A stretch of 64,000 nucleotides of DNA, from NCBI GenBank assembly GCA_963827475.1, contig CAWHAZ010000005.1:32001-96000 (forward strand), in the 5' to 3' direction. The position numbers and the translations under genes are program-made. Of the stretch, positions 1-64,000 are shown piece after piece. The notes beneath the pieces are model-generated. The model was not told where the DNA came from, did no database searches, and worked only from the letters and a program-made list of their open reading frames with translations. The stretch is from an uncultured Chloroflexia bacterium. Its GTDB lineage: Bacteria > Chloroflexota > Limnocylindria > QHBO01. Numbering within the stretch: position 1 is the stretch's first letter; the number at the start of each line of letters is the position of its first letter.

Positions 1-511
1 CTCGGGCGGGACGTCGATCGCCTTCAGGGCGACGAGGAACGGCGCGTGGCTCGGCTTGTAGTCCTGTGCCTGCTCGGCCGTGATGGCCCACTCGAACGGC
101 ACCCCGAGGCGGGCGGCGGAGGCGGCGAACAGGTCGTCGTCGCAGTTCGTGATCACGCCCAGCCGGAAGCGACTCGGCGAGCTGCGGCAGGGCGTCGGCC
201 GAGTCGGGGAACGGCGGCCAGTCGGGAACCGACTCGGCGAAGGTGGCCAGCTCCTCCGCGGTCACCTCCACCCCCAGCTCGTCCGCCACGCCGCCGAGCG
301 ACCCGGACAGGACCGCGCGGTATGGCTGCCACGGACCGCTCTCCAGCACGGCCTCGTGCCGCGCGTAGCGCTCGAGGACCTCGTCATCGGTCAGGGTCAC
401 GTCATGCGCGGCGAGGATCGGCTGCGCGGCGCCGAGGATGCCGGCCTCCCAATCGATGAGGGTCCCGTAGCAGTCGAAGGTCAGGACCTCGAACTGGCCG
501 AGGTCGAGCAC
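1..511 (-). CDS. HAD-superfamily hydrolase (haloacid dehalogenase type II-like), 3' end outside window
   Basis: Manual translation from GTG 511: MLDLGQFEVLTFDCYGTLIDWEAGI (HAD motif I); start overlaps the glpX stop. Confidence 0.85.
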   Translation of the reverse strand, partial: MLDLGQFEVLTFDCYGTLIDWEAGILGAAQPILAAHDVTLTDDEVLERYARHEAVLESGPWQPYRAVLSGSLGGVADELGVEVTAEELATFAESVPDWPPFPDSADALPQLAESLPAGRDHELRRRPVRRLRRPPRGAVRVGHHGRAGTGLQAEPRAVPRRPEGDRRPAR

Positions 512-1516
512 TAGAGGCGGACGCGGGCCGGCTGGTTCGTGTCGAACATGTGGACGGTGTCCACGAAGCGGACCTTGCCCTCGGCCCGGCTCATGACCAG
601 GGAGTGGGTCCGGGCGCCGCCGCCGAAGAATCGGACGCCGCGCAGCAGCTCCCCGTCGGTCACGCCCGTGGCGCAGAAGACGACGTTCTCGCCGCTCGCC
701 AGGTCGTTCGGTGCGGTACACGCGGTCGGCGTCGTCCACGTCCACGCCCATCTCGCGGGCACGTTCGCGCTCCTCGTCCGACCGCCACCGGAACTGGGCC
801 TGGATCTCCCCGCCAAGGCATTTCAGGGCCGCCGCAGTGAGCACCCCCTCCGGCGCTCCGCCAGTCCCCATCACCGCGTGGACGCCGGTCCCCGAGACGG
901 CGGCGCTGATGCCGGCGGTGAGGTCGCCGTCCGGGATGAGCTTGATCCGCGCCCCGCTCTCGCGCAGCTCGTCGATCAGCTCCTCGTGGCGGGGCCGGTC
1001 GAGGACCACGACCGTGATGTCCGACACCGCCCGTCCGAGGCTGGTGGCAATGATCCGGATGGTGGCGTCCACCGGGTCGGTGATGTTGACGTTGCCGGCC
1101 GCGCCGGGCCCCACGACCAGCTTGCGCAGGTACGTGTCAGGCGCGTGCATGAGTCCGCCCGGCTCCGACGCGGCGAGCACGGTGATGCTGTTCGGCGCCC
1201 CGTTGGCGACGAGGTTGGTGCCCTCCAGCGGGTCCACCGCGATGTCGATCATGACCGCCGCCTCGGGGTTCCCCACCTGCTCGCCGATGAACAGCATCGG
1301 CGCCTCGTCCCGCTCGCCCTCGCCGATGACGATGGTGCCGCTGAGGTCCGCGTCCTCCATCGCGTGGCGCATGGCCTCGACCGCCGCCCGGTCGGCGCCG
1401 TGGCGGTCACCGCGGCCCATCTGGCGGGCGGCGGCCAGCGCCGCCGCCTCGGTCGCGGCCATGGCCTCATCGGTGATCAGTTTGTGCCGCTCGGGTGCCT
1501 TCGGCTCGTCCGTCAT
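511..1516 (-). CDS. glpX: Class II fructose-1,6-bisphosphatase (frameshift near 710)
   Basis: Motifs [42 protein letters not shown], then [17 protein letters not shown] in another frame. Confidence 0.9.
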
Positions 1517-1533
1517 CGGTCAGTCGGTATCGG

Positions 1534-3001
1534 TCAGTGCCGGAAGTGCCGGCGGCCGGTGAAGACCATGGCCATATGGTGACGGTCGGCGACCTCGATG
1601 GCCATCTCGTCCCGCGCGCTGCCGCCGGGCTGGATGATGGCGGTGACCCCCGCCTGGGCCGCCAGCTGGATGCCGTCGGGGAACGGGAAGTAGGCGTCGG
1701 AGGCCATCACGCTGAGCGGGGCCCGCTCGCCGGCCTTGCGCAGCGCGATTTCCACGCTGACCACCCGTGACGGCTGGCCGGCGCCCATCCCGATCATCAC
1801 GTGGCGCTTGGTGAGGACCACCGCGTTGGAATGGACGTGGCTGACCACCCGCCACGCGAACAGGAGGTCGGTCAGCTCCTCGAGGGTCGGGTGGCGCTGG
1901 GTGACGACCTGGAGCTCGTCGCGGTCCTCCTCGATCGAGTCACCGGTCTGGACCAGCAGCCCGCCACCGATCCGCTTGAGGTCCATCTCGCCGGGGTTCG
2001 ACCCCGCGCCGTCCTCCGGCGGCACCTCCACGATCTCGAAGCCCTCCTTGGCGCCGAGGATGGCGAGGGCCGGGGCCGAGTAGCCGGGGGCGACGATGGC
2101 CTCGAAGAAGCCGGGCTCGATGGCTCGCGCGGTGGGCTCGTCCACGACCCGGTTGGCACCGATGATCCCGCCGTACGAGGCGACGCTGTCGCCCTCCAGC
2201 GCGAGACGGAACGCATCGGCCAGGTCCACGACCGATGCCAGGCCGGTCGGGTTGCCGTGCTTGACGATCGTCACCGTCGGGGTCTTGAAGTCCGATGCGA
2301 TGCGCCACGCCGCGTCGAGGTCGAGCAGGTTGTTGAACGACAGGTCCTTGCCCGCGATCTGGCGGGCCTGGCTGATCACCGCCCCGTTGTGGTCGTAGTC
2401 GGCGTAGAACGCGCCCTGCTGCTGCGGGATTCTCGCCGTACCGCAGGTCCGCCTTCTTCTCGAACACCAGCGTCAGGCGGGCGGGGAATATGGTCCCGGC
2501 CTGGCGATTGAGGTCGGTGGCGATCTGCGCGTCCCGTGCGGCAAGCAGCCCGTAGGCCTCGGCCGCGAGCTTCTGCCGCGTCTCGGCGGTGACCTCCTGG
2601 TCCCGCTTCACGTCGCGCAGGACGGTGGCGTACTGGGTCGGGCTGCTGACCGCGGCCACCGACGCGTGGTTCGCGGCGGCCGCGCGCAGGAGCGCGGCCT
2701 CGGACAGGTCCGCGGGCGGTGGCCCGCCGGCGGGGGGTTCGAGGTTGAGGACCACGATGTCCGCCGGCTCGACGCCCTTCTGGGCAAGGGCCGCCATCTC
2801 GTCCCCGCGGTCGCGTCGCGCGCTCACCGCACGCAGGAGGTCCGCGTCGGCCAGATCGGGGAGCAGGTCGACCTCGATCCCGGCCTCGGCGAGGTGGGCG
2901 CGGGTCTCCTCGGTCGCGACGCACTGGATTCCTGCTTCCTGGAGACCGCGCGTCAGCTCGGTGATCCCTTCGCGGTCCGAGACGGAGAGGAGGGCGCGCA
3001 A
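1534..3001 (-). CDS. purH: PurH-like AICAR transformylase/IMP cyclohydrolase (frameshift near 2425; N-terminal domain degenerate)
   Basis: RALLSVSD, LRYGENP, GKDLSFNNLLD, VKHGNPTG, ASDAYFPFPD, IIQPGGS, FTGRRHFRH. Confidence 0.88.
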
Positions 3002-3196
3002 GCAGGGGACCTCGTGTCATGTCCTGCCCGCGGGGCGTGCTGCGGCCGCCCCCGCGTCAGTGTCGCGAGTATATCCGCGCTTCCGGCCGTCGAGATTGTG
3101 AATCTCCAGAACCGCAGGGATCGTCGTCAGCGCTCTGGCTCGGAGAGGTCGTGCACTTCGACTGAGCCGGGGCACGCTGCTAGACTCGCGCGCCTG

Positions 3197-3616
3197 ATGG
3201 AACTGCTCTTCGACCCCCTGAGCCCGACGACATTCGCGAACCTCTTCACCCTGCTCTGGGTGGCGGCGCTCGTGATCTGCATCGGTGCCTCGGTCGTGTA
3301 CTGGATCGCGCAGCGCCGATATCGCCGCTACCCGGTCCACATGGCGATGCACGAGTGGGTGTACTGGAGCATCTTCGTGGCCTGGATCATGGTCCCGCTG
3401 CTGGCGGTGATCCACGTGCCCCTGTTCGTGGTCCTGGCGATCGTGATCCCGGGCATGGCGATGGCGGCCTTCGGTGCGTTCCTGCGCTATCCACCGCGGA
3501 TCGCGGCCGCCAACAACGACCTGCGGCGCCATCGGTACGTGCCGCCGCCGCGCCGCGAGGTGAAGGCCCGCGCAAAGCCGACCCCCGCCGGCAGCCGCAA
3601 GACCCACCGCCGGTAG
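3197..3616 (+). CDS. Hypothetical membrane protein
   Basis: About 3 hydrophobic helices and a basic C-terminus; TAGACT -10 at 3181-3186. Confidence 0.7.
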   Translation: MELLFDPLSPTTFANLFTLLWVAALVICIGASVVYWIAQRRYRRYPVHMAMHEWVYWSIFVAWIMVPLLAVIHVPLFVVLAIVIPGMAMAAFGAFLRYPPRIAAANNDLRRHRYVPPPRREVKARAKPTPAGSRKTHRR

Positions 3617-3746
3617 CTCCGTAGTGGCGGCTTCCGCCCGACCGTTGTGACGGAAATGCAACGGAAAGGGCGCGCCCGCTAGCCACTCCCGTGGCACGCC
3701 ACCCGGAGACTGGCTTCCGGTTCCCAAAAGAGGAACGTGGAGGAAA

Positions 3747-4022
3747 GTGATGAGCATTCTTGCGTGGATCGTGCTTGGCGCGATCGCCGGCTACCTGGCC
3801 GGATTCCTCGTCCGTGGCGACGAGGGGATGGGTGTGATCGGGCACATCCTGCTCGGCATCGTCGGCGCCCTGGTCGGTGGATTCCTGGCAGGCGCTCTGT
3901 TCGGGGCCGACCCGATCAATGGCGCGCTGGACATCTCCTCGATCGTGGTCGCCACGATCGGAGCGGTCCTGACCGTGTGGGTCGTGAACATGTTCCGCAG
4001 CCGCGGCAGCGCGTCGGTCTAG
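3747..4022 (+). CDS. GlsB/YeaQ/YmgE family stress-response membrane protein
   Basis: SILAWIVLGAIAGYLA...GVIGHILLGIVGALVGGFL pattern; GGAGG RBS. Confidence 0.9.
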   Translation: MMSILAWIVLGAIAGYLAGFLVRGDEGMGVIGHILLGIVGALVGGFLAGALFGADPINGALDISSIVVATIGAVLTVWVVNMFRSRGSASV

Positions 4023-4044
4023 CACCGCCAGACCCCAATTTCAT

Positions 4045-4074
4045 ACGCCGGCAGGGGACCCTCCCTGCCGGCGT
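4045..4074 (+). terminator. Stem-loop after GlsB-family gene
   Basis: ACGCCGGCAGGG / CCCTGCCGGCGT 12-bp inverted repeat; weak U-tail. Confidence 0.55.
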
Positions 4075-4104
4075 TCCGTATCCGGTGACCTCGGACGTAC
4101 CGGC

Positions 4105-5652
4105 ATGCCCGTAACGGGAAATGCAATTGCGTTGCCCAATCGTGCGGCGCAGACTCCGCCCGTGGGTCGCTATCGGGTTGCCCGGATTCCGGCTCTCGCG
4201 CTCGCCCTCGCCATTCCGGCCGGTGCGGCCGCGTTGATTCTGGTGGGGGATTTCTCCATCCGACGCGACGTCGGCCTGATGGTGGCGGTCGCCGTCGTGC
4301 TCCTTGTCGCCTGGCTGGGCGGGATCTGGCCGGCCCTCTTCGCCATGGCGCTGTCTGGCGCCCTCCTGGCGGGCCCCCTGTCATCCGTTTTCGATCCGCC
4401 GATCGATGGGTGGAGCCTCTTCCTGTTCGCTGTCGCCGGCTTGACCGCGACCGTCGTCGTGGAGTCGCTGTACCGGTCCCGTTGGAGGGTCGAGGCCGCG
4501 CGCGACCGGGCGCGCGATTCGCGTCGCGCCGAGCACGCCCTCCGTGCCGAGCTGGAGTCGATCGTGGGTGGCATCGGAGACGGCATCCTCGTCGCCGACG
4601 CCAACGGCTCCGTGACGCTCATGAACGGGGCCGCCCGAGAGATCCTGGGAGGCAGGACGAAGAAGGCTTCGGAGTTCGTCGACCTGATCGCTCGCGGCGA
4701 GAACGGGGTGAGCAGCGCGGCCGAGATGTTCGAGGCGGAGGGTCCCGTCAGCGGAGAGTTCCAGCTGGCTGCGGTCGACCGGCGGATCGAAGTCTCCGCG
4801 TTTCCGCTCCTGACCGAGGGCGCACCGACCCGACGGGTGTTCGTCATTCGCGACGTGACCGAGGCCCGACGTCGTGACCTCCTCCGCGACGCATTCCTCA
4901 GCCTCCTGTCTCACGAGCTGCGGACGCCGATGACGGCCGTGTACGGTGGCGCGACGCTCCTCCAGCGGGTGGGTGACAGCCTCGATCCAGCGACGCGGAA
5001 TGAGATCCGGGCGGACATCGTTGCCGAGGCCGAACGCCTGTCGCGGCTGATCGATGACCTGCTCGTCCTCACCAGAGTCGAGGGCGGGGTGGAGGACGTC
5101 CAGAACGAGCCAGCCCTGCTTCAGCACATCGTTGGCGAGGTCATCGAGCGAGGCCGGCGGGGGTTCGGACCGACAAAGATCGAGCTCACGATCAAAGCCA
5201 ACCTCGCGCCGGTGAAAGGCGACGAGACCAGCATCCGGCAGGTCACCCACAACCTCATCTCGAACGCCATCAAGTACAGCCCACCGGGGTCGGTGGTCGA
5301 GGTCCACATCGAGGCCCAGCCAGACGAGGTGCAGGTCCGGGTCCTCGACCGTGGGCGCGGCCTGTCCACCGAGGAGGCGAACCACGTGTTCGAGCCCTTC
5401 TACCGCGCAAAGGGCACCGAGCGGCTGGCGACGGGGATCGGCATCGGTCTGTTCGTCTCGCAGCGCCTGGTGGAAGCCATGGGTGGTCGGATCTGGACCC
5501 GACCGCGGGATGGGGGAGGCACCGAGTTCGGATTCGCGCTGCAGACCTGGCCGATGGACGATCCCGATGAGGAGCCGATGGGTGACGAGGGGCAGCCCGA
5601 ATTGGAGCTGACCCGTACCGCTGCCCGCGGCGCCGACCGAACGCCGGAGTGA
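4105..5652 (+). CDS. Membrane sensor histidine kinase with PAS-like domain
   Basis: TM N-terminus, GDGILVADANG, H-box SHELRTP, NLISNAIKYS, DRGRG, GIGIGL. Confidence 0.92.
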   Translation: MPVTGNAIALPNRAAQTPPVGRYRVARIPALALALAIPAGAAALILVGDFSIRRDVGLMVAVAVVLLVAWLGGIWPALFAMALSGALLAGPLSSVFDPPIDGWSLFLFAVAGLTATVVVESLYRSRWRVEAARDRARDSRRAEHALRAELESIVGGIGDGILVADANGSVTLMNGAAREILGGRTKKASEFVDLIARGENGVSSAAEMFEAEGPVSGEFQLAAVDRRIEVSAFPLLTEGAPTRRVFVIRDVTEARRRDLLRDAFLSLLSHELRTPMTAVYGGATLLQRVGDSLDPATRNEIRADIVAEAERLSRLIDDLLVLTRVEGGVEDVQNEPALLQHIVGEVIERGRRGFGPTKIELTIKANLAPVKGDETSIRQVTHNLISNAIKYSPPGSVVEVHIEAQPDEVQVRVLDRGRGLSTEEANHVFEPFYRAKGTERLATGIGIGLFVSQRLVEAMGGRIWTRPRDGGGTEFGFALQTWPMDDPDEEPMGDEGQPELELTRTAARGADRTPE

Positions 5653-5963
5653 GCACGGCCGCGGTCACCCTGTACATCGACGCCTCGCTCGTGACCGATG
5701 GCCGTTCGGAGGCTCTCGCGCTGGCATCCGATCTGGGTTTCGAGACGGTGGTCGTAGCCGAGGTCGACGACGTGCCCGAAACCCTCGGCTACGCCTGGCA
5801 CCTCACCGGCGTCCAGCCCAGGGCGGGCTCACCGCGCTGGGGCCGCACCGTGCTGATCGGACCGCGCCAGGAACCGGGCCGGGTGGCCGTGAGCGGACTG
5901 CGGACGGCTCGCGACCTCCGCCTCGCCCTCCTCGAGCTGGCCTCGGAGCACGCGTCGGACTGA
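5649..5963 (+). CDS. Hypothetical protein
   Basis: GTGA overlap with kinase stop, 104 aa. Confidence 0.6.
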   Translation: MSTAAVTLYIDASLVTDGRSEALALASDLGFETVVVAEVDDVPETLGYAWHLTGVQPRAGSPRWGRTVLIGPRQEPGRVAVSGLRTARDLRLALLELASEHASD

Positions 5964-6071
5964 CACGCGGCTGCAATGTCCGCGTTCGGGCGCTCAAGCG
6001 CGCCTGCGACATCGAAGAGGCGACGATCTCCCGGTTCCGAAATTTTGCGATTCGCACCTTGGGAGATCGAC

Positions 6072-6346
6072 ATGACCGATTCGCAGCCCTCGGGCCAGCA
6101 GCCCTCGGGCCAGCAGCCGCCCTCCGGCCAGCCGCCGGTCGTGGTGCAGAACAACCAGGACGGTGGCGGTGGCGGCAGCACCCGGCGTAGTGGCCGCTGT
6201 CGTGATCGTGGCGCTTGATCCTGGTCGGGATCTGGTGGTTCGGGTTCGGCCCGGGCACCGGTGGCGGGACGACGACGCCGACCGATGGCGGAGAGGCTCC
6301 GCCGGCCTCGACCGCACCAATCGAGTCCGCCCCGGCGTCCCAGTAG
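6072..6346 (+). CDS. Small single-TM protein (apparent frameshifts near 6180 and 6215)
   Basis: GGGAG RBS, MTDSQPSGQQPSGQQ..., TM GVVAAVVIVALILVGIWWFGF rebuilt across frames. Confidence 0.55.
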
Positions 6347-6375
6347 GACGCGTCATCGGGAGGGGGGCATTTGAT

Positions 6376-6414
6376 ACCGCTGCGACCCAGGACGGGGGGT
6401 CGCAGCGGTCTTTT
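6376..6414 (+). terminator. Rho-independent terminator
   Basis: ACCGCTGCGACCC / GGGTCGCAGCGGT 13-bp stem followed by CTTTT. Confidence 0.75.
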
Positions 6415-6445
6415 CGTTAAGGTTGGCGGAGTTGGAGGTGTCTAG

Positions 6446-7201
6446 GTGGGCGCACAACCACTGGTCCTCGTCGCGGATGACGAGCCGCGGATCACCAAGC
6501 TGGTCGCTGTCGCCCTGAGCGAGGAGGGCTTCCGGGTCGTGACCGCTGGCAGCGGTCAGGAGGCGATCGCTGCCGCGGAGGAATACCGGCCGGACATCGT
6601 GCTGCTGGACATCGTCATGCCCGATCTGGACGGGATCGAGGTCATGCGCGAGCTGCAGCAGCGCCAGCCGGTGCCGGTGATCCTGCTCACCGCACGCGGC
6701 TCCACGTCGGACAAGGCCAAGGGCCTGGACCTGGGCGCGGACGACTACATCGCCAAGCCCTTCCACCCCGACGAGCTGGCGGCCCGCGTCCGCGCCGTGC
6801 TGCGCCGCTCCGCCGGCGTGGCGCCCCAGGCCGGCATCCTGAAGTTTGACGACATCGAGATCGACCTCGAGCGCCGGATGGTCCACAAGGACGGCCAGCT
6901 GGTCCATCTCTCCCGGACCGAGTGGCTCCTCCTCCAGCACCTTGCCGCCAACGCGGGGAAGGTCGTCGTCCACAGCGAGCTGCTGACCAAGGTCTGGGGC
7001 CCCGAGTACCGCGACGACGTCCAGTACCTGCGCGTCTGGATCAGCCGCGTGCGCCGCAAGCTCGGCTCCGCGCCGGGCGACATGGGCCGGATCAAGACCT
7101 TCCAGGGGATCGGCTACCTGCTCGACGTCGAGCCGCCGACCGAGCCGATAGAGGCACCACCCGCCGAGGCCGTCGAGGCGATCACCGCGCCCGACGCCTA
7201 G
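6446..7201 (+). CDS. OmpR/KdpE-family response regulator
   Basis: VLVADDE, LLDIVMP, GADDYIAKPF, winged-helix LLTKVWG...YLRVWISRVRRKL. Confidence 0.93.
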   Translation: MGAQPLVLVADDEPRITKLVAVALSEEGFRVVTAGSGQEAIAAAEEYRPDIVLLDIVMPDLDGIEVMRELQQRQPVPVILLTARGSTSDKAKGLDLGADDYIAKPFHPDELAARVRAVLRRSAGVAPQAGILKFDDIEIDLERRMVHKDGQLVHLSRTEWLLLQHLAANAGKVVVHSELLTKVWGPEYRDDVQYLRVWISRVRRKLGSAPGDMGRIKTFQGIGYLLDVEPPTEPIEAPPAEAVEAITAPDA

Positions 7202-8355
7202 GAGCTTCGCCGCCGGTCCTGGATGAGGAGGGCGACGTCAACCGCCAGCAGCGCGAGCGATGCGGCTGCCATGCCCCAGCCGAGGAAGTCTCGTGATGGT
7301 GTCTCGGCTTCCCCGGCATCCATCCGGCCGCCGCCGGTCCCCGACGAGACCGGCATGACCGCTCCCGGCTTCTTCCCCGCCAGCAGATCACGCTCGACCT
7401 GAAGCCGCTCGCGGTACAGGACCTCCCACTCGTCGTACGGCAGGTCGTCGGTCGCGAGGTGCCGGTCGATCCACTCCAGCTCCGCGACGCGTTCAGCGGG
7501 CTTCGGGCCCCGTTCGGCGAGGTCCGACAGGCGGTCCTCGATGCGCTGGCCCTCGGCAGAGGCGGTCAGCCACGCCTCGGCCGTCGTCAGTCGACTGGCC
7601 AGCGCGGCCTGGACCCGGGCCACCATCAGCTTGCGGCCGGCGATTGCCACGTCGGATGGGTAGATCAGGACCTCGAGGTCGCGGCCCACGAGCCGGACGA
7701 GCTGGTCGGGCAGCAGGCCCTTCACATGTGAGCCGGCGATCGCCGCCAGCCAGCGGCCGGGGAGTACGAGGACCGACGGCGCCGGTCGGGCGGTGACCTC
7801 GATGCCGGCGTCGCCGATCGCCTGATCGAGATCCGTGGCCAGCTCGTCGTAACGCCCCGGCTTGACGACGATGGGGATGTGCGCATCGGTCCAGCGTCGC
7901 AGCAGCGAGCTCGCCTTCCGCGCGATACCGATGGCGGCCAGGAACACGATCATGGCGGCGAGGGCCGCCGCGAGAGGATAGCCACGGACGAGGTGGCCGA
8001 CGAGGGCGCCCGCGCTCTTCGGACGATCCTCGGGCTGGAGCAGCGTCAGCGTCGCCGCGCTCATCGCCAGGGGGATCGCGACCGCGGCCGCCAGCATCGC
8101 CAGGCGGATCCAGCCCTCGTTCACCCACTCGGGGATGGGCACGAAGGTCAGGATGAAAACGCCCGCCTCCGGCCACACCACCGCGACCAGGACCACCACC
8201 CAGATCAGCGCCCCGAAGGTGATGCCCGCGAGCAGGACCTGGCGATCCTGGGGCACGCGTCCAAACAACAGCGTGCTGGCCCAACCCAGGCTCATGGTCA
8301 GCAGCTTCCCGGCGAACCGACCGAGGACCCCGAACAGGGTGGCGAGGATTGCCAT
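7198..8355 (-). CDS. Hypothetical membrane protein
   Basis: Long ORF from MAILATLFGVLGRF, several TM segments. Confidence 0.75.
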   Translation of the reverse strand: MAILATLFGVLGRFAGKLLTMSLGWASTLLFGRVPQDRQVLLAGITFGALIWVVVLVAVVWPEAGVFILTFVPIPEWVNEGWIRLAMLAAAVAIPLAMSAATLTLLQPEDRPKSAGALVGHLVRGYPLAAALAAMIVFLAAIGIARKASSLLRRWTDAHIPIVVKPGRYDELATDLDQAIGDAGIEVTARPAPSVLVLPGRWLAAIAGSHVKGLLPDQLVRLVGRDLEVLIYPSDVAIAGRKLMVARVQAALASRLTTAEAWLTASAEGQRIEDRLSDLAERGPKPAERVAELEWIDRHLATDDLPYDEWEVLYRERLQVERDLLAGKKPGAVMPVSSGTGGGRMDAGEAETPSRDFLGWGMAAASLALLAVDVALLIQDRRRSS

Positions 8356-8493
8356 TGGAACGATGGTCGCGTCGGGCAGGATGCGCCCGCGTCGCGCTCG
8401 ACCCTTCCCGCGTTGCAGCCTCGTTGCGGCATGGATGTAACGCCGACCGCCTTCGCGGGGCCTGGGCTGAAATCTCTGCCTCGACATCCTGCT

Positions 8494-9609
8494 GTGGTGA
8501 CGACCCACACGCCGACCGGCGAGTCGTGGCTGTTCCGTGGTGCGGCGTTCGCAGCCGGCGTCTTCCTGGTGGCCGGCCTGCTGGCCCTCGCCTGGGCAGC
8601 GGTATCGGTCCTCATCCTGATCTTCGTGGCGCTGCTGATCGCCACCGCTATCGAGCCCTTCACCGACCGGCTCCGGGGGCGCCTGCCGACCGGTCGGGCG
8701 GGCACGATTGCCATCACCTACGCGGTGTTCTTCGCACTCGCCCTGCTCCTGGTGGTGCTCATCGTTCCCGTCGCCGCGGAGGAAGCCGGGCGCGTCGTGG
8801 CCCGGCTGCCCGAGACCCTGTCGGCGACCGAGGCGTGGGCGGCTGAGCTCGAGCCGCCAGTCGTGTCCACGATCGCCACCACGCTGCTCCAGGCAGCCCA
8901 GCAGGCGCTGGCGTCGGACCTGTCGCTCGACGCGGACACGGTGGTCGAGGCGGGCATCGTCGGCGCGGAAATCGTCATCGGCCTCGCGACCGCGATGGGA
9001 CTCGCGTTCTTCTGGCTCATCGAGCGCGCCCGGCTGCAGCGGTACGTCCTGGCCTTTGTGCCCGAGGAACGCCGGGCCGGAACCCGCGACGCGTGGAACG
9101 CCGTCACCGAGCGCCTCGGCCTCTGGGTCCGAGGCCAGCTCACGCTGATGGCGGCGATGGGCGTGGCGACCGGGATCGCCTACACGCTGCTTGGCGTGCC
9201 CGCCGCTCTGCTGCTCGCGGTCATTGCCGCGATCACCGAGGTCATCCCGATCGTGGGTCCGTTGCTGGGTGCCATCCCCGCCATCGCGGTTGCGGCGACG
9301 GTCTCGCCGGAGCTCGCGGTCGTCGTCGCCGTGGTGTTCATCGTGCTGCAGGCCATCGAAGGCCTGATCCTGGTGCCCATCGTCATGCGAAACGCGGTGG
9401 GCCTCTCGCCATTTCTGATCCTGGCCAGCGTCCTGATCGGGGCCGCGGCGGGCGGCGTCGTGGGAGCCCTCCTGGCCGTGCCGATCGCCGCCGCCCTCGA
9501 GATCATCGTCGAGCGATTCCAGGAGCGCGAAGAGCCGATCGCGATCGATCCGCAGGTCTCGACCGAGGAGGTCGGGTCGGAGGAGGCGGCCTCACCCGGG
9601 ACGGCCTAG
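8494..9609 (+). CDS. AI-2E family transporter
   Basis: WVRGQL, EVIPIVGPLLGAIP, QAIEGLILVPIVM, GVVGALLAVP. Confidence 0.9.
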   Translation: MVTTHTPTGESWLFRGAAFAAGVFLVAGLLALAWAAVSVLILIFVALLIATAIEPFTDRLRGRLPTGRAGTIAITYAVFFALALLLVVLIVPVAAEEAGRVVARLPETLSATEAWAAELEPPVVSTIATTLLQAAQQALASDLSLDADTVVEAGIVGAEIVIGLATAMGLAFFWLIERARLQRYVLAFVPEERRAGTRDAWNAVTERLGLWVRGQLTLMAAMGVATGIAYTLLGVPAALLLAVIAAITEVIPIVGPLLGAIPAIAVAATVSPELAVVVAVVFIVLQAIEGLILVPIVMRNAVGLSPFLILASVLIGAAAGGVVGALLAVPIAAALEIIVERFQEREEPIAIDPQVSTEEVGSEEAASPGTA

Positions 9610-9728
9610 CCATTGTGAGGCGACTGCAACGGAAGTGCAGCCGAGAGCGGACGAGCCGATATCCAGCCGCCCGTACGGTGCTTATGCAGGCGCGTACTTC
9701 GCGCGCCAGAAGCTGAGGAGACAGACCG

Positions 9729-10025
9729 ATGGACGACGCGAAGCGACTGGAGCGCGAGGCCGAAGAGACGGCCAAGGAAACCGCCCGGAAGATGGATGGC
9801 ACCACCGATCTCGACGATCACATCGCCAACCTCGGCGATGACGTCAACAAGCACCTCGGAAACGCGGGTGACGCTGTCAGAGAAGGCGTCGACGACCTTG
9901 GCGACAAGGTAGAGGACGTTGCTCGCGATGTGCGTCGCGACGTCGAGGATCTCGGGGACGACGTCGAGGACGAGGTGGACGATGCCGGCCGCAAGGTCGA
10001 GCACGAGGTGAACCAACCGTCCTAG
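9729..10025 (+). CDS. Small acidic, repeat-rich stress-type protein (CsbD/LEA-like composition)
   Basis: GAGGAG RBS; D/E-rich roughly 11-mer periodicity (VDDLGDKVED, VEDLGDDVED). Confidence 0.7.
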   Translation: MDDAKRLEREAEETAKETARKMDGTTDLDDHIANLGDDVNKHLGNAGDAVREGVDDLGDKVEDVARDVRRDVEDLGDDVEDEVDDAGRKVEHEVNQPS

Positions 10026-10076
10026 TCATCGCCAAGAAGCCGTTCGATCACGGTCGGCCCCTCGAAGGGATGCTGG

Positions 10077-12744
10077 CTACGAGCCGACCTCGGCGGCCAA
10101 GGCATCAACATCGGGCTCCGCGGCCGGGGCCGCGGAGCCCTTCGGGGACGAAGTGCCGAATGTGAGCGCGCCGTCCTTGACATCGACAGCCACGGTGTCG
10201 CCGCGGGTGAACTCTCCGGACAGGACGGCCTTGGCCAACGGGTTCTCGATCGCACGCTGGATGGCGCGGCGCAGGGGCCGCGCGCCGAAGCTCGGGTCGT
10301 AGCCTTCCCGCGCGACGAACCGGCGCGCGGCATCGGTCACCTCCAGCCCGATGCCGGACTCCGCCAGGCGGCCCTGGACGCCGGCCAGCAGCAGGCCCAC
10401 GATCTCCATCAGCTGCGCTTCGTCGAGCGGGCGGAAGACGATGGTCTCGTCGACGCGGTTGAGGAACTCGGGGCGGAAGTGCTCGCGGAGCTGGAGCCGG
10501 ACGGCCTCGGCTGCAGCGTCGAAGGTCTCGGCCCCGCCCTCGGCGGCCTCCACCAATCCGGCGGAGCCGACGTTGCTGGTCATGATCACGACCGTGTTCT
10601 TGAAGTCCACCGTCCGGCCCTGGGAATCGGTCAGGCGCCCGTCATCCAGCAGCTGGAGGAGGACGTTGAACACGTCCGGATGGGCCTTCTCGATCTCGTC
10701 GAAGAGGACGACCTGGTACGGGCGGCGACGGACGGCCTCGGTGAGCTGACCGCCCTCCTCGTAGCCGACGTAGCCCGGTGGCGCGCCGACCAGCCGGGAC
10801 ACCGCGAACTTCTCCATGTACTCGCTCATGTCGATCCGGACCAGCGCGCTCTCGTCGTCGAACAGGAACTCGGCCAGCGCGCGGGCCAGCTCCGTCTTTC
10901 CGACCCCGGTCGGACCGAGGAAGATGAACGAGCCGATCGGCCGCTTGGGATCCTTCAGCCCGGCCCGCGCCCGACGGATGGCGTCGCTGACCGCGGTCAC
11001 CGCCTCGTCCTGGCCGATGAGCCGTTCGTGCAGCCGATCCTCCATCTTCAGCAGCTTCTCGGTCTCGCCCTCCATCAGGCGGGCGACCGGGATGCCGGTC
11101 CAGCGGGCGACGACGGCGGCCACGTCGTCCGCGTCCACCTCCTCCTTGACCAGGACCGATCCGGACGCCTTCAGCTCGCGGAGGGCCTCTTCGCGCTCCG
11201 CCAGCTGCTTCTGGAGCTCCGCCTCGCGGCCGTACTTCAGCTCCGCGGCCTTGGCGTAGTCCGCGGCCCGCTCGGCGGCCTCGATCTCCGGCGCCAGCCG
11301 CTCGAGCGCTTCCCGCGTCCCGCGGATCCCGGCCACGACCTCTTTCTCGCGCTCCCACTGGGACTTCATGACGTCGCCACGCTCGCGCAGGTCGGCGAGC
11401 TCCTTCTCGAGCGCCTCGAGTCGCTTCGTCGAGGCCGCGTCCTTCTCCTTGCGCAGCGCCTCGCGCTCGATCTCGAGCTGCATCCGGCGCCGCTCCAGCT
11501 CGTCCAGCTCGGCGGGCATGGAGTCCATTTCCATCCGCAGTCGCGAGGCCGCCTCGTCGACCAGGTCGATGGCCTTGTCCGGCAGGAACCGCTCGGTGAT
11601 GTACCGATTGGAGAGCACGGCAGCGGCCACCAGCGCCGAATCGGTGATCCGGACTCCGTGGTGGACCTCGTATCGCTCGCGGAGCCCGCGGAGGATCGAG
11701 ATCGTGTCCTCGACGTTGGGCTGGTCGATGATGATCGGCTGGAAGCGGCGCTCGAGGGCGGCGTCCTTCTCGATGTTCTTGCGGTACTCGTCCAGGGTCG
11801 TGGCGCCGATGGCGTGCAGCTCGCCCCGGGCGAGCATCGGCTTGAGCAGGTTGGCCGCGTCCATGGCCCCTTCCGCCGCCCCGGCGCCGACGACGGTATG
11901 CAGCTCGTCGATGAACAGGATGATCTGCCCCTCGGCGGTGGTGACCTCCTTGAGAACCGCCTTCAGCCGCTCTTCGAACTCCCCGCGGTACTTGGCGCCG
12001 GCCACCATCGCCCCCAGGTCGAGGGCCACCACCCGCTTGTCCTTCAGCCCTTCCGGCACGTCGCCGCGCACGATCCGCTGGGCGAGCCCCTCCGCGATGG
12101 CCGTCTTGCCCACCCCCGGCTCTCCGATGAGCACCGGGTTGTTCTTCGTCCGGCGGCTCAGGACCTGGATGACGCGCCGGATCTCCTCGTCACGACCGAT
12201 GACCGGGTCGAGCCGACCCTTCCGCGCCTCCTCGGTCAGGTCGCGCCCGTACTTCTCCAGGGCCTCGTAGGTCGCTTCGGGGTTGTCCGACGTCACGCGC
12301 TGGCTCCCTCGGATCTGGGTCAGGGCCTCCAGGACCGATTTCTCACCGATGCCGGCCGCCGCCAGCAGCCGGGTGGCGGAGCTCGGCGGTTGCGAGGTGA
12401 GGATAGTCAGCAGCAGATGCTCGGTCGAGACGTACTCGTCCCGCAACCGCTCCGCCAGCGGATGGGCATCCGACAGGACGCGACGCGCGTCCTCGGACAG
12501 GGTCAGCTGGGCCGCGCCGCTGACCTTGGGCAGCTTCGCCGAGCTCGTCACGGATCCGACCGGCGATCTGCGCCGGATCATGTCCGGCCCGCTCCAGAAC
12601 GGCCGGGACCACCCCGTCGGGCTGTTCGACCAGGGCGTAGAGCAGATGCAGCGCCTCGAGCTGGGCGTGGCCCTCCCCCTCGGCCAGCTGCTGGGCAGCG
12701 TTGATCGCCTCGGTCGCCTTCTGGGTGAATCGCTCCGTTCTCAC
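10077..12744 (-). CDS. clpB: ATP-dependent chaperone ClpB (frameshift near 12540)
   Basis: GEPGVGKT, middle coiled coil, [24 protein letters not shown]; N-terminus [10 protein letters not shown] in another frame. Confidence 0.95.
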
Positions 12745-12750
12745 GGCTGC

Positions 12751-13572
12751 CTACGGGTTGTCGTCGCCCTCGATGGGGACCAACGGGTTGTCGCCCAGGA
12801 GGCCGAGGCTGATGTATCCGAACATCGGGGGGCTGGTGAATACCCAGCCACCAAGCCATTGGTCCGTGCCCAGGATCAGGTTGCCGGCCACCTGCCACTG
12901 CGGCGTGAAGGCCGTGTTCGGGGGCATCGCATGGAGCTGGTGGAACGGCATGGCCGTGGGGTCCGCGACCAGGAACCCGCCCTTTGCCAAGGTGGTCGTC
13001 CGATTGTGGATCGGCCGGGGGTTGGTGCCTTTCAGGTTCATGTCGTCCCCTCCTGTGAACTCGTCCTTGCCGATTTCGCGCACCTGGCGGGCTCCCACCC
13101 CTTTCATCCAGGCCGCCAGATCGGGCACGCTCTTGTCCGTCGGCTGTGACCCGGGAGCCCGAAGAGGGTCATAGACCCGGATACTGCCGGAGGGCAGGGC
13201 GACCGCGAACACCTCGTGCGTGAATGACCCCGCCTGGGCGCCGACGGGGCTGCCCACCCCGGTCAGGCAGAAGCCCAGGCCAGGGCGGGCAAGGAACGCT
13301 GCCTTGCTGTTGGTGACCGACGGCCCTCGCAGCCGGTGGCCGTAGACCTCCAGGGCCTTCACATCACAGGCGGGCAGGTCCTGGTCCACGTTGGCGACGA
13401 CCTCCAACCGCTCCCGTTCGGCCTGGGTGTAGGGGGCGGGCATGAGGACGCCGCCGTACAGCAGGCCCATCGCGTAGGACGTGGCCACGCACGCCTCGAG
13501 ATCAAGCTCGCTCACCGGGGTGCCAGGGCCCTCTCGCTGGGTCCACACCTCCATGTCTTTGAATTGGCTCAC
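12751..13572 (-). CDS. Peptidase C39-like (papain-fold) protein with C-terminal putative SH3-like domain
   Basis: GGAGG RBS plus GTG; Q...EACVATSYAM, THEVFAV, RVYDP matching C39-like Cys/His/Asp spacing. Confidence 0.6.
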   Translation of the reverse strand: MSQFKDMEVWTQREGPGTPVSELDLEACVATSYAMGLLYGGVLMPAPYTQAERERLEVVANVDQDLPACDVKALEVYGHRLRGPSVTNSKAAFLARPGLGFCLTGVGSPVGAQAGSFTHEVFAVALPSGSIRVYDPLRAPGSQPTDKSVPDLAAWMKGVGARQVREIGKDEFTGGDDMNLKGTNPRPIHNRTTTLAKGGFLVADPTAMPFHQLHAMPPNTAFTPQWQVAGNLILGTDQWLGGWVFTSPPMFGYISLGLLGDNPLVPIEGDDNP

Positions 13573-13591
13573 GTCTGCACCTCCGACAGGT

Positions 13592-14566
13592 TCAACGTTG
13601 GCTCCGCGGATCGGGCTGTGGGTGCGTCTCGGCGAACTGCGCGAATGCTTCGCGCGCCTCTTCGTCGAGGTGAGGCAGGACGGGGCGGACGATGACGTGG
13701 AGGTCGCCCTTCTGGTCCGGCTTGCCGCGCTTTGGCAGCCCGCGGCCACGAAGGGTGATGACCTGTCCGTTCTGGGTGTTCGGTCGGATGCGGAGCTTGA
13801 CCTTCCCGTTCAGGGACGGGACCGGGACCTCCGCGCCGAGGAGGGCCTCGGCCAGGGTGACCGGGAGCTCCGTCGACAGGTCAGCCCCGTCCCGGGCGAA
13901 ACGCGGATGGGGCTTGACCTTGACTGTCAGGGTCACGCCCTGGTCGCGCAGGCGGATCCGCGCCCCGTCCGACACGCCGGCCGGGATCTTCACCTGGAGC
14001 CGGCGGCCGTCGACGGCCACCGTCCGTTCCGTGCCCTTCGCCACCTCGGCGAGCGTCACGTCGACCGTCCCGTGGGCCTCCGCCCGGGGGGTCGCCTGGG
14101 CTGTGGCCTGGAACGCGCCCAGGTCGGATCCGAAGATCGAGCTGAAGCGGGTGCCGCCGCCTGCGCCCGCCGCGCCGCCCGCGCCCATCGGTCCGTCACC
14201 GAAGAACTCGCGGAAGAAATCGGAGAAGCCGCCCACGTCGTCCGGGGTCGAGGTGCGGACGGTCCAGCGCATGCCACCCGGCGCGCCGCCGAAGGCCGAC
14301 CAGTCACCGGCCTGGTTCGGGTCGAACCCGGTCTGCTGGTAGGCCTGCCAGTTCGCGCCCAGCTCGTCATAGCGCTGCCGCTTCTCGGGATCCGAGAGGA
14401 CGGCGTGCGCCTCGTTCACGTCCTTGAACCGCTTCTCGGCATCCGCGTCACCGGGGTTGCGATCCGGATGGTGCTCGCGGGCCAGGCGGCGAAACGCCTT
14501 CTTGATCTCCGCCTGCGAGGCGGACTTGGGGACGCCCAGGACCTCGTAGTAGTCGCGGTACTCCAT
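13592..14566 (-). CDS. DnaJ-class (CbpA/DnaJ2-like) co-chaperone without zinc finger
   Basis: DYYEVLGV, HPD motif, G/F region, DnaJ_C domain. Confidence 0.92.
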   Translation of the reverse strand: MEYRDYYEVLGVPKSASQAEIKKAFRRLAREHHPDRNPGDADAEKRFKDVNEAHAVLSDPEKRQRYDELGANWQAYQQTGFDPNQAGDWSAFGGAPGGMRWTVRTSTPDDVGGFSDFFREFFGDGPMGAGGAAGAGGGTRFSSIFGSDLGAFQATAQATPRAEAHGTVDVTLAEVAKGTERTVAVDGRRLQVKIPAGVSDGARIRLRDQGVTLTVKVKPHPRFARDGADLSTELPVTLAEALLGAEVPVPSLNGKVKLRIRPNTQNGQVITLRGRGLPKRGKPDQKGDLHVIVRPVLPHLDEEAREAFAQFAETHPQPDPRSQR

Positions 14567-14584
14567 GGGCGTCCCCGCCCCGCC

Positions 14585-17119
14585 TTACGCGCCCCCAGTC
14601 GGGGGCGTGACGGGCGGTTGCTTGACCGGCTTGACCGCCGGGGCGGGAACGGCGGCGATCGGCGCCTTCGTGCCCTTCCGCGCCCGACGCGGCTTGCGCA
14701 CCCGGCTCGGGGTCAGCGCCCGCAGGGCAGGCTGCGCCGCGGGTCGGGCCTGGTCCAGGAGGGCGGCGGCCAGCACCTGGTCCATGTGGTCGACACCCAC
14801 GATCTTCAGTTGCTTGCGGACTTCCTCCGGCACATCCACCAGGTCCTTCACATTGCGACCCGGGATGAGCACCGTTTCCACGCCAGCCAGGTGGGCCGCC
14901 AGCAGCTTGGCCTTCAGGCCGCCGATGGGCAGCACCCGCCCGCGAAGCGTGATCTCGCCGGTCATGGCGATGTCGCGCCGCACGGGCCGCCCGGTCAGCA
15001 GGCTGGCCATGGCGGTGGCCATGGTCACGCCCGCCGAGGGGCCGTCCTTGGGCGTCGCCCCGGCCGGGACGTGGACATGGATCGTCTGCTTCTCGAAGAT
15101 GACTGGGTCCAGACCCAACTCCCGACAGCGGGCGCGGAGGTAGGACAGCCCGGCTCGCGCCGACTCCTGCATGACACTCCCGAGCTGACCGGTGAGGATG
15201 AAGTCGTCCTTGCCGTCCATCTTCGTGGCTTCGACCTGGACGATGTCGCCACCGGCATCGGACACGACAAGCCCGGTCACGATCCCGACCTGGTCCTCCT
15301 CCTCCAGCTGGCCGTAGTCGAAGCGGGCCGGTCCGAGGTAGTCCTCGAGCTCGCCCGACTTGACGGTGACTCTGCTCCGCGGCTTGGTGGCCACCTTGCG
15401 CGCGACCTTGCGCGAAATCGAGGCGATCTCCCGCTCGACGTTCCGCACGCCGGCCTCGCGGGTGAAAGCCTGGATCAGGCGGACCAGGGCCTCCTCCTCG
15501 AAGGTCAGCTGCTTGGCCGTCAGGCCGTGGTTCTCCAGCTGCTTGGGGACCAGGAACTGCTGCGAGATCCTCAGCTTCTCGAGCTGGGTGTAGCCCGGGA
15601 GCTGGATGACCTCCATCCGGTCGCGGAGGGCCGGCGGGATGCTGTCGACCATGTTGGCGGTGGCGATGAACAGCACCTTGGACAGGTCGAAGGGCACCTC
15701 CAGGTAGTTGTCCTGGAAGCTGTTGTTCTGCTCGGGGTCGAGGACCTCGAGGAGGGCGGACGACGGGTCGCCCCGGAAGTCCATCCCCACCTTGTCGATC
15801 TCGTCGAGCATGAACACCGGGTTGTTGGTCCCCGCCGTCTTGATAGATTGGATGACCCGACCAGGCAACGCACCGATGTAGGTGCGCCGGTGGCCACGGA
15901 TCTCCGCCTCGTCGTGGATCCCGCCCAGGCTCATGCGGACGAACTTCCGCCCCATGGCCCGCGCGATGGACTTGCCCAGGCTCGTCTTGCCCACGCCCGG
16001 CGGTCCCACGAACAGCAGGATCGGGCTGCGGATCTTCTCGGCCAGCTTGCGCACGGCCATGTACTCGAGAATCCGCTCCTTGGGCTTCTCCAGGCCGTAG
16101 TGGTCCTCGTTGAGCACCTTCTCGGCGTCGTTCAGGTCCAGGTTGTCATCGGTCGTGGTGCCCCACGGCAGCGAGACGAGCGTGTCGACGTAGTTGCGGA
16201 CGACGCCCTGCTCCGGCGAGGCGCTCGGGATCCGGCTCAGGCGATCAACCTCTTTGAGCGCCTTCTCCTTGACCTCGTCGGGCATGGCCGACTCTTCGAC
16301 CTTCTGGCGCAGCTCGTTGACCTCGCCGACCGCCGGGTCGTCCTCGCCGAGTTCCTTCTGGATGGCCTTCATCTGCTCGCGGAGGATGTACTCGCGCTGG
16401 TTGCGGTCCATCTCCGACTTGACCTCGCTCTGGATCCGACCTTTCAGCTCGAGGATCTCGATCTGCTTGGCGAGGAAGACGCTGACCAGGCGGAGCCGAT
16501 CCGCCACCGGGATGGTCTCCAGCAGCTCCTGCCGCAGCTCCGGCGTCATCTCCGGCGAGTAGGCGGCCATGTCGGCCAGCAGCCCGCCATCGGTGATGTT
16601 GCGGGCGGCGACCGCCACCTCGGGTGGGACCGGCGCGCCGGCGGTGACGTACTGCTCGATCTGGGCCTGGATCGACGCCATCAGGGCCTCGATCTCGACG
16701 CCCGACTCCTTCGTCTCGGGAATGAGCTGGACGCGCGCCTCGAGGTGCGGGTCGAGCTGGACCAGGTCCAGCAGCCGGATCCGGCGCTGGCCCTGGACGA
16801 TGGCCCGGATCGTGCCGTTCTGCAGGCGGATGAGCTGCGCGATCTTGGCCAGCGTGCCCACGCTGTGCAGCTCGTCCACGCTGTTGATCTCCTCCGCGTC
16901 GCCGTCGCGCTGGGCGATGAGGGCGACCGGGGAGTTCGCGCGGACGGCGCGCTCGAGGGCCTTGACGCTGCGGTCACGGCCGACCTCGAGCGGAACGATC
17001 ATCTCGGGGAAGATGACGGTGCCGCGCAGGGCGACGAGGGGGAGGACCTGGATCTCGTCCACGGCTTCGTCAGCCGGGGGAGGGGACTCGGGGGTCGGGT
17101 TGTCGGACACGGGGTTCAC
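14585..17119 (-). CDS. lon: Lon protease
   Basis: [30 protein letters not shown], catalytic Lys in IGGLKAK. Confidence 0.97.
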
Positions 17120-17493
17120 CTGCTGCTCGGCTCGGCGACCGGCTGGGCCTCTGGCTCACTGGGGGCCTCGGGCTCCGGCTCGGGTTCGCCCTGGACGTAA
17201 CGTTCGACATCAGCTTCATCGAACAGGTCGTAGACGCGGATCTTGCCGATCGACTCGAGCTGCAGGATGACCTTGACGCCCGCCAGGTTCACCCCCTGGC
17301 GTCGGGTCAGGAAACGGATGATACGCACCCGTTCAATATCGGCCTCCGAGTAGAGTCGGAGGTTGTTGCGCCGATGCGGGCAGACGAGACCCTCCTCGTC
17401 GTAGATCCGCAGCGTGCGGGGATGCACCGCCGCCAGCTCGGCGGCGATGCTGATGAAGTAGCGCGGCCGCTTGCGGTCGCGGTTCCAGGTCAC
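17116..17493 (-). CDS. hspR: MerR-family heat-shock repressor (HspR-like)
   Basis: [21 protein letters not shown]...RLYSEADI...QGVNLAGVK; chaperone operon context. Confidence 0.8.
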
Positions 17494-17912
17494 GCGGTCG
17501 GGACCTTGATCTCGATCTGGCGCGGCTTGGACTCCTCCGCCTTCGGCAGGGACAGTCGCAGCAGCCCGTTCTCGAACGTGGCCTGCGCCTTGTCGCCTTC
17601 GACCCGAACCGGGAGGCGGATCTCACGGTTGAAGGTGCCGATTCGGCGCTCGCGGTAGACGTACTGCTCGCGCTCGACCTGCTCTTCCGCCTTCAGCTCG
17701 CCGCTGATGGTCAGGGTCCGGCCGGTGAGGGTGATGTTCACGTCCTCGGGCTTGATGCCGGGCAGGGAGACGGTGACGACGACGTCGTCATCGGTCTGGT
17801 GGACGTCGACCAACGGGGTCAGCGCCTCGCCGTGGAAGAACCGCCAGGCAAGCGGGCTGAACATGGTGTCGTCGAAATACCGATATGGCTGGATTCGGGT
17901 CAGATGGCCCAT
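17490..17912 (-). CDS. Hsp20/alpha-crystallin small heat-shock protein
   Basis: LPGIKPEDV, ERRIGTFNREIRLP, ATFENGLLRLSLPK; GGAGG RBS. Confidence 0.92.
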   Translation of the reverse strand: MGHLTRIQPYRYFDDTMFSPLAWRFFHGEALTPLVDVHQTDDDVVVTVSLPGIKPEDVNITLTGRTLTISGELKAEEQVEREQYVYRERRIGTFNREIRLPVRVEGDKAQATFENGLLRLSLPKAEESKPRQIEIKVPTA

Positions 17913-17988
17913 GTCGTGGAACCTCCGGATTCGTTGACGGGAGTGGGTTTGTTGGATGGGAAGGCGGCCGGTGGACGGCCGCACGCGC

Positions 17989-18017
17989 ACCCTAAACCCT
18001 GACAATAGCGTTGTCAA
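17989..18017 (-). promoter_or_regulatory. Sigma70-type promoter of heat-shock operon with overlapping palindrome
   Basis: Minus-strand TTGACA-17nt-TAGGGT; TGACAA-N5-TTGTCA at 18000-18016. Confidence 0.7.
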
Positions 18018-18025
18018 CACTCATA

Positions 18026-19462
18026 TCAACGCGAACGGCGGAGAGCCTGCTCCACACGGGTCAGACGTGCGGCCGAGCGCCGGCGCTCGGCATCGGTCAG
18101 GGAACGCCCGCCGTACCGGACCAGCTGGTACGCGGCGGCCAGGCGGGCCATGGCGTCGCCGACCGGTGAATGGCCTCCGGGGCCCGCATCAGCGCCGCCG
18201 GACAGCCGGGCGAGGTGCTGGCGTGGCGACTCGGCCGGGTGACGCGGCCAGCGCCCGTCGGCGGCCAGCGCGTCGAGCGCCAGCAGGTAGGCTCCGACCG
18301 GGTCGTGGCGGTCCTGACGGGGAGCGGCCGCCGGTCGTGCCGGCCGCGGGGGGCGCGGGGCGCGGTCGAACACCACGGTCCGCTCTTCGTGGACCTCCGA
18401 CAGGAGTGCCTCGATCTCGCGCCGCTCCCTCCAGCGCCACCATAGGTACAGGGCCACGGCCGCCAGCTCGAGGGCGATGATCGCCCCGACCACGAGGTAG
18501 AACAGGATGCCGGGCAGCGGGCTGCTGGGCTGCGTCACGCCGGGGTCGATTTGGGGCAGCTCGAGGCCGCCGACCCCAAAACCGGGCGGCAGCACGCCGC
18601 GGACGAGATCGGCCAGCAGGGCGGCGACCAGCACGACCGGCGACAGGACCAGGACCAGGAAGGCCCCGATGACCCGGATCGGGGCCAGCGCGGCGACCAC
18701 CAGCATCTCGAGCGGGACGCCGAGCACGAGGGCGGCCGGGATCCCGATCACGGTCATGCCGAGCGCGACCACCAGCGCGAAGCCGAACCACGAGCCGCCG
18801 CCGGGCCCATCGCCGCGGACGGCCTCCAGCCGGGCCAGGCCGAGAGCGAGGACGCCGGACCCGATGAACACCAGCGAGCCGATGAAGGCGACCGCGGTGA
18901 ACGCGTCGTCGAGCAGCGGTCCGCCGTTGCGGGCCGCGAGATCACCGATGAGCCACGCCCCTGCCAGCAGGGGCAGGCCCCAGCGCATGAGGGCGTCCTG
19001 GATCTCCTCGTCTTCCTCGCGGGAGTGATGGACGTGGCCCCGGTACACCGCCGCCGCACCGATCCAGCCGCCGGCGTGGGCGGCAACGGCCGCCTGCAGG
19101 TCACCCTCGATCAGGGCGATGCGCACCTCCGGCGCGAGGAGCCAGCACACGGTCCCGGCCGCGACCGCGATGGCGGGCAGGCCGAACGCCTCCCAAGCCG
19201 CGGTCCGCCGGCTCGTGCGGCGGGCCCACGCCATGCCGATGCCGGCCAGGATCGCGAACTCCAGCGGACCGATGATCGGCGGCTCCCCGAACAGGGCCTG
19301 GATGGCGGCCGCCACGACCGCCAGCAGACCGCCCTCGGCGAGGCACTGGACGACCGGCAGCATCCGCGACGGGTGGGCTGGCGCCTCCGCGTTCTCGGCC
19401 GTGGGCGGCCGCTGCGGCTCGTCCCCGAGCGCGACCGGGTCAGGCGGTGAGTGCGACCACAT
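18026..19462 (-). CDS. DUF4129-type membrane protein
   Basis: Multi-TM; C-terminal RHPAESPRQH...LAAAYQLVRYG; follows MoxR/DUF58. Confidence 0.8.
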   Translation of the reverse strand: MWSHSPPDPVALGDEPQRPPTAENAEAPAHPSRMLPVVQCLAEGGLLAVVAAAIQALFGEPPIIGPLEFAILAGIGMAWARRTSRRTAAWEAFGLPAIAVAAGTVCWLLAPEVRIALIEGDLQAAVAAHAGGWIGAAAVYRGHVHHSREEDEEIQDALMRWGLPLLAGAWLIGDLAARNGGPLLDDAFTAVAFIGSLVFIGSGVLALGLARLEAVRGDGPGGGSWFGFALVVALGMTVIGIPAALVLGVPLEMLVVAALAPIRVIGAFLVLVLSPVVLVAALLADLVRGVLPPGFGVGGLELPQIDPGVTQPSSPLPGILFYLVVGAIIALELAAVALYLWWRWRERREIEALLSEVHEERTVVFDRAPRPPRPARPAAAPRQDRHDPVGAYLLALDALAADGRWPRHPAESPRQHLARLSGGADAGPGGHSPVGDAMARLAAAYQLVRYGGRSLTDAERRRSAARLTRVEQALRRSR

Positions 19463-20690
19463 CCGCCGTCTCCCAGGCCGGGTCGAGGCGCATGGCTCGC
19501 GCCGTGATCCCGACCGCGCGGGCCTCGGTCACCGCAGTGTCCGTCGCGACCTGGTCCGCGCCCTGGAGGACGAGGACCTCCGTCCCGTACCCGGCGGACG
19601 ACAGCCGGCGGAGGAACCGACCGAGCGGACGCGGCGGTCGAGCGGTGAGGATGACGAGGCTGGTGCCCGCCGGCACCCGCCGGGTGAGCCACGTGAGCAG
19701 GTCGCCCAGCGACCCGGAGCTGATCGGGCCCAGTCGCGCGAGCAGGTCCGTGACCCGCCCCAGCTGGGCCGGGCCGGACCGACCGGGCAGGTACGCCACG
19801 CGCTGGGACGTGCCGGAGAACCCGGCCGCGGCCAGCCCGACCGCTGCCCCGCCGTCGAGCGCGGCCCGGGCCAGCGAAGCGGCGGCCACGCACAGGCCCT
19901 CGAAGGCGTCCGGGTCCCAGGCCATCTCCCAGGCCGGTCCGGGCAGGGTCTGGACGTCCAGGACGAGCACCACCTGGCGCGAGCGTGCCGGTTCCCAGCG
20001 CCGGCTCACCGGGTGGCCGACCCGGGCCGTCGCACGCCAGTGAATCCGCCGCAACGGGTCCCCCGGCTGGAAGGGGCGGACGCCGCCGAACAGGGCCGGG
20101 TCGTGGAACAGGCCCTGGCGGGCTCGCCGCTCGCCGATCGGGGCGCGCGCGGCCCCGGCGTCCATCACCGGCAGCGTGCGCGGGGCGACCACCAGCCGCC
20201 CGGGAAGGGGCCGCTCCTCGGTCACCGCGTGACGGCCGACGAGGTCACGCACGTGGAGCCGGATCGGGCCGAACTCGAAGACCCCGCGCCGCGTGGCCTC
20301 GAGGTGGTAGTGCCGGATGACGCGTTCGTACCAGCCGAGGGCCCAGGTGTTGCGCAGGGAGTTCCGTGCGACGGTCACGTCATCGAGCTCGAGCGACCTG
20401 CGCTCGCGAACCTCGATCCCATCGGTCACCAGGTCGTCGGCCGCCACCCATGGCAGCGGCAGCGCCTTGCGGTTCCAGACCGCCACGTCGAGGGTGACCG
20501 TGTCCCCGGTCACGGCCCGCTCGGTCCCCAGCCGGCGGTCGTAGCTCAGGTTCGCCAGTCCGTAGCGGGTCCACAGCCGCGTCGCGGCCCCGTAGCCGAA
20601 GGTCGCCACGGCCAGCAGGAGGAGCCCCTGGACGTCGGCCACCACGCCGACCAGCGCGGTGGCCAGCGCGAGGGCCGTCCAGCCGGTCAT
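19440..20690 (-). CDS. DUF58 domain protein
   Basis: RRGVFEFGP, GVRPFQPGDPLRRIHWRATAR. Confidence 0.9.
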   Translation of the reverse strand: MTGWTALALATALVGVVADVQGLLLLAVATFGYGAATRLWTRYGLANLSYDRRLGTERAVTGDTVTLDVAVWNRKALPLPWVAADDLVTDGIEVRERRSLELDDVTVARNSLRNTWALGWYERVIRHYHLEATRRGVFEFGPIRLHVRDLVGRHAVTEERPLPGRLVVAPRTLPVMDAGAARAPIGERRARQGLFHDPALFGGVRPFQPGDPLRRIHWRATARVGHPVSRRWEPARSRQVVLVLDVQTLPGPAWEMAWDPDAFEGLCVAAASLARAALDGGAAVGLAAAGFSGTSQRVAYLPGRSGPAQLGRVTDLLARLGPISSGSLGDLLTWLTRRVPAGTSLVILTARPPRPLGRFLRRLSSAGYGTEVLVLQGADQVATDTAVTEARAVGITARAMRLDPAWETADVVALTA

Positions 20691-21652
20691 TCGGCGAGCG
20701 GGACGGGCACCTCGTCGAGCACCGCGTCCACGACCCCCTTCGCCGTCGCGCCCCGCAGCTCCCGATCGAGGTCGAGCAGGATCCGATGGTCGAGCACCGC
20801 ATGCGCCACCGCGCGAACGTCGTCCGGCAGCACGTAGTCGCGTCCCTCCAGCGCGGCCCAGGCCTGGGCCGCCCGATACAGGGCCACGCTGCTGCGGGGA
20901 GACGCCCCCAACCGGACGTCGGGATGCTCGCGGGTGGCCCGCACCAGGCCGACGAGGTAGGCCTCCACGTCCTCGGCGACGCGCGCGGTGCGGACCGTGT
21001 CGCGCAGGGCCAGGACCGTTTGCGCGTCCGCGACCGATGGGACCCGTTCCAGCGGCTCGGCCTCTGCCTGGTGGCGGCGGGCGATGGCATGCTCCGAGTC
21101 CCGACTCGGATAGCCCATCGCGATCCGGAGCAGGAATCGGTCGAGCTGGGCCTCCGGCAGGGCGAACGTGCCCTCCAGCTCGATCGGGTTCTGGGTGGCC
21201 AGCACGATGAACGGTTCGGGCAGCGGCCGCGTCTCGCCGTCGACCGATGCCTGGTGCTCCTGCATCGCCTCGAGCAGGGCGGCCTGGGTGCGTGGCGTGG
21301 CGCGGTTGATCTCGTCGACGAGGACGACCTGGCTGAAGATCGGTCCGGGGACGAAGCGGAAATCCGCGCCGTCGAGGATGCTGCTCCCGGTCACGTCGCC
21401 GGGCAGGAGATCGGGTGTGCCCTGGACCCGGGCAAAGGACAGGCCGATGGCGCGCGCGACCGCCCGCGCGAGCAGCGTCTTGCCGACCCCCGGCACGTCC
21501 TCGATCAGGGCGTGGCCGTCGGCCAGGAGGGCCACGGCCAGCAGGCGCAGCGGCGCGTCGGCGCCGACGACCGCGGTCGCCACCGCGTCGCGGAGCTCGA
21601 CTCCGAAGCGGGCTGCTCGCCCGCCGGCCTCGGCCGGCGCCTCGGCCGTCAT
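20687..21652 (-). CDS. MoxR-family AAA+ ATPase
   Basis: EDVPGVGKT, DEINRATPRTQAALLEAM, ATQNPIE, LPEAQLDRF. Confidence 0.95.
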   Translation of the reverse strand: MTAEAPAEAGGRAARFGVELRDAVATAVVGADAPLRLLAVALLADGHALIEDVPGVGKTLLARAVARAIGLSFARVQGTPDLLPGDVTGSSILDGADFRFVPGPIFSQVVLVDEINRATPRTQAALLEAMQEHQASVDGETRPLPEPFIVLATQNPIELEGTFALPEAQLDRFLLRIAMGYPSRDSEHAIARRHQAEAEPLERVPSVADAQTVLALRDTVRTARVAEDVEAYLVGLVRATREHPDVRLGASPRSSVALYRAAQAWAALEGRDYVLPDDVRAVAHAVLDHRILLDLDRELRGATAKGVVDAVLDEVPVPLAE

Positions 21653-21656
21653 CGGT

Positions 21657-22316
21657 TCAGTCGCCGATCAGGAGCCGCCGCAGCTCCGGCTCGCGCTCGG
21701 CCGAGGTGATGGCCAGCATCCGGTCCCCGTCCACCAGCCGCGTCTCCGGTCGAGCCGGAACCGCCCGCGAGCCGCGCAGGATGACCGCGATCGACGTGCC
21801 CTCCGGCATCGGCAGCTCGCGCAGCTCGCGGCCGACGGCCGGCGATTCGGCGGTGAGCTGGGCCTCCACGATCTCCAGCCCACCCCCCTCCAGCTCCGCC
21901 AGGTGGAGCAGGTCGTGGATCGGGATCTCGTGCTCGATCACGCCCAGGATGGTCCGGGTCGGGCTGACCGTGTCGTCGATCGCCAGCTGCCGGAACAGCG
22001 TCTCGTTCTTCGGGTTGTTGACCCGGGCTATGGCCCGCGGGACGTTGAAGTGCATCTTCGCCACCTGGCAGGCGACCAGGTTGTCCTCGTCGTCGCCGGT
22101 CACGGCCGCGATGACGTCGGCGCGACCCATGCCCGCCATCTCCTGGTACCGGCCCTCACACCCGTCATTCGGGACGACGATGCTCCCCAGCTCATCCGCG
22201 ATCTGGCGGGCGCGGCTGACGTTCTTCTCGATCATCACCACCTCGTGCCCGGCCTGCAGCAGCTCCTTGGTGAGGTAGTAGCCGACGTTGCCGCCGCCGA
22301 TCACGACCACGTACAT
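21657..22316 (-). CDS. TrkA-family RCK protein (TrkA_N + TrkA_C)
   Basis: VVIGGGNVG, AVTGDDEDN, ARVNNP. Confidence 0.9.
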   Translation of the reverse strand: MYVVVIGGGNVGYYLTKELLQAGHEVVMIEKNVSRARQIADELGSIVVPNDGCEGRYQEMAGMGRADVIAAVTGDDEDNLVACQVAKMHFNVPRAIARVNNPKNETLFRQLAIDDTVSPTRTILGVIEHEIPIHDLLHLAELEGGGLEIVEAQLTAESPAVGRELRELPMPEGTSIAVILRGSRAVPARPETRLVDGDRMLAITSAEREPELRRLLIGD

Positions 22317-22852
22317 CGGATCAGGCCTCCGCCTCTTCGACCACGGCCTCTCGCCTTCGCCTCGGCCTTCGCCTCGGCCCGGCTGCCGGCCGGCGGGGCG
22401 CCGCGCATCGGTTCCGCGGTCGGCTCCTCGACCTGGCCGTTAGTTGCGGCCGCTCCGTCGGCTGCCGCCACGGCGAGCGCCTGGGACAGGATGGTGGTGC
22501 GGCAGATGGTCTCCAGGCCGAGGGTGCGGTAGGCGCCGGCCCGGAGCGGGTCGTTGATCTTGGCGATGACCCGCGGCACCCCGAAGACGTGCTTCGCCAG
22601 CTGGGCCGCCATCACGTTGCGGTTGTCGCCCTCGGTCAGGGCCATGACGATGTCGGCCATCTCGGCCTCGGCGGAACGGAGGACGTCCTCGTCGGTGCCG
22701 TTGCCCCGGATGGTCACGCCGCTGTAGTCGGTTGGCAGGCGCTCGAAGGCGCGGGCCTCGAGGTCGATGACCGTGACGTGGTCGCCGCGCTTGTCGAGTG
22801 CGACCGCGGTCGCCGCGCCGACGCGGCCGCAGCCGATGATGATGATCCTCAT
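22301..22852 (-). CDS. TrkA_N-only RCK protein
   Basis: IIIGCGRVG, LTEGDNRN, AKINDP. Confidence 0.88.
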   Translation of the reverse strand: MRIIIIGCGRVGAATAVALDKRGDHVTVIDLEARAFERLPTDYSGVTIRGNGTDEDVLRSAEAEMADIVMALTEGDNRNVMAAQLAKHVFGVPRVIAKINDPLRAGAYRTLGLETICRTTILSQALAVAAADGAAATNGQVEEPTAEPMRGAPPAGSRAEAKAEAKARGRGRRGGGLIRCTWS

Positions 22853-23346
22853 GGCGAGAGTGCCAGCTCCTCCGTGCGCGCCCGGAGGCACCACACCGGC
22901 GCCTTCGAGTTCCGCATGACGTAGGGGACCGTCCGGCCCGCATCCCAGCTGCCGCCGAACCGACGCTTATAGCGTAGTCCCATCACGATCAGGTCGGCGC
23001 TCGAGGCTACCGCCTCGTCCACGATCGCCGGGCCGGCGGCCCGGGCCTGGATCATCCCGACCCGGTTCGGGACCTTCCGGGCCTCGAGGAAAGCCGCGCC
23101 GCGGTCGAGGACCTCGTCGGCGAATGCCGTCGCCCGTTCGTCCTCGGTGTCCAGCGTCCGCTCGAAGCCGACCTCGATGACGTGGACCAGGACGACCTCC
23201 ACGCCGTCGGCGTGCTCGCCCTCGCCGAGGAGGAGCGCGGTGAGTCGGAGCGCGTCATCGTCGGCGTCGCCGCCCGCCAGCGGGACGAGGATGCGGCGGT
23301 AGGGCAGGAGCGCCTGGTCAGAGTCCGATGGGCGGCGACGGAACAT
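22849..23346 (-). CDS. Universal stress protein
   Basis: RRILVPL, ADLIVMG, GRTVPYVMRNSKAPV. Confidence 0.88.
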   Translation of the reverse strand: MFRRRPSDSDQALLPYRRILVPLAGGDADDDALRLTALLLGEGEHADGVEVVLVHVIEVGFERTLDTEDERATAFADEVLDRGAAFLEARKVPNRVGMIQARAAGPAIVDEAVASSADLIVMGLRYKRRFGGSWDAGRTVPYVMRNSKAPVWCLRARTEELALSP

Positions 23347-23369
23347 CCGGCCGCTATCCTAGCCGCCGC

Positions 23370-24101
23370 TCAGCGGCCGACACCGAGCCGCTCCACCAGC
23401 CAGGCCGGAAGCCGCGCCTCGCGCATGAGGGCCTGGGTCTGTTCGATGTCGTACGGGACGCGCCGGAACTCCACGGTCTCGGCGTCCACGTCGAGGATGA
23501 GGTAGGAGCTGCGCGGGATCCCGTCCCGTGGCTGCCCCACGCTGCCGGGGTTGAGCATCAACCGGCCGGCGGGGAGTGGCAGCGGGCCGACGACCACCCC
23601 GGTCGTCTCGTGCACACCGTCGTCGGTCTGGGCGTAGATGGTGGGGAAGTGGGTATGGCCGAACAGGCAGATGCGGGTCTCGAAGGCCGCCATGCAGACC
23701 GCCGCCAGCCCGGGCGAGGAGACGTACTCCCAGATCGGGTCGCGCGGGGAGCCGTGCACGGCGGTCAGGTCGTTCTCCACCCGTCGCTCGGGGAGTGCGG
23801 CCAGGTACTCGCGTGAGGCCGGGCTGACGACCTCGGTCGTCCATCGAATGGCCGCGGCCGCCGCGTCGTTGAACCAGGCGGTGTCGACCAGCCCGACCGC
23901 TGCCCCGTCGTGGTTGCCCATCACCGCCCGGGCGCTGCGTTCGCGCAGCCGCGAGATGACCTCGTTGGGCTGCGGGCCGTAGCCGACGATGTCGCCGCAC
24001 ACCCAGACCTGGTCCACCGGCCCGAGGCCGTCGAGGTCCGAGAGCACCGCGTCGAGGGCCACGAGGTTGGCATGGATGTCCGACAGGACGGCAAGGCGCA
24101 T
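23370..24101 (-). CDS. Metallophosphoesterase
   Basis: DIHAN, GDIVGYG, GNHD, HGSP, GHTH, NPGSVGQPRD. Confidence 0.92.
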   Translation of the reverse strand: MRLAVLSDIHANLVALDAVLSDLDGLGPVDQVWVCGDIVGYGPQPNEVISRLRERSARAVMGNHDGAAVGLVDTAWFNDAAAAAIRWTTEVVSPASREYLAALPERRVENDLTAVHGSPRDPIWEYVSSPGLAAVCMAAFETRICLFGHTHFPTIYAQTDDGVHETTGVVVGPLPLPAGRLMLNPGSVGQPRDGIPRSSYLILDVDAETVEFRRVPYDIEQTQALMREARLPAWLVERLGVGR

Positions 24102-24381
24102 CGGCCGGCGAGTGTAACGAGAAATGCTCCCCCGGCGCCTTTCGGTCTTCCCGGAGTCGGGCGGTTTCGCGGCCGGCTCTCGCATCGGCCCCGCGCCGTC
24201 CCCGGTTACCCATACTCGGCACCGTGGAAGCAGGAGCGCCAGTGTCCTGCGACTCCGGACGAGGGGCAAGTGGAGTTATCCACGAATCGTGCGCCGAGAT
24301 GCCGGTCTGTGGAAAAGTCGCCGGGATATACTGGCCGCCGATGACGCCTCACCCCTTCGGGGCGAGTACGATCCGGTATCG

Positions 24382-24795
24382 GTGGCGGTCCTGCTGAGCG
24401 AGAGTTCGCCACCGCGCTTCGCTCACGACAGCGAAGCCGAATTGGCCCGGGTCCTCGACTTCTACCAGGTGGCGTGGCGGTATGAACCGGACGTGTTCCC
24501 CATCTCCTGGAGCCCATCGGGCGCCGTTGTCGAGTCTTTCGCGCCCGATTTCTTCCTCCCCGAGCTGGACCTCTACGTGGAGCTGACCACCCTGCGCCAG
24601 TCCCTGGTGCGCAAGAAGAACCGGAAGCTGCGGCTCCTGCGCCAGCTCTACCCCGAGGTGCGCATCAAGCTCCTCTACATGCGCGACTTCCAGGCGCTCA
24701 TGGTCAAATACGGGCGGATCGACTTCCTGGTCGAGATGAACGGCACGAACGGCCACCACGCGGCCCCGGCCCCGAGCGGCGGCGTGGCGCGATGA
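24382..24795 (+). CDS. PD-(D/E)XK nuclease-like hypothetical protein
   Basis: SE...WRYEP...FAPDFFLPELDLYVELTT; ATGA overlap with hpt. Confidence 0.7.
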   Translation: MAVLLSESSPPRFAHDSEAELARVLDFYQVAWRYEPDVFPISWSPSGAVVESFAPDFFLPELDLYVELTTLRQSLVRKKNRKLRLLRQLYPEVRIKLLYMRDFQALMVKYGRIDFLVEMNGTNGHHAAPAPSGGVAR

Positions 24796-25370
24796 ACGAG
24801 ACGCCGGTGGCGACCATCCACGCCGACGTGGAGGAGATCCTCCTCACCGAGGAGCAGATCCAGGCCCGGGTGGCGGAGCTCGGCGCCCAGCTGACCACCG
24901 ACTACGAGGGGCGCGATCCGGTCCTCGTCAGCGTCCTGAAGGGCTCGATCGTCTTCCTCGCCGACCTCGTGCGGGGCATGGACATCCCGCTCTCGATCGA
25001 CATCATGGAGGCCAGCTCCTACGGCGCGGCGACCGAGAGCAGCGGCCAGGTCCGGATCCTGAAGGACCTGTCGAACCCGATCGAGGGGCGCCACGTGATC
25101 GTGGTCGAGGACATCATCGACACCGGCCTCACGCTGAACTACCTGCTCCGTCACCTTCGCGAGAAGGGACTGGCCTCGCTCACGATCTGCTGCCTGCTCG
25201 ACAAGCCGGCGCGCCGGCTGACCGAGATCCCGATCGACTACGTCGGGTTCACGATCCCAGATCGATTCGTGGTCGGCTACGGGCTCGACTACGGCGAGCG
25301 CTACCGGAACCTGCCCTACGTCGGGGTCCTGCGTCCATCGGTCTACGGGCTCGCCAACCCGGAGGCCTGA
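24792..25370 (+). CDS. hpt: Hypoxanthine phosphoribosyltransferase
   Basis: VLKGS, VEDIIDTGLTL, FVVGYGLDY...RNLPY. Confidence 0.96.
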   Translation: MNETPVATIHADVEEILLTEEQIQARVAELGAQLTTDYEGRDPVLVSVLKGSIVFLADLVRGMDIPLSIDIMEASSYGAATESSGQVRILKDLSNPIEGRHVIVVEDIIDTGLTLNYLLRHLREKGLASLTICCLLDKPARRLTEIPIDYVGFTIPDRFVVGYGLDYGERYRNLPYVGVLRPSVYGLANPEA

Positions 25371-25373
25371 CCG

Positions 25374-25808
25374 GTGGACGACACCGGTCGGCCGCGGCGC
25401 TTCCGGGTCCCGATCCTCCTCGGCGCCCTGCTGATGGTGGCCGCCGCCTTCCTGCCGTGGTGGCGCGCCGGTGGTGATCGGGTGAGCGGAGTCGAGCTGC
25501 CGGCCACCAGCGGGATCGGGCTGGAGGGGCCGGGACTGGTGATCTTCGCCGCGGCGATCCTCGCCCTCGCCCTGCTCGACATCGGGTTCGCCCGTGGCCG
25601 ATGGGGCTTCGCCCTGGACGCGCCCGCCATCTACCTGATCCTCGGCCTGGCCGCCGCCGCAGCCCTCGTCTGGCGCGGCTGGGAGCTGTGGTCGGTGTCC
25701 TACCTGCCGCTCCCCCAGAGCTCCCCGGGGCTGATCGTGGCCATCGTCGGGGTCGGGCTGTTCCTGTACGGGGCGGGAACCGGGATGGGCAGCCGCCGCA
25801 CGTTCTAG
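25374..25808 (+). CDS. Hypothetical membrane protein
   Basis: About 4 TM segments, AFLPWW motif. Confidence 0.7.
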   Translation: MDDTGRPRRFRVPILLGALLMVAAAFLPWWRAGGDRVSGVELPATSGIGLEGPGLVIFAAAILALALLDIGFARGRWGFALDAPAIYLILGLAAAAALVWRGWELWSVSYLPLPQSSPGLIVAIVGVGLFLYGAGTGMGSRRTF

Positions 25809-25823
25809 AGCCCGACCAGGCGA

Positions 25824-25940
25824 CTAGGTCGGTGGCAGGATCAGCGGGCTGAGGATGATCCAGCCCAGCAGGATGATCACCAGCATCCCGACCAGCACGA
25901 CCATGGGGCGCAGGTCCGGCCGGTAGGGCTGCTTCGACAT
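25824..25940 (-). CDS. 38-aa single-TM small protein (not in ORF track)
   Basis: MSKQPYRPDLRPMVVLVGMLVIILLGWIILSPLILPPT*, GGGGA RBS. Confidence 0.6.
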   Translation of the reverse strand: MSKQPYRPDLRPMVVLVGMLVIILLGWIILSPLILPPT

Positions 25941-25964
25941 CGGTCGTCCCCCGCGCCGCCGCGC

Positions 25965-26674
<710 letters not shown>

Positions 26675-26678
<4 letters not shown>

Positions 26679-27523
26679 GCCGGCGTCGATCCTTTGGTCT
26701 CCTCGCCTGCGTCGTCCTCCGGCGCGGTCGATGGACGCGGGGCGCCGCCGGGCGAACCGCTGGCACCCTTGCCGAGGTAGGCCTCGATGACCCGCGGGTT
26801 GTTCTGGATCTCGCGCGGCGTGCCTTCGGCGATCTTCTCCCCATAGTCCAGCACGGTGATCCGCTCCGAGATGCCCATCACGACCCGCATCTCGTGCTCG
26901 ATCAGGAGGATCGTGAGCCCCAGCTCGTCCCGGAGCCGACGGAAGAACGTCGTCATCTGCGCGGTCTCGGCCGGGTTCATGCCCGCCGTCGGCTCGTCGA
27001 GGAGGAGGAGCTTCGGCTCGGTGGCCAGGGCGCGTGCGATCTCCAACCGCCGCTGATCGCCGTATGGCAGCTTGCTGGCCTGGGTCCCGCCAACGCCCTT
27101 GAGGCCGACGAATTCGAGGATCCGGTTCGCTTCCGCTCTCCCCTTCACCTCCTCCTCGATCATGCCCGGCGTCCGAATCACCGAACGCAGCCAGCCCGAG
27201 CGCAGGAAGTGATGGCGCCCGACCATCACGTTGTCAGAGACGGACATCTCGGCGAACAGCCGGATGTTCTGGTAGGTCCGGGCGATGCCGAGGCGAGCGA
27301 TCTGGTCGCGCCTGAGCTTGTTGATTCGCTGACCCTCGAACGTGATGTCCCCCTCGTCGATCGGATACCAGCCGGCGATGCAGTTGAAGAACGTCGTCTT
27401 CCCGGCACCGTTCGGACCGATGACGCTGACGATCGAGCGCTCCTCGATCTCGAGGTCGAGCTTGTGGACAGCGAGCAGGCCCCCGAACCGCTTGGTGACG
27501 CCCTGCGCGACGAGCTGCGGCAT
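26675..27523 (-). CDS. livG: Branched-chain amino acid ABC transporter ATPase
   Basis: GPNGAGKTT, LPYGDQRRLEIARALA, VIEAYLG. Confidence 0.93.
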
Positions 27524-27530
27524 CAGGTGG

Positions 27531-29237
27531 TCACTCCGGTTCGGCGGCGAGGGCCGCCGCCTCGACACCACCTTCCGTCGCGTGCAGCTCGCGCGCGGCG
27601 AAGCGGGTGGGCAAGAGCCCTTCGGGCCGGTACAGCATCATGATGACCAGGGCAGCGCCATAGAACAGGAACCGATAGTCCGCGAACTCGCGGAACAGCT
27701 CCGGCACGCCGATCAGGAACGCAGCTCCGAGTACTGCTCCGGGGACGCTTCCCATTCCACCAATGACCACGATGGCCACCACGTTGATCGACACGGTGGT
27801 GCTGACGCTGCTGTCGAAGATCGAGCCCACCAGGCCGGCAAAGATGCCGCCACCCAACCCGGCGAACGCCGCCCCGAGCATGTACGCCAGCAGCTTGGTC
27901 TGGACCAGGTTGACGCCGACCGCCTCGGCCACGTCCTCGTCCTCTCGCAGGCTGAGCCAGGCGCGCCCGATCCGGGCCTTCCGCAGCCGGAGAGCGATGA
28001 ACGCAACCACCGCGGCGAACGCAAGGGCGATGTAGTAGATCTGGTTGGGACCGGCCAGCCACGAGTCCGGCGGGACGTCGATGGGCTTGGGGATCTGGGT
28101 GATGCCCTGCGGACCGCCGAGCCACGGGAGGAGGAGGTCCGATCCAGCCAGGATCCTGATGATCTCCCCGAATCCCAGCGTCGCGATCGCGAGATAGTCA
28201 CCGCGGACGTTGAGAATCGGCAGGCCGAAGAACGCCCCGAACAGCATGGCTACGATCACGGCAAACGGGAGGGCGGCCCAGAACGACATTTGCGCGATCC
28301 CGAAATCTCCGGTCGAGGTCAAGAGACCAACGGTGTACGCGCCCACGGCCAGGAAGGCGACGAAACCGAGGTCGAGCAGGCCGGCCAGCCCGAGGGTGAT
28401 GTTCAGGCCCAGGCCCAGCAGGATGTAGATGGCGACGATCGCGACGACCTGCGCCACGAACGGACCGAGCGCCTGCGGCAGGAGAATCACGAAGATCGCC
28501 AGCAGGACGAATGCCGGCACCGAGAGAGCCCGACGCCGTGCGGGTGGCAAGGCCTTGACGCGGCCCCGCACGCCGCTGTAGTGCACCGCTTCGCGAATGC
28601 CAACGGCGAGGACAAAGGTCACGACGGCGCCGATCAGTGTCAGCCCCTGCGACGCGAACAGCAGCCGGGCGAGGTCGTCCAGCGGCGTGCCCAGCATCGC
28701 GTTGCGCAGGATCCCTGAGAACAGGCCCATGAACAGGATGGCCGCCAGCCCGGTGAGCACCGGCCGCCTGACGTTGACCGGGGCAATGCGCACAGCGCCG
28801 GCCACCGCGCCAAGGACGAGACCAACGACGGCCGGGATCCAGGCCCCGGACACGCCCATCCCGAAGGTGATGATCTCGTACATCTCCGGCGATGCCGGCA
28901 AGAAGACCGCCCGCAGGTCCACCACCGAGCCGACCAGGACGAGGGCGGTCAGCCCGGCGCCAGCGATGAGACCGGCCACCGCGGCCTGCACCACCGCCGA
29001 CACTCCTCGTCGACCCGAACGGGCCGCCGCCATCCAGCCGGTGCCGAGCCAGGTCAGGACGAGCGATGTCTGGCCGAGGGAGATGACGTCCTCGATCAGT
29101 GAGCGCTCGTGGAACTCCCCGACGATCCCGACCAGGCACAGGAACACGCCGACCGTCGCCCCGAGAAGTCCGAAGCGGATCGTGGCCCGCCAGTCAACGC
29201 GCATCCGCCCTTCGGTCGAGCCCGTGGTCACGGTCAT
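27531..29237 (-). CDS. livM: Branched-chain amino acid ABC permease with N-terminal TM extension
   Basis: GLAGLLDLGFVAF, RGDYLAIATLGFGEI, RPEGL. Confidence 0.9.
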   Translation of the reverse strand: MTVTTGSTEGRMRVDWRATIRFGLLGATVGVFLCLVGIVGEFHERSLIEDVISLGQTSLVLTWLGTGWMAAARSGRRGVSAVVQAAVAGLIAGAGLTALVLVGSVVDLRAVFLPASPEMYEIITFGMGVSGAWIPAVVGLVLGAVAGAVRIAPVNVRRPVLTGLAAILFMGLFSGILRNAMLGTPLDDLARLLFASQGLTLIGAVVTFVLAVGIREAVHYSGVRGRVKALPPARRRALSVPAFVLLAIFVILLPQALGPFVAQVVAIVAIYILLGLGLNITLGLAGLLDLGFVAFLAVGAYTVGLLTSTGDFGIAQMSFWAALPFAVIVAMLFGAFFGLPILNVRGDYLAIATLGFGEIIRILAGSDLLLPWLGGPQGITQIPKPIDVPPDSWLAGPNQIYYIALAFAAVVAFIALRLRKARIGRAWLSLREDEDVAEAVGVNLVQTKLLAYMLGAAFAGLGGGIFAGLVGSIFDSSVSTTVSINVVAIVVIGGMGSVPGAVLGAAFLIGVPELFREFADYRFLFYGAALVIMMLYRPEGLLPTRFAARELHATEGGVEAAALAAEPE

Positions 29238-30307
29238 GCCCTCCGGCTCACGCGCTCACCGAGGATGCCCTCGGGCCGGAAGATCAGCACCAGTACCAGC
29301 AGGGTGAACGCGATGACGTCCTTCAGCTGGGTCGGTGACGGCACCTGCAGCCCGTCGAAGAAGAGCGTGGGTCCCACCGATTCGATGGTCCCGAGGAACA
29401 TGCCGCCGAGCACGGCTCCGGGGATGTTGCCGATTCCCCCGAGCACAGCGGCGGTGAAGGCCTTCAGGCCGGGGAAGATGCCCGACGTGTAGTAGATCTG
29501 GCGGAACAGGAGGCCGTACATGACGCCAGCCGCCCCAGCCATGGCGGCACCGATGGCGAAGGTGGTGACGATCACGCGGTTGACGTCGATGCCCATCAGG
29601 GCGGCGGTCGCCGGGTCCTCGGACACGGCGCGAATGGCGGTCCCCATCTTCGTCCGCTGCACGTAGAGCATGAGGCCGGCCATCATGCCCAAGGCCCCGA
29701 CGACGACCACGACGTCCACCCACCGAATGCTGATGAAGTCGATCGGCACCTGCTCGGCCAGGATGTCCACGGTCGGGTAGGCGTAAAGGCCAGGCCCGAA
29801 GAAACCGCGCATCGTGTACTGCAGGAAGAGCGACGCGCCGATCGCGCTGATGAGCGGGACAAGGCGGGGGGCGTTTCGCAGGGGCCGGTAGGCAATCCGC
29901 TCGACCGCGAGGGCGACCAGCGTTGAAACGAGCGCGGCGACGGCGATCATGATCGCCACCGAGGCCAGCGACGCGAGTGGGCTCGCATTCAGCATGCCTA
30001 TCGACACCAGCGCCGAGGCCACGAAGTAGCCACCGAAGGCGCCCGCCGTGAACACCTCACCGTGGGCGAAGTTGATCAACCGCAGGATGCCGTAGACCAT
30101 CGTGTAGCCCAGGGCGATGAGCGAGTACAGCGACCCGAGGATGATCCCCTGGACGAGGAGGTCGACCCAGACCTCGATCGAATACTTGCCTGAAGCGAGG
30201 GTCAGGGCGGAGCCCACGACGACGATCGCCACGACGGCGATGCGGAAGGTCCACAGAAAGGCCTTGATCGCGAGATCGGTCAGCCGCTCGACCAGCCCGG
30301 TCTGCAT
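29234..30307 (-). CDS. livH: Branched-chain amino acid ABC permease
   Basis: ALGYTMVYGILRLINFAHGE, KAFTAAVLGGIG, FRPEGILG. Confidence 0.93.
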   Translation of the reverse strand: MQTGLVERLTDLAIKAFLWTFRIAVVAIVVVGSALTLASGKYSIEVWVDLLVQGIILGSLYSLIALGYTMVYGILRLINFAHGEVFTAGAFGGYFVASALVSIGMLNASPLASLASVAIMIAVAALVSTLVALAVERIAYRPLRNAPRLVPLISAIGASLFLQYTMRGFFGPGLYAYPTVDILAEQVPIDFISIRWVDVVVVVGALGMMAGLMLYVQRTKMGTAIRAVSEDPATAALMGIDVNRVIVTTFAIGAAMAGAAGVMYGLLFRQIYYTSGIFPGLKAFTAAVLGGIGNIPGAVLGGMFLGTIESVGPTLFFDGLQVPSPTQLKDVIAFTLLVLVLIFRPEGILGERVSRRA

Positions 30308-30372
30308 CGGGGCGTTCCTCTGTCTGACGGGAGGGGACTCTCGTTGGTGTAGAGGGCTTTGAGGCGGGATAT

Positions 30373-30404
30373 GGATCAGCCCGGCCATGAGGCCGGGCTG
30401 ATCC
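30373..30404 (-). terminator. Intergenic stem-loop after the binding-protein gene
   Basis: GGATCAGCCCGGCC / GGCCGGGCTGATCC 14-bp perfect stem. Confidence 0.65.
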
Positions 30405-30462
30405 GGGGTCTATCGGTCAGCCAGCGCCGGAGCGATCAGCTGACATGTGGTCACGTCGTGGC

Positions 30463-31758
30463 TTACGGCCAGACTGGCACGGTCGGCATGGTCACCGGGG
30501 GTCCGAAGACATCCGCCGTGATCTGGTACATCCCGATAACCGGCGCGCCGCAGTCTCCGCTCGGGGAGCATGACAGCGTTCCAGTCAGTCCGGCGAAGTC
30601 CGCGGTGGCGAAGAGCCGCTCACGGAGGCCGCCCTTGGGGATCCAGGTCGTCCCGCTGGCATCCTCCATCGCCACGTCCTCGATGGCCTGGAACAGCATG
30701 TTCGCAGCGTCGAAAGCGTGGGCGTGGAAGGGAGCGAGCGGGGCCTCACCGTACGTCTCTTCGTGCAGTGCTAGGAAGTCCGCATACGCGTCCGCGAAGG
30801 CGGTGAAGTCCGGGCTCGACAGGAACATACCCTCCGCGTTCGGGCCGGCCGCCGCGATGAAGTCAGGGCTGTACAAGCCGTCCGAGCCGGCGAGAACCAC
30901 GTCCTCGAGGCCTGGGACGTCACGCACCTGCGAGGTGAGGTAACCGCCCTCGGCGATGAAGACCGGGTAGTACAGGAGATCAGGCGCCTCGGCCGCGACG
31001 CGGGTCAGGACCGGCACCATGTCGGTCTGGCCGCGCTCGATGGCGTCCTGCAGGACGATCTCGCCACCGAGCTCGGTGAAGTTGTCGGCGAACACCTGCT
31101 GCAGGGCCTGGGCGTAGGCGCTTCCATCATGGATGGTCGCCGCCGTCGTAAAGCCCTCCTCGATGGCCCAGTTGGCGACTGCCAACCCCTGGAACGCGTC
31201 GCTGTGCGCCGTTCGCAGGTAACCGGCATAGGTCTCGTCGCGGTCTTCCGCGGTGAGCGCCGGTCGAGTGTTCGAGCTCGAGATGGTGGTCAATCCGGCC
31301 TCGGTGATCGTCTGGATGCCGCCGACGGTCTCGTCCGAGCAGATGGAGCCGACGAGGCCCACGATGGTGGGATCGGCCGCAATCCGCTGGGCTGCCGTCG
31401 CGCCGCCCTCTGGCGTGCACAGGCCGTCCTCGGAAGTCAGCAGAATCTCGTGGCCAACCAAGGTGCCGCCAATCTCCGAGATCGCGATCTCGACACCTCG
31501 CTGGCTGTCGGTGCCGAGCGTGGCGTCTGCGCCCGACAGGACGCCCCAGAAGCCAATGTGGAGCGGCTCGCCCTCCGGGATCTCCACGCAGCCGTACTCA
31601 TCGGCGTCGCAGACGGCTGACGGGTCTACCGGCGCCTCGCTGGCCGGTGCGCTCTCGGGTGCGCTGCCGCTTGGCTCTCCGCTTGCGGAGGGCTGACACG
31701 CAGCCAGAACGAGCGCCAGCACCATGAGGCCGGCACTCCACTTCAGGAACTTCTCCAT
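30463..31758 (-). CDS. Branched-chain amino acid ABC substrate-binding lipoprotein (LivK/LivJ-like)
   Basis: Lipobox LAAC, RTAHSDAFQG, IHDGSAY; operon context. Confidence 0.9.
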   Translation of the reverse strand: MEKFLKWSAGLMVLALVLAACQPSASGEPSGSAPESAPASEAPVDPSAVCDADEYGCVEIPEGEPLHIGFWGVLSGADATLGTDSQRGVEIAISEIGGTLVGHEILLTSEDGLCTPEGGATAAQRIAADPTIVGLVGSICSDETVGGIQTITEAGLTTISSSNTRPALTAEDRDETYAGYLRTAHSDAFQGLAVANWAIEEGFTTAATIHDGSAYAQALQQVFADNFTELGGEIVLQDAIERGQTDMVPVLTRVAAEAPDLLYYPVFIAEGGYLTSQVRDVPGLEDVVLAGSDGLYSPDFIAAAGPNAEGMFLSSPDFTAFADAYADFLALHEETYGEAPLAPFHAHAFDAANMLFQAIEDVAMEDASGTTWIPKGGLRERLFATADFAGLTGTLSCSPSGDCGAPVIGMYQITADVFGPPVTMPTVPVWP

Positions 31759-32140
31759 CCAATCCTCCTCCAATACTTCCGAGCGGCGCGCAGCGCCACT
31801 TCCCGGAAGAAGTGTGCCGGGCATCATAGGGGCGACTCCGTGGGGTTGGCAAGGACCGTGCCCGGTACCAAGCCCTAGGGGCCGACCCCGAGGGCGAGTT
31901 CAATCTGCCGTTCTTTTCGACCCTTCGCCGGGTCACCCGGGCGGGCGTGGTACCATTGCAGCCGGCTCCCCTGTGGATGTCCCGATCCTCCGCCGCCGCG
32001 GAACCAACGGTTCGCGAAGCGGAGGCGCTGCCCAAGCCGCGCCACGATCGTCGCCACCTGGCGACATCGGTCGAGCGCGAAAGCAGCCGGGCTCACTGGT
32101 CGGGTGCCACCGCTCATCACATACAAGGAGAAAGCTCACC

Positions 32141-33560
32141 GTGAGCAAGAACGTGGCCGTCTTCGTTGACGTTGCCAACCTCTATTACGCCGCCCGCGGC
32201 CAGGACGTGGACGTCGACTACGTGGCGCTGCTGAAGCACGCCACCAAGGGGCGCGACCTCATTCGCGCCTATGCCTATTCCGGGCTCGACCCGGAGAACG
32301 AGAACCAGAAGAAGTTCCTGGACTTCCTGGGCAAGAACGGCTACCGGGTGGTGGCCAAGGACATCCGCAAGTTCGGCGACGGCCGGGTCAAGGCCAACCT
32401 CGACATCGAGCTGGTGGTCGACCTGTTCCGCCTGCGCGACCGGATGGACGTCGCGGTCATCGTGTCCGGAGACGGCGACTTCGCCCCGGCGATCCGTGCC
32501 CTCCAGGACGAGGGCGTCCGCTGCGAGGTCATCAGCTTCAAGCCGAACACCAGTTCGGACCTGTTCGCCGTGGCGGACGAGTTCGTCGACGTCATGAAGA
32601 TCAGCGCGATCGGGCGGGCGAAGGACACCAAGGGCGTCGGCGCCCCGGAGATGCCGGCCAAGGAGGTCAACCCCGACGTTGGCTTCCGTGAGGCGTCACC
32701 CTCCGTTGCGGCCGCGGCCCTGGCAGCCGCGCGAAGCAACGGCGACGAGCCCACAGCGCGGGGTCGCGGACGTGGCACGGGACGCGGCCGGCCGGCCGCA
32801 GCTACTGGCGGTCGTCGACGGTCGCGTGCCGCTGACGCCGAGCCGGCGACTGTCGCCGAGGGCGCCAGCAGTGACGTTGCGCCGACGGCGGCCCCGGCGA
32901 ACGGAGACGACGACTCCGCCGCGGGTCGGCGCCGCCGGCGGCGAGGCGGTCGTGGTCGCGGACGCCGCGGACGGCGGGGCGACCTGCCGGAGACGGCCGA
33001 GGCCGGGGTCGAGGGCCGGTGTTGAGCCGGCTGAGATCCAGTGGCAGGAGATCGACAGCCTGGACGAGCTGAATGGCGGTTCAAGCAGCCCCGCGTCTGA
33101 CGGCGACCTCACCTTCGAGGAGGCGGATGCCGCCACGCTGGCCGAGCTCGGCCTGACGCCACCTCCCGTCGCTCCGGTCGACACGGCCGTAACCGAGCCC
33201 GCCGCCGAGGCGGTCGCCAAGCCTCGGTCGCGGGCACGCGCCACGACCGCGAAGGCGCCAACCGCGTCGAGCGGTGGCAAGACCACCCGCAAGACGTCGA
33301 CGACCACGAGTGGCGGAAAGACCGCTGCCAAGGCCGCTCCGAAGGCGGCAGCCAAGGCCACCAAGGCCGAGACGCCGGTCAAGACGGCCGAGACGGCCAA
33401 GGCGCCCAGTGCGCGCGGCAGCCGCGCGAAGAGCGGAAGTGCGTCGAAGGCCCCGCCGGCCGACGGCGACGGAGCCGCCGATCAGGGCATCTGGCAGCGA
33501 TTCACGTCTGGCCGCACGACGCGCAAGCGGCCGGTGAAGGAGCCCCCCGCCGAGGGCTAG
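32141..33560 (+). CDS. NYN-domain (LabA/DUF88) protein with long low-complexity tail (frameshift near 33020)
   Basis: VFVDVANL, KANLDIELVVD, VSGDGDF, DEFVD; AAGGAG RBS. Confidence 0.85.
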
Positions 33561-34150
33561 CCCTCGGACTCGACCTCGGTCTTCTCGGTCTTCTCGGTCT
33601 TCTCGGGAGCCTCGGTGCTCCCGCCGTTGCCGTTGGTCGACGGGACGTTGACCGGGATCCACTCGCCGGCCGCCTCCGCGGCTTCGCGGGCTCGCGACGC
33701 GAGCTCCTCGCGGGTCTCGGCACCCGGCTTGGGGGCCGTCAGCATGGCGATCAGCATGCCGGTCAGGCCGCCGATCACGATGCCGGCCAGGAAGGCGCCC
33801 CAGTGGCGCTCCGACTTCGGCCGGATCCCGAGCTCGGCCGCCGCGTCTTCGATCAGTTCGCGACTGGCCGGAACGGCCGCGCCGACAGCGCCCAGGGCAA
33901 CCGTGCGCCGGCTCCACAGCCGCCGAAGACCCGGACGGATGTCCTTGCGCCACGCCTGCCGCCACCATTTGCCGAGCTCGCGGCCCTGGCGCTCGATGGT
34001 CTTCGCGGCGTCGCGGCGGACCGGCTCCGACTCGCGCCAGGCCGCCGCCGCGCGATCAGCAGCCTCCTCGGCCGCCTGCGCGATCGCCTCCGCGATGGCC
34101 TGCGCGCGAGATTCCAGCTCCGGTTCCTTGATGTCGATCTTGGTCCCCAT
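33557..34150 (-). CDS. YtxH-domain protein
   Basis: FLAGIVIGG...AMLTAPKPGAETREEL. Confidence 0.8.
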   Translation of the reverse strand: MGTKIDIKEPELESRAQAIAEAIAQAAEEAADRAAAAWRESEPVRRDAAKTIERQGRELGKWWRQAWRKDIRPGLRRLWSRRTVALGAVGAAVPASRELIEDAAAELGIRPKSERHWGAFLAGIVIGGLTGMLIAMLTAPKPGAETREELASRAREAAEAAGEWIPVNVPSTNGNGGSTEAPEKTEKTEKTEVESEG

Positions 34151-34365
34151 GTCCGCCCTCTGGGTGCGTGATATCGAGGCCAGTATGCCACCGACCGACG
34201 GGAAGCGCCCCAGGCCCGACTGGCGCCCCGGGGGTCGTCGATCCGCACGGCGAACCGATTGCCAGTCGGTCGCCCGGGTCAGGCCCGGGCGACCCCCAGG
34301 GCACGTGGGCGCCCAGCCTGGCACGCCCCGCTGACCAGCCGCTTAGCCCGCCTATACTCGGCCCG

Positions 34366-35481
34366 GTGAGTACCGCGGCCGCCCAGCGAGGCTTCCTGAC
34401 CATCGGTCAGCCGGTTGCGGAGCGCCTCGCCCACCGGATGCTGACCGACGGATCCCTCCCGCCGACGCTCCTCGTCCACGGTCCCCAGGGCGCGGGCAAA
34501 GGATCGTTCGTCGACGACCTGCTGGCGACGGCCCTGTGCGAGGCGAAGGACCCGTCTGCCCGGCCCTGCAACGCCTGTCCCGGCTGCGAGATGGCGCGTT
34601 CGCGAACTCATCCGGACCTGGTCATCGCGTCTCCGGCGACGTGGCGCGACGACCGGGGGAGCGGCGAGAGCATCGTCGGTGCTGCGCGCCGCTGGCTGGC
34701 GGACGTGGCCGGCGCCCCGATTCGCGGTCGATGGCGGGTCATCGTCGTCGAGCAGGCAGATGCGGCCAGCGAGCAGGTCCAGAACGCCCTGCTCAAGGCC
34801 CTCGAGGAACCCACCGCGCGACAGCTGTTCATCCTGGTCGCGGACGATCCCCGCCGGCTGCTCCCCACCATTCGATCCCGCGCCCTGGCTCTCAGGCTCG
34901 GCCCCGTGCCGCGGGAGGCGCTGGCCCAGTGGCTTCTCGACCGCCGGCCGATGACCGATGAGCAGGCCGCCGCGCTCGTGCGCCTGGCCGACGGCCGGGT
35001 GGGGATGGCCCTGACCCTGGCCGACAACCCCGCGCTGGTGGAGTGGCGCCGACGGACGCAGCGCGAGCTGCTGGCCCTGCTCGATCGCGGGCGCTCGGAC
35101 CGCTTCGCCGCGGTCCGGGAGCTGCTCGACGATGCCGCGCGCCTCGCGCTGGGACCGGTCGAGACCGGGGATGCCGACGCGGCGGAGCCCGCCACCAAGA
35201 CGCCCACCACGGTCCAGCGCGCGGCCGCGACCGCGATCATCGGGGCGTGGGTCGACCTCGCGCGCGACCTCGCCGTGGCGGCCGCCGGATCCCCGGTCCT
35301 CGCCGGCTCGACCGAGCTCGTCCCGGACCTCATCCAGGCCGCTGGACGCCGCGCTCCGGGCGAGTGGGTCACTGTCACGATCCGCCTGGAAGGGATCCGT
35401 GCAGCCCTCGAGGAGAACGTGAGCCCCCGCCTGGCCCTGGAGACGGCCATGCTGGCGTGGCCCCAGATCTCGGATCGGTGA
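34366..35481 (+). CDS. holB: DNA polymerase III delta' subunit-like protein
   Basis: GPQGAGK, CNACPGC, THPDL, NALLKALEEP, LLPTIRSR. Confidence 0.85.
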   Translation: MSTAAAQRGFLTIGQPVAERLAHRMLTDGSLPPTLLVHGPQGAGKGSFVDDLLATALCEAKDPSARPCNACPGCEMARSRTHPDLVIASPATWRDDRGSGESIVGAARRWLADVAGAPIRGRWRVIVVEQADAASEQVQNALLKALEEPTARQLFILVADDPRRLLPTIRSRALALRLGPVPREALAQWLLDRRPMTDEQAAALVRLADGRVGMALTLADNPALVEWRRRTQRELLALLDRGRSDRFAAVRELLDDAARLALGPVETGDADAAEPATKTPTTVQRAAATAIIGAWVDLARDLAVAAAGSPVLAGSTELVPDLIQAAGRRAPGEWVTVTIRLEGIRAALEENVSPRLALETAMLAWPQISDR

Positions 35482-35762
35482 CCGCGCCCCAGCGGCTCAC
35501 CGCCCGCATCCGCGGGCGCGTCCAGGGCGTCGGCTACCGCTGGTGGGCGGTCGACACCGCCACCCGGCTGGGGCTCGTCGGCTGGGTCCGCAACGCCGAT
35601 GACGAACGGGCGGTGGAGCTGGTCGCCGAGGGTGACCCGGCCGCGCTCGACGCGCTGCTGGCGCGCCTGGGCAGCGGTCCGACCGGCGCCGTCGTCGACG
35701 CGGTGGAGTCCGATCGCGGACCGGCGGCCGGTGGGCTGCATCGCTTCGAGGTCCGCCGGTGA
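35478..35762 (+). CDS. acyP: Acylphosphatase
   Basis: GRVQGVGYR, GWVRN. Confidence 0.92.
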   Translation: MTAPQRLTARIRGRVQGVGYRWWAVDTATRLGLVGWVRNADDERAVELVAEGDPAALDALLARLGSGPTGAVVDAVESDRGPAAGGLHRFEVRR

Positions 35763-36091
35763 ATTGGCGCCTGCTCGGTTGCGGGCTGCTCGCCGCAGCC
35801 GTGTTCGTCGCGCTGGGTGTCTGGGCGCTCACGCTGGCGATGGGGCGGATCGGGTGCCCGACCACGCTGAACTGGGACGACCAGACCTATGTCGCGGTCG
35901 GGGAGCCGACGCCGACCCCGAACCTCGGAGACGGAGAGCCGGTCCAATTGGGGGTCACCTTCGTGGGCGTGCTGACCCGAGAGGTCTACGGGCCTGCCGG
36001 GAGCACCGCGACCGCGGAGCCGGAGGATCGACCCGATCAGCTCGCCATGGCCTGCGGGGACCAGACCTTCCAGACCTACGCCTTACCCTGA
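35759..36091 (+). CDS. Hypothetical exported/membrane-anchored protein
   Basis: N-terminal TM, overlaps the acyP stop. Confidence 0.6.
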   Translation: MNWRLLGCGLLAAAVFVALGVWALTLAMGRIGCPTTLNWDDQTYVAVGEPTPTPNLGDGEPVQLGVTFVGVLTREVYGPAGSTATAEPEDRPDQLAMACGDQTFQTYALP

Positions 36092-37093
36092 GGTCGGCCG
36101 TTCCGATCCGAACAGACGGGCGTCGGCCGCCTCCGCGTAGCGATCGGTCATCCCGGACACGAAATCGCCGACCTGGGTCACCAGGTCGGCATCGGTCTGT
36201 CGGAAGCTCGGCGGGACATCGTCGGGATGGGCCAGGTGGTGGTCCATCAACCGGCGCAGGAGGTCGATGGCGACCTGCTGCTGCACCGCCTGCTCGGGCC
36301 GAAGGTAGACCCGCTCGAACATGAAGTCGCGCAGCTCGTGCATGAGACCGAGGGTTTCCGCGTCCATCCCGATCTCGCCGGCCCGCAGGCTCTCGTCGAT
36401 CACCGCCGTGATGAGCTCGCCGATCCACTGTCGACCGGGAGGACCCAGGCGCTCGAGCAGGTGGGGCGGGAAATCGGCCTCCGCCAGGACACCCGCCCGC
36501 AGGGCGTCGAGCGCGTCGTGGGTCAGGTACGCGATCCGGTCCGCGTACCGAACGCAGAGCGCCTCCGGGGTGGCGGGCGGCGGCGTGATCTTCCAGGTGT
36601 GGGCCCGGATGCCGTCTCGCACCTCCCAGCTGAGGTTCAGGTCCTCGAGGACCTCGTACAGGCGGACGCTCTGCGCGGCGTGGTGCCAGCCATCCGGCGG
36701 GAAGTAGGGGGACAGGGCGTCCTCGCCGGTGTGGCCGAAGGGGGTGTGGCCCACGTCATGGCCCAGGGCGATGGCCTCGGCCAGCGCCTCGTTGAGGGCC
36801 ACCGCGGCGGCCAGTGAACGGGCGATCTGGGCAACCTGGAGGGTGTGCGTCAGCCGGGTGACGTAGTGGTCGCCCTCCGGGTTGAGGAAGACCTGGGTCT
36901 TGTGCTTGAGCCGGCGGAATGCCTTGGAATGGATGATCCGATCCCGATCGCGCTCGAACGCGGTGCGGAATGGATCCGGCTCCTCGGGGCGCACGCGGCC
37001 GCGCGACGCCGCCGAGCGGGTCGCCATCGGCGACAGCTGGCCAGCCTCCTCGGCTTCTCGCGCCGGTCGGTCCCGGCGCTTCAGCGCTCCCAC
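36083..37093 (-). CDS. dGTP triphosphohydrolase-like HD protein
   Basis: RDRDRIIHSKAFRRLKHKTQVF, TRLTH, HDVGHTPFGHTGE, SGMTDRYA. Confidence 0.92.
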   Translation of the reverse strand: MGALKRRDRPAREAEEAGQLSPMATRSAASRGRVRPEEPDPFRTAFERDRDRIIHSKAFRRLKHKTQVFLNPEGDHYVTRLTHTLQVAQIARSLAAAVALNEALAEAIALGHDVGHTPFGHTGEDALSPYFPPDGWHHAAQSVRLYEVLEDLNLSWEVRDGIRAHTWKITPPPATPEALCVRYADRIAYLTHDALDALRAGVLAEADFPPHLLERLGPPGRQWIGELITAVIDESLRAGEIGMDAETLGLMHELRDFMFERVYLRPEQAVQQQVAIDLLRRLMDHHLAHPDDVPPSFRQTDADLVTQVGDFVSGMTDRYAEAADARLFGSERPTSG

Positions 37094-37249
37094 TCCCCGA
37101 TCATGGCCGATCCGGGCCCATTCCCGCCGCCGCGGAGCGGTCCGGGCGGTCCCTTCGTACTGGGCAATCAGGGTTAGGGTAGATTGCGGGTAGGTCCGGT
37201 AGGGTGGCCACCAGGGTTTCCACGCCGTGTCAGGAGGTCGCCCACGAGC

Positions 37250-40234
37250 ATGTCGATGATGTCAGGCCGGTTCCGACGCGTGGTCGTCGGCATGGTGGCG
37301 GCGGTCGCCGTCGTTGGCCTGGCACCCGCAGCCCCGTCTCCGGATGCCGGACCGGTCAAGGTCGGCGCATCCGAGACGACCCATGCCGTCGAGCGCAGCC
37401 ACGACTTCCGCCTCGAGCCCGGCACGACGCACATCGCGATCCGGTGGTCCGGCCATCCGACGGCGACCGTCCATGCCGCCTTCAGCGCGGACGGGGCGAC
37501 CTTCGAGGACCCCATCCACGTCGAGATCGACGAGGTCGGCATGTATCGCCGGGATGGGGTCACCTACGGCGCGGTGATCGGTGTGACCGACATGCGGGCG
37601 GTGCGCGTCACCGCCGACCGTCCGCTCGCCCAGGTCACCGTCCTCTCGCTGGACGCGGCCGCGGACGTCCAGCCCGCCCTTGGTCTTGGCGCGGATGCCG
37701 CAGGACTGAACACGATTCCCGGGGTGATCCCGCGTGCCGGTTGGGGGGCGGACGAGACGATCCGCTTCGACGCGTGGGGCGAGGAGCGATGGTGGAGCCA
37801 GTACTTCCCGCTCCAGAAGCTCATCGTCCACCACACCGCCGGAGCGAACGGGGACACGAATCCGGCGGCGACGATGCGGGCCATCTACCACTACCACGCG
37901 GTCACCCAGAACTGGGGTGACATCGGCTACAACTACCTCGTCGACGCCCAGGGCCGGATCTACGAGGGGCGCCATTCGCGGGAGTACTGGAACGGCACGT
38001 CGCCGACCTCCGACAACGCGGCCGGCCAGGTCATCTCGGGCGGGCACGCGCTGTACCACAACGCCGGAACGATGGGCATCGCGCTGCTGGGGACGTTCAC
38101 GTCCTCGGCGCCCACTGCCGCGGCGCGGGCGTCGCTGGTCAACCTGCTGGCGTGGGCCGCGAGCACCCACGGCATCGACCCGAACGGGGCCACGACCTAC
38201 CTCAACCCGGTGAACGGGTACAGCCGAACCACGTACAACATCGCGGGTCATCGCGACTACAACCAGACCGGCTGCCCGGGGCTGGCGCTGTACAACCTCC
38301 TGCCGTCGATCCGCGCCTCCGTCGCGGGCCTGGTGAACACCTGGCCCGGCGAGGTGTACAACCCACCACGGCAGCTCACCCTGGCGGCAGGGACGCACGT
38401 CGGGTATCGCTTCAACTCGTCCGGGACGGTCATCGCCTCGCTTCCGTACAGCCTCGGGTCGGCGTCGTCCGCGCCGGTGAACCAGCGCGCCACGGTCCCG
38501 AACCAGTCCGGGAACTGGTACTACGTCACCGCAGGCGTGTGGGCCGGCTACTGGATGTCCGCGTCGCCCTCGGCGGTCGGGCCGGCGCCACCGGCCGTGG
38601 TGGCCGCGTCGTATCGGCCCTGGCGGCCATTGACCCTCGCGCCGGGCACGTACACCGGATACCGGTTCGACACGTACGGCAACGTCACCGGGTCGCGGGC
38701 GGCGACCCTCGGAGGATCCGCGATGGTGCCCACCACCGAGAAGAGCACCATCCCGAACCTGCCGGGGAGCTGGTACTACGTCACCGCCGGCACGTGGTCC
38801 GGCTACTGGATCGCCGAGCAGGCCGGGACGTCGCTCGGCACGCTGCCCATGGCCCAGTTCTTCTCCTCGTTCACCGCCGGGATCGCGCCCCTGACCGTCG
38901 CGTTCACGAACACCTCGATCACGTACGGGTCGGCGAGCTGGGCCTGGGACTTCGACTCGGACGGGTCGGTCGACTCCACGCAGAAGGACCCGACCTACAC
39001 CTACCCCGCGCCGGGCACGTACTCGGTGACCATGACGGTGTCGGACGGGCTGGGCACCGACACCGAGACGAAGACCAACCACGTCACCGTGCGGCCGTCG
39101 CAGGAAGGCACCTACGTCCCGTTGCCGCCCTCCCGGATGCTGGACACCCGGTTCGGCATCGGGCTCAGCGGACCATTCACCGCCCACGCGCCGCGGACCT
39201 TCCAGGTCGCCGGCCTCGGCGGTGTGCCGGCCAATGCCGTGGCGGTGACCGGCACCCTGACCGTCACCGGCCAGAGTGGCGCCGGGTACGTGTACCTCGG
39301 TCCGGATCCGACCACGGTCCCGGCCAGCTCGACGGTGAACTTCCCGGCCGGCGACACGCGGGCCTCCGGGGTGACGGTGGCGCTCGGCCCGGGCGGGATG
39401 CTGGCGGCGACCGTCGGCGGCGCGGCATCGGCCCACCTCGTGTTCGACGTGACCGGCTACTTCGTGCCCGGCGGCTCGGGGAGCACCTACGTCCCCGCTG
39501 CCGCCGGCGCGGCTGGTCGACACCGCGGTCCGGGAACGGCCTGAGCGGACCGTTCACCGCCCATGACCCCGCGGACGTTCCAGGTCGCCGGGGTGGGCGG
39601 GGTGCCGGCCACCGCGGTGGCGGTCACCGGCATCCTGGCCGTCACCGGCCAGAGCGGCGCGCGGGTTCTTCTACCTCGGCCCGGCGCCGGTCACCAGCCG
39701 ACCAGCTCGACCCTGAACTTCCCGGCCGCCGACACGCGAGCCACCGGGGTGACGGTCGCCCTCGGCCCGGGCGGAACCCTGAGCGCGACGTTCGGCTACG
39801 CCGGCAGCACCCATCTGGTGTTCGACGTGACCGGCTACTTCGTGCCCGATGGCTCCGGCGCGGCCTACGTCCCGCTCTCGCCCGTCGCGCCTGTTGGACA
39901 CCCGGACCGGCAACGGCCTGAGCGGACCGTTCACGGCGCATGACGCCGCGGACGTTCCAGGTGGCGGATCGCGGCGGCGTGCCGGCGGGCGCGGTGGCGG
40001 TCACCGGCAACCGCGACCGTCACCGGGCAGAGCGGCGCCGGGCTACGTCTTCGTCGGTCCGTCCCCGATCTCCGCAGCCGACCACCTCGACGCTGAACTT
40101 CCCGTGGGGCGACACGCGGGCGAACGGGGTGACGGTCGCCGCTCGGCCCGGACGGCACCCTGAGCGCGACGCTCGGTCCATCGGGCACGACCCACCTGAT
40201 CTGGGACGTCACCGGCTTCTTCTACGTGCCGTAG
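37250..40234 (+). CDS. Secreted N-acetylmuramoyl-L-alanine amidase (Amidase_2/PGRP) with PKD domain and three C-terminal repeats; multiple frameshifts after about 39500
   Basis: Signal peptide, IVHHTAG, WGDIGYNYLVD, IYEGR, GHRD...TGCPG; PKD SWAWDFDSDG...PTYTYPAPGTYSVTMTV. Confidence 0.88.
39108..40231 (+). repeat. Three ~375-bp internal repeats encoding YVPL..SRLLDTR...HLVFDVTGYF beta domains
   Basis: Recurrent DNA such as AGCGGACC(A/G)TTCAC, GAACTTCCCG and GACGT(G/C)ACCGGCT, three times each. Confidence 0.85.
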
Positions 40235-40261
40235 GGGTCGATCCGAGAGAGCGCGGGCACG

Positions 40262-40337
<76 letters not shown>

Positions 40338-40367
40338 GGGCTGCCGAGTGTAGCCCGAGATCGAAGG

Positions 40368-40515
40368 CAAAGCGAAGGCCCCTCCGAAGAGGGGCCTTCA
40401 TTGCTGCCGGATTCGCTAATCGCGGGGGCATCTGTCACGCGCGGTTTCCCGCACTACCCTTACCCAAACCTACCCATGACCCTGCGACCAGTGGTGAATC
40501 GCTGTGCGAACAGCG
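40368..40515 (-). ncRNA. Candidate orphan small RNA
   Basis: Minus-strand TTGACC-17-TATCAT promoter, long predicted stem, terminator hairpin with cUUCGg loop, no convincing ORF. Confidence 0.6.
40374..40399 (-). terminator. Terminator hairpin
   Basis: GAAGGCCCCTC-TTCG-GAGGGGCCTTC then GCTTT on minus strand. Confidence 0.75.
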
Positions 40516-40609
40516 AAGCGATGATATCCGACCCACCGGGTAGGGTCAACACTCTGGAATGAAGAATCCTTTACTTTTCGGAGCGGTAATTTCGTACCCG
40601 GGCCAGGCC

Positions 40610-41362
40610 TCAGGAGGGCGTACTTTCCGCCGCCACGACCTCCATCCCGTTGATGACGACCGGGTCGACGGGCACCCCGATGTTCGGGTGGTTGACCTCC
40701 ACCTGGCCGATGGCATCGACCACCTCGCGACCCTCGGTGACCGTCCCGAAGATCGAGTAGTTGCGCTCGGGGAACAAGCCGTCGAGGTCGACCAGGCAGA
40801 TGAAGAACTGGCTGCCGTTCGTGCCCGGCCGTGCCGCGTTGGCCATGGCCACCGCGTACGGGTCGTAGTTCACGCCCTCCGGCGGCACCTCGGTGTCGAA
40901 CCCATACCCGGGAGTTCCGCTCCCCAGTCCCTCGAAGTCGTCCTGGTTCTCCCGCGTGTTCGGGTCGCCGGCCTGGATCACGAACCCGGTCAGGACCCGG
41001 TGGAAGGTGACGCCGTCATAGAACCCGCAGCGGGCGAGCGCCACGAAGTTCGCGGCCGCGATCGGGGCTGAGTCGGGGAGCAGCTCGATGGTGAAGCTGC
41101 CGAGCGACGTTTCCACGATCACCCCGGTGACCCCGGCCAGAACCTCGGCGGCGTTCAACGGGGTCGGCGCCGCGGAGGCCGAGGGGTCGGCCGTGGTCGC
41201 GGGTGGCGGCTGGCTGGCCGACGGGCCGGCCGATGGGTTGGTCGCGGGCACGACCGGCGCGGTGGCGGGGCATTCCTCGGCCGGAGCCAATGGCAGGCCG
41301 CCGCCCTGGCAGGCCGTGAGCAGGACGACCGCCGCCAACCCGGCGCGGAGCGGCGACTTCAA
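40610..41362 (-). CDS. Cyclophilin-type peptidyl-prolyl isomerase lipoprotein
   Basis: Lipobox LTAC, FYDGVTFHRV, IQAGDP, AMANA, NGSQFFI. Confidence 0.92.
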   Translation of the reverse strand: MKSPLRAGLAAVVLLTACQGGGLPLAPAEECPATAPVVPATNPSAGPSASQPPPATTADPSASAAPTPLNAAEVLAGVTGVIVETSLGSFTIELLPDSAPIAAANFVALARCGFYDGVTFHRVLTGFVIQAGDPNTRENQDDFEGLGSGTPGYGFDTEVPPEGVNYDPYAVAMANAARPGTNGSQFFICLVDLDGLFPERNYSIFGTVTEGREVVDAIGQVEVNHPNIGVPVDPVVINGMEVVAAESTPS

Positions 41363-43002
41363 CGCTGGAACAGGCGCTTGGCGTAGGAAACCGGCATCGT
41401 CCCGCCGAACAGCAGCGTGTCGTGGAATCGCTTGAGGTCGAACGCCGCGCCCTCGCGCGCCTCGATGTCGCGCCGCAGGGCCTCGATCATGTGGCGCCCG
41501 TACAGGTACGACAGCTGGTACGTGGGGGTGGAGGTGTAGCGCTTGACCTCGGCCACCGCTGCCGGACGCTCGAACCCGGTCTCCTCCACCAGTCGATCGA
41601 CGGCGGCTTCCCAGCCGATGTCACCGCGGTGCAGCCGGACGTCGAGGATGATCCGAGTCGCCCGCCAGATGACATCGGTCAGCTGGACATACCGATGGGT
41701 GGGCGTGTCGTCGAACCCGGCCACCTTCATCATCCGCTCGGTGTAGAAGGCCCACCCCTCGCTGAACTCCGGTGAGGTCGAGAACAGGCGAACCAGGCTG
41801 GGGTTGGTGATGGCGGCCGCCAGCTGGTGGTGATGTCCGGGGTACGCCTCGTGAACCGATGTATTCGAGATCGAGGCGTAGTTGTGCTCCCGCATCATCT
41901 CTGGCGTCTCGGGCGGGGTGACGATGTACGTCCCCTGCGGAACGGGGTCGAAGCGCGCCGGCTCGAAGTAGGCGGCGAACGGCACCAGGTGGCGGATGAA
42001 CGACGGCGTCTCGATCACCACCAGGTTGTCGTCTGGCGGGAGCGTGGCGAGGTCGTGCTCGCGGACGAAGGTTCGGGCGCGGTCCATGGACCGGCGGTAC
42101 TCCTCGAGCGCCTCGGTGAAGGACGGCGGGTAGTCGTTCTTCACCAGGTCGGCCACCTCGGCCGGCGAGCGGCTCGGGTCGATCTCCGCGCAGACCGCGT
42201 TGCGCTGGGCGTGGGCCTCGGTGAGCATCTCCTCGCCGACGGCCAGGATCTCGTCGCCGCTGGCCTCGAGGGCGCGGAGGCGGACCATCTCCTCGAAGCC
42301 CTCCGGCCCGGTCCGCCATTCGGCGTCGGCCCGGGGCATGACGTCATCGCGAAGCCACGCCTGGTGGGCGTCGAGGGCGGTCACCGTCCCCGCGATGGCC
42401 CGCTCCAGGCGAGCGGTGGTGGCTTCCGGGACGCCCTGTTCGCGGGCCGCCTGCAGGATCGTGTCCAGGAACTCGGGGAGTGTCTCGCCGGACTGGAGGT
42501 CGATCTCGGTCCACAGCGGGACCGGCCGCTCGACCCGGTCATGCGTCTCCTCGAGGTAGCGTGGCGCGGCCTCCAGGCGCGCCGTGATGCTTTCGACGCG
42601 CTCCGCGACTGGGGCGAAGTCCCGCGTGAACAGGGGGAACAGGGCCCCGCCGATGGCCTCCGCCGCGTCCGACCGACCCTGCCACGACCGTCGCTCCTCC
42701 AGCTCGAACAGGTTCAGTCGAGCCTCGTGGATCACCAGGTCGCGGTCGAGCGCCCGATTGGCACTGAGCTCGGCAGGGTCGAAGGACTCCATCGCCGCGA
42801 CGGCGGCACGGGTGAAGGCGACGTCAGCCTCCACGCCGTCTCGCCCGCCGGGCGACAGCCGGTGGTCGTGACGGTGGATGCCGAGATAGGTCGCCCATTC
42901 CGGCTGGAGCTCGAGCCGATCGTCGAACCAGCGCTGGATCACCTCGTCGAAGCGGGTGTCCTCGGCAGTGCGCGCCTCCTCTGGCGCGGTGATCGTCGTC
43001 AT
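41359..43002 (-). CDS. DUF885 domain protein
   Basis: HEAYPGHHHQ, EGWAFYTE, EVKRY...PTYQLSY. Confidence 0.9.
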   Translation of the reverse strand: MTTITAPEEARTAEDTRFDEVIQRWFDDRLELQPEWATYLGIHRHDHRLSPGGRDGVEADVAFTRAAVAAMESFDPAELSANRALDRDLVIHEARLNLFELEERRSWQGRSDAAEAIGGALFPLFTRDFAPVAERVESITARLEAAPRYLEETHDRVERPVPLWTEIDLQSGETLPEFLDTILQAAREQGVPEATTARLERAIAGTVTALDAHQAWLRDDVMPRADAEWRTGPEGFEEMVRLRALEASGDEILAVGEEMLTEAHAQRNAVCAEIDPSRSPAEVADLVKNDYPPSFTEALEEYRRSMDRARTFVREHDLATLPPDDNLVVIETPSFIRHLVPFAAYFEPARFDPVPQGTYIVTPPETPEMMREHNYASISNTSVHEAYPGHHHQLAAAITNPSLVRLFSTSPEFSEGWAFYTERMMKVAGFDDTPTHRYVQLTDVIWRATRIILDVRLHRGDIGWEAAVDRLVEETGFERPAAVAEVKRYTSTPTYQLSYLYGRHMIEALRRDIEAREGAAFDLKRFHDTLLFGGTMPVSYAKRLFQR

Positions 43003-43027
43003 CGGCTCCCTCCCGGGTGGTCGGCGG

Positions 43028-44062
43028 TCAGGTTCCCAGCGATCGGGCGAGGAAGCCTAGCACCCACGTGCGGTACTCATCGGGGCAGACATCTTCGATT
43101 CGGCTGTGATCGGCGCCCGCGCAGGTCTGCACCTCCACCTGGACGCCTGACTCGCGCGCCACCGCCGCCAATCGCTCGGCCGCGTCGGTCTCGAGGAAGC
43201 GGTCTGCCGACCCCTGCAGGATGAGGACCGGCACCGCGCCCAGGTTGTCGATCGTCACCTCCGGATCGGCGGCCGTGACATCGACCCCGGTCCGGAAGAG
43301 GGCTCCGAGCATGACCGCCCACGATGCCGGGAGGGCCAGCGGATAGCCCATCTCCGCGATCTCGAGCTCGGTGGCGCTCGCGACCCCGGCCGGGGTGGAG
43401 TCCAGGATCAACGCCTGGACCGGCAGGCCGGAGGCCACGGCCGAAGTGGCGGCGATGCCACCCATCGACGACCCGAGCACCGCCACCCGGGGCGGGGCGT
43501 AGGTCGCGGCCAGCCACGCCACGATCGCCTCCAGGTCGAGCTGCTCGCGGACACCTCCGGTCGTCTGGGTGCCGAAGCTCTGGCCGTGGTTGCGCAGGTC
43601 GAACAGGACGAGGTTGTAGTCGGCGTGGAGCACCTCGGCCAGCGGAAGCAGCGCGTTCTTGTTGCTGGCGTGGCCATGGACCAGGATCACCGTCGGCCCG
43701 GCCGAGCCGATGGGCGCCGCGGCCGGGATGTACCAGCCCGCGAGGCGCGTGCCGTCGGAGGCGACAAGGTCGGTGCCCGCCGCCTGCCCGACCGCGGTGC
43801 AGTTGTCGGGATCAGGCTCCGCGGCGAGGGTCGCATCCGAGGCCTGGTCATAGTTGATCGCCTGGTAGGCCCATCCATAGGCCGACGGCAGGCGACAGAC
43901 ATGGCTCGACTCGGGGTTCACCAGGCGATCCGATCCCACCCAGGCGGCGTAGGCGAGATAGACCAGCAGGCCGACCAGGATGACGGACAGGATGGTCATG
44001 GCCCAGCCCACGTTCCGAGCGCGACGCTCCTCGCGCGGGTCCAACGGCACCTGGAAGGCCAT
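43028..44062 (-). CDS. Membrane-anchored alpha/beta hydrolase
   Basis: LAGWYIP, VHGH, DLRNHGQS, GSSMGG, GADH. Confidence 0.88.
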   Translation of the reverse strand: MAFQVPLDPREERRARNVGWAMTILSVILVGLLVYLAYAAWVGSDRLVNPESSHVCRLPSAYGWAYQAINYDQASDATLAAEPDPDNCTAVGQAAGTDLVASDGTRLAGWYIPAAAPIGSAGPTVILVHGHASNKNALLPLAEVLHADYNLVLFDLRNHGQSFGTQTTGGVREQLDLEAIVAWLAATYAPPRVAVLGSSMGGIAATSAVASGLPVQALILDSTPAGVASATELEIAEMGYPLALPASWAVMLGALFRTGVDVTAADPEVTIDNLGAVPVLILQGSADRFLETDAAERLAAVARESGVQVEVQTCAGADHSRIEDVCPDEYRTWVLGFLARSLGT

Positions 44063-44118
44063 TCCGACGCCGAGTATAGGCGGGCTACAATGCCGGCCGC
44101 CCTAGGAGGAATGACCCA

Positions 44119-44565
44119 GTGACCGGCCGACCCCACTCCCTCGCGCCCGCGCACCTGGGCGATGCCCGGGCCGCTGCGGCCCTGGCCGTCACCGTCCTCG
44201 GGGTCGCCCTGTTCATCGCCGCGATCGGGGTCGTGGTGTTCGGGCTGACCCTGGCCGACTCGTTCGACCCGGCCAATCCGCCGCCCAACGCGGACGCCCT
44301 CGGGACCTGGCAGGTCATCGGCGGGTTCATCCTGTTCGTGGTGGGGCTGGCGCTGGCCGGAGGGGGGCTGGCCCTGCTGACGGGTAGCCTGCGCGCCCGG
44401 GTCCCGACCGCGATCCTGGCCCTGGCCACCGCGCTGGGCGCCGCCGTCGGGGGGATCGCGATCATCGCGCGCGGGCCGTCCGACCTGATCCTGGCCCTGA
44501 CCCTGTTCGGCCTGGCGCTCGGCCTGGTGGCGTCCGGCCTGCTCCTGCTCCGACCCCGACCCTGA
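44119..44565 (+). CDS. Hypothetical membrane protein
   Basis: 4 TM helices. Confidence 0.7.
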   Translation: MTGRPHSLAPAHLGDARAAAALAVTVLGVALFIAAIGVVVFGLTLADSFDPANPPPNADALGTWQVIGGFILFVVGLALAGGGLALLTGSLRARVPTAILALATALGAAVGGIAIIARGPSDLILALTLFGLALGLVASGLLLLRPRP

Positions 44566-44577
44566 GCCGGCGGGCAC

Positions 44578-45097
44578 GTGGCCGCCCTGCCCCGCCGCCT
44601 GCTGCTCGCCTCGCGCCTCCTGTTCGTCCTGTCCGGGGTGCTGGTCGCCGGCGGGCTGGTCTGCATCCTCGGCGGGCTGCTGGCGGCCGAGGCGATCGCC
44701 GACGAGCTGCTGGCGCGGATCCTGGCCGAGCTCGACCCCGATGGGCTCGCCAGCCTGCCCCCCGACTTCCTGACCCAGGCCACCGTCGAACGGGCCGCGG
44801 TGGCGCTGGGAGTCGGGCTGATCCTCTTCGGCGCGGCCCAGCTGGCGACCTCGATCGGTCTCCGTCATGGGCAGCGGTGGTCCTACGCGGCTGCGGTGAT
44901 CGGCGGCCTGTTCGTCGCGTTCACCGTCGGCGCCAGCGCCGTGTTCATGGTTGCCGCCATCCCGGCCCAGCCGCAGGCCGCCATCGTCCTGGGCATCGGG
45001 GCCGTGGCCCTGGGCCTGTTCGCCGTCCTCTACGCGGGGATCGCGGTCATGACCGCCATCGGCCGCCGGGAGCTGGAGGACGCCGATCGCCGCCTGA
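44578..45097 (+). CDS. Hypothetical membrane protein (true stop probably near 45097; read-through across the tRNA is likely an indel artefact)
   Basis: 4 TM helices; out-of-frame TGA just before the tRNA promoter TATACT. Confidence 0.6.
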
Positions 45098-45131
45098 AGG
45101 CGCGATTGGTATACTCCGCCCCCGCCGCCGC

Positions 45132-45208
45132 GGGCCCGTGGTGTAGCGGCCCAACATGCCAGCCTGTCACGCTGGAGATCGCCGGTTCGAATCCGGTCGG
45201 GCCCGCCA
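45132..45208 (+). tRNA. tRNA-Asp(GTC)
   Basis: GGGCCCGTGGTGTAGCGG...CCAGC-CTGTCAC-GCTGG...GGTTCGAATCC...GCCA. Confidence 0.96.
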
Positions 45209-45242
45209 GCATCCACCGATCCCGGCCCTTCGGACGGTCGCG

Positions 45243-46022
45243 TCAGCCGCGGATCAGGTCGTCGACCAGCTCGTCTTCCATCAGGTGCTGCCGGAGCCGG
45301 CTGCGCTCGGCGACGACCCGGACGATCTCCTCGACGTCATCGGTCACGACCGCCAGGTTCAGGTCCTTGGCACTGACCTTGCCCTCGGTCAGCACCGTGG
45401 CCCGCATCCAGTCCAGCAGCCCCGACCAGTAGTCGACGCCGACCAGCACCACCGGGAAGTGCTCGATCTTGCCGGTCTGGATCAGGGTCAGCGCCTCGAA
45501 CAGCTCGTCCATGGTCCCCATCCCGCCGGGGAAGATGACGAACGCCTCCGCGTACTTCACGAACATCGTCTTGCGCACGAAGAAGTAGCGGAACTCGATG
45601 TTCAGGTCGACGTACGGGTTGACGTCCTGCTCGAACGGAAGCTCGATGTTGCAACCGATGGACAGGCCGCCGGCATCCCGGGCGCCGCGATTGGCGGCCT
45701 CCATGATCCCGGGTCCGCCGCCGGTGATGACCGCAAACCCCTCCTGTGCCAGGCGGGCCGCGACCCGGCGCGCGAGCCGGTACTGCGGATCGCTGCGCCG
45801 GACCCGGGCCGAGCCGAAGACGCTGACCGCCGGCCCCACGTTGGCCAGCGCGTCGAAGCCCTCCACGAACTCGCCGAGGATGCGCAGGGCCCGCCAGGTG
45901 TCGGTGCCCTGGAAGTCGGCCGGGACCCGCCGCTGGAGGAGCTTCTGGTCCTCGGTCGGGCGGTTGGCGGGACCCCGGGTGACGACCGGTCCGCTCCGGT
46001 GGGGCAGGTCGCCTTTGGCCAT
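45243..46022 (-). CDS. LOG family (TIGR00730) Rossmann-fold protein
   Basis: SVFGSAR, TGGGPGIMEAAN, YFFVRK, PGGMGTMDE. Confidence 0.92.
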   Translation of the reverse strand: MAKGDLPHRSGPVVTRGPANRPTEDQKLLQRRVPADFQGTDTWRALRILGEFVEGFDALANVGPAVSVFGSARVRRSDPQYRLARRVAARLAQEGFAVITGGGPGIMEAANRGARDAGGLSIGCNIELPFEQDVNPYVDLNIEFRYFFVRKTMFVKYAEAFVIFPGGMGTMDELFEALTLIQTGKIEHFPVVLVGVDYWSGLLDWMRATVLTEGKVSAKDLNLAVVTDDVEEIVRVVAERSRLRQHLMEDELVDDLIRG

Positions 46023-46185
46023 TCGTCACCTCGATCCGCACCGATCGTCCTAGCCACGCGGCCGGGCGAACGGGGCATGAACATGGTAGGGTCCCGGCGA
46101 CGTCGTGGTCGCGCGGCGCCCTTCAGGCGCCCGATGTGAGCCGGCAGCGGCGAGCCGGATCCCGCCACTGTGCCCGAGGATTCTA

Positions 46186-46821
46186 TTGCCGGACTTTGCC
46201 CGACGTGGTGCCGTCCACGTCATTGTCATCGCGTTGATCGTGGCCGCTCTCGCCCCACAGGCCGTGGCGGCCACTCCCTCGGATACCCATACCGAACGCC
46301 TGCTCGCCGCGGTCGAGGGATCTCCCGCATCCGCGCTCGCGGACCGGGGGACGACCTCCCAGCGAGGCCTCGCGACCTTCACCTCGGCCACGGCTGCGGT
46401 CCCCGCCGGGACCGAGCGGTTCCACCCGGCCGGGGTCGCGCTCCCGCCCAGCGTGCCGATGCAGGCGACGATCCTCACCCCGCGGGTCCAGCCCGTTCCG
46501 CAGCCCGTACCGCAGCCCGGCGGCGGCTCAAGCATCAGCGGGACGGCCAGCTGGTACTGCTGCACGATGAACTGGGGAAGCGCGGCGGTGGTCGCCCTCC
46601 CCGTCGCCCTCGGCGGCCACTACTACCCGCCGCCCGGCGGTGGATGGGTGACGGTCTGCGCCGACCGGTGCGCCCGGTTGCCGATCGGCGACGCCTGCGG
46701 CTGCCACTGGGGCCAGGTCGGGCAGAAGGTGGTCGACCTGTCGCCCGCGGCGTGGTCCGCGATCACCGACAAGGATCGGTACGTCTACGGGGTCGTCTCC
46801 GTCACCCTCTATCTGGAATAG
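46186..46821 (+). CDS. Secreted RlpA-like double-psi beta-barrel protein
   Basis: Signal peptide, SGTASWY, IGD.CGC, VVDLSPAAW, GVVSVT. Confidence 0.7.
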   Translation: MPDFARRGAVHVIVIALIVAALAPQAVAATPSDTHTERLLAAVEGSPASALADRGTTSQRGLATFTSATAAVPAGTERFHPAGVALPPSVPMQATILTPRVQPVPQPVPQPGGGSSISGTASWYCCTMNWGSAAVVALPVALGGHYYPPPGGGWVTVCADRCARLPIGDACGCHWGQVGQKVVDLSPAAWSAITDKDRYVYGVVSVTLYLE

Positions 46822-46831
46822 CATCACCCCC

Positions 46832-47275
46832 GTGCTGCAGCCGTTGGGGGTCGGCCACGTCGTGCTCAAGGTGCGCGACCTGGACCGCTCCCTCGCCTTC
46901 TACCGCGACCTGCTCGGGTTCCGGGTCTCCGGCGAGCTGAGCAACGTCATGGTCTTCCTCACCGCGACCGGTGAGAACCACCACGACCTCGCGCTCGTCC
47001 GGGTCGGGGACCAGGCGCCGTCGCCGGTGCCGATGGCCGTCGGCCTGTACCACGTCGCCATCCGGCTGGCGGACCTGGACGCGGTCAAGGAGGCGCATCG
47101 CCTCCTGACGGAGCGCGGGCTGCTGCGGGGGGCATCCGACCACGGGGTCAGCAAGAGCCTGTACACCGTCGACCCCGACGGCAACGAGATCGAGCTGTAC
47201 TGCGACGCCCCCCGCGACGAGTGGGAGGGCCGCGTTGCCGAGGTCATGACGGTCAAGCCGCTTCGCCTCGATTGA
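46832..47275 (+). CDS. VOC/glyoxalase family protein
   Basis: GHVVLKVRDL, HHDLAL, GLYHVA, DPDGNEIELY. Confidence 0.9.
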   Translation: MLQPLGVGHVVLKVRDLDRSLAFYRDLLGFRVSGELSNVMVFLTATGENHHDLALVRVGDQAPSPVPMAVGLYHVAIRLADLDAVKEAHRLLTERGLLRGASDHGVSKSLYTVDPDGNEIELYCDAPRDEWEGRVAEVMTVKPLRLD

Positions 47276-48447
47276 GCCAGACCGATCCCCCGCGGCGTCG
47301 CCGCCGCTGGCCGTGGGTGGCCGCCGCCCTCGCGGTGCTCGTCCTCCTGCTCGCCGCCTGGCCGCCGTCGCGGGTCACGTTCCAGACGATGGCCCTCATC
47401 CCCTCCATCCTGGACATCGGCCCGCAGCCGCTGGCCCTCGCGCCCGAGCCGCGGCACGAGCTGGTCGAGTACCGCGCGCCGGACGGCGAGATGCTGCCGG
47501 CGGACCTGTGGCTGCCGGCCACCGCCTCGGCCGACGCGCCGGTGGGGGCGGTGATCTTCGTGTCGGGCATCAACTCGCAGGGCCGGGCACACCCCGCCAT
47601 CGAACGGGTCTCCCGCGCGATATCCCGGACCGGGGCGGCCGTGTTCGTCCCCGAGCTGCCGATCTTCTTCGACGTCCGGGTCGACGGCACCGAGGTGGGC
47701 CGGATCGTGGCCGCCGTCGAGGAGGTTGCCCGCCGGCCGGAGGTCGACCCCGACCGGATCGGGATCATGGGGGTCTCGGTCGGCGGCAGCCTGGCGCTGA
47801 TCGCGGCCGCCGAGCCGGCCATCGCCGACCGCCTGGCCTGGGTCGGCTCGTTCGGCGCGTATGCCGACGCGACGGAGCTCACGACCGAGGTGCTGACCCA
47901 CCAGTACCGTCTCGACGGGGAGCTCCACGATTGGGCGCCCGCGCTCCTCGTGCGCCAGATCGTGTTCGGACTGCTCACCGACCGGGTGACCGATGGACGC
48001 GACCATGGCTACATCTACGGGGCGTACGACGCCCTGAACAACGAGGGCATCCATCCGCTGCCCGACGCCGACATTCCGCTCGAGACCGATGCCGGCCGGG
48101 CGGTCGAAGCCATCCTCCTGACCGACACGCTGCCCGAGGCGGAGGCCCTGCTGGCCCTCGCGCCGGCGGGGGACCGGGCGGCCCTGGACGCGATCAGCCC
48201 GATTCATCGGGTCGCGGACATCCGGGCCACGGTGTTCCTCATGCATGACACCGGGGACCAGCACATCCCCTACTCGCACGCGCGGGCGCTGCTGGCCGAG
48301 ATGGAGGACGCCGGCGTGGACGTCCGGCTCGGGGAGTTCCGCCTGTTCGACCACGTCCAGCCCGACACCCAGGACCTGGGCGCCGCCGCCCCGGAGCTGT
48401 GGAAGCTGTTCTGGTACGTCCGCGAGATCGCCGGCCGGACGCTCTGA
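47272..48447 (+). CDS. Membrane-anchored alpha/beta hydrolase-like protein
   Basis: VDPDRIGIMGVSVGG nucleophile elbow, HDTGDQHIP, FDHV. Confidence 0.75.
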   Translation: MSQTDPPRRRRRWPWVAAALAVLVLLLAAWPPSRVTFQTMALIPSILDIGPQPLALAPEPRHELVEYRAPDGEMLPADLWLPATASADAPVGAVIFVSGINSQGRAHPAIERVSRAISRTGAAVFVPELPIFFDVRVDGTEVGRIVAAVEEVARRPEVDPDRIGIMGVSVGGSLALIAAAEPAIADRLAWVGSFGAYADATELTTEVLTHQYRLDGELHDWAPALLVRQIVFGLLTDRVTDGRDHGYIYGAYDALNNEGIHPLPDADIPLETDAGRAVEAILLTDTLPEAEALLALAPAGDRAALDAISPIHRVADIRATVFLMHDTGDQHIPYSHARALLAEMEDAGVDVRLGEFRLFDHVQPDTQDLGAAAPELWKLFWYVREIAGRTL

Positions 48448-48457
48448 CCGAATCGGC

Positions 48458-48592
48458 TCAGCGGGCGGTGCCGATCACCGAGACCCCGATGATGAGGATG
48501 AGGGCGACGATCACGATCAGGATCACCGCCGTGCGGTTCGTCCGCCTTGGGAGCGGCTGGTAGGGCCGGCCGGCCCGACGCCTTCGGGTCAT
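48458..48592 (-). CDS. 44-aa single-TM small protein (not in ORF track)
   Basis: MTRRRRAGRPYQPLPRRTNRTAVILIVIVALILIIGVSVIGTAR*. Confidence 0.6.
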   Translation of the reverse strand: MTRRRRAGRPYQPLPRRTNRTAVILIVIVALILIIGVSVIGTAR

Positions 48593-48596
48593 CAGC

Positions 48597-49052
48597 TCAC
48601 CACTCGCGTCGGAAGAGGAAGGGCGTGGTGAGGGCTTCTCGGGAGCCCACCGAGCGCAGCTGCTTGCGTGTTCGCTTCAGCAATTTCCCGTGGTACGTCC
48701 CGTCCCCGTACGGCTCGTGGAGGCGGGCAACGTCCCACTCGCGCGTGCCTTCGATCGCGGACGGAGGCAGGACGCGGTCGAGGATCGGTCGGGCCTCGTC
48801 GATGGCCACGAAGCGGCGCTCGCGAGCGGAGTTGTCGAGCACGGTCAACAGGTCGCCGAAGCTCACATCGACGTCGAGGACCAGCGTCGTCAGCCGCTCC
48901 ATCGAGCCCGGCATCCGTTCCTGCTTGAACAGGCTGGTGAGGAGCGTCTTGCGGTCCGCGGCGGGCAAGTCGGCGAGCGCCGCGGACAGGGCCGGGATGC
49001 CTGCACTGTCGTCCGCGATCGGGACCAGGTAGTCGTAAAGCCGAACCATCAT
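48597..49052 (-). CDS. Hypothetical protein
   Basis: 151-aa ORF with TACCCT -10 upstream. Confidence 0.65.
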   Translation of the reverse strand: MMVRLYDYLVPIADDSAGIPALSAALADLPAADRKTLLTSLFKQERMPGSMERLTTLVLDVDVSFGDLLTVLDNSARERRFVAIDEARPILDRVLPPSAIEGTREWDVARLHEPYGDGTYHGKLLKRTRKQLRSVGSREALTTPFLFRREW

Positions 49053-49097
49053 CGGTCACGCAGGGTAGCCGTTCTGACGGCCGGTACAATCCGGCAC

Positions 49098-49907
49098 ATG
49101 CTGCTCGCGGGCAAGAAGGTCCTCGTCACCGGGGTCCTGACCGATGACTCGATCGCGTTCTCGGTCGCCAAGGTCGCCCAGGAGGCGGGCGCCGAGATCG
49201 TCCTGACCAGTTTCGGGCGGGCAATGAGCCTCACCCAGCGGATTGCGCGCCGACTCGATCCGGTGCCGGACGTGCTCGAGATGGACGTCAACGACGACGC
49301 CCAGATCGCGACGGTGGCTGCGGACCTCGAGGCCCGCTGGGGTCGGCTCGACGGCCTGCTCCATGCCATCGGCTTCGCGCCGCAGGACGCCATGGGAGGC
49401 GAGTTTCTGGCGACTCCCTGGGAGAGCGTCGCCACGGCCTTCCAGACCAGCGCGTACTCGCTGAAGGCACTGACCGCGGGCATGCTGCCGCTCCTCAGGG
49501 TGTCGGGTGCGGACGGCGGCGCGTCAGTGGTGACCCTGACCTTCGACGCGCGGTACGCATGGCCGATCTACGACTGGATGGGCGTCTCCAAGGCCGGCCT
49601 GGAGTCCATCACCCGCTACCTCGCCCGCGACCTGGGGCCGGACCAGATCCGGGTCAACACCGTCTCCGCCGGGCCGATCCGCTCCATGGCCGGAAAGAAC
49701 ATCCCGGGGTTTGCTCAGCTGACGGAGGGCTGGGGGAAGCGTGCCCCGCTCGGCTGGGACGTCAAGGACTCCACGGCCGTCGGCCGGATGGTGTGCTTCC
49801 TGCTCAGCGACTGGGCCTCATTGACGACCGGCGAGATGGTCCACGTCGACGGCGGATTCCACGCCCTGGGCATCGGGATGGGCGAGGCGAGCGGGAGCAA
49901 CGACTGA
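49098..49907 (+). CDS. fabI: Enoyl-ACP reductase (InhA-like)
   Basis: GVLTDDSIA, HAIGFAP, YDWMGVSKA, SAGPIRS, TTGEMVHVDGG. Confidence 0.93.
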   Translation: MLLAGKKVLVTGVLTDDSIAFSVAKVAQEAGAEIVLTSFGRAMSLTQRIARRLDPVPDVLEMDVNDDAQIATVAADLEARWGRLDGLLHAIGFAPQDAMGGEFLATPWESVATAFQTSAYSLKALTAGMLPLLRVSGADGGASVVTLTFDARYAWPIYDWMGVSKAGLESITRYLARDLGPDQIRVNTVSAGPIRSMAGKNIPGFAQLTEGWGKRAPLGWDVKDSTAVGRMVCFLLSDWASLTTGEMVHVDGGFHALGIGMGEASGSND

Positions 49908-49934
49908 CCGGTCGGCACCAACGGCGTGCCCCGG

Positions 49935-51203
49935 TCAGGGGTAGGCCCGCAGGATGATCGTCGCGTTGTGGCCGCCGAACCCGAACGAGTTCGACATCGC
50001 CGTTCGGACCGTGAGCTCGCGCGCCACGTTCGGGACGTAGTCGAGGTCGCAGTCAGGATCGGGGAACTCGTAGTTGATCGTGGGCGGCACGATCCCGTGG
50101 TTGATGGCCTGGACGCAGACGACCGCTTCCACCACGCCGGCCGCACCGAGCATGTGGCCGGTCATCGACTTGGTCGAGCTGACCGGGATCCGGTACGCGT
50201 CGTCGCCCAGGGCGCGCTTGATGGCAAAGGTCTCGCTGCGGTCGTTGAGCTGGGTGCTCGTGCCATGCGCGTTGATGTAGTCGATGTCCCCCGGGCCGAT
50301 GCCGGCCTTGGCCATCGCGCGGGACATCGAGCGGGCGGCGCCCTTGCCTTCCGGCTCCGGCGCGCTGACGTGGAACGCGTCGGCCGAGTTCCCATAGCCG
50401 ATCACCTCCGCCAGGGGTGTCGCGCCGCGCCCGAGGGCGAAGTCGAGCCGCTCGAGCACGAGCCCGCCGGCTCCCTCGCCGACGACGAAGCCGTCCCGTT
50501 CCTTGTCGAACGGACGTGACGCGTGCTTCGGGTCGTCGTTGCGGGTCGAGAGCGAGCCCGTGCGGTGGAACGCGGCCAGGGCGAGCGGGGTCACCGCCGC
50601 CTCGGTCCCGCCCACGACCATGGCCAGCGCGTCACCACGCTTGATGATCTCCGCCGCTTCGCCCACCGCGTTCGTGCCCGTCGCGCAGGCAGAGATGACG
50701 CAGAAGTTCACGCCGGTCAGCCCGAACTGGATCGCCACCTGGCCCGACGCCATGTCCGGCAGCATGTTGACCGCGGTCAGCGGCGTCACCCGGTCGGGCC
50801 CTTCCTCGCGCATGACCCGCGCGGCGTCGTCGAGGCTGGTCAGCCCGCCGATGCCGGTGCCGATCAGGACCCCGATCTGCTCGGCTTCCTCGTCGTCGGA
50901 CGGCCGCAGGTCGGCCTGGGCCAGGGCCTGGGTGGAGGTGGCCATCGCGAACTGGATCACGCGGTCGGCGCGGCGGGCCTCCTTCGGATCCATCCATTCG
51001 GTGGGATCGAAGTCCACGACCTCGGCCGCGAATCGGGTGCGGAATCCACCGGAGTCGAACCGATCGACATGCCGGGCCACCGACGTGCCGGCGAGGAGGT
51101 TGCGCCACAGGCTTTCCACGTCGTTGCCGAGCGGCGTGATCGCGCCCATGCCGGTCACGACGACGCGAGCGGTGTTCGGTGTGCCGTCCTGCGTGGCTGC
51201 CAT
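49935..51203 (-). CDS. fabF: Beta-ketoacyl-ACP synthase II
   Basis: SACATG, NAHGTST, STKSMTGHMLGA, SNSFGFGGHN. Confidence 0.95.
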   Translation of the reverse strand: MAATQDGTPNTARVVVTGMGAITPLGNDVESLWRNLLAGTSVARHVDRFDSGGFRTRFAAEVVDFDPTEWMDPKEARRADRVIQFAMATSTQALAQADLRPSDDEEAEQIGVLIGTGIGGLTSLDDAARVMREEGPDRVTPLTAVNMLPDMASGQVAIQFGLTGVNFCVISACATGTNAVGEAAEIIKRGDALAMVVGGTEAAVTPLALAAFHRTGSLSTRNDDPKHASRPFDKERDGFVVGEGAGGLVLERLDFALGRGATPLAEVIGYGNSADAFHVSAPEPEGKGAARSMSRAMAKAGIGPGDIDYINAHGTSTQLNDRSETFAIKRALGDDAYRIPVSSTKSMTGHMLGAAGVVEAVVCVQAINHGIVPPTINYEFPDPDCDLDYVPNVARELTVRTAMSNSFGFGGHNATIILRAYP

Positions 51204-51231
51204 ACTCGGGCCAGATTATGGGGCGAGACCG

Positions 51232-52267
51232 ATGAAGGCAGTCATCTTCCGTCGGCGCGGTGGACCGGAGGTCCTCTCGTACGAGGACGTCGCCGATCCG
51301 GTCCCCGGCCCCGACGAGGTCCTCGTGCGGGTCGGGGCATGCGGTTTGAACCACCTGGACCTCCATGTCCGCGAGGGGAGCAACGGGATGCGCGCACCCC
51401 TGCCCCACATCGGAGGATTGGAGCCTGCGGGAACGATCGCCGCGGTTGGAACCGCCGTGACGGAATGGTCGGTGGGAGACCGGGTCATCGTCCTCGCCTT
51501 CACCGCGGATGGCACCTGCGCGTTCTGCCGCGACGGCCGGGAGAACCTGTGCGAGAACCGCGAGATCATCGGTCTGAGCCGAGATGGCGGCTTCGCCGAG
51601 TACGTCGTTGCCCCGGCTTCGTGCCTCGTCCGCACGCCGGATGGGCTGACCGATACCGAAGCGGCTGCCCTGCCGTCCGCGTTCGGCACGGCCTGGCACA
51701 TGCTCGTCACCCGGGCCCAGACCAAGGCCGATGAGTGGGTCCTCGTCCTGGCGGCGGGCTCCGGCATCGGGAGCGCCGCGATCCAGATCGCGAACGAGCT
51801 CGGTTGCACGGTCATCGCGACGGCCGGGTCGGAGGAGAAGCTGGCGAAGGCGCGAGAGCTGGGGGCGGCGCACGTCATCAACCACGCCGAGACGCCGCGC
51901 TTCGAGCTGGAGGTCATGAAGATCACCGATGGGCGCGGGCGTGGACGTCGTGTTCGAGCACATCGGTCCGGCCACCTGGCGCCACAGCCTGGCCAGCCTG
52001 CGGACCGGCGGCCGGGTGGTGACCTGTGGGGGCCTGACCGGGCGCATGGCCGAGACCGACCTGTGGAACCTGTTCTGGCGCCAGTTCACGATCCTCGGCT
52101 CGATGGGCGCGACGCGCTCCGACCTGGCCGGCGTGCTGGGACTCGTGGAGGGCGGGCGGGTGCAGCCGGTGATCGACCGCACCTTCCCGCTGTCGGAGAC
52201 GCGGGCTGCCCAGGAGCATCTCGACGCCCGCCGCGCCTTCGGAAAGGTGGTCGTGGTCGCCGACTAG
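51232..52267 (+). CDS. Zinc-binding dehydrogenase/quinone oxidoreductase (frameshift near 51935)
   Basis: CGLNHLD, CAFCRDGRENLC, GGFAEY, AGSGIG, FGKVVV. Confidence 0.88.
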
Positions 52268-52288
52268 GCGCCGCCGGCCAGGGGAAGC

Positions 52289-52773
52289 TCAGTCGGCGTA
52301 CAGGTCGGGGTCGAGCAGCCAGGCAAGCTCGCCGGAACCCGGTTCGGGGATGCCCGGGAACTCGACGCAGGCCAGCCCGCCTTTCCGCATGCGGACGGCG
52401 CTCGCGCCGGTGAGGCGCCGCACCGCCATGCGAGAGGTCGGGCTCGTGGCCGACGAACATCACCCGCCGCGCGTCGCGATGGGCAGCGAGCGCCCGGGCG
52501 AGGTCTGCCCAGTCGGCACCGGGCCGCAGCCGGTCGTCGACGACCGGCTCGTGGCTCGATCCGATGCCCGTCGGCGAACAGCTGAGCGGTCTGCAGCGCT
52601 CGCGGAAACGGCGAGCTGAGGATGACGTCCGGTCGCAGGTTCAGTCGGCGCCAGACCGGGGCCGCTGCCTGAAGCTCGGCTGATCCGGCATCGGTCAGCT
52701 CCCGCGCATCGTCGTCCGGGTCCATCGGGTCGTGGTGGCCCGCCTTGCCGTGGCGCAGGAAGTACAGGATCAC
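52289..52773 (-). CDS. sixA: SixA-like phosphohistidine phosphatase (frameshifted)
   Basis: LYFLRHGKA, RELT, SSPFPRALQTA, MFVGHEPDLS. Confidence 0.8.
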
Positions 52774-53168
52774 GAGTCGGCCTCGCCGCCCCGCGTCCCC
52801 GCGTGGCCGGCCGCGACTCCGCGAGCGTGCCCGGTCCGCGGGACGACAACCCTGCCGTGGGTCAGGGCCTCGGCCCTGGGGAGCGTGATCGACAGGACAC
52901 CGTTGCCGTAGGTGACGTTGGCCCGCACCGCGTCGACCGGGTACGGGAGGTCGATCGTCCGCTGGTACGGACCGTACGACCACTCCCGCCGCAGGTGGGT
53001 GATCCGCTCCTGCCCCTCCCCTCGCTGCTCGGCGCGGAGGGTGAGCCGGCCGTCAGCCGTGACCTCGACGCTGATGTCCTCAGGGGCGACGCCGGGCATC
53101 GGCGCGACGACCATCAGCTCGCGCTCGTTCTCGAACAGGTTGACCGGAACCTCCGGACCGATGGTCAT
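52770..53168 (-). CDS. Hsp20/alpha-crystallin family protein
   Basis: MPGVAPEDI, REWSYGPYQRTIDLP, YGNGVLSITLP. Confidence 0.88.
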   Translation of the reverse strand: MTIGPEVPVNLFENERELMVVAPMPGVAPEDISVEVTADGRLTLRAEQRGEGQERITHLRREWSYGPYQRTIDLPYPVDAVRANVTYGNGVLSITLPRAEALTHGRVVVPRTGHARGVAAGHAGTRGGEADS

Positions 53169-53171
53169 CGG

Positions 53172-54389
53172 TCAGTCGGGGAAGGCCTCGGGGCCGCGCT
53201 CGGCAAGCTCGCGGGCCTCGGCATCGGCGTCCCTGGCCGGCAGCCAGCTGAAGGGGTAGGCCGGGTCCTCCAGCTCGCCCGCCTGGCGGGTGAGCTGGAG
53301 CGGGTGGAAGGTGTCGATCATCACCGCCAGCTCCTCGGTCGCCTCCCGACCGATGGACGCCTCGACCGTTCCCGGGTGCGGTCCGTGGGGGATCCCGGCT
53401 GGATGGACGGTGAACGAGCTGATGTCCACCCCGCGGCGGCTCATGAAGTTGCCGGCCACGTAGTAGATGACCTCGTCCGAGTTGATGTTCGAGTGGTTGT
53501 ACGGGGCGGGGATGGCCAACGGGTGGTAGTCGAACTTGCGCGGCACGAAGCTGCAGATGACGTAGTTGCGCGGCTGGAAGGTGAGGTGGACCGGCGGCGG
53601 CTGGTGGACCCGTCCGGTGATCGGTTCGAAGTCGGAGATGTTGAAGGCGAACGGCCACAGGTGCCCGTCCCAGCCGACGAGGTCGAAGGGGTGGTGCTGG
53701 TAGTGGTAGGCGGTGATCCGGCCGCGGGTCTTGACCTCGATCACGAAGTCGCCGCTCTCCGTGTTCGCCGCCATCTCGGCGGGCGGTCGAAGGTCGCGCT
53801 CGCAGTACGGGGAGTGCTCGAGGAGCTGGCCGAAGTCGTTGCGATAGCGCTTGGGCGGGACGATGGCCGACGGCGACTCGACCCACAGCATCCGCTGCGC
53901 CTCGCCCGCCGCCGGGACGACGCGGTACGTCGTTCCGATGGGAATGACCAGGTAGTCGCCGGGGCCGTAGTCGATCGGTCCGAAGATCGTCTCCAGCGTC
54001 CCGTGCCCCTCGTGGACGAACAGCATCTCGTCCGCCTCGCCGTTGCGGTAGTAGCGGGTCATCGCCTCCGCCGGCCGAACGACCCCGAAGGTGACGTCGT
54101 GGTTGAAGAACAGCGGGATCCGGCCGGAGAGGGCGTCACCGGACGGCTCGACGTCCTTGGTGTTCACCAGGTAGTGGCGATGCGGCGCGTCCGACCAGGC
54201 CTCGAGGGCGACGTCTCGAACCTTCTCGATGCGGTTGGTTCGGGTTGGCGGGGTGTGGTGGTACAGGAGGGACGCTCGACCGCTGAAGCCCTCGACCCCG
54301 AACAGCTCCTCCGCGTAGAGCGTGCCGTCGTCCTTCCGGAACTGGGTGTGGCGCTTGGGCGGCACCTGGCCGCGTTGGACGTAGAACAC
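53172..54389 (-). CDS. hmgA: Homogentisate 1,2-dioxygenase family protein
   Basis: HPFDLVGWDG, VHQPPPVH, PYNHSNINSDEV, HPAGIPHGPHP. Confidence 0.88.
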   Translation of the reverse strand: MFYVQRGQVPPKRHTQFRKDDGTLYAEELFGVEGFSGRASLLYHHTPPTRTNRIEKVRDVALEAWSDAPHRHYLVNTKDVEPSGDALSGRIPLFFNHDVTFGVVRPAEAMTRYYRNGEADEMLFVHEGHGTLETIFGPIDYGPGDYLVIPIGTTYRVVPAAGEAQRMLWVESPSAIVPPKRYRNDFGQLLEHSPYCERDLRPPAEMAANTESGDFVIEVKTRGRITAYHYQHHPFDLVGWDGHLWPFAFNISDFEPITGRVHQPPPVHLTFQPRNYVICSFVPRKFDYHPLAIPAPYNHSNINSDEVIYYVAGNFMSRRGVDISSFTVHPAGIPHGPHPGTVEASIGREATEELAVMIDTFHPLQLTRQAGELEDPAYPFSWLPARDADAEARELAERGPEAFPD

Positions 54390-54455
54390 GAGACGGCCAT
54401 TCTAGGTCGGCGCCGGCTGCGGCCGGTCGATCGCCCGGTGCGGGATGGACCTGGA

Positions 54456-55298
54456 TCAGCCCGTGGTCCGGCGGCGGCCCGGCCTGGGGTTGTCAGCCAC
54501 CGCCGCGAGCACCGCTTTCAGCTCGAACGGGGTCAGGCCCGGGTGCTTGGACAGGATGAGCGCGGCCATGCCGGCCACGTGGGGAGCGGCGAACGAGTTG
54601 CCGGTGGCCACCGTCTCGGTGCCGTCCTTCCAGGCGATCGGCACGTCCACGCCCCAGGCACCGAACTCGACCGGCGGGTTGGGGTTGTAGTACAGGCGCC
54701 ACTTGTCCGGCTCGGCATGCGCGGCGACCGAGACCACGCTGCTGAACAGCGACGGATACGAGGCCACGTTCACGTTGTTGGCCGCGCTGACCAGGATCAC
54801 GTTGCGGAAGTAGGCCTCGTCCGCGAGCTCGTGGAAGACGGGGTACAGGGCCTCGCTCTTCGACGACAGGCTCAGGTTGGCGACCTGGACCCCGCGCTCG
54901 ATGGCCCACGACAGCCCCTCGGCGAACGCCGCGCCCTTTCCCTTCAGGTCCTCGTTCAGGACCCGGACCGAGACGATGTCGGCGTCCGGGGCGAGGTCCA
55001 GGATGATCCCCGCGCAGGCCGTGCCGTGGCCGTAGAGGTCGATCGGCTCGTCGGGCACGACCTCCGTGTCCCCGCGCCGATCAACGCGAACCGCGACGCT
55101 TTCCACCAGCCGATCCTCGAGCCACGGATGGTCGCCCTCGACTCCACTGTCGATGACGGCCACCGTCACGCCCTTGCCGGTCGCCCCTCCCCAGGCCCAC
55201 GACCGATCGATCCGCCGCAGCCCGGCGCGACGGGCCAGCCGATCGGCCGCGGCGAATGGCTCGGCCCAGGCGGGCAGCTCCTCCGGTTCGACCGACAT
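54456..55298 (-). CDS. S8 (subtilisin-like) serine peptidase, compact, no signal peptide
   Basis: VAVIDSG (Asp), GHGTACAG (His), GNSFAAPHVAG (Ser), VSAANN. Confidence 0.92.
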   Translation of the reverse strand: MSVEPEELPAWAEPFAAADRLARRAGLRRIDRSWAWGGATGKGVTVAVIDSGVEGDHPWLEDRLVESVAVRVDRRGDTEVVPDEPIDLYGHGTACAGIILDLAPDADIVSVRVLNEDLKGKGAAFAEGLSWAIERGVQVANLSLSSKSEALYPVFHELADEAYFRNVILVSAANNVNVASYPSLFSSVVSVAAHAEPDKWRLYYNPNPPVEFGAWGVDVPIAWKDGTETVATGNSFAAPHVAGMAALILSKHPGLTPFELKAVLAAVADNPRPGRRRTTG

Positions 55299-55305
55299 CG
55301 GTCCG

Positions 55306-56100
55306 TCAGCGACGGCGGGAATAGGTGCGCCGAGAGGCCGCGTTGGCGGCAATGGCGGCCAGGACGTCGCTGACCAGGCTCAGCTCCGCCTCTCCCAGCC
55401 CCCGGAGCTGGGCCACCTGGTCCGCCAGCCGCCAGTACGGGCTGTCGGCGTCGAGGTCCATGTCGTCGGAAGCCGCGGCGACCAGGGCATCGAGCTGGGC
55501 ATCGGTCAGGCCGTTGCCGGTGGCTCGGGAGAAGGCGGTGCGGAGCAGCTGCGGCAGCTCGCGTTGGGCTCGGGTCACGGCGATGGCGGTCGCGGCCTGG
55601 GCGGCGAAGACCCCGATCAGCTCCATGTCGCGGAGGTCGAAGGTGGCCGATCCCTTCTTGTCGAGGACCTGGAGCACGCCGTGGGTGCCCAGCTCATCGG
55701 TGAGGGGCACGGCGGCGATCGAACGGGGCACGTAGCCGGTCTTCTCCGCCGTCTTGCGGTCGAACCGTGGATCCGACGCGACGTCTGACAGGGCAATGGC
55801 CTGGCCGGTGGAGTACACGAAGCCGGCGATGCCCTGGCTCGGTTTCACGCTCTTCCCGATCGCGCCCGCGCCCTGCGGGCCAGCGGCGACCCGAAACTCG
55901 AGCCGGTCGGGGTTGCGCTCGAAGAGCGCGATCGACGCCGCCTCGGCGTCGAACAGGCGGACCGTGGCATCCACGATCGACTGCAGGAGACGCTCCTCTC
56001 CGCCGGGGTGGAGCCGATCGGCCACCGCGGCCCGCTCGGCCCCGGCGCGAACGATGGCCAGCGCCTGGTCCAGGGCCCGCGACGAGGGGCGGCTGCTCAT
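55306..56100 (-). CDS. Stand-alone GAF-domain protein
   Basis: DAEAASIAL, GIAGFV, DVASDPRF, RSIAAVPL, GVLQVLDK, FDLRDMEL. Confidence 0.88.
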   Translation of the reverse strand: MSSRPSSRALDQALAIVRAGAERAAVADRLHPGGEERLLQSIVDATVRLFDAEAASIALFERNPDRLEFRVAAGPQGAGAIGKSVKPSQGIAGFVYSTGQAIALSDVASDPRFDRKTAEKTGYVPRSIAAVPLTDELGTHGVLQVLDKKGSATFDLRDMELIGVFAAQAATAIAVTRAQRELPQLLRTAFSRATGNGLTDAQLDALVAAASDDMDLDADSPYWRLADQVAQLRGLGEAELSLVSDVLAAIAANAASRRTYSRRR

Positions 56101-56111
56101 CGGGGCATAGC

Positions 56112-56143
56112 GTAAGGCGGCGGGGGGAGCCCCGCCGCCTTAC
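56112..56143 (-). terminator. 14-bp perfect stem-loop after the repeat-protein gene
   Basis: GTAAGGCGGCGGGG-GGAG-CCCCGCCGCCTTAC (plus strand). Confidence 0.75.
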
Positions 56144-56161
56144 CTGCTCGGGAAGCTGTCG

Positions 56162-56680
56162 TTACCGCTTCTTGGCCGGCGATGCCTTGGCCTTTGCCCG
56201 CGCTCGGGCGTGGCCCTGGGTGTCGTCACCGGTCGCCCGCTTCTTGGCGGGAGATGCGGCCTTGGCCTTCGCCCGGGCTCGGGCGTGGCCCTCGGTGTCG
56301 TCATCGGCGCGGGTGCGGGCCCGGGTCTTCGCCTTGCTGACGGCGCGGGTCTTGGCCTTGGCGTGGGCGTGGCCCTCGGTGTCGTCATCGGCGCGGGTGC
56401 GGGCCCGAGTCTTCGCCTTGCTGACGGCGCGGGTCTTGGCCTTGGCGTGAGCGTGGCCCTCGGTGTCGTCATCGGCGCGGGTGCGGGCCCGAGTCTTCGC
56501 CTTGCTGACGGCACGAGTCTTGGCCTTGGCGTGGGCGTGGCCCTCGGTGTCGTCATCGGCGCGGGTACGGGCCCGAGTCTTCGCCTTGCTGACGGCACGA
56601 GTCTTGGCCTTGGTATGGGCGTGGCCTTCCACGTCCTCGTCTCCGGAGACGCGGCCCCGGACTCTGGCTCTCTGGTCCAT
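56162..56680 (-). CDS. Tandem-repeat protein, putative multi-cassette peptide precursor (DDTEGH repeats)
   Basis: GGGAGG RBS; six D-D-[TV]-[EQ]-G-H motifs, each followed by an Ala/Lys/Arg-rich cassette. Confidence 0.8.
   Translation of the reverse strand: MDQRARVRGRVSGDEDVEGHAHTKAKTRAVSKAKTRARTRADDDTEGHAHAKAKTRAVSKAKTRARTRADDDTEGHAHAKAKTRAVSKAKTRARTRADDDTEGHAHAKAKTRAVSKAKTRARTRADDDTEGHARARAKAKAASPAKKRATGDDTQGHARARAKAKASPAKKR
56285..56620 (-). repeat. 4 x 84-bp coding tandem repeat (AHAKAKTRAVSKAKTRARTRADDDTEGH)
   Basis: Visible directly; copies differ mostly at synonymous positions. Confidence 0.92.
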
Positions 56681-56739
56681 GGTGGTTTCTAGCCTCCCGA
56701 TTGTTGCTCCGGACCCGATGGCCCGGAATCTCGGGCCTC

Positions 56740-56807
56740 ACGGTATGGAACCAGCCTTGCCGGTACCGATCACACCGGCGACAGCTGGGGTGTCAATTGG
56801 CCGACAC
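56740..56807 (-). promoter_or_regulatory. Putative CRP/FNR-activated promoter of the repeat gene
   Basis: TGTCA-N6-CGACA (56791-56806), GATCA-N6-CGACA (56768-56783), -10 TACCGT (56745-56740). Confidence 0.5.
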
Positions 56808-56823
56808 GGCGCTCCGGCCGATC

Positions 56824-57534
56824 CTAGCGAACCGCGAGTTGTTCCAGACGGTCGAGATCGGGGATCACCAATGTCTCGCGCTCGATGCGCACCAGTCCGC
56901 GATCGACGAGGTCGACCAGCAGCCGGTTCACGCTCTGGCGCGTGGCGCCAATCATGGCAGCCAGATCGGATTGTGTGAAGGGCCATTCGAGCCGGGCCTC
57001 CAGGCGGCCGTCATCGGTGCGCTGCGGCGGAGGATCCGCCTCCCGGGCCAGGCGCACGAGGCGGCTGGCCAGCCGCCCGCTGAGGTCGAGGAAGTGGAGC
57101 TCCTCGACGTGCCCGGTCAGGCGCCGCAGCTCGGCGGCCAGCGAGCGGAGCAGGCAGTCGCGCAGCCGCTCGCTGCGCCCGATCTCCTCGAGGAACGTGT
57201 CCCGGGGCAGGCTCACCGTCTCGGTCGCCTCGACCGCGGCAGCGGTCGCGGAACGTGGCGAGCCGTCCAGCAGGGAGAGCTCGCCGAAGAAGTCGCCCGG
57301 ATGGAGCGTGGCGATGATCGCCTCGTCGCCCTCGTCCGAGGACAGCACGATCTTCACCGCCCCCGACGCGACGACGTGCAGGGCATCGGCCGGATCGCCC
57401 TCGTGGAAGATGACCTCGCCCCGCCGGAATCGGCGGCGGCGGACATGGCGGACGACCTCCGCCAGATCTTCCGGCTCCGCACCGGTGAACAGCGGGCACC
57501 GCAACAGCAGGCCCAGGGTCACATCGTCAGCCAT
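56824..57534 (-). CDS. Crp/Fnr-family transcriptional regulator
   Basis: IFHEGD, FFGELSLLDGSPRSATA cNMP pocket, HTH TQSDLAAMIGATRQSVNRLL. Confidence 0.95.
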   Translation of the reverse strand: MADDVTLGLLLRCPLFTGAEPEDLAEVVRHVRRRRFRRGEVIFHEGDPADALHVVASGAVKIVLSSDEGDEAIIATLHPGDFFGELSLLDGSPRSATAAAVEATETVSLPRDTFLEEIGRSERLRDCLLRSLAAELRRLTGHVEELHFLDLSGRLASRLVRLAREADPPPQRTDDGRLEARLEWPFTQSDLAAMIGATRQSVNRLLVDLVDRGLVRIERETLVIPDLDRLEQLAVR

Positions 57535-59199
57535 TGCTCGGTCCCTCCTCGGCGGAAGCGTCCAGGCGCGCCGCGGCGCCGCGGTGCATGTCCAGCAGGC
57601 GTGAGGTGAGCCCCGGCCCGGCACCCACCAGCTCGAGGAATCGCTGGACCGTCGAGCGCGAGCAGCGCGCCCTCCGCGGCGGCGGTCACGGTCGCGGTTC
57701 GCGGCACGCTGCGCAGCAGTCCGATCTCCCCGAAAACCTCGTCCGGCCCCAGCGTCCGGAGGAACCGCGGCGCGCCGCCCGGATCCTTGGTCTGGGTCAC
57801 CTCGAACGCCCCGTCGAGGATGTGGAAGAAGCGATCCGCGGGGTCGCCCTGGCGGACCACGACCTCACCCGGCAGGACCCGCACGCGAGACAGGTGGCGG
57901 GCAGCCTGCTCCAGGGAGGCGGGCGAAGGCCCATCGAAGAGCGGCAGCCGGACGAAGCGGTCCGCGCCCGGGTCGAGGCGGAGGCGCCGCCGATCGGCCG
58001 ACCACCAGCGTCCCGATCAGGGTGGCCGCGACCATCGCGATGCCAAACCCCAGGAGGACGACGACCGGTCCGACGATCGCCGCCAGGACCGGAGCCAGGA
58101 AAGCGCCGAGCGCGTAGGCGGTCACGGTCACCGTGTCCATCGCGCCGATGGTCCGGCCCCGGATCGCGTCGGGCACCTCGCGCTGGAAGATGGTGGTGGC
58201 CACCACCTCGAGGACGAGCATTCCCGCGGTCGCCACCGCCATGGCGGCGATGGCCGCCAGCAGCACCGCCGACTGGCCGACCAGGATCACCCCGACACCC
58301 AGGGTCACGCCGCCCACCGCCAGCGGGACGTCGAGCCGGCGACGGAGGGTCATCGGTCCCGCGACCAGCGCCCCGATCAGCCCGCCCAGCCCGATCGCCG
58401 CGTTCAGCCACCCGGTCCCCGCGTCGCCCGCCCCGAGCACCTCGATGGCGATGACCACGGTCAGCACGGCCAGCCCGCCCGACACGAACCCATCGACCAG
58501 GTTGATGAGCCCGAGGCCCGAGAGCGGCCGGATCGCCGGTCGCACCGCTTCCCGGAAGGCCGGCTGTGGCTCCGCTCCCGCGTCCTCGGCGGCGACCCGG
58601 CCCCGGGCCTGATCACGAGGCAGACGCCACAGGACCGCGGCGACGACCATGAAGCTGACCGCGTTCAGGAAGAAGGCGAGCGGAATGCTGCCCAGGCTGA
58701 TGAGGATGGCGCCGACCGCCGGCCCGATGATGAACGCGAGGTTGTCCAGGCTCGACCACGCCGCGTTGGCCGGGCCGAGCTCGCGCTCATCGGTGACCAG
58801 GGTCGGGATGAGCGAGCCGATGGCCGGCGAGAAGAAGGCGGAGAAGCATGCCGCCAGCAGGCTGAGCGCGACGATGAGCAGGATGTCCCCGCCCAGCAGG
58901 GTCAGGGCGGTGAGGGCGAGCATGATCAGCCCGCGGGCGACGTCGGTGACGATCAGGATGAGACGGCGGTCGTACCGATCGGCGGCGATGCCGGCCGGGA
59001 CCGACAGCAGGATGTAGGGCACGATCCGGGCCGCGCCGACGATCCCGAGCACGAGCGGCGACGCTCCGGATCGGTACACGACCACCAGCAGGGCGACGAG
59101 GTACAGCCAGTCGCCGATGGATGACACGAACTCCCCGACGAACAGGCGGGCGAGGGCCGGATTGGCGAAGACACGCCGGTAGGTCGCGAGGCTGCCCAT
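57527..59199 (-). CDS. MFS transporter fused to C-terminal cyclic-nucleotide-binding domain (frameshifts near 57890-57990 and 57645)
   Basis: GIAADRYDRRLIL MFS motif, about 12 TM; then VVRQGDPADRF, FGEIGLLRSVPRTATV. Confidence 0.85.
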
Positions 59200-59236
59200 C
59201 GGTCCGGCCAGTCTAGTGCGTACACTCGGCACGCCC

Positions 59237-60292
59237 ATGGCGGTCCCGGTCATTCGCTCCAACGCCCACCTCGCCCACGACAAGCTCGTGGAGGTCGACT
59301 TCGGGAAGCCGATTCCCGGGTACGAGGTGCCCGCTCGCGCGATCGAGATCGAGAACGCGCTGGTCGAGGCCGGCGGCTATCGGTTCGAGGAACCGACCCA
59401 CCATGGGGAGCTGCCGATCCTCGCCGTCCACGACCAGGCGCTGCTCGAGGTCCTGGCCACCGCCTGGGAGGACGCGATTGCCGCCGGCGTCACCGACGGC
59501 ACCCAGCCGCTCATCCCGGGCACCCTGCTGACGACGGCCTACGCCGCCGGCCACGACACCGGCCTGCCGGCCCCCGGCTATCGGCTGTTCGGCTACACGT
59601 TCGACACCGCCACCCCGATCGTGGCGGGCACCTACCGCGCCGCGCGCGTCTCGGTGGACGTGGCCCTCACCGCCCTCGACCGGTCCCGCGGCGGGGCGCA
59701 CATCGCGTACGGCCTGTGCCGCCCGCCGGGCCACCATGCGGGGCGTGCCCTGTACGGCGGCTATTGCTTCTTCAACAACGCGGCGATCGTGGCCCAGGCG
59801 CTCTCGGACGGCGGCGCGTCCCGGGTCGCGATCCTCGACATCGACTACCACCACGGGAACGGGACGCAGCAGCTGTTCTGGGAGCGTCACGACGTGCTGT
59901 ACGTCTCGCTCCACGGCGACCCGAGCCGCGCCTATCCGTATTACTCCGGCTACGACAACGAGGTCGGCTTCGGGGCGGGCGAGGGCATGAACCTGAACAT
60001 TCCGCTCCCCCCGCGGACCGACGGCGATGCCTACCTCGCGGCGCTGGAGATCGGGTTGCAGGCCATCCAGGACCACGACCCCGACAGCCCGCTCGTCGTG
60101 TCCCTCGGCTTCGACACCTTCGAGCGCGACCCGATCGCCGATTTCGCGCTGAAGACCGAGGACTACCACCGGATCGGTGCCGCGATCGGTGAGCTCGATC
60201 GGCCGGTCATCGCGCTCCAGGAAGGCGGATACGCGATCGACGCGCTGGGGGCCAACGCCGCCAGCTTCTTCGCGGGCCTCCGGGGCCGATAG
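59237..60292 (+). CDS. Histone deacetylase family / acetylpolyamine amidohydrolase-like protein
   Basis: RPPGHHA, GYCFFNN, DIDYHHGNGTQ, SLGFD, QEGGY. Confidence 0.93.
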   Translation: MAVPVIRSNAHLAHDKLVEVDFGKPIPGYEVPARAIEIENALVEAGGYRFEEPTHHGELPILAVHDQALLEVLATAWEDAIAAGVTDGTQPLIPGTLLTTAYAAGHDTGLPAPGYRLFGYTFDTATPIVAGTYRAARVSVDVALTALDRSRGGAHIAYGLCRPPGHHAGRALYGGYCFFNNAAIVAQALSDGGASRVAILDIDYHHGNGTQQLFWERHDVLYVSLHGDPSRAYPYYSGYDNEVGFGAGEGMNLNIPLPPRTDGDAYLAALEIGLQAIQDHDPDSPLVVSLGFDTFERDPIADFALKTEDYHRIGAAIGELDRPVIALQEGGYAIDALGANAASFFAGLRGR

Positions 60293-60295
60293 CGG

Positions 60296-62184
60296 ATGAC
60301 CACCTCGGAGCCCGACAGCTTCCTGGGTCGGGAGATCGCCGGCTACCAGATCGAGGAGATCATCGGCCGTGGCGGGATGGGCGTCGTGTACCGCGCCGAG
60401 CATCTCCGGCTCGGACGCAAGGTCGCGCTGAAGGTCGTCGCGCCGCAGATCGCCCGCGAGGAGAAGTTTCGCGAACGGTTCCTCCGCGAGTCGCGCACCG
60501 CCGGCACCCTGGACCATCCGAACGTCGTGCCGATGTACGACGCCGGCGAGGCCGATGGGGTCCTGTACATCGCGATGCGGTTCGTCGACGGGGTGGACCT
60601 CGCGACCCTGATCGCCCGCGACGGCCCGCTGGAGCCTGCCCGCACGGCGCGGATCGTGGCCCAGGTGGCGAGCGCGCTCGATGCCGCGCACGAGGCGGGC
60701 CTCGTCCACCGCGACGTGAAGCCGAGCAACGTCCTGCTGCCGGCTCGGGGAGCGGGGCGCGGGGAGCACGCCTACCTCGGTGACTTCGGGCTCACCAAAC
60801 GGGTCCTGTCCGAGTCGGGGGTCACCGGCTCCTCCGCGTTCCTCGGGACGATCGCCTACGTCGCTCCCGAGCAGATCGAGGGCCGCCCGGTGGACGCCCG
60901 GGCCGACGAGTACTCCCTCGCCTGCCTGACGTTTGAGTGCCTGACGGGTCGCCGGCCGTTCGAGCGGGAAACCGATATCGCGACCCTGTACGCCCATATC
61001 CGCGACCCGTTCCCGAGTGTCGGTGAAACGGTCGCGGCCGACGTCAGCCCCGCCGTGGACGCGATCCTGTCCCGGGCGGCCGCAAAGCAGCCGGCCGGCC
61101 GGTACGCCACCTGCGGCGAGATGGCCGACGAGCTGCTGCGGGTCACCGGTGCCTCGGCGCCCTCGACCGGGACCACGCCGGTCGTGGCGCCACCGCGCCC
61201 CGGAGGACGAAGGGGGCGCCGTGCGGTCATCGCCATTGGCGCGGCTGTCGGCCCTCGCGCTCGGCATCGCGGGGGTCGTCCTGTGGCAGAGCGTCCAGAC
61301 GCCGGGCCCGCTGTTTGCCGGAGCGGGGGTCGCGATGATCGATCCCGCCACGAACCGGGCGGAGGCGGCAGCCGAGCTGACCGACGACCCGACTGCCATC
61401 ACCGCCGACGCGAGCGCGGCGTGGGTTACCCACTTCACGGCCGGGACGGTGTCGCGGGTTGATGCCGCTGACCACGGCGTGTCCTCGATCACGGTCGGGA
61501 ACGCGCCGCGCGCGCTGGCCGCGGCGGAGCTGGAGGAAGGGCCCTCTGGTCTGGGTCGCGAACACGACCGACGAGACGCTGTCCGAGATCGATGCGGAGC
61601 AGCCGGACCAGCAGCCGGGTCCGTCGGCCCTCCTGTTTCGTCCCGGGGACATGGCCTACGGCGACGGGGTGATATGGATCATCGATGCGCTGAGGGAAAG
61701 CGTGGTCCCCGTTGACGCCGCGTCGCGGAGGGTGGGCGGTCCCATCGCCGTCGACGCCGGCCCCGAATTCGTGGCCGCGGGCGGCGGGGCCGTCTGGGTC
61801 TCGAACGCGATCGGCCGGAGCCTGAGCCGCGTCCCGGCCGGACTCACGGGCGCGGACCCGCCGATCGGACTTGATTTCACTCCCGGTGCCCTGGCGCTGG
61901 ACGTCGAGACCGATGCGCTATGGATCGTGGACGGTGACGGCGACTCCGTCGTGCGGTTCAACATTCGCACGCGCCAGGAGGAAGTCCGAATCGCGGTCGG
62001 CGCGCGCCCCGTGGCGATCGCCGTGGGCGCTGGCGCAATCTGGGTCGCGAACGCGGGGAGTGGCACTGTGTCACGGATCGACCCGGCCACCAACACGGTG
62101 GTGGCCACGATCACGATCGGTGGCGCTCTCCAGGACGTGGCCGTGTTCGGGACCACCGTCTGGGTCGCGGTGGCCGCGCCCTGA
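60296..62184 (+). CDS. Hanks-type Ser/Thr kinase with TM and extracellular YVTN-like beta-propeller (frameshifts near 61250 and 61545)
   Basis: GRGGMG, VALK, HRDVKPSN, DFG, YVAPE; repeats WVANAGSGTVSRIDPATNTVVATI. Confidence 0.88.
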
Positions 62185-62701
62185 GCCGCCAGCTCGCGAC
62201 CAGGGCGGCTGTCGGGGTCGCGGCCCTGCTCGTCGTCGGCTGTGCGGGAACGCCCCCCAGCCCAAGTGAGCCCGCGCCCTCGGGCGAGTCGCAGGCGGGG
62301 CGAACGGCATGCGAAGGGTTGGAGCTCCGCGACCCGGCTGGGGAGCCGGTGTTCCTGGGCGGCCGTTGGATTGGCAGCGGGGACCCCAACGCGCTGCCCG
62401 GCTCCTTCGGTCTTCCTCTTTCGCCAGACGAACAGCTGCCTGACCTGGGTCGGGCTGAGCGCCGAGGACGGAGAAGCGCTCGGAGCATCCTGGATCGAGG
62501 CGTTCATCGGGCAGATCCGGGCGGATTTCACCGTCGTCGGAGCCTGGGAGGACGTTCCGGAGGGCGGACGGGGCTCGTTGACCGCCGCGATAGAGTTCGT
62601 GCCGGTCGGAAACGACTACGAGGTGGAGATCACCCTCGCTGACTCGAGCGGCGACATTCACCGAACCAAGCACTGGGTGCGAGAGGACGCCGGAACCGTG
62701 A
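62181..62701 (+). CDS. Hypothetical lipoprotein (frameshifted, start uncertain)
   Basis: Lipobox-like LLVVGC after the kinase stop; GTGA overlap with the next gene. Confidence 0.4.
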
Positions 62702-64000
62702 GTTCCTACCGGATCATGAGCGCGGTACTGATCGCGCTCTTGGGCGCATGCCAGTCCGCCTCGCTGTCAGAGTCTCCTCAGCCACCAGAAGGATCGGCGG
62801 TGGCCGCCGACCAGGTGCTCCGGATGGCCTACGTCGAGGTGGGAACTCTCGACCCCACGCTGACCACAGATCCGAACCTATCGCTGCTCGTCCGCGGACT
62901 GACGTGGTTCGATGAGGATCTGCGCACGGTCCCGGCGCTGGCCGAGTCCTGGGATATCACCGAGGGTGGAACCCACATCACGTTTCATCTGCGGGAGGCG
63001 ACCTACAGCTCCGGCGAGCCCATTGTGGCTGGAGACTTCGTCTACAGCTGGAAACGCCTGATCGATCCTCGGAATGAGACCGCGGTCCCTTACCTGCTCG
63101 CCGATGTGGTTGGGGCGCCGGCGCTGCTGGCCTTCGACGATCCGACCGACGAGGAGATCGAGGCCCGCCTCGATGGTCTCGCAGTTACGGCTTCCGACGA
63201 CCGGACGCTCGAGGTCGCACTCAGCCGCCCGGCCGTCCACTTTCCCGCTGCCGTGGGCAACCCGGCCATGGCCCCGGTTCCGGAGCGATGGATCACCCAA
63301 CCAGGCGCGACCGAGGCTGGCGGCTTCTGGTCATCCGGCCCGTTTGTGCTGACCGAGTGGGTGCACGACCAACGGCGGACATTCGAGCCGAACCCGATGT
63401 GGTGGGGCGATCCGATCAGCCTCGACCGAATCGAGATGCAGGCGTACCCCTCGGAGGCGAGTGCGGTTGAGGCATTTCGAACTGAAGAGATCGACATCCT
63501 CGGCTTGGGCGCGATTTCGACGGACCCCGGACTCGCCGCGCAGACCGTGGAGACGCCGGGAGCGGCGTTCTTCCATATCGACTTCGACATGCAGCGGCCC
63601 GATAGCCCGCTGGTGCGAGAGCCGGACCCTGCGCGAGGCGCTGAGCCTGGCCGTGGACCGCGAGGAGCTCAATCGAGTCGTTGGATTCAGCGGGCCGGTC
63701 GCCACCAGCCCGATCCCGCCCGGCGTACCCGGGCATGACCCGGACCTGGAGTCGGTCTTCGATCCCGATGAAGCGCAGCGAACCTTCGCCCGGGCGCTCG
63801 ATGAGCTGGGGCTGAGTGGCCCGGACGAGTTGGATCTGACCTTCCTGCACGGGACGTTGGTCGGCGACGGCCCGCGGGCGCTCGACCAGCAGTGGCGCGA
63901 TGTCCTCGGCCTCGAAGTCGCCTTCACCGGGCTCGAGAGCGGACCAATTCCTCGAGCTGGTGGGAAGCCACCAGTACGACATGTTCTGGCTCCAATGGAT
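62698..64000 (+). CDS. Peptide ABC transporter substrate-binding lipoprotein (OppA-like), truncated by window, frameshift near 63630
   Basis: Lipobox LLGAC, TLDP, PALAESWDI, TFHLREATYSSGEPIVAGDFVYSWKRLIDP, SSGPFVLTEW. Confidence 0.85.

Follow-up and report, generated by a model that had tools for sequence, protein, structure and literature searches.

The window analysed here, 64,000 nucleotides of DNA from an uncultured Chloroflexia bacterium of the Limnocylindria in Chloroflexota, carries five co-oriented genes (Table 1) whose protease and GAF protein recur as a pair both beside repeat proteins and within RiPP clusters. We lean towards a reading in which a leader-peptidase module of the RiPP type has been reused without modifying enzymes, such that a precursor would be induced by a cyclic nucleotide (cNMP), diced under the control of the GAF protein and exported, probably as a signal. 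The five-gene observation, first made from this sequence alone, is confirmed and now has a wider context, and the interpretation originally attached to it, a cyclic-nucleotide-gated release and export of cationic peptides, is partly supported.

Table 1. Features of the module and their positions in the window.
Feature	Position	Strand	Basis and remarks
MFS with C-terminal cNMP-binding domain	57527..59199	-	Pfam PF07690/PF05977 + PF00027
Crp/Fnr regulator	56824..57534	-	PF00027 + PF13545
Palindrome TGTC-N8-GACA, predicted Crp operator	56791..56806	not assigned	111-126 nt 5' of precursor start
Multi-cassette precursor (repeat protein), 172 aa	56162..56680	-	six D-[VT]-[EQ]-G-H sites; no Pfam family match
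Perfect 14-bp GC-rich hairpin, 4-nt loop	56112..56143		between precursor stop and GAF start; read from sequence
Stand-alone GAF protein with helical extensions	55306..56100	-	Pfam match
Compact cytoplasmic S8 protease, 280 aa	54456..55298	-	D50, H91, N175, S235

All five genes of the original prediction were found on the minus strand, and the two cNMP-binding domains it had claimed are those of the MFS fusion and the Crp protein, both matching PF00027. The neighbours of the S8 gene in the window are hmgA, GAF, Crp, MFS and a deacetylase gene, and the end of the MFS gene and the beginning of the Crp gene share 8 nt. The fusion of MFS and cNMP domains holds as one frame of 551-557 aa in 11/11 relatives checked, but in the window a single base has been inserted at each of two places, near 57986 and 57644, which interrupts the frame. 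Contigs of 4/4 public runs lack the additional base at 57646, and the contig of one run lacks that at 57979, so both breaks are probably assembly errors. The hairpin that follows the precursor gene may curb read-through or stabilise the precursor mRNA. The whole stretch is evenly covered as contigs from three metatranscriptome runs (one study) and one DNA run; contig coverage was dropped as evidence of expression, given that it indicates neither transcription nor its level, and a scan of the locus for sigma-70 promoters and terminators was uninformative. As first noted, no YcaO, radical SAM or Lan enzyme lies beside the module, and the window locus therefore does not constitute a RiPP cluster in the strict sense, which calls for an enzyme that modifies the precursor. 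The 90%-complete genome of the window gave no match to YcaO (control positive in 5/14) and none to LanC-like proteins, a weak blank as the control was positive nowhere, while its three radical-SAM matches all lie more than 500 kb from the module. The nearest cyclase is about 7 kb past the MFS gene, outside the window, the module itself having none.

Across 66 family loci with at least 2.5 kb of flank on each side, GAF lies beside S8 in every case, and loci of this pair are not devoid of EGH-repeat ORFs, since a motif-bearing ORF is present in 61 (43 of them multi-site) by a regular expression fixed after the data were seen. A cNMP domain occurs in 56 of these loci, a Crp HTH in 40, MFS in 39 and a cyclase in 17, leaving 27 without MFS and 49 without a cyclase; several family loci show no precursor (e.g. 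L041-L043, L185, L192, L197). Gene order and strand are shuffled between loci while membership stays. Fifteen control loci built around generic S8 genes gave no GAF and a single motif match, ascribed to chance. GAF was also present in 40/40 genome-sampled loci outside Limnocylindria, and the module extends to Actinomycetota; cultured carriers include Nocardioides oceani SOB77, N. bigeumensis JCM 16021, Streptomyces sp. NBC_00184 and Miltoncostaea oceani. We discarded the idea that the neighbouring deacetylase or hmgA plays a part, these being found in only 13/66 and 16/66 loci, respectively, and in close kin only. A loose DNA motif pattern was likewise rejected as a test for carriers, having matched 75 of 80 genomes (80 of 151) without discrimination.

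The same GAF and S8 pair occurs in RiPP clusters with LanL, YcaO-TfuA or radical SAM/aroma-sacti components, where [DE]-V-x-[GA]-[YH] closes the leader and divides it from the core. L166/L181 encode a class IV LanL (670 bits, cut-off 650), L171 combines YcaO-TfuA with an Os1348 NHLP precursor (48.5, cut-off 40), and L165 and L201 pair a radical SAM and an iron redox enzyme with aroma-sacti precursors (59.3 and 74.7, cut-off 30); a modifying enzyme is present in the homologous loci L165, L166, L171 and L198-L202. The window precursor does not match the leader domains NF045560, NF038399 or TIGR03793, which are matched in homologous loci. Multi-EGH precursors in L123, L137, L147, L148 and L155 retain a helical leader that is homologous to the VQGY leaders of single-core precursors, and with the motif removed 9/10 reciprocal scores exceed all 100 shuffles. 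Aroma-sacti leaders gave no match to the helical-leader profiles, so the link to those clusters rests on S8, GAF and motif. The window S8 is 45% identical to that of L201, and RiPP-cluster and EGH-type S8s are intermixed in one tree. This tree comes from a quick IQ-TREE run whose careful search did not finish, with 5 rows skipped and a warning of long branches, and we claim no evolutionary direction from it. These NHLP, aroma-sacti and lanthipeptide clusters are closer relatives of the module than the cyanobactin pathway, which had been cited as a parallel. Aroma-sacti (NF045560) and NHLP/Os1348 clusters share with the module a homologous S8 (45%) and GAF (37% to L166), the leader-end motif and a nearby cyclase or cNMP-fused transporter; unlike it, they have modifying enzymes and single cores, and only their precursor domain is a named family. 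One of this type lies on Streptomyces sp. NBC_00184 plasmid NZ_CP108138.

Characterised S8 enzymes help to place the cut. According to the accessible text of PMC10885120, the sequences after which PatA, CylA, LicP and AprE cut are G(L/V)E(A/P)S, GDVQAE, NDVNPE and GDMEAA, and in that of PMC6054071 LicP recognises Asp in P5 and Val in P4. The hexapeptides NDVNPE, GDVQAE and GDMEAA resemble DDVEGH and GDVQGY of the loci studied here in their P5 Asp, P4 Val/Met and small P2. Cleavage after the motif His, in the register of LicP, CylA and PatA, is pointed to by the leader ending with the motif in homologous RiPP clusters. The last motif residue also co-varies with the S8 pocket, as P1 would, and is on this account read as P1: S8 residue 145 is Gly in 8/8 Tyr-type loci and Ser in 34/34 His-type and 5/6 Gln-type loci, a co-variation which, like that of Crp and its operator described below, follows clades and is not independent. 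A cut before His or after Val/Thr fits less well, as the known S8 registers and the exchange of His, Gln and Tyr suit it less. From homologous RiPP precursors and these registers, we infer that the S8 would read [DE]-[DE]-[VT]-x-[GA]-[HQY] as P6-P1 and cut after the last residue. The available part of PMC10288494 gives the leader cut site of StsA as unknown and mentions neither GAF, cyclase nor peptidase.

The precursor gene contains an 84-nt unit repeated 4.1 times at 96% identity, and predicted cuts after each His divide its product into pieces of 20, 28, 28, 28, 28, 25 and 15 aa; the products would be short peptides, each a core plus an acidic tail, and one final C-terminal peptide. The ESM Atlas held no usable match for this protein. 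Its cores, like those of the family, are of low complexity, with nothing in common from one lineage to another, an unexpected trait in a receptor ligand. The cationic peptides originally proposed would suit the window, whose cassettes have a net charge of +4 to +7, but not for the family, where the cores are wholly unlike and some are neutral or acidic. These charges, together with basic residues that are frequent directly after the motif in family loci and the RiPPs made by sister clusters, could indicate cationic antimicrobial or membrane-active effectors; we consider this quite improbable, given that each cassette keeps its acidic tail, that in many lineages the cores are short, neutral or acidic and that no immunity gene was seen. 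A different outcome, with an analogy in the breakdown of spore SASP by its protease, would leave the function to the uncut repeat protein, as a nucleic-acid-binding or condensate-forming protein or an amino-acid store; the gated S8 would degrade it when signalled, and the MFS would serve something else. A K/R/A-rich precursor with 50 K/R and 23 D/E residues, low-complexity unconserved cores and the loci without MFS would all agree with this, yet we think it unlikely, because many family precursors either are as short as 47-80 aa and carry two sites or have cores that are neutral or acidic, and homologous precursors bear RiPP leaders and sit with exporters.

Two further observations on the motif touch on what it is for. 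His is its final residue in 197/203 sites (in ORFs already holding one canonical site), and the MFS resembles EntS, at a score below the cut-off, both of which would suit His-based Cu/Ni binders exported as metallophores. Such a function is nonetheless very improbable when whole precursors use Gln (throughout in L194 and L195) or Tyr at this position and the residue varies with the S8 pocket as expected for P1. Two more classes of motif protein recur in the family loci. In one, a single site goes with a conserved helical tail (8 distinct tails); in the other (L017, L022, L056, L103, L107), two sites precede a hydrophobic helix, and two proteins of this second class have a near-match operator. 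In the ESM Atlas the membrane-anchored motif protein fell only in unnamed clusters at 0.76-0.78. These classes raise the idea that the precursor is a decoy or timer that occupies the S8 ahead of other motif targets, with intracellular regulated proteolysis as the output, to which we assign a low probability: the strict motif is in no other coding ORF of the window's genome, and the extra classes occur in a minority of loci.

The release of peptides by the S8, which we prefer to these alternatives, would call on an enzyme of well-defined type. It is an S8 subtilase by its PF00082 match (113 bits, cut-off 21.8) and subtilisin fold, with D50, H91, N175 and S235 (the Asp-His-Ser triad and oxyanion Asn) invariant across 84 S8 sequences, and at least 7,868 of 8,000 sequence clusters scored against its profile have E <= 1e-80. 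The catalytic domain begins at about residue 40, with neither a hydrophobic signal stretch nor an I9 prodomain, which separates it from the secreted preproenzymes with prodomain of the LanP (LicP/CylA) type. Its best short NCBIfam match is the QhpE family NF049966, at 111.7 bits and below the cut-off of 165, and it scores 27.3 bits against TIGR03895, the PatA/PatG family, whose cut-off is 421. PatE has a multi-cassette layout with repeated recognition sites, and the pat pathway is not known to be under cNMP control. PatA, which cuts after G(L/V)E(A/P)S (PMC10885120, accessible part), would resemble the module S8 in acting on such a repeated-site precursor, while the window module differs from the PatA/PatG pathway in having no second protease, macrocyclase or YcaO. 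LicP, CylA and AprE/mersacidin share with the window S8 the fold and the cut after P1, predicted here, but are secreted preproenzymes that act once on modified peptides (accessible parts of PMC10885120 and PMC6054071), whereas the window S8 is cytoplasmic, without prodomain and GAF-paired, and module S8s are faced with an unmodified precursor of up to ten sites. QhpE, as described in the available text of PMC7876137, is likewise a compact, cytoplasmic subtilisin and takes off a leader prior to export, but it acts once on an enzyme subunit, and the window operon lacks its neighbours qhpABCD, placing the S8 outside that family.

Regulation of the S8 by the GAF protein had been raised as a possibility and is now supported by GAF-S8 fusion proteins (5/25 longer matches scanned) and by a model of the complex, which scores 0.62 against 0.02 for the best control; the mark for this score is reached by 116/157 solved pairs and 2/215 mismatched pairs. 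At least 81% of contacts recur between model runs, with a partner pLDDT of at least 67, and the interface takes in S8 residues H91, 143-147, N175 and S235, placing the GAF over the active site. The GAF loop modelled into this site is a common GAF feature, and the model may mistake an exposed loop for substrate. If the model holds, the GAF would replace the missing prodomain as a gate, presumably controlled by a ligand that opens or closes it. The GAF itself was modelled at a pLDDT of 87.6, with Lcd1-cAMP, PDE2A, PDE10A and CyaB2 among its ten nearest folds. NKFDE is the motif of cNMP-binding GAF domains; here the position reads D-K-F-D-E, with Asp for Asn, and Nocardioides-type GAFs lack the rest of the motif, so nucleotide binding is not assured. 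These results suggest a kind of control, a small-molecule-sensing GAF subunit gating a subtilisin, for which our searches gave no description.

The regulator belongs to Crp/Fnr by its cNMP domain, Crp HTH and palindromic site (binding predicted), with a phosphate-binding cassette of GELSLLDGSPRSA and the recognition helix R-Q-S-V-N-R. TGTC-N8-GACA is found upstream of 34/59 non-redundant precursors and in none of the shuffles, although its single match in the window is by itself not significant (58/100 shuffles give at least one). The palindrome goes with Gln/Pro Crp helices in 55/70 rows, and TGTGA-N6-TCAYA with Glu-type helices in 5/7 rows as against 0/73 others; two Glu-type Crps are paired with TGTC sites. 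A conserved operator that co-varies with the recognition helix supports the earlier proposal that Crp controls the precursor. We claim no Crp regulon, as a genome-wide count in G000 showed no enrichment of the operator, its 11 sites being outnumbered by those at neighbouring spacings. A cNMP, probably cAMP from a class III cyclase of the cell, would activate Crp, which would bind this site, recognised by its conservation, and drive the precursor gene.

The cNMP-fused MFS may then carry the peptides across the membrane. Lineage-specific peptides would be cell-to-cell signals, possibly feeding back via cyclase-STAND-TPR proteins, whose genes adjoin 14/66 family loci; this signalling role is the least supported step, and we regard it as plausible if on balance slightly doubtful. 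Fungal Kex2, a subtilisin-type enzyme, dices repeat proteins and alpha-factor into unmodified signal peptides, at dibasic sites and in the secretory path, and in RRNPP/Phr systems TPR proteins read peptide signals whose precursors are secreted first, without a cNMP relay; the likeness to the module is one of layout and not a claim of homology. A fuller peptide-cAMP circuit of soil Chloroflexota and Actinomycetota, with GAF as a nucleotide-released inhibitor of S8, exported peptides sensed by cyclase-STAND-TPR proteins and a positive cAMP loop through Crp, GAF and transporter, is speculative and rather unlikely to hold in all its parts. The same STAND cyclases, and a domain-level likeness to Pycsar parts, could instead suggest an anti-phage or stress-suicide system in which the cyclase senses infection and a cNMP-gated MFS or protease is the effector. 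That would be highly unlikely for a module which matches PADLOC only in shared domains, falling within neither Pycsar nor another known defence system, and which is found in 39/50 genomes of the window's family, at a fixed site by hmgA and the deacetylase gene in close relatives, defence islands being patchy.

The module of Limnocylindria and Actinomycetota is apparently previously undescribed. In agreement with the claim that no named system has this architecture, a literature search gave none, though supplements and subscription papers could hold one. The RiPP S8 proteases listed in the accessible part of the WprP preprint (10.1101/2025.10.18.683210) do not include the module S8, and the available text of PMC8939145 reports adenylate cyclases in some graspetide loci and leaves GAF unmentioned. 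For class IV lanthipeptide, YcaO-TfuA and aroma-sacti clusters, these findings offer a leader peptidase and a cut site that can be tested, and a sequence-specific, possibly switchable protease would be a useful tool. They suggest that RiPP processing machinery, stripped of its modifying enzymes, can dice repeat proteins, in hosts that are abundant and mostly uncultured soil bacteria. If the peptide-cAMP circuit were true, the gated peptidase would set the moment at which leaders are removed in several RiPP classes without a known protease.

The five co-oriented genes named in the original prediction were all confirmed in the window, which has a GC content of ~70%. The nearest relatives of the S8 protease (88-97% identity) are mostly records titled Candidatus Limnocylindria or uncultured Chloroflexota. 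The repeat protein gene contains an 84-nt unit (4.1 copies, 96%), and the transporter, interrupted here, is a single frame of 551-557 aa in 11 of 11 relatives; the extra base at 57646 is missing from the public contigs in 4/4 runs and that at 57979 from one run's contig. A hydrophobic signal stretch was sought in the window S8, GAF and precursor proteins and none was found. Residues 8-15 of the S8 form an N-terminal L/R-P-A-W-S-x-x-F segment that is conserved across the family, with low model confidence, and that is reminiscent of the inhibitory extension of intracellular subtilisins.

Features of the window (G000:C5:32001-96000) and, by locus, other genes encoding motif-bearing proteins
Feature	Position	Strand	Remark
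MFS-cNMP transporter	59199-57527	-	two single-base insertions in assembly
Crp	57534-56824	-	
Repeat protein (precursor)	56680-56162	-	six D-[VT]-[EQ]-G-H sites
GAF protein	56100-55306	-	
S8 protease	55298-54456	-	
TGTC-N8-GACA, predicted Crp site	56791-56806		
Histone-deacetylase-family gene	59216-60292		divergent from MFS; linkage restricted to close kin
Homogentisate dioxygenase gene	53172-54389		downstream of S8; linkage restricted to close kin
Tandem array	39108-40222		378-nt unit, 2.9 copies, 80% matches
Second motif-protein class	L085:1120-2259, L090:1065-1595, L103:5445-5762, L104:3686-3952		
Second motif-protein class, further members	L113:494-757, L116:2357-2644, L119:5750-5992, L129:1798-2463		
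Third motif-protein class	L017:9376-10236, L022:2254-3003, L056:851-1612, L103:14580-15788, L107:2939-3532		

The genome collection gave 80 loci, comprising the S8 family (L002-L057 minus L055, mostly ≥50% identity) and controls at 28-37% identity (L058-L081 and L055). Adding 80 metagenome loci and 20 genome regions brought the family to 155 loci, from which we counted the 66 with at least 2.5 kb on each side, the other 89 being removed beforehand. A GAF gene was present in all 66 and an ORF matching the motif, by a search pattern chosen after the data had been viewed, in 61 (multi-site in 43). Of these 66 loci, 56 also had a cNMP domain, 40 a Crp HTH, 39 an MFS gene, 17 a class III cyclase and 14 a STAND domain. 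None of the 15 flanked control loci had GAF, cNMP, Crp HTH, MFS, cyclase or STAND genes, and one carried a single chance motif. On the presence of motif ORFs beside S8 homologues, the family loci agree with the original prediction. Membership stays constant while gene order and orientation shift between loci; the gene set is a real module, not mere synteny. By coincidence, D-T-E-G-H also turns up at L065:1929-3191, where it is the segment bearing the catalytic His in an S8 of no relation.

The S8 profile search scored part of each genome's candidates, making its counts lower bounds and its blanks not absences. It matched at least 60/151 genomes of the window's class (including unpublished G084 and G120), at least 39/50 of its family, at least 34/301 of its phylum and at least 27/401 of the phylum of Nocardioides oceani (including unpublished G541 and G509), with 0/49 among the scored candidates in genomes of another family of the class. 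GAF adjoins S8 in 20/20 matches retrieved outside Limnocylindria, and in 20/20 Actinomycetota matches retrieved, of 28.

The motif is a leader-end signal. Precursor cores are wholly unlike between lineages while the acidic motif is kept; as many as 10 sites occur, and the repeat period ranges from 12 to 70 residues. The GAF and S8 pair also lies within RiPP clusters of other Chloroflexota and large actinomycete genomes. L166/L181 combine a class IV LanL (670 bits vs a cut-off of 650), an ABC transporter carrying a cNMP domain, and NHLP-like precursors whose D-V-M-G-Y, E-V-A-G-Y or E-V-R-G-Y ends precede Cys-rich cores. L171 has YcaO-TfuA and an Os1348-type precursor, and L165 and L201 have radical SAM and iron-redox enzymes alongside aroma-sacti precursors in which D-V-Q-G-Y and E-V-Q-A-H ends are followed by a core of 9 residues. 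A Streptomyces sp. NBC_00184 plasmid provides an annotated example (radical SAM, iron redox enzyme, aroma-sacti precursor, cyclase, S8, GAF, MFS). In L123, L137, L147, L148 and L155 a helical leader precedes a multi-site precursor and matches leaders of single-core VQGY precursors (9/10 reciprocal scores above all 100 shuffles, motif removed); these loci represent an intermediate form. Aroma-sacti leaders gave no match to the helical-leader profiles. A quick tree of 71 S8s intermixed RiPP-cluster and repeat-type enzymes, with L198-L201 clustering with Gaiellales-type repeat loci (SH-aLRT 99).

RiPP S8 proteases already known cleave after G(L/V)E(A/P)S, GDVQAE, NDVNPE and GDMEAA (PMC10885120), and the LicP model reads Asp at P5 and Val at P4 plus P1 (PMC6054071). 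D-[VT]-E-G-H fits this register as P5-P1, and by analogy the S8 probably cleaves at the motif. The motif ends in His at most loci, but a lineage around L190-L195 has Gln instead and several loci of the RiPP type have Tyr; S8 residue 145 is Gly in 8/8 Tyr-type loci and Ser in 34/34 His-type and 5/6 Gln-type loci. In the alignment this position falls on the subtilisin binding strand, S125-L126-G127 in subtilisin numbering. Since the three classes track clades, the pattern is in keeping with the proposed cut site but does not test it independently. Cutting might alternatively be the controlled breakdown of a basic protein that works when intact, or the precursor might be a decoy for other motif-bearing targets; we regard release of peptides as likelier than either.

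Two further motif-protein classes were seen. The second, near the module, usually has one D-[VT]-E-G-H site and then a conserved, charged helical tail of 35-45 residues. The third has two sites ~23 residues apart and then a hydrophobic helix; an operator near-match lies upstream in L017 and L022, and the L056 protein matched no Pfam or NCBIfam family.

GAF-S8 fusions made up 5/25 longer S8 matches scanned. Other family S8 fusions carry a degenerate protein-kinase domain, LuxR HTH or ABC transporter (P0005, P0007, P0010, P0011, P0013, P0041, P0042; P0018; P0026). The S8-GAF complex model of the window proteins scored 0.62 vs 0.02 for the best control, against a mark, approximate for the alignments used here, that 116/157 solved complexes and 2/215 mismatched pairs reached. 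Runs shared at least 81% of contacts, with partner pLDDT of at least 67. The modelled interface (S8 H91, 143-147, N175 and 229-236 including S235; GAF residues 97-107 among others) would seat the GAF on the S8 active site and supports binding, though the GAF loop, a common GAF feature, may simply be placed as substrate. Nearest structures to the GAF fold include Lcd1-cAMP, PDE2A, PDE10A and CyaB2, but the NKFDE motif is altered or lost.

Multi-site ORFs supplied 75 upstream regions of 200 nt, reduced to 59 once redundancy was removed. When these were searched for dyads without bias, 34 contained TGTC-N8-GACA, mostly 120-145 nt upstream, vs 0 in 20 shuffled sets. Crps with Gln/Pro at the position corresponding to CRP Glu181 had this site in 55/70 rows and TGTGA-N6-TCAYA in none, whereas Glu-type Crps had the latter in 5/7 and the TGTC site in 2. 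The window's genome (G000, 1.9 Mb assembly) has 17 places matching class III cyclase, and at 10 of these a STAND match adjoins; the closest to the module, C5:98320, is just beyond the window. Response-regulator cyclase and cNMP-SpoIIE phosphatase genes lie upstream of Crp in L123, L137, L148 and L155 (Pfam run: L123, L148). In L148 and L154, S8 and MFS have a gene resembling oligopeptidase F between them, and in the Thermoleophilia-type loci L050:7169-7738, L051, L196 and L203 an ECF sigma factor with a small Os1348-like protein takes Crp's place.

Gene content, linkage, and the conservation of motif and operator are observed directly. The most likely scheme is that cNMP activates Crp, which would induce the precursor; S8, under GAF gating, would cleave after each motif, and the cNMP-fused MFS would carry away peptides acting as lineage-specific signals. 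Signalling is the least secure part of this scheme, given that a cyclase is adjacent in 17/66 loci only and cores are low-complexity; the peptides could instead be cationic effectors or metal binders, both less likely. A defence system is likewise less likely, and defence models matched through shared domains only.

The module may be likened to a leader peptidase of the LanP/PatA kind applied to a multi-cassette precursor, but it falls outside QhpE, cyanobactin pathways, LanP and RiPPs in the strict sense. For StsA, the leader cut site is reported to be unknown (PMC10288494). The original prediction was aware of no named system with this architecture, and our literature search, of main texts and few subscription papers, found no description of it. 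The module is thus apparently undescribed, and would represent a variant of leader-peptidase-based peptide maturation under cyclic-nucleotide control.

Follow-up and report, generated by a model that had tools for sequence, protein, structure and literature searches.

The open reading frame at positions 56162..56680 of the window (the whole 64-kb stretch of DNA analysed here) encodes a small repeat protein that evolves fast, occurs in soil Chloroflexota and carries an invariant five-residue motif. Together with the conserved gene cluster around it, this protein (REP) points to an undescribed protease-linked protein system. The gene, its motifs and the DNA repeat are located as follows:

56162..56680, minus strand: REP, a 172-aa tandem-repeat protein (translation; stop codon 56162-56164, ATG 56678-56680)
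56621..56635, minus strand: motif 1, DVEGH, residues 16-20, closing the conserved N-terminal head
56537..56551, minus strand: motif 2, DTEGH, residues 44-48 (DNA pattern search and translation)
56453..56467, minus strand: motif 3, DTEGH, residues 72-76 (DNA pattern search and translation)
56369..56383, minus strand: motif 4, DTEGH, residues 100-104 (DNA pattern search and translation)
56285..56299, minus strand: motif 5, DTEGH, residues 128-132 (DNA pattern search and translation)
56210..56224, minus strand: motif 6, DTQGH, residues 153-157 (translation and relaxed DNA pattern)
56281..56626, no strand assigned: 84-nt tandem repeat, 4.1 copies, 96% matches (Tandem Repeats Finder), the DNA basis of the 28-aa units
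56693..56698, minus strand: Shine-Dalgarno sequence GGGAGG, 12 nt 5' of the REP ATG, conserved in the genus

REP consists of a 20-aa head (M1-H20, ending in DEDVEGH), four 28-aa units, one 25-aa unit and a 15-aa tail, with six copies of D(T/V)(E/Q)GH. The 28-aa units read AH(T/A)KAKTRAVSKAKTRARTRADDDTEGH, each with 8 K/R versus 4 D/E, and are followed by ARARAKAKAASPAKKRATGDDTQGH (25 aa) and then ARARAKAKASPAKKR (15 aa). Two SPAKK elements are present, the net charge is about +26, and Tandem Repeats Finder reports a second repeat with a 75-nt period (1.9 copies, 56165-56307). The first-pass annotation had described this minus-strand frame, and its translation, units and six GH-ending motifs match exactly; it had also reported no signal peptide, and inspection indeed reveals no hydrophobic stretch. 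The copy-number check in reads relied on short Logan contigs, many of which fit two places of the repeat. Frameshifts or runs of N occur in several copies of the array from metagenome-assembled genomes.

REP is a real gene. Its GC3 is 0.85, against 0.87-0.90 for the adjacent genes, and pairwise codon differences among the four 28-aa units comprise 20 synonymous and 3 non-synonymous changes. Orthologues occur in all 17 other genomes of the genus, and the N-terminus is kept in the 12 that were aligned, giving the head consensus MDxxIRVRG(R/K)VSGDDDVEGH. A strict DD(T/V..)EGH DNA pattern matches four times in the 1.92-Mb genome, always inside REP, and the backwards-read control gives no match. 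The relaxed five-residue DNA pattern yields 19 matches, six in REP and the others scattered singles, and no second motif array was found with it in this genome. The Crp-REP-GAF-S8 stretch was divided into 30 depth bins, and every one is covered by rhizosphere metatranscriptome contigs of 92-99% identity, some of which span the REP 5' end and leader. The summed contig depth over the REP bins exceeds that of the flanks in three rhizosphere RNA runs and is flat in one DNA run, from mine drainage; this depth is contig-based, with repeats fitting two places and DNA carry-over possible, so it cannot rank genes and the RNA data are read as sequence present in RNA libraries only. Sequence from close relatives was present in soil, rhizosphere and mine-drainage runs.

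That REP might be a chance open frame within a GC-rich DNA repeat is next to impossible. Two further frames over the repeat are open (152 aa and 160 aa), but GC3, the synonymous bias, the Shine-Dalgarno sequence and the conserved start all favour the REP frame, the RNA-library contigs cover it, and the motif is conserved across classes, with varying codons, in that frame only. This reading is already contradicted by the coding signals, the motif invariance and a family of 747 representatives.

The family was defined by at least two copies of an acidic run followed by D-(T/V)-(E/Q/S/T)-G-H, a protein length below 250 aa and variable spacers; REP, with six copies, belongs to it. Searched against 1.84 billion proteins with a cut-off of E<=1e-3, a 30-column profile retrieved 747 cluster representatives. 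Each of the 149 that were checked carries at least two motifs and has a length of 36-242 aa; copy number in the family runs from 2 to 9. In 69 distinct relatives, which together supplied 314 motifs, D, G and H each reach 100% and E 86%, and the second position is T (58%) or V (42%). Positions -4 to -6 are D/E in 59-89% of these motifs, and a further H stands at +2 past the motif His in 27%. Two variable residues follow D-(T/V)-E-G-H, and then usually a basic or hydrophobic pair. The spacers measure 7 to 40 aa and vary in length, composition and charge, with motif periods of 12 to 46 aa among relatives. The sole conserved element of the family is, judged by these alignments, a short linear motif, the acidic run plus D-(T/V)-E-G-H. 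The earlier view of the GH-ending motif as the conserved functional unit is thereby borne out, since D, G and H are invariant in 314/314 motifs and the spacers are unrelated; the motif search in relatives that had been proposed with it finds conservation across classes of Chloroflexota relatives.

Searches against existing resources returned little. REP matched no Pfam family at E<=1, gave low-complexity NCBIfam matches far under the cut-offs, had no PADLOC match and found no usable look-alike in the ESM Atlas. Among its diverse relatives, 17 had no Pfam family and 8 no NCBIfam family above cut-off, and literature searches for the D(T/V)EGH-repeat family found no paper. AlphaFold2, run on a 12-sequence alignment, gave REP a mean pLDDT of 42.1 and a pTM of 0.11, with 167 of the 172 residues below 50; the protein is predicted to be intrinsically disordered, without a stable fold.

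The motif also recurs in nearby genes of relatives, in a membrane-anchored protein with 2-3 copies and in single-motif proteins of about 60 aa composed of an acidic head, the motif and a conserved helix. For the N-terminal part of the membrane protein, AlphaFold2 reached a mean pLDDT of 49, too low for a fold search; the model suggests that the second motif lies in a loop ahead of a beta-strand. Neither protein was found in the 90% complete genome that contains the window when queries from relatives were used.

While the motif is constant, the charge of the cassettes is not. Net charge is +10 to +29 for REP proteins in the genus and +20 for the sole sister-genus orthologue (G033), against -3 to -28 for relatives in most other genera, and 128 of the 149 global representatives are net negative. 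Cationic cassettes therefore appear peculiar to the genus and its sister genus, and their presentation in the first-pass annotation as a general property does not survive the comparison. The proposal of a histone-H1-like DNA binder likewise fails as a family function, because most homologues in other genera are net acidic and have no SPAKK. In a family that is mostly net acidic, neither cationic antimicrobial peptides nor H1-like binding can be the family function; either role would be, at most, an add-on in the genus and sister genus.

Within those limits both ideas were weighed. Cleavage after GH would release two cationic peptide species at about 4:2, antimicrobial or membrane-active, and the 8 K/R versus 4 D/E per genus unit, the linkage to S8 and MFS genes, and the precursor-like layout of head, repeated motif and cassettes are consistent with this. 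We nevertheless regard it as very unlikely: the cluster is retained by the acidic relatives too, neither an immunity gene nor a signal peptide was recognised, and no defence or bacteriocin model matched in NCBIfam or PADLOC. A similarly slim chance is given to genus REP as an H1-like protein whose AK/R-rich spacers and SPAKK tail bind DNA or RNA under modulation by the acidic motifs. The net charge of about +26, the two SPAKK elements and spacers modelled by AlphaFold2, at low confidence, as helices speak for it. It is not a family property, however; no similarity to HU, H1 or Hc1 was seen in Pfam or NCBIfam, and the invariant motif is left unexplained.

The genes scanned around REP (53172-59283) encode an MFS transporter, a Crp regulator, a GAF protein, an S8 peptidase, a cupin/HgmA-like protein and REP itself. 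Those of the cluster are:

57865..59283, minus strand: MFS transporter, MFS_1 / MFS_3 'transmembrane secretion effector' (Pfam scan), co-clustering with REP
57519..57884, minus strand: 121-aa ORF between the MFS and Crp genes, carrying a cNMP-binding-like domain; a weaker tblastn match of the Crp query
56824..57624, minus strand: Crp/Fnr-family regulator, cNMP-binding (PF00027, 3e-28) and HTH_Crp_2 (PF13545, 9e-18), directly 5' of REP
55306..56100, minus strand: GAF-domain protein, 264 aa (PF13185, 1.4e-16), with the GAF domain at 35-174 and a C-terminal part of about 90 aa without assignment
54456..55298, minus strand: S8 subtilase, about 280 aa from the second Met (PF00082, 2.5e-32); the longest ORF starts at 55352

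The 121-aa ORF appears as the second Crp-query tblastn match at its place in all genus loci and has weak PADLOC matches to cNMP-binding effector models. PADLOC otherwise reported generic subtilase and cNMP-domain similarity only, and it recognised no defence system at the cluster. The closest solved relatives of the GAF domain are cyclic-nucleotide-binding GAF domains. The S8 peptidase gene is absent from the first-pass annotation of REP.

Our comparative analysis shows that these genes travel together. Within the genus, the order MFS-cNMP-Crp-REP-GAF-S8 holds at 13 of 14 loci (L002-L015), the remaining one, L014, being truncated to GAF and S8. When loci are anchored on S8, GAF is directly upstream of it in 79/80, and 53 of the 64 loci with enough flank have a motif array 5' of GAF on the same strand; of the 16 with short flank, 7 show partial arrays where the contig ends. 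Loci of another Chloroflexota family keep the genes together in shuffled order (e.g. Crp-REP-S8-GAF) in three of four cases, the fourth contig being too short. With another REP-type protein as the anchor, 38/42 metagenome loci show at least one homologue of Crp, MFS, GAF or S8 next to the array and 20/42 show S8 or GAF; most of these contigs are shorter than 3 kb. In a phylum sample, a hand count gave three or more pattern matches for 19 of the 45 genomes that have an S8 orthologue and for 4 of the 356 that have none. Motif positions were listed for 20 S8-positive genomes, and in 19 of these S8 has a motif no more than 5 kb away. The clustering of REP with Crp, GAF, S8 and MFS_3 holds across Chloroflexota families despite the shuffled order, in a synteny that comes largely from one class, from relatives that are not independent and may partly share it by common descent.

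There are exceptions. Eleven of the 64 S8 loci have no array of two or more motifs at the expected place, which counts against REP as the substrate of S8; eight of the eleven have Crp near or abutting GAF, and at one of these eight (L081) a short two-motif ORF is present that the motif regex had missed. In one genome a Crp-REP contig has no adjoining GAF-S8, so the partners are not strictly obligatory neighbours.

The same observations bear on REP as a stress hydrophilin, LEA- or dehydrin-like and without a specific partner, with the cluster as inherited synteny. A disordered, highly charged, repeat-built protein would suit such a role, as would the occurrence of close-relative sequence in soil, rhizosphere and mine-drainage runs. 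Composition is not conserved, yet the five-residue motif is invariant, and the cluster is kept despite rearrangements; this explanation seems very improbable.

The neighbour at 54456-55298 is an S8 subtilase with an intact triad and oxyanion Asn. The triad Asp50/His91/Ser235 and an N-terminal LPAW.EPF are invariant in 9/9 sequences, and the Asn aligned with N155 of BPN' is retained. Inspection revealed neither a signal peptide nor a prodomain, and the gene starts 7 nt past the GAF stop. Its best NCBIfam matches are below threshold: the T7SS mycosin model (132.5 bits against 278.75) and QhpE (111 against 165). QhpE is a cytoplasmic maturation protease. Mapped on subtilisin BPN', the protein has Val at 156, Ser at 166 and a six-residue deletion, and the alignment indicates neither an acidic S1 pocket nor an evident match to His or an acidic run. 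Subtilases usually favour hydrophobic P1/P4 residues, which may speak against cleavage of the REP motif by S8. Linkage of S8 to REP across families is what a processing-site interpretation predicts. As first put forward, that interpretation is retained in part: the conserved GH motif and the linked, intact S8 speak for it, and the cationic cassettes, which are not general, do not.

Three further elements flank the REP frame:

56791..56806, no strand assigned: TGTC-N8-GACA palindrome in the Crp-to-REP intergenic region, a candidate operator of Crp/FNR type
56720..56737, minus strand: short inverted repeat GGCCCG-N6-CGGGCC in the REP 5' leader, nearly identical across genus orthologues
56112..56143, minus strand: perfect 14-bp GC-rich hairpin without a U tract, in the REP-GAF intergenic region

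The palindrome is the only copy in the window and is exact in 46/46 Crp-to-REP intergenic regions of related loci, against 2/46 at up to one mismatch in control stretches of the same length inside the GAF gene. A sigma-70 consensus scan found no promoter in the REP intergenic region. The hairpin (-37.3 kcal/mol, z -2.8) recurs at each of the 12 orthologous loci examined; at L003, L006 and L009 it shows compensatory changes, and at L057, in another genus, a diverged version occurs. It is terminator-, attenuator- or stabiliser-like; since it has no T run, a simple terminator scan finds no terminator.

Taken together, we tentatively favour, at slightly under an even chance, the view that REP is a disordered protein serving as a multi-site substrate or precursor, with the S8 peptidase recognising its motif. 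REP would have its own putative promoter region bearing the conserved Crp-type palindrome, and the strong conserved hairpin lies between it and the translationally coupled GAF and S8 genes downstream. The adjacent Crp-family regulator may turn REP on upon a cyclic-nucleotide signal. The cytoplasmic S8, probably acting with or under the cNMP-type GAF protein, would then recognise D(T/V)EGH and cleave REP at or beside each motif. REP would be either a polyprotein-like precursor of many short peptides or an abundant, rapidly clearable protein. The pieces released would be cationic peptides of about 28 aa in the genus and short acidic ones in most other lineages, and a product may leave the cell through the conserved MFS_3 pump. 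The neighbours scanned include no modification enzymes and REP shows no signal peptide, which count against this model, as does the pump, an unusual exporter for peptides of 12-28 aa.

The most far-reaching version, which we rate as unlikely, is a Chloroflexota-wide, cyclic-nucleotide-controlled 'peptide factory' made of REP, a GAF-partnered S8 cutting D(T/V)EGH and an MFS_3 exporter. Its product would be either the hypervariable cassettes, as lineage-specific signals or weapons (cationic ~28-mers in the genus), or the invariant acidic-His peptide, metal-binding or signalling, made in many copies per translation.

The linkage evidence also fits an arrangement in which REP is a multivalent binder, its D(T/V)EGH docking sites bound and uncut. 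As a pseudo-substrate, decoy or scaffold, REP would hold several copies of S8 or GAF inactive, and a cyclic-nucleotide signal would set them free. Neither a prodomain nor a dedicated inhibitor accompanies S8, and a cytoplasmic protease would need restraint. Neutral-looking, slippage-prone linkers in relatives (GVHTSGVHTSG, GIAKGIAKGI, GKLQGKLQ) would fit a beads-on-a-string display of the motif. A search for longer homologues returned one match, the metagenome protein P0045, an in-frame REP-GAF fusion that would also suit a binder; P0045 may, however, be an assembly artefact, because it is a single 1281-nt contig that merely has no hairpin. The invariant triad shows that proteolysis matters, but it does not tell the substrate. 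On balance such binding has a low probability.

A metal buffer, store or delivery protein, in which the Asp/Glu run and His bind Zn, Ni, Cu, Ca or Fe and the protease is a mere neighbour or recycler of REP, is rather improbable too. The motif His and Asp are invariant, H at +2 occurs in 27% of motifs, at least three His lie outside motifs in 22 of 149 global members, and most members are strongly acidic. Extra His arose independently in unrelated spacers, such as HKHHHGRAE, KHTHHGAPKHVHHGAP (another family), GVHTSG and AHKPTS repeats. About half of the members, however, have exactly one His per motif, and T/V and G match the potential ligands in conservation, a pattern suggestive of a motif recognised by a protein. 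Metal binding also leaves the linkage to S8, the GAF protein and Crp unexplained, and no metal transporter or metallo-regulator domain was found among the cluster genes scanned.

A sizeable family without a profile match among the members scanned is now defined (747 cluster representatives), its function carried by a five-residue motif, and the D(T/V)EGH proteins show cleanly how a short-linear-motif protein can look in bacteria. The motif is tied to a widely conserved gene set of a Crp regulator, a candidate operator, a GAF protein, a cytoplasmic subtilase and an MFS pump. Testable hypotheses follow on substrate recognition by intracellular subtilases and on cyclic-nucleotide control of proteolysis in Limnocylindria, an abundant, uncultured lineage of soil and freshwater. 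If cleavage of REP proves true, the system would be a bacterial counterpart to eukaryotic repeat precursors, a new protease/recognition-site pair and a source of lineage-specific peptides; if the 'peptide factory' holds, it would represent a new class of unmodified, leader-and-motif-guided bacterial peptides.

Among known systems, multi-core RiPP precursors are cut by subtilisin-like proteases, as in cyanobactin PatE with PatA/PatG (see also PMC11774001). PatE resembles REP in its short head followed by repeated cassettes, and the cyanobactin system shares a conserved flanking recognition motif, hypervariable cassettes and an S8 protease encoded in the cluster. In contrast, no heterocyclase, macrocyclase, prenyltransferase or other tailoring gene was found among the neighbours scanned (53172-59283), and for the PatA/PatG model TIGR03895, which requires 421 bits, the S8 reaches 27. 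PatA and PatG combine S8 with a DUF, whereas the REP-linked S8 has about 280 aa and no extra domain; the motif and the phylum, Chloroflexota, also differ, and the REP cluster includes Crp and GAF regulators. On both protease score and tailoring genes, REP as a cyanobactin-type multi-core RiPP was rejected.

Other resemblances concern parts of the system. The Ala/Lys/Arg-rich, helix-prone, basic segments of H1-type or mycobacterial HupB-type tails are like genus REP with its SPAKK, although in REP an acidic motif interrupts every 28 aa, most family members are not basic, and there is no sequence-family match. Likeness to intracellular subtilisin proteases (ISPs; 7y6m and 7xr8 among the PDB matches) concerns the S8 neighbour, not REP: it is small and signal-less, without a classical prodomain and with the short conserved N-terminal extension LPAW.EPF. 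The ISP similarity (E ~1e-20) is no closer than that to secreted subtilisins (E ~1e-24). A literature search found no paper on an intracellular subtilisin with a GAF domain, and ISPs are not known to have a GAF partner or a repeat substrate.

The clearance option has a parallel in the small acid-soluble spore proteins (SASPs) of Bacillus, which are cleared by the germination protease GPR. GPR is not an S8 enzyme, SASPs are non-repeat, conserved DNA binders, and no sporulation context is evident for REP. The two nevertheless share, on the proposal made here, an abundant small protein with a conserved cleavage motif, one dedicated cytoplasmic protease and rapid clearance.

The precursor option recalls the kexin-processed repeat precursors of fungi, namely yeast alpha-factor, dikaritins and the epichloecyclin gigA with kexB (see also PMC9233826 and PMC10540207). 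These pass through the secretory pathway of eukaryotes and rely on signal peptides and dibasic sites, unlike REP and the linked protease, both of which show no signal peptide and would use an acidic-Gly-His site. Like REP, they consist of tandem copies divided by a protease site (putative in REP), involve an S8-family endoprotease and differ in copy number among relatives. In some kexin-type systems, the product is the repeated conserved element itself.

The repeat-protein gene REP, with its six D(T/V)(E/Q)GH motifs, lies among the following genes and elements:

57865–59283 (−), MFS_3 transporter gene (MFS), separated from Crp by a small cNMP-binding ORF
56824–57624 (−), Crp/Fnr regulator gene (Crp)
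56791–56806, exact TGTC-N8-GACA palindrome just past the Crp stop, the sole copy in the window
56767–56784 (−), imperfect inverted repeat CTGTCGCCGGTGTGATCG directly after the palindrome, conserved within the genus
56162–56680 (−), REP: 20-aa head ending in DEDVEGH; four 28-aa units, identical save one T/A, each with 8 K/R and 4 D/E; fifth unit of 25 aa ending in GDDTQGH; basic 15-aa tail ending in SPAKKR
56112–56143, hairpin 3′ of the REP stop, −37.3 kcal/mol, z −2.8
55306–56100 (−), GAF-domain gene (GAF)
54456–55298 (−), Peptidase_S8 gene (S8)
53172–54389 (−), 405-aa cupin/homogentisate-dioxygenase-N-like protein abutting S8

The first-pass translation of REP was reproduced exactly, and its frame is coding as judged by GC3 (0.85 vs 0.87–0.90 in neighbouring genes), by the synonymous bias of pairwise codon differences among the four units (20 synonymous, 3 non-synonymous) and by a GGGAGG 12 nt 5′ of the ATG. 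Two other open frames cross the repeat, and conservation elsewhere was seen for the REP frame only. The DNA comprises an 84-nt repeat (4.1 copies, 96% match) and a 75-nt repeat (1.9 copies), and the strict DD(T/V)EGH pattern has four matches in the 1.92-Mb genome, all within REP. In several MAG assemblies the array is interrupted or shifts frame (two frames in related loci L052/L074; N/X runs in L059 and L109/L117; L015), and array copy numbers, including the window's six motifs, are provisional, being those of the assemblies. Long ORFs antisense to S8, GAF and the cupin gene (up to 856 aa, among them 52803–55373 (+)) were rejected as spurious frames; such very long antisense open frames are typical of 70% GC DNA.

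Orthologues of REP occur in 17/17 other genomes of the genus, a tally that takes in the unpublished genome G016. The order MFS, small cNMP-binding ORF, Crp, REP, GAF, S8 is kept in 13 of the 14 loci L002–L015, the remaining one (L014) being a truncated contig on which only GAF and S8 are visible. Protein identity is 48–90% for REP vs 71–98% for its neighbours; motif number ranges from 3 to 7, and the conserved parts are the head MDxxIRVRG(R/K)VSGDDDVEGH, the motif and the basic tail.

The pattern search in relatives proposed by the first-pass annotation found the motif to persist outside the genus, with spacers that are unrecognisable, as in HQKVRKHERIADDDDVEGH, RAKLPGAADDTEGH, KRTRAVGDDDDVEGH, GGKFKATDDDDTEGH and RFQAADDDTEGH. 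Long GVHTSG, GIAK, AHKPTS or GKLQ micro-repeats may precede the motif, and another family carries His-rich HKHHHGRAE.. units. In a logo of 314 motifs from 69 distinct proteins, the core reads D (100%), T (58%) or V (42%), E (86%), G (100%) and H (100%), preceded by D/E at positions −4 to −6 (59–89%) and followed by K/R enrichment at +3 and +4 past the His (T too at +3); the motif period is 12–46 aa. Metal binding by REP would draw on the invariance of Asp and His and on the repeated, independent His enrichment of spacers, and we regard it as unlikely. A 30-column profile (A4), built from motif-centred windows and searched against 1.84 billion proteins, matched 747 cluster representatives at E ≤ 1e-3, of which 56 reach ≤ 1e-10. 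The 149 matches checked are 36–242 aa long; all hold at least two motifs and 139 at least three, the median start of the first motif is residue 20, and in 71 the C-terminus lies within 8 residues of the last motif. Pfam and NCBIfam gave no family above cut-off for any member tested, the source names are uniformly ‘hypothetical protein’, and no relevant paper came up in literature searches on motif strings or on subtilisin or peptidase combined with Limnocylindria.

The cationic cassettes described earlier are a feature of the window's genus, where net charge from the first motif on is +10 to +29, and of the sole sister-genus orthologue (G033, +20), but not of the family: most other genera range from −3 to −28, and 128/149 global members are negative against 20/149 positive. 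Judged by these charges, the family function, whatever its nature, is independent of cationic spacers, since most members are net negative. The release of cationic peptides, suggested in the first-pass annotation, would fit the positively charged units only as an add-on in these two genera and is quite improbable; nucleic-acid binding of the histone-H1 type, the alternative given in that annotation and confined to the same two genera as an add-on, we hold to be very improbable.

Beyond the perfect 14-bp hairpin 3′ of REP lies GAF, and S8 starts 7 nt past its stop; 5′ of REP are the Crp/Fnr regulator, the small cNMP-binding ORF and the MFS_3 transporter. These neighbours, S8 included, were absent from the first-pass annotation. 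The peptidase (~280 aa) is, by inspection, without signal peptide or prodomain, and its Asp/His/Ser triad and N-terminal LPAW.EPF are both invariant. Its top NCBIfam matches, mycosin and QhpE, fall below cut-off, and mapping on subtilisin BPN′ (oxyanion Asn kept, Val 156, Ser 166, residues 157–162 deleted) revealed no specificity. Among known structures, the GAF domain is nearest to cyclic-nucleotide-binding GAFs. The catalytic-His segment of S8, D-(L/V)-(Y/F/V)-G-H-(G/A), shares its D-x-x-G-H skeleton with the linked REP motif, a likeness that is probably coincidence. The cupin-like gene is syntenic in many relatives; in some genera it is separated from S8 by a motif-bearing membrane protein.

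Linkage was tested in three independent ways: from S8, in a phylum sample and from another REP. Among the best 80 of 570 S8 relatives in species-representative genomes, GAF adjoins S8 in 79 loci; a same-strand ORF with at least two motifs lies upstream of GAF in 53 of the 64 loci having at least 450 nt there, and in 7/16 short-flank loci part of an array is seen where the contig ends. An array is missing from 11 of the 64, and in eight of them Crp is near or abutting GAF; L081, which belongs to these eight, has a two-motif mini-ORF missed by the regular expression, and several other array-less loci have a ~60-aa single-motif protein nearby. The phylum sample (401 genomes, including the unpublished G221 and G196, counted by hand from tables; S8 orthologues at E ≤ 1e-45) gave at least three pattern hits in 19/45 genomes with an S8 orthologue and 4/356 without, and at least two in 26/45 and 21/356, figures that are descriptive only because relatives are not independent. 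Scattered singles make up the hits in three of the four S8-negative genomes that reach at least three hits, positions being listed for all of these but G339. Among the 20 S8-positive genomes whose motif positions are listed, 19 have a motif at most 5 kb from S8. Anchoring on the REP-type protein P0059 gave 42 metagenome loci: the array is flanked by a Crp, MFS, GAF or S8 homologue in 38, and S8 or GAF stands beside it in 20, although most contigs are <3 kb.

Gene order around P0059 relatives varies (REP-Crp-GAF-S8; Crp-REP-MFS-cNMP-GAF-S8; S8-REP), and another Chloroflexota family retains the gene set in changed order, for example Crp-REP-S8-GAF. That the cluster survives shuffling argues for retention by function rather than by inherited order. 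There are exceptions, among them a genome with Crp-REP on a 7.4-kb contig lacking GAF-S8, and S8 on another contig with a single motif alongside. P0045 (316 aa, one 1281-nt metagenome contig) has a REP-like array fused in frame to the GAF protein at a join that lacks the REP tail, the stop and the greater part of the hairpin; either the fusion is natural, or the assembly skipped the GC-rich hairpin.

Other motif carriers also occur near S8 in other genera:

L052:4596–5369 (−), membrane-anchored motif protein
L055:5195–5962 (+), membrane-anchored motif protein
L056:5058–5618 (−), membrane-anchored motif protein
L079:4138–4317 (−), single-motif protein, S8/Crp locus without array
L086:4076–4252 (−), single-motif protein, S8/Crp locus without array
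L110:6860–7045 (−), single-motif protein, S8/Crp locus without array
L081:7280–7525 (+), small motif protein, S8/Crp locus without array

The membrane-anchored proteins of other genera (~190–260 aa; alignment A3 also takes in L145, L146 and 11 more) have two or three motif copies, ..SDVEGHxF.. and, as the last, ..DDVEGHAISLRFPT.., beyond which come a helix and a TM segment. Their motif-bearing N-terminal part looks folded; AF2 confidence is low (mean pLDDT 49), and Pfam holds no family for them. The single-motif proteins (~60–80 aa; 40 relatives found, all ‘hypothetical’) have an acidic head followed by D(V/T)EGH and then by a basic helix of conserved sequence, ..ER.ARE..RQKE.R.., which also forms the C-terminus of at least 13 of the 149 repeat proteins (e.g., P0049, P0068, P0081). 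The queries used detected neither type in the window's own genome. The occurrence of one motif in several unrelated proteins near a single peptidase fits its recognition by a cluster-encoded protein. A REP that carries this motif as a non-cleaved decoy or scaffold is an unlikely alternative.

The palindrome, which we take to be a candidate operator of Crp/FNR type, is present in 46/46 Crp-to-REP intergenic regions vs 2/46 control stretches. The REP-GAF hairpin was found in 12/12 orthologous loci examined, with compensatory changes in three, and in diverged version in another genus; it has no U tract. If REP is expressed strongly, such a hairpin between this small gene and its putative enzymes would secure a high substrate-to-enzyme ratio. 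In three rhizosphere metatranscriptome runs, contigs 92–99% identical extend across every one of the 30 depth bins of the stretch, and some span the Crp 3′ end, the REP leader and the REP 5′ end. In the RNA runs summed depth is greater at the REP bins than in the flanks, and the DNA run shows a flat profile. Because genes cannot be ranked by contig depth and the repeats fit twice, the claim on REP expression is limited to the presence of its sequence in RNA libraries. AF2 modelling of REP (12 orthologues) drew the spacers as helices broken at each motif, and REP is predicted to be disordered because mean pLDDT is 42.

REP is conserved in just one property, its multivalent display of the D(T/V)EGH motif, and in just one context, that of Crp, GAF, S8 and MFS_3. 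The best reading, which we advance tentatively at somewhat under even chances, is that the motif is a recognition or cleavage site of S8 and REP a Crp-switched multi-site substrate. The Crp regulator would switch REP on and the S8 peptidase would recognise or cut the motif, making REP a precursor or a protein open to rapid clearance; cleavage by S8, the bond it would cut, Crp binding and export are steps that we infer. The membership features of the cyanobactin and kexin-repeat families were looked for at the REP cluster and were not found there; the closest known logic is that of cyanobactins and fungal kexin-processed repeats, multi-core precursors cleaved by subtilisin-like proteases.
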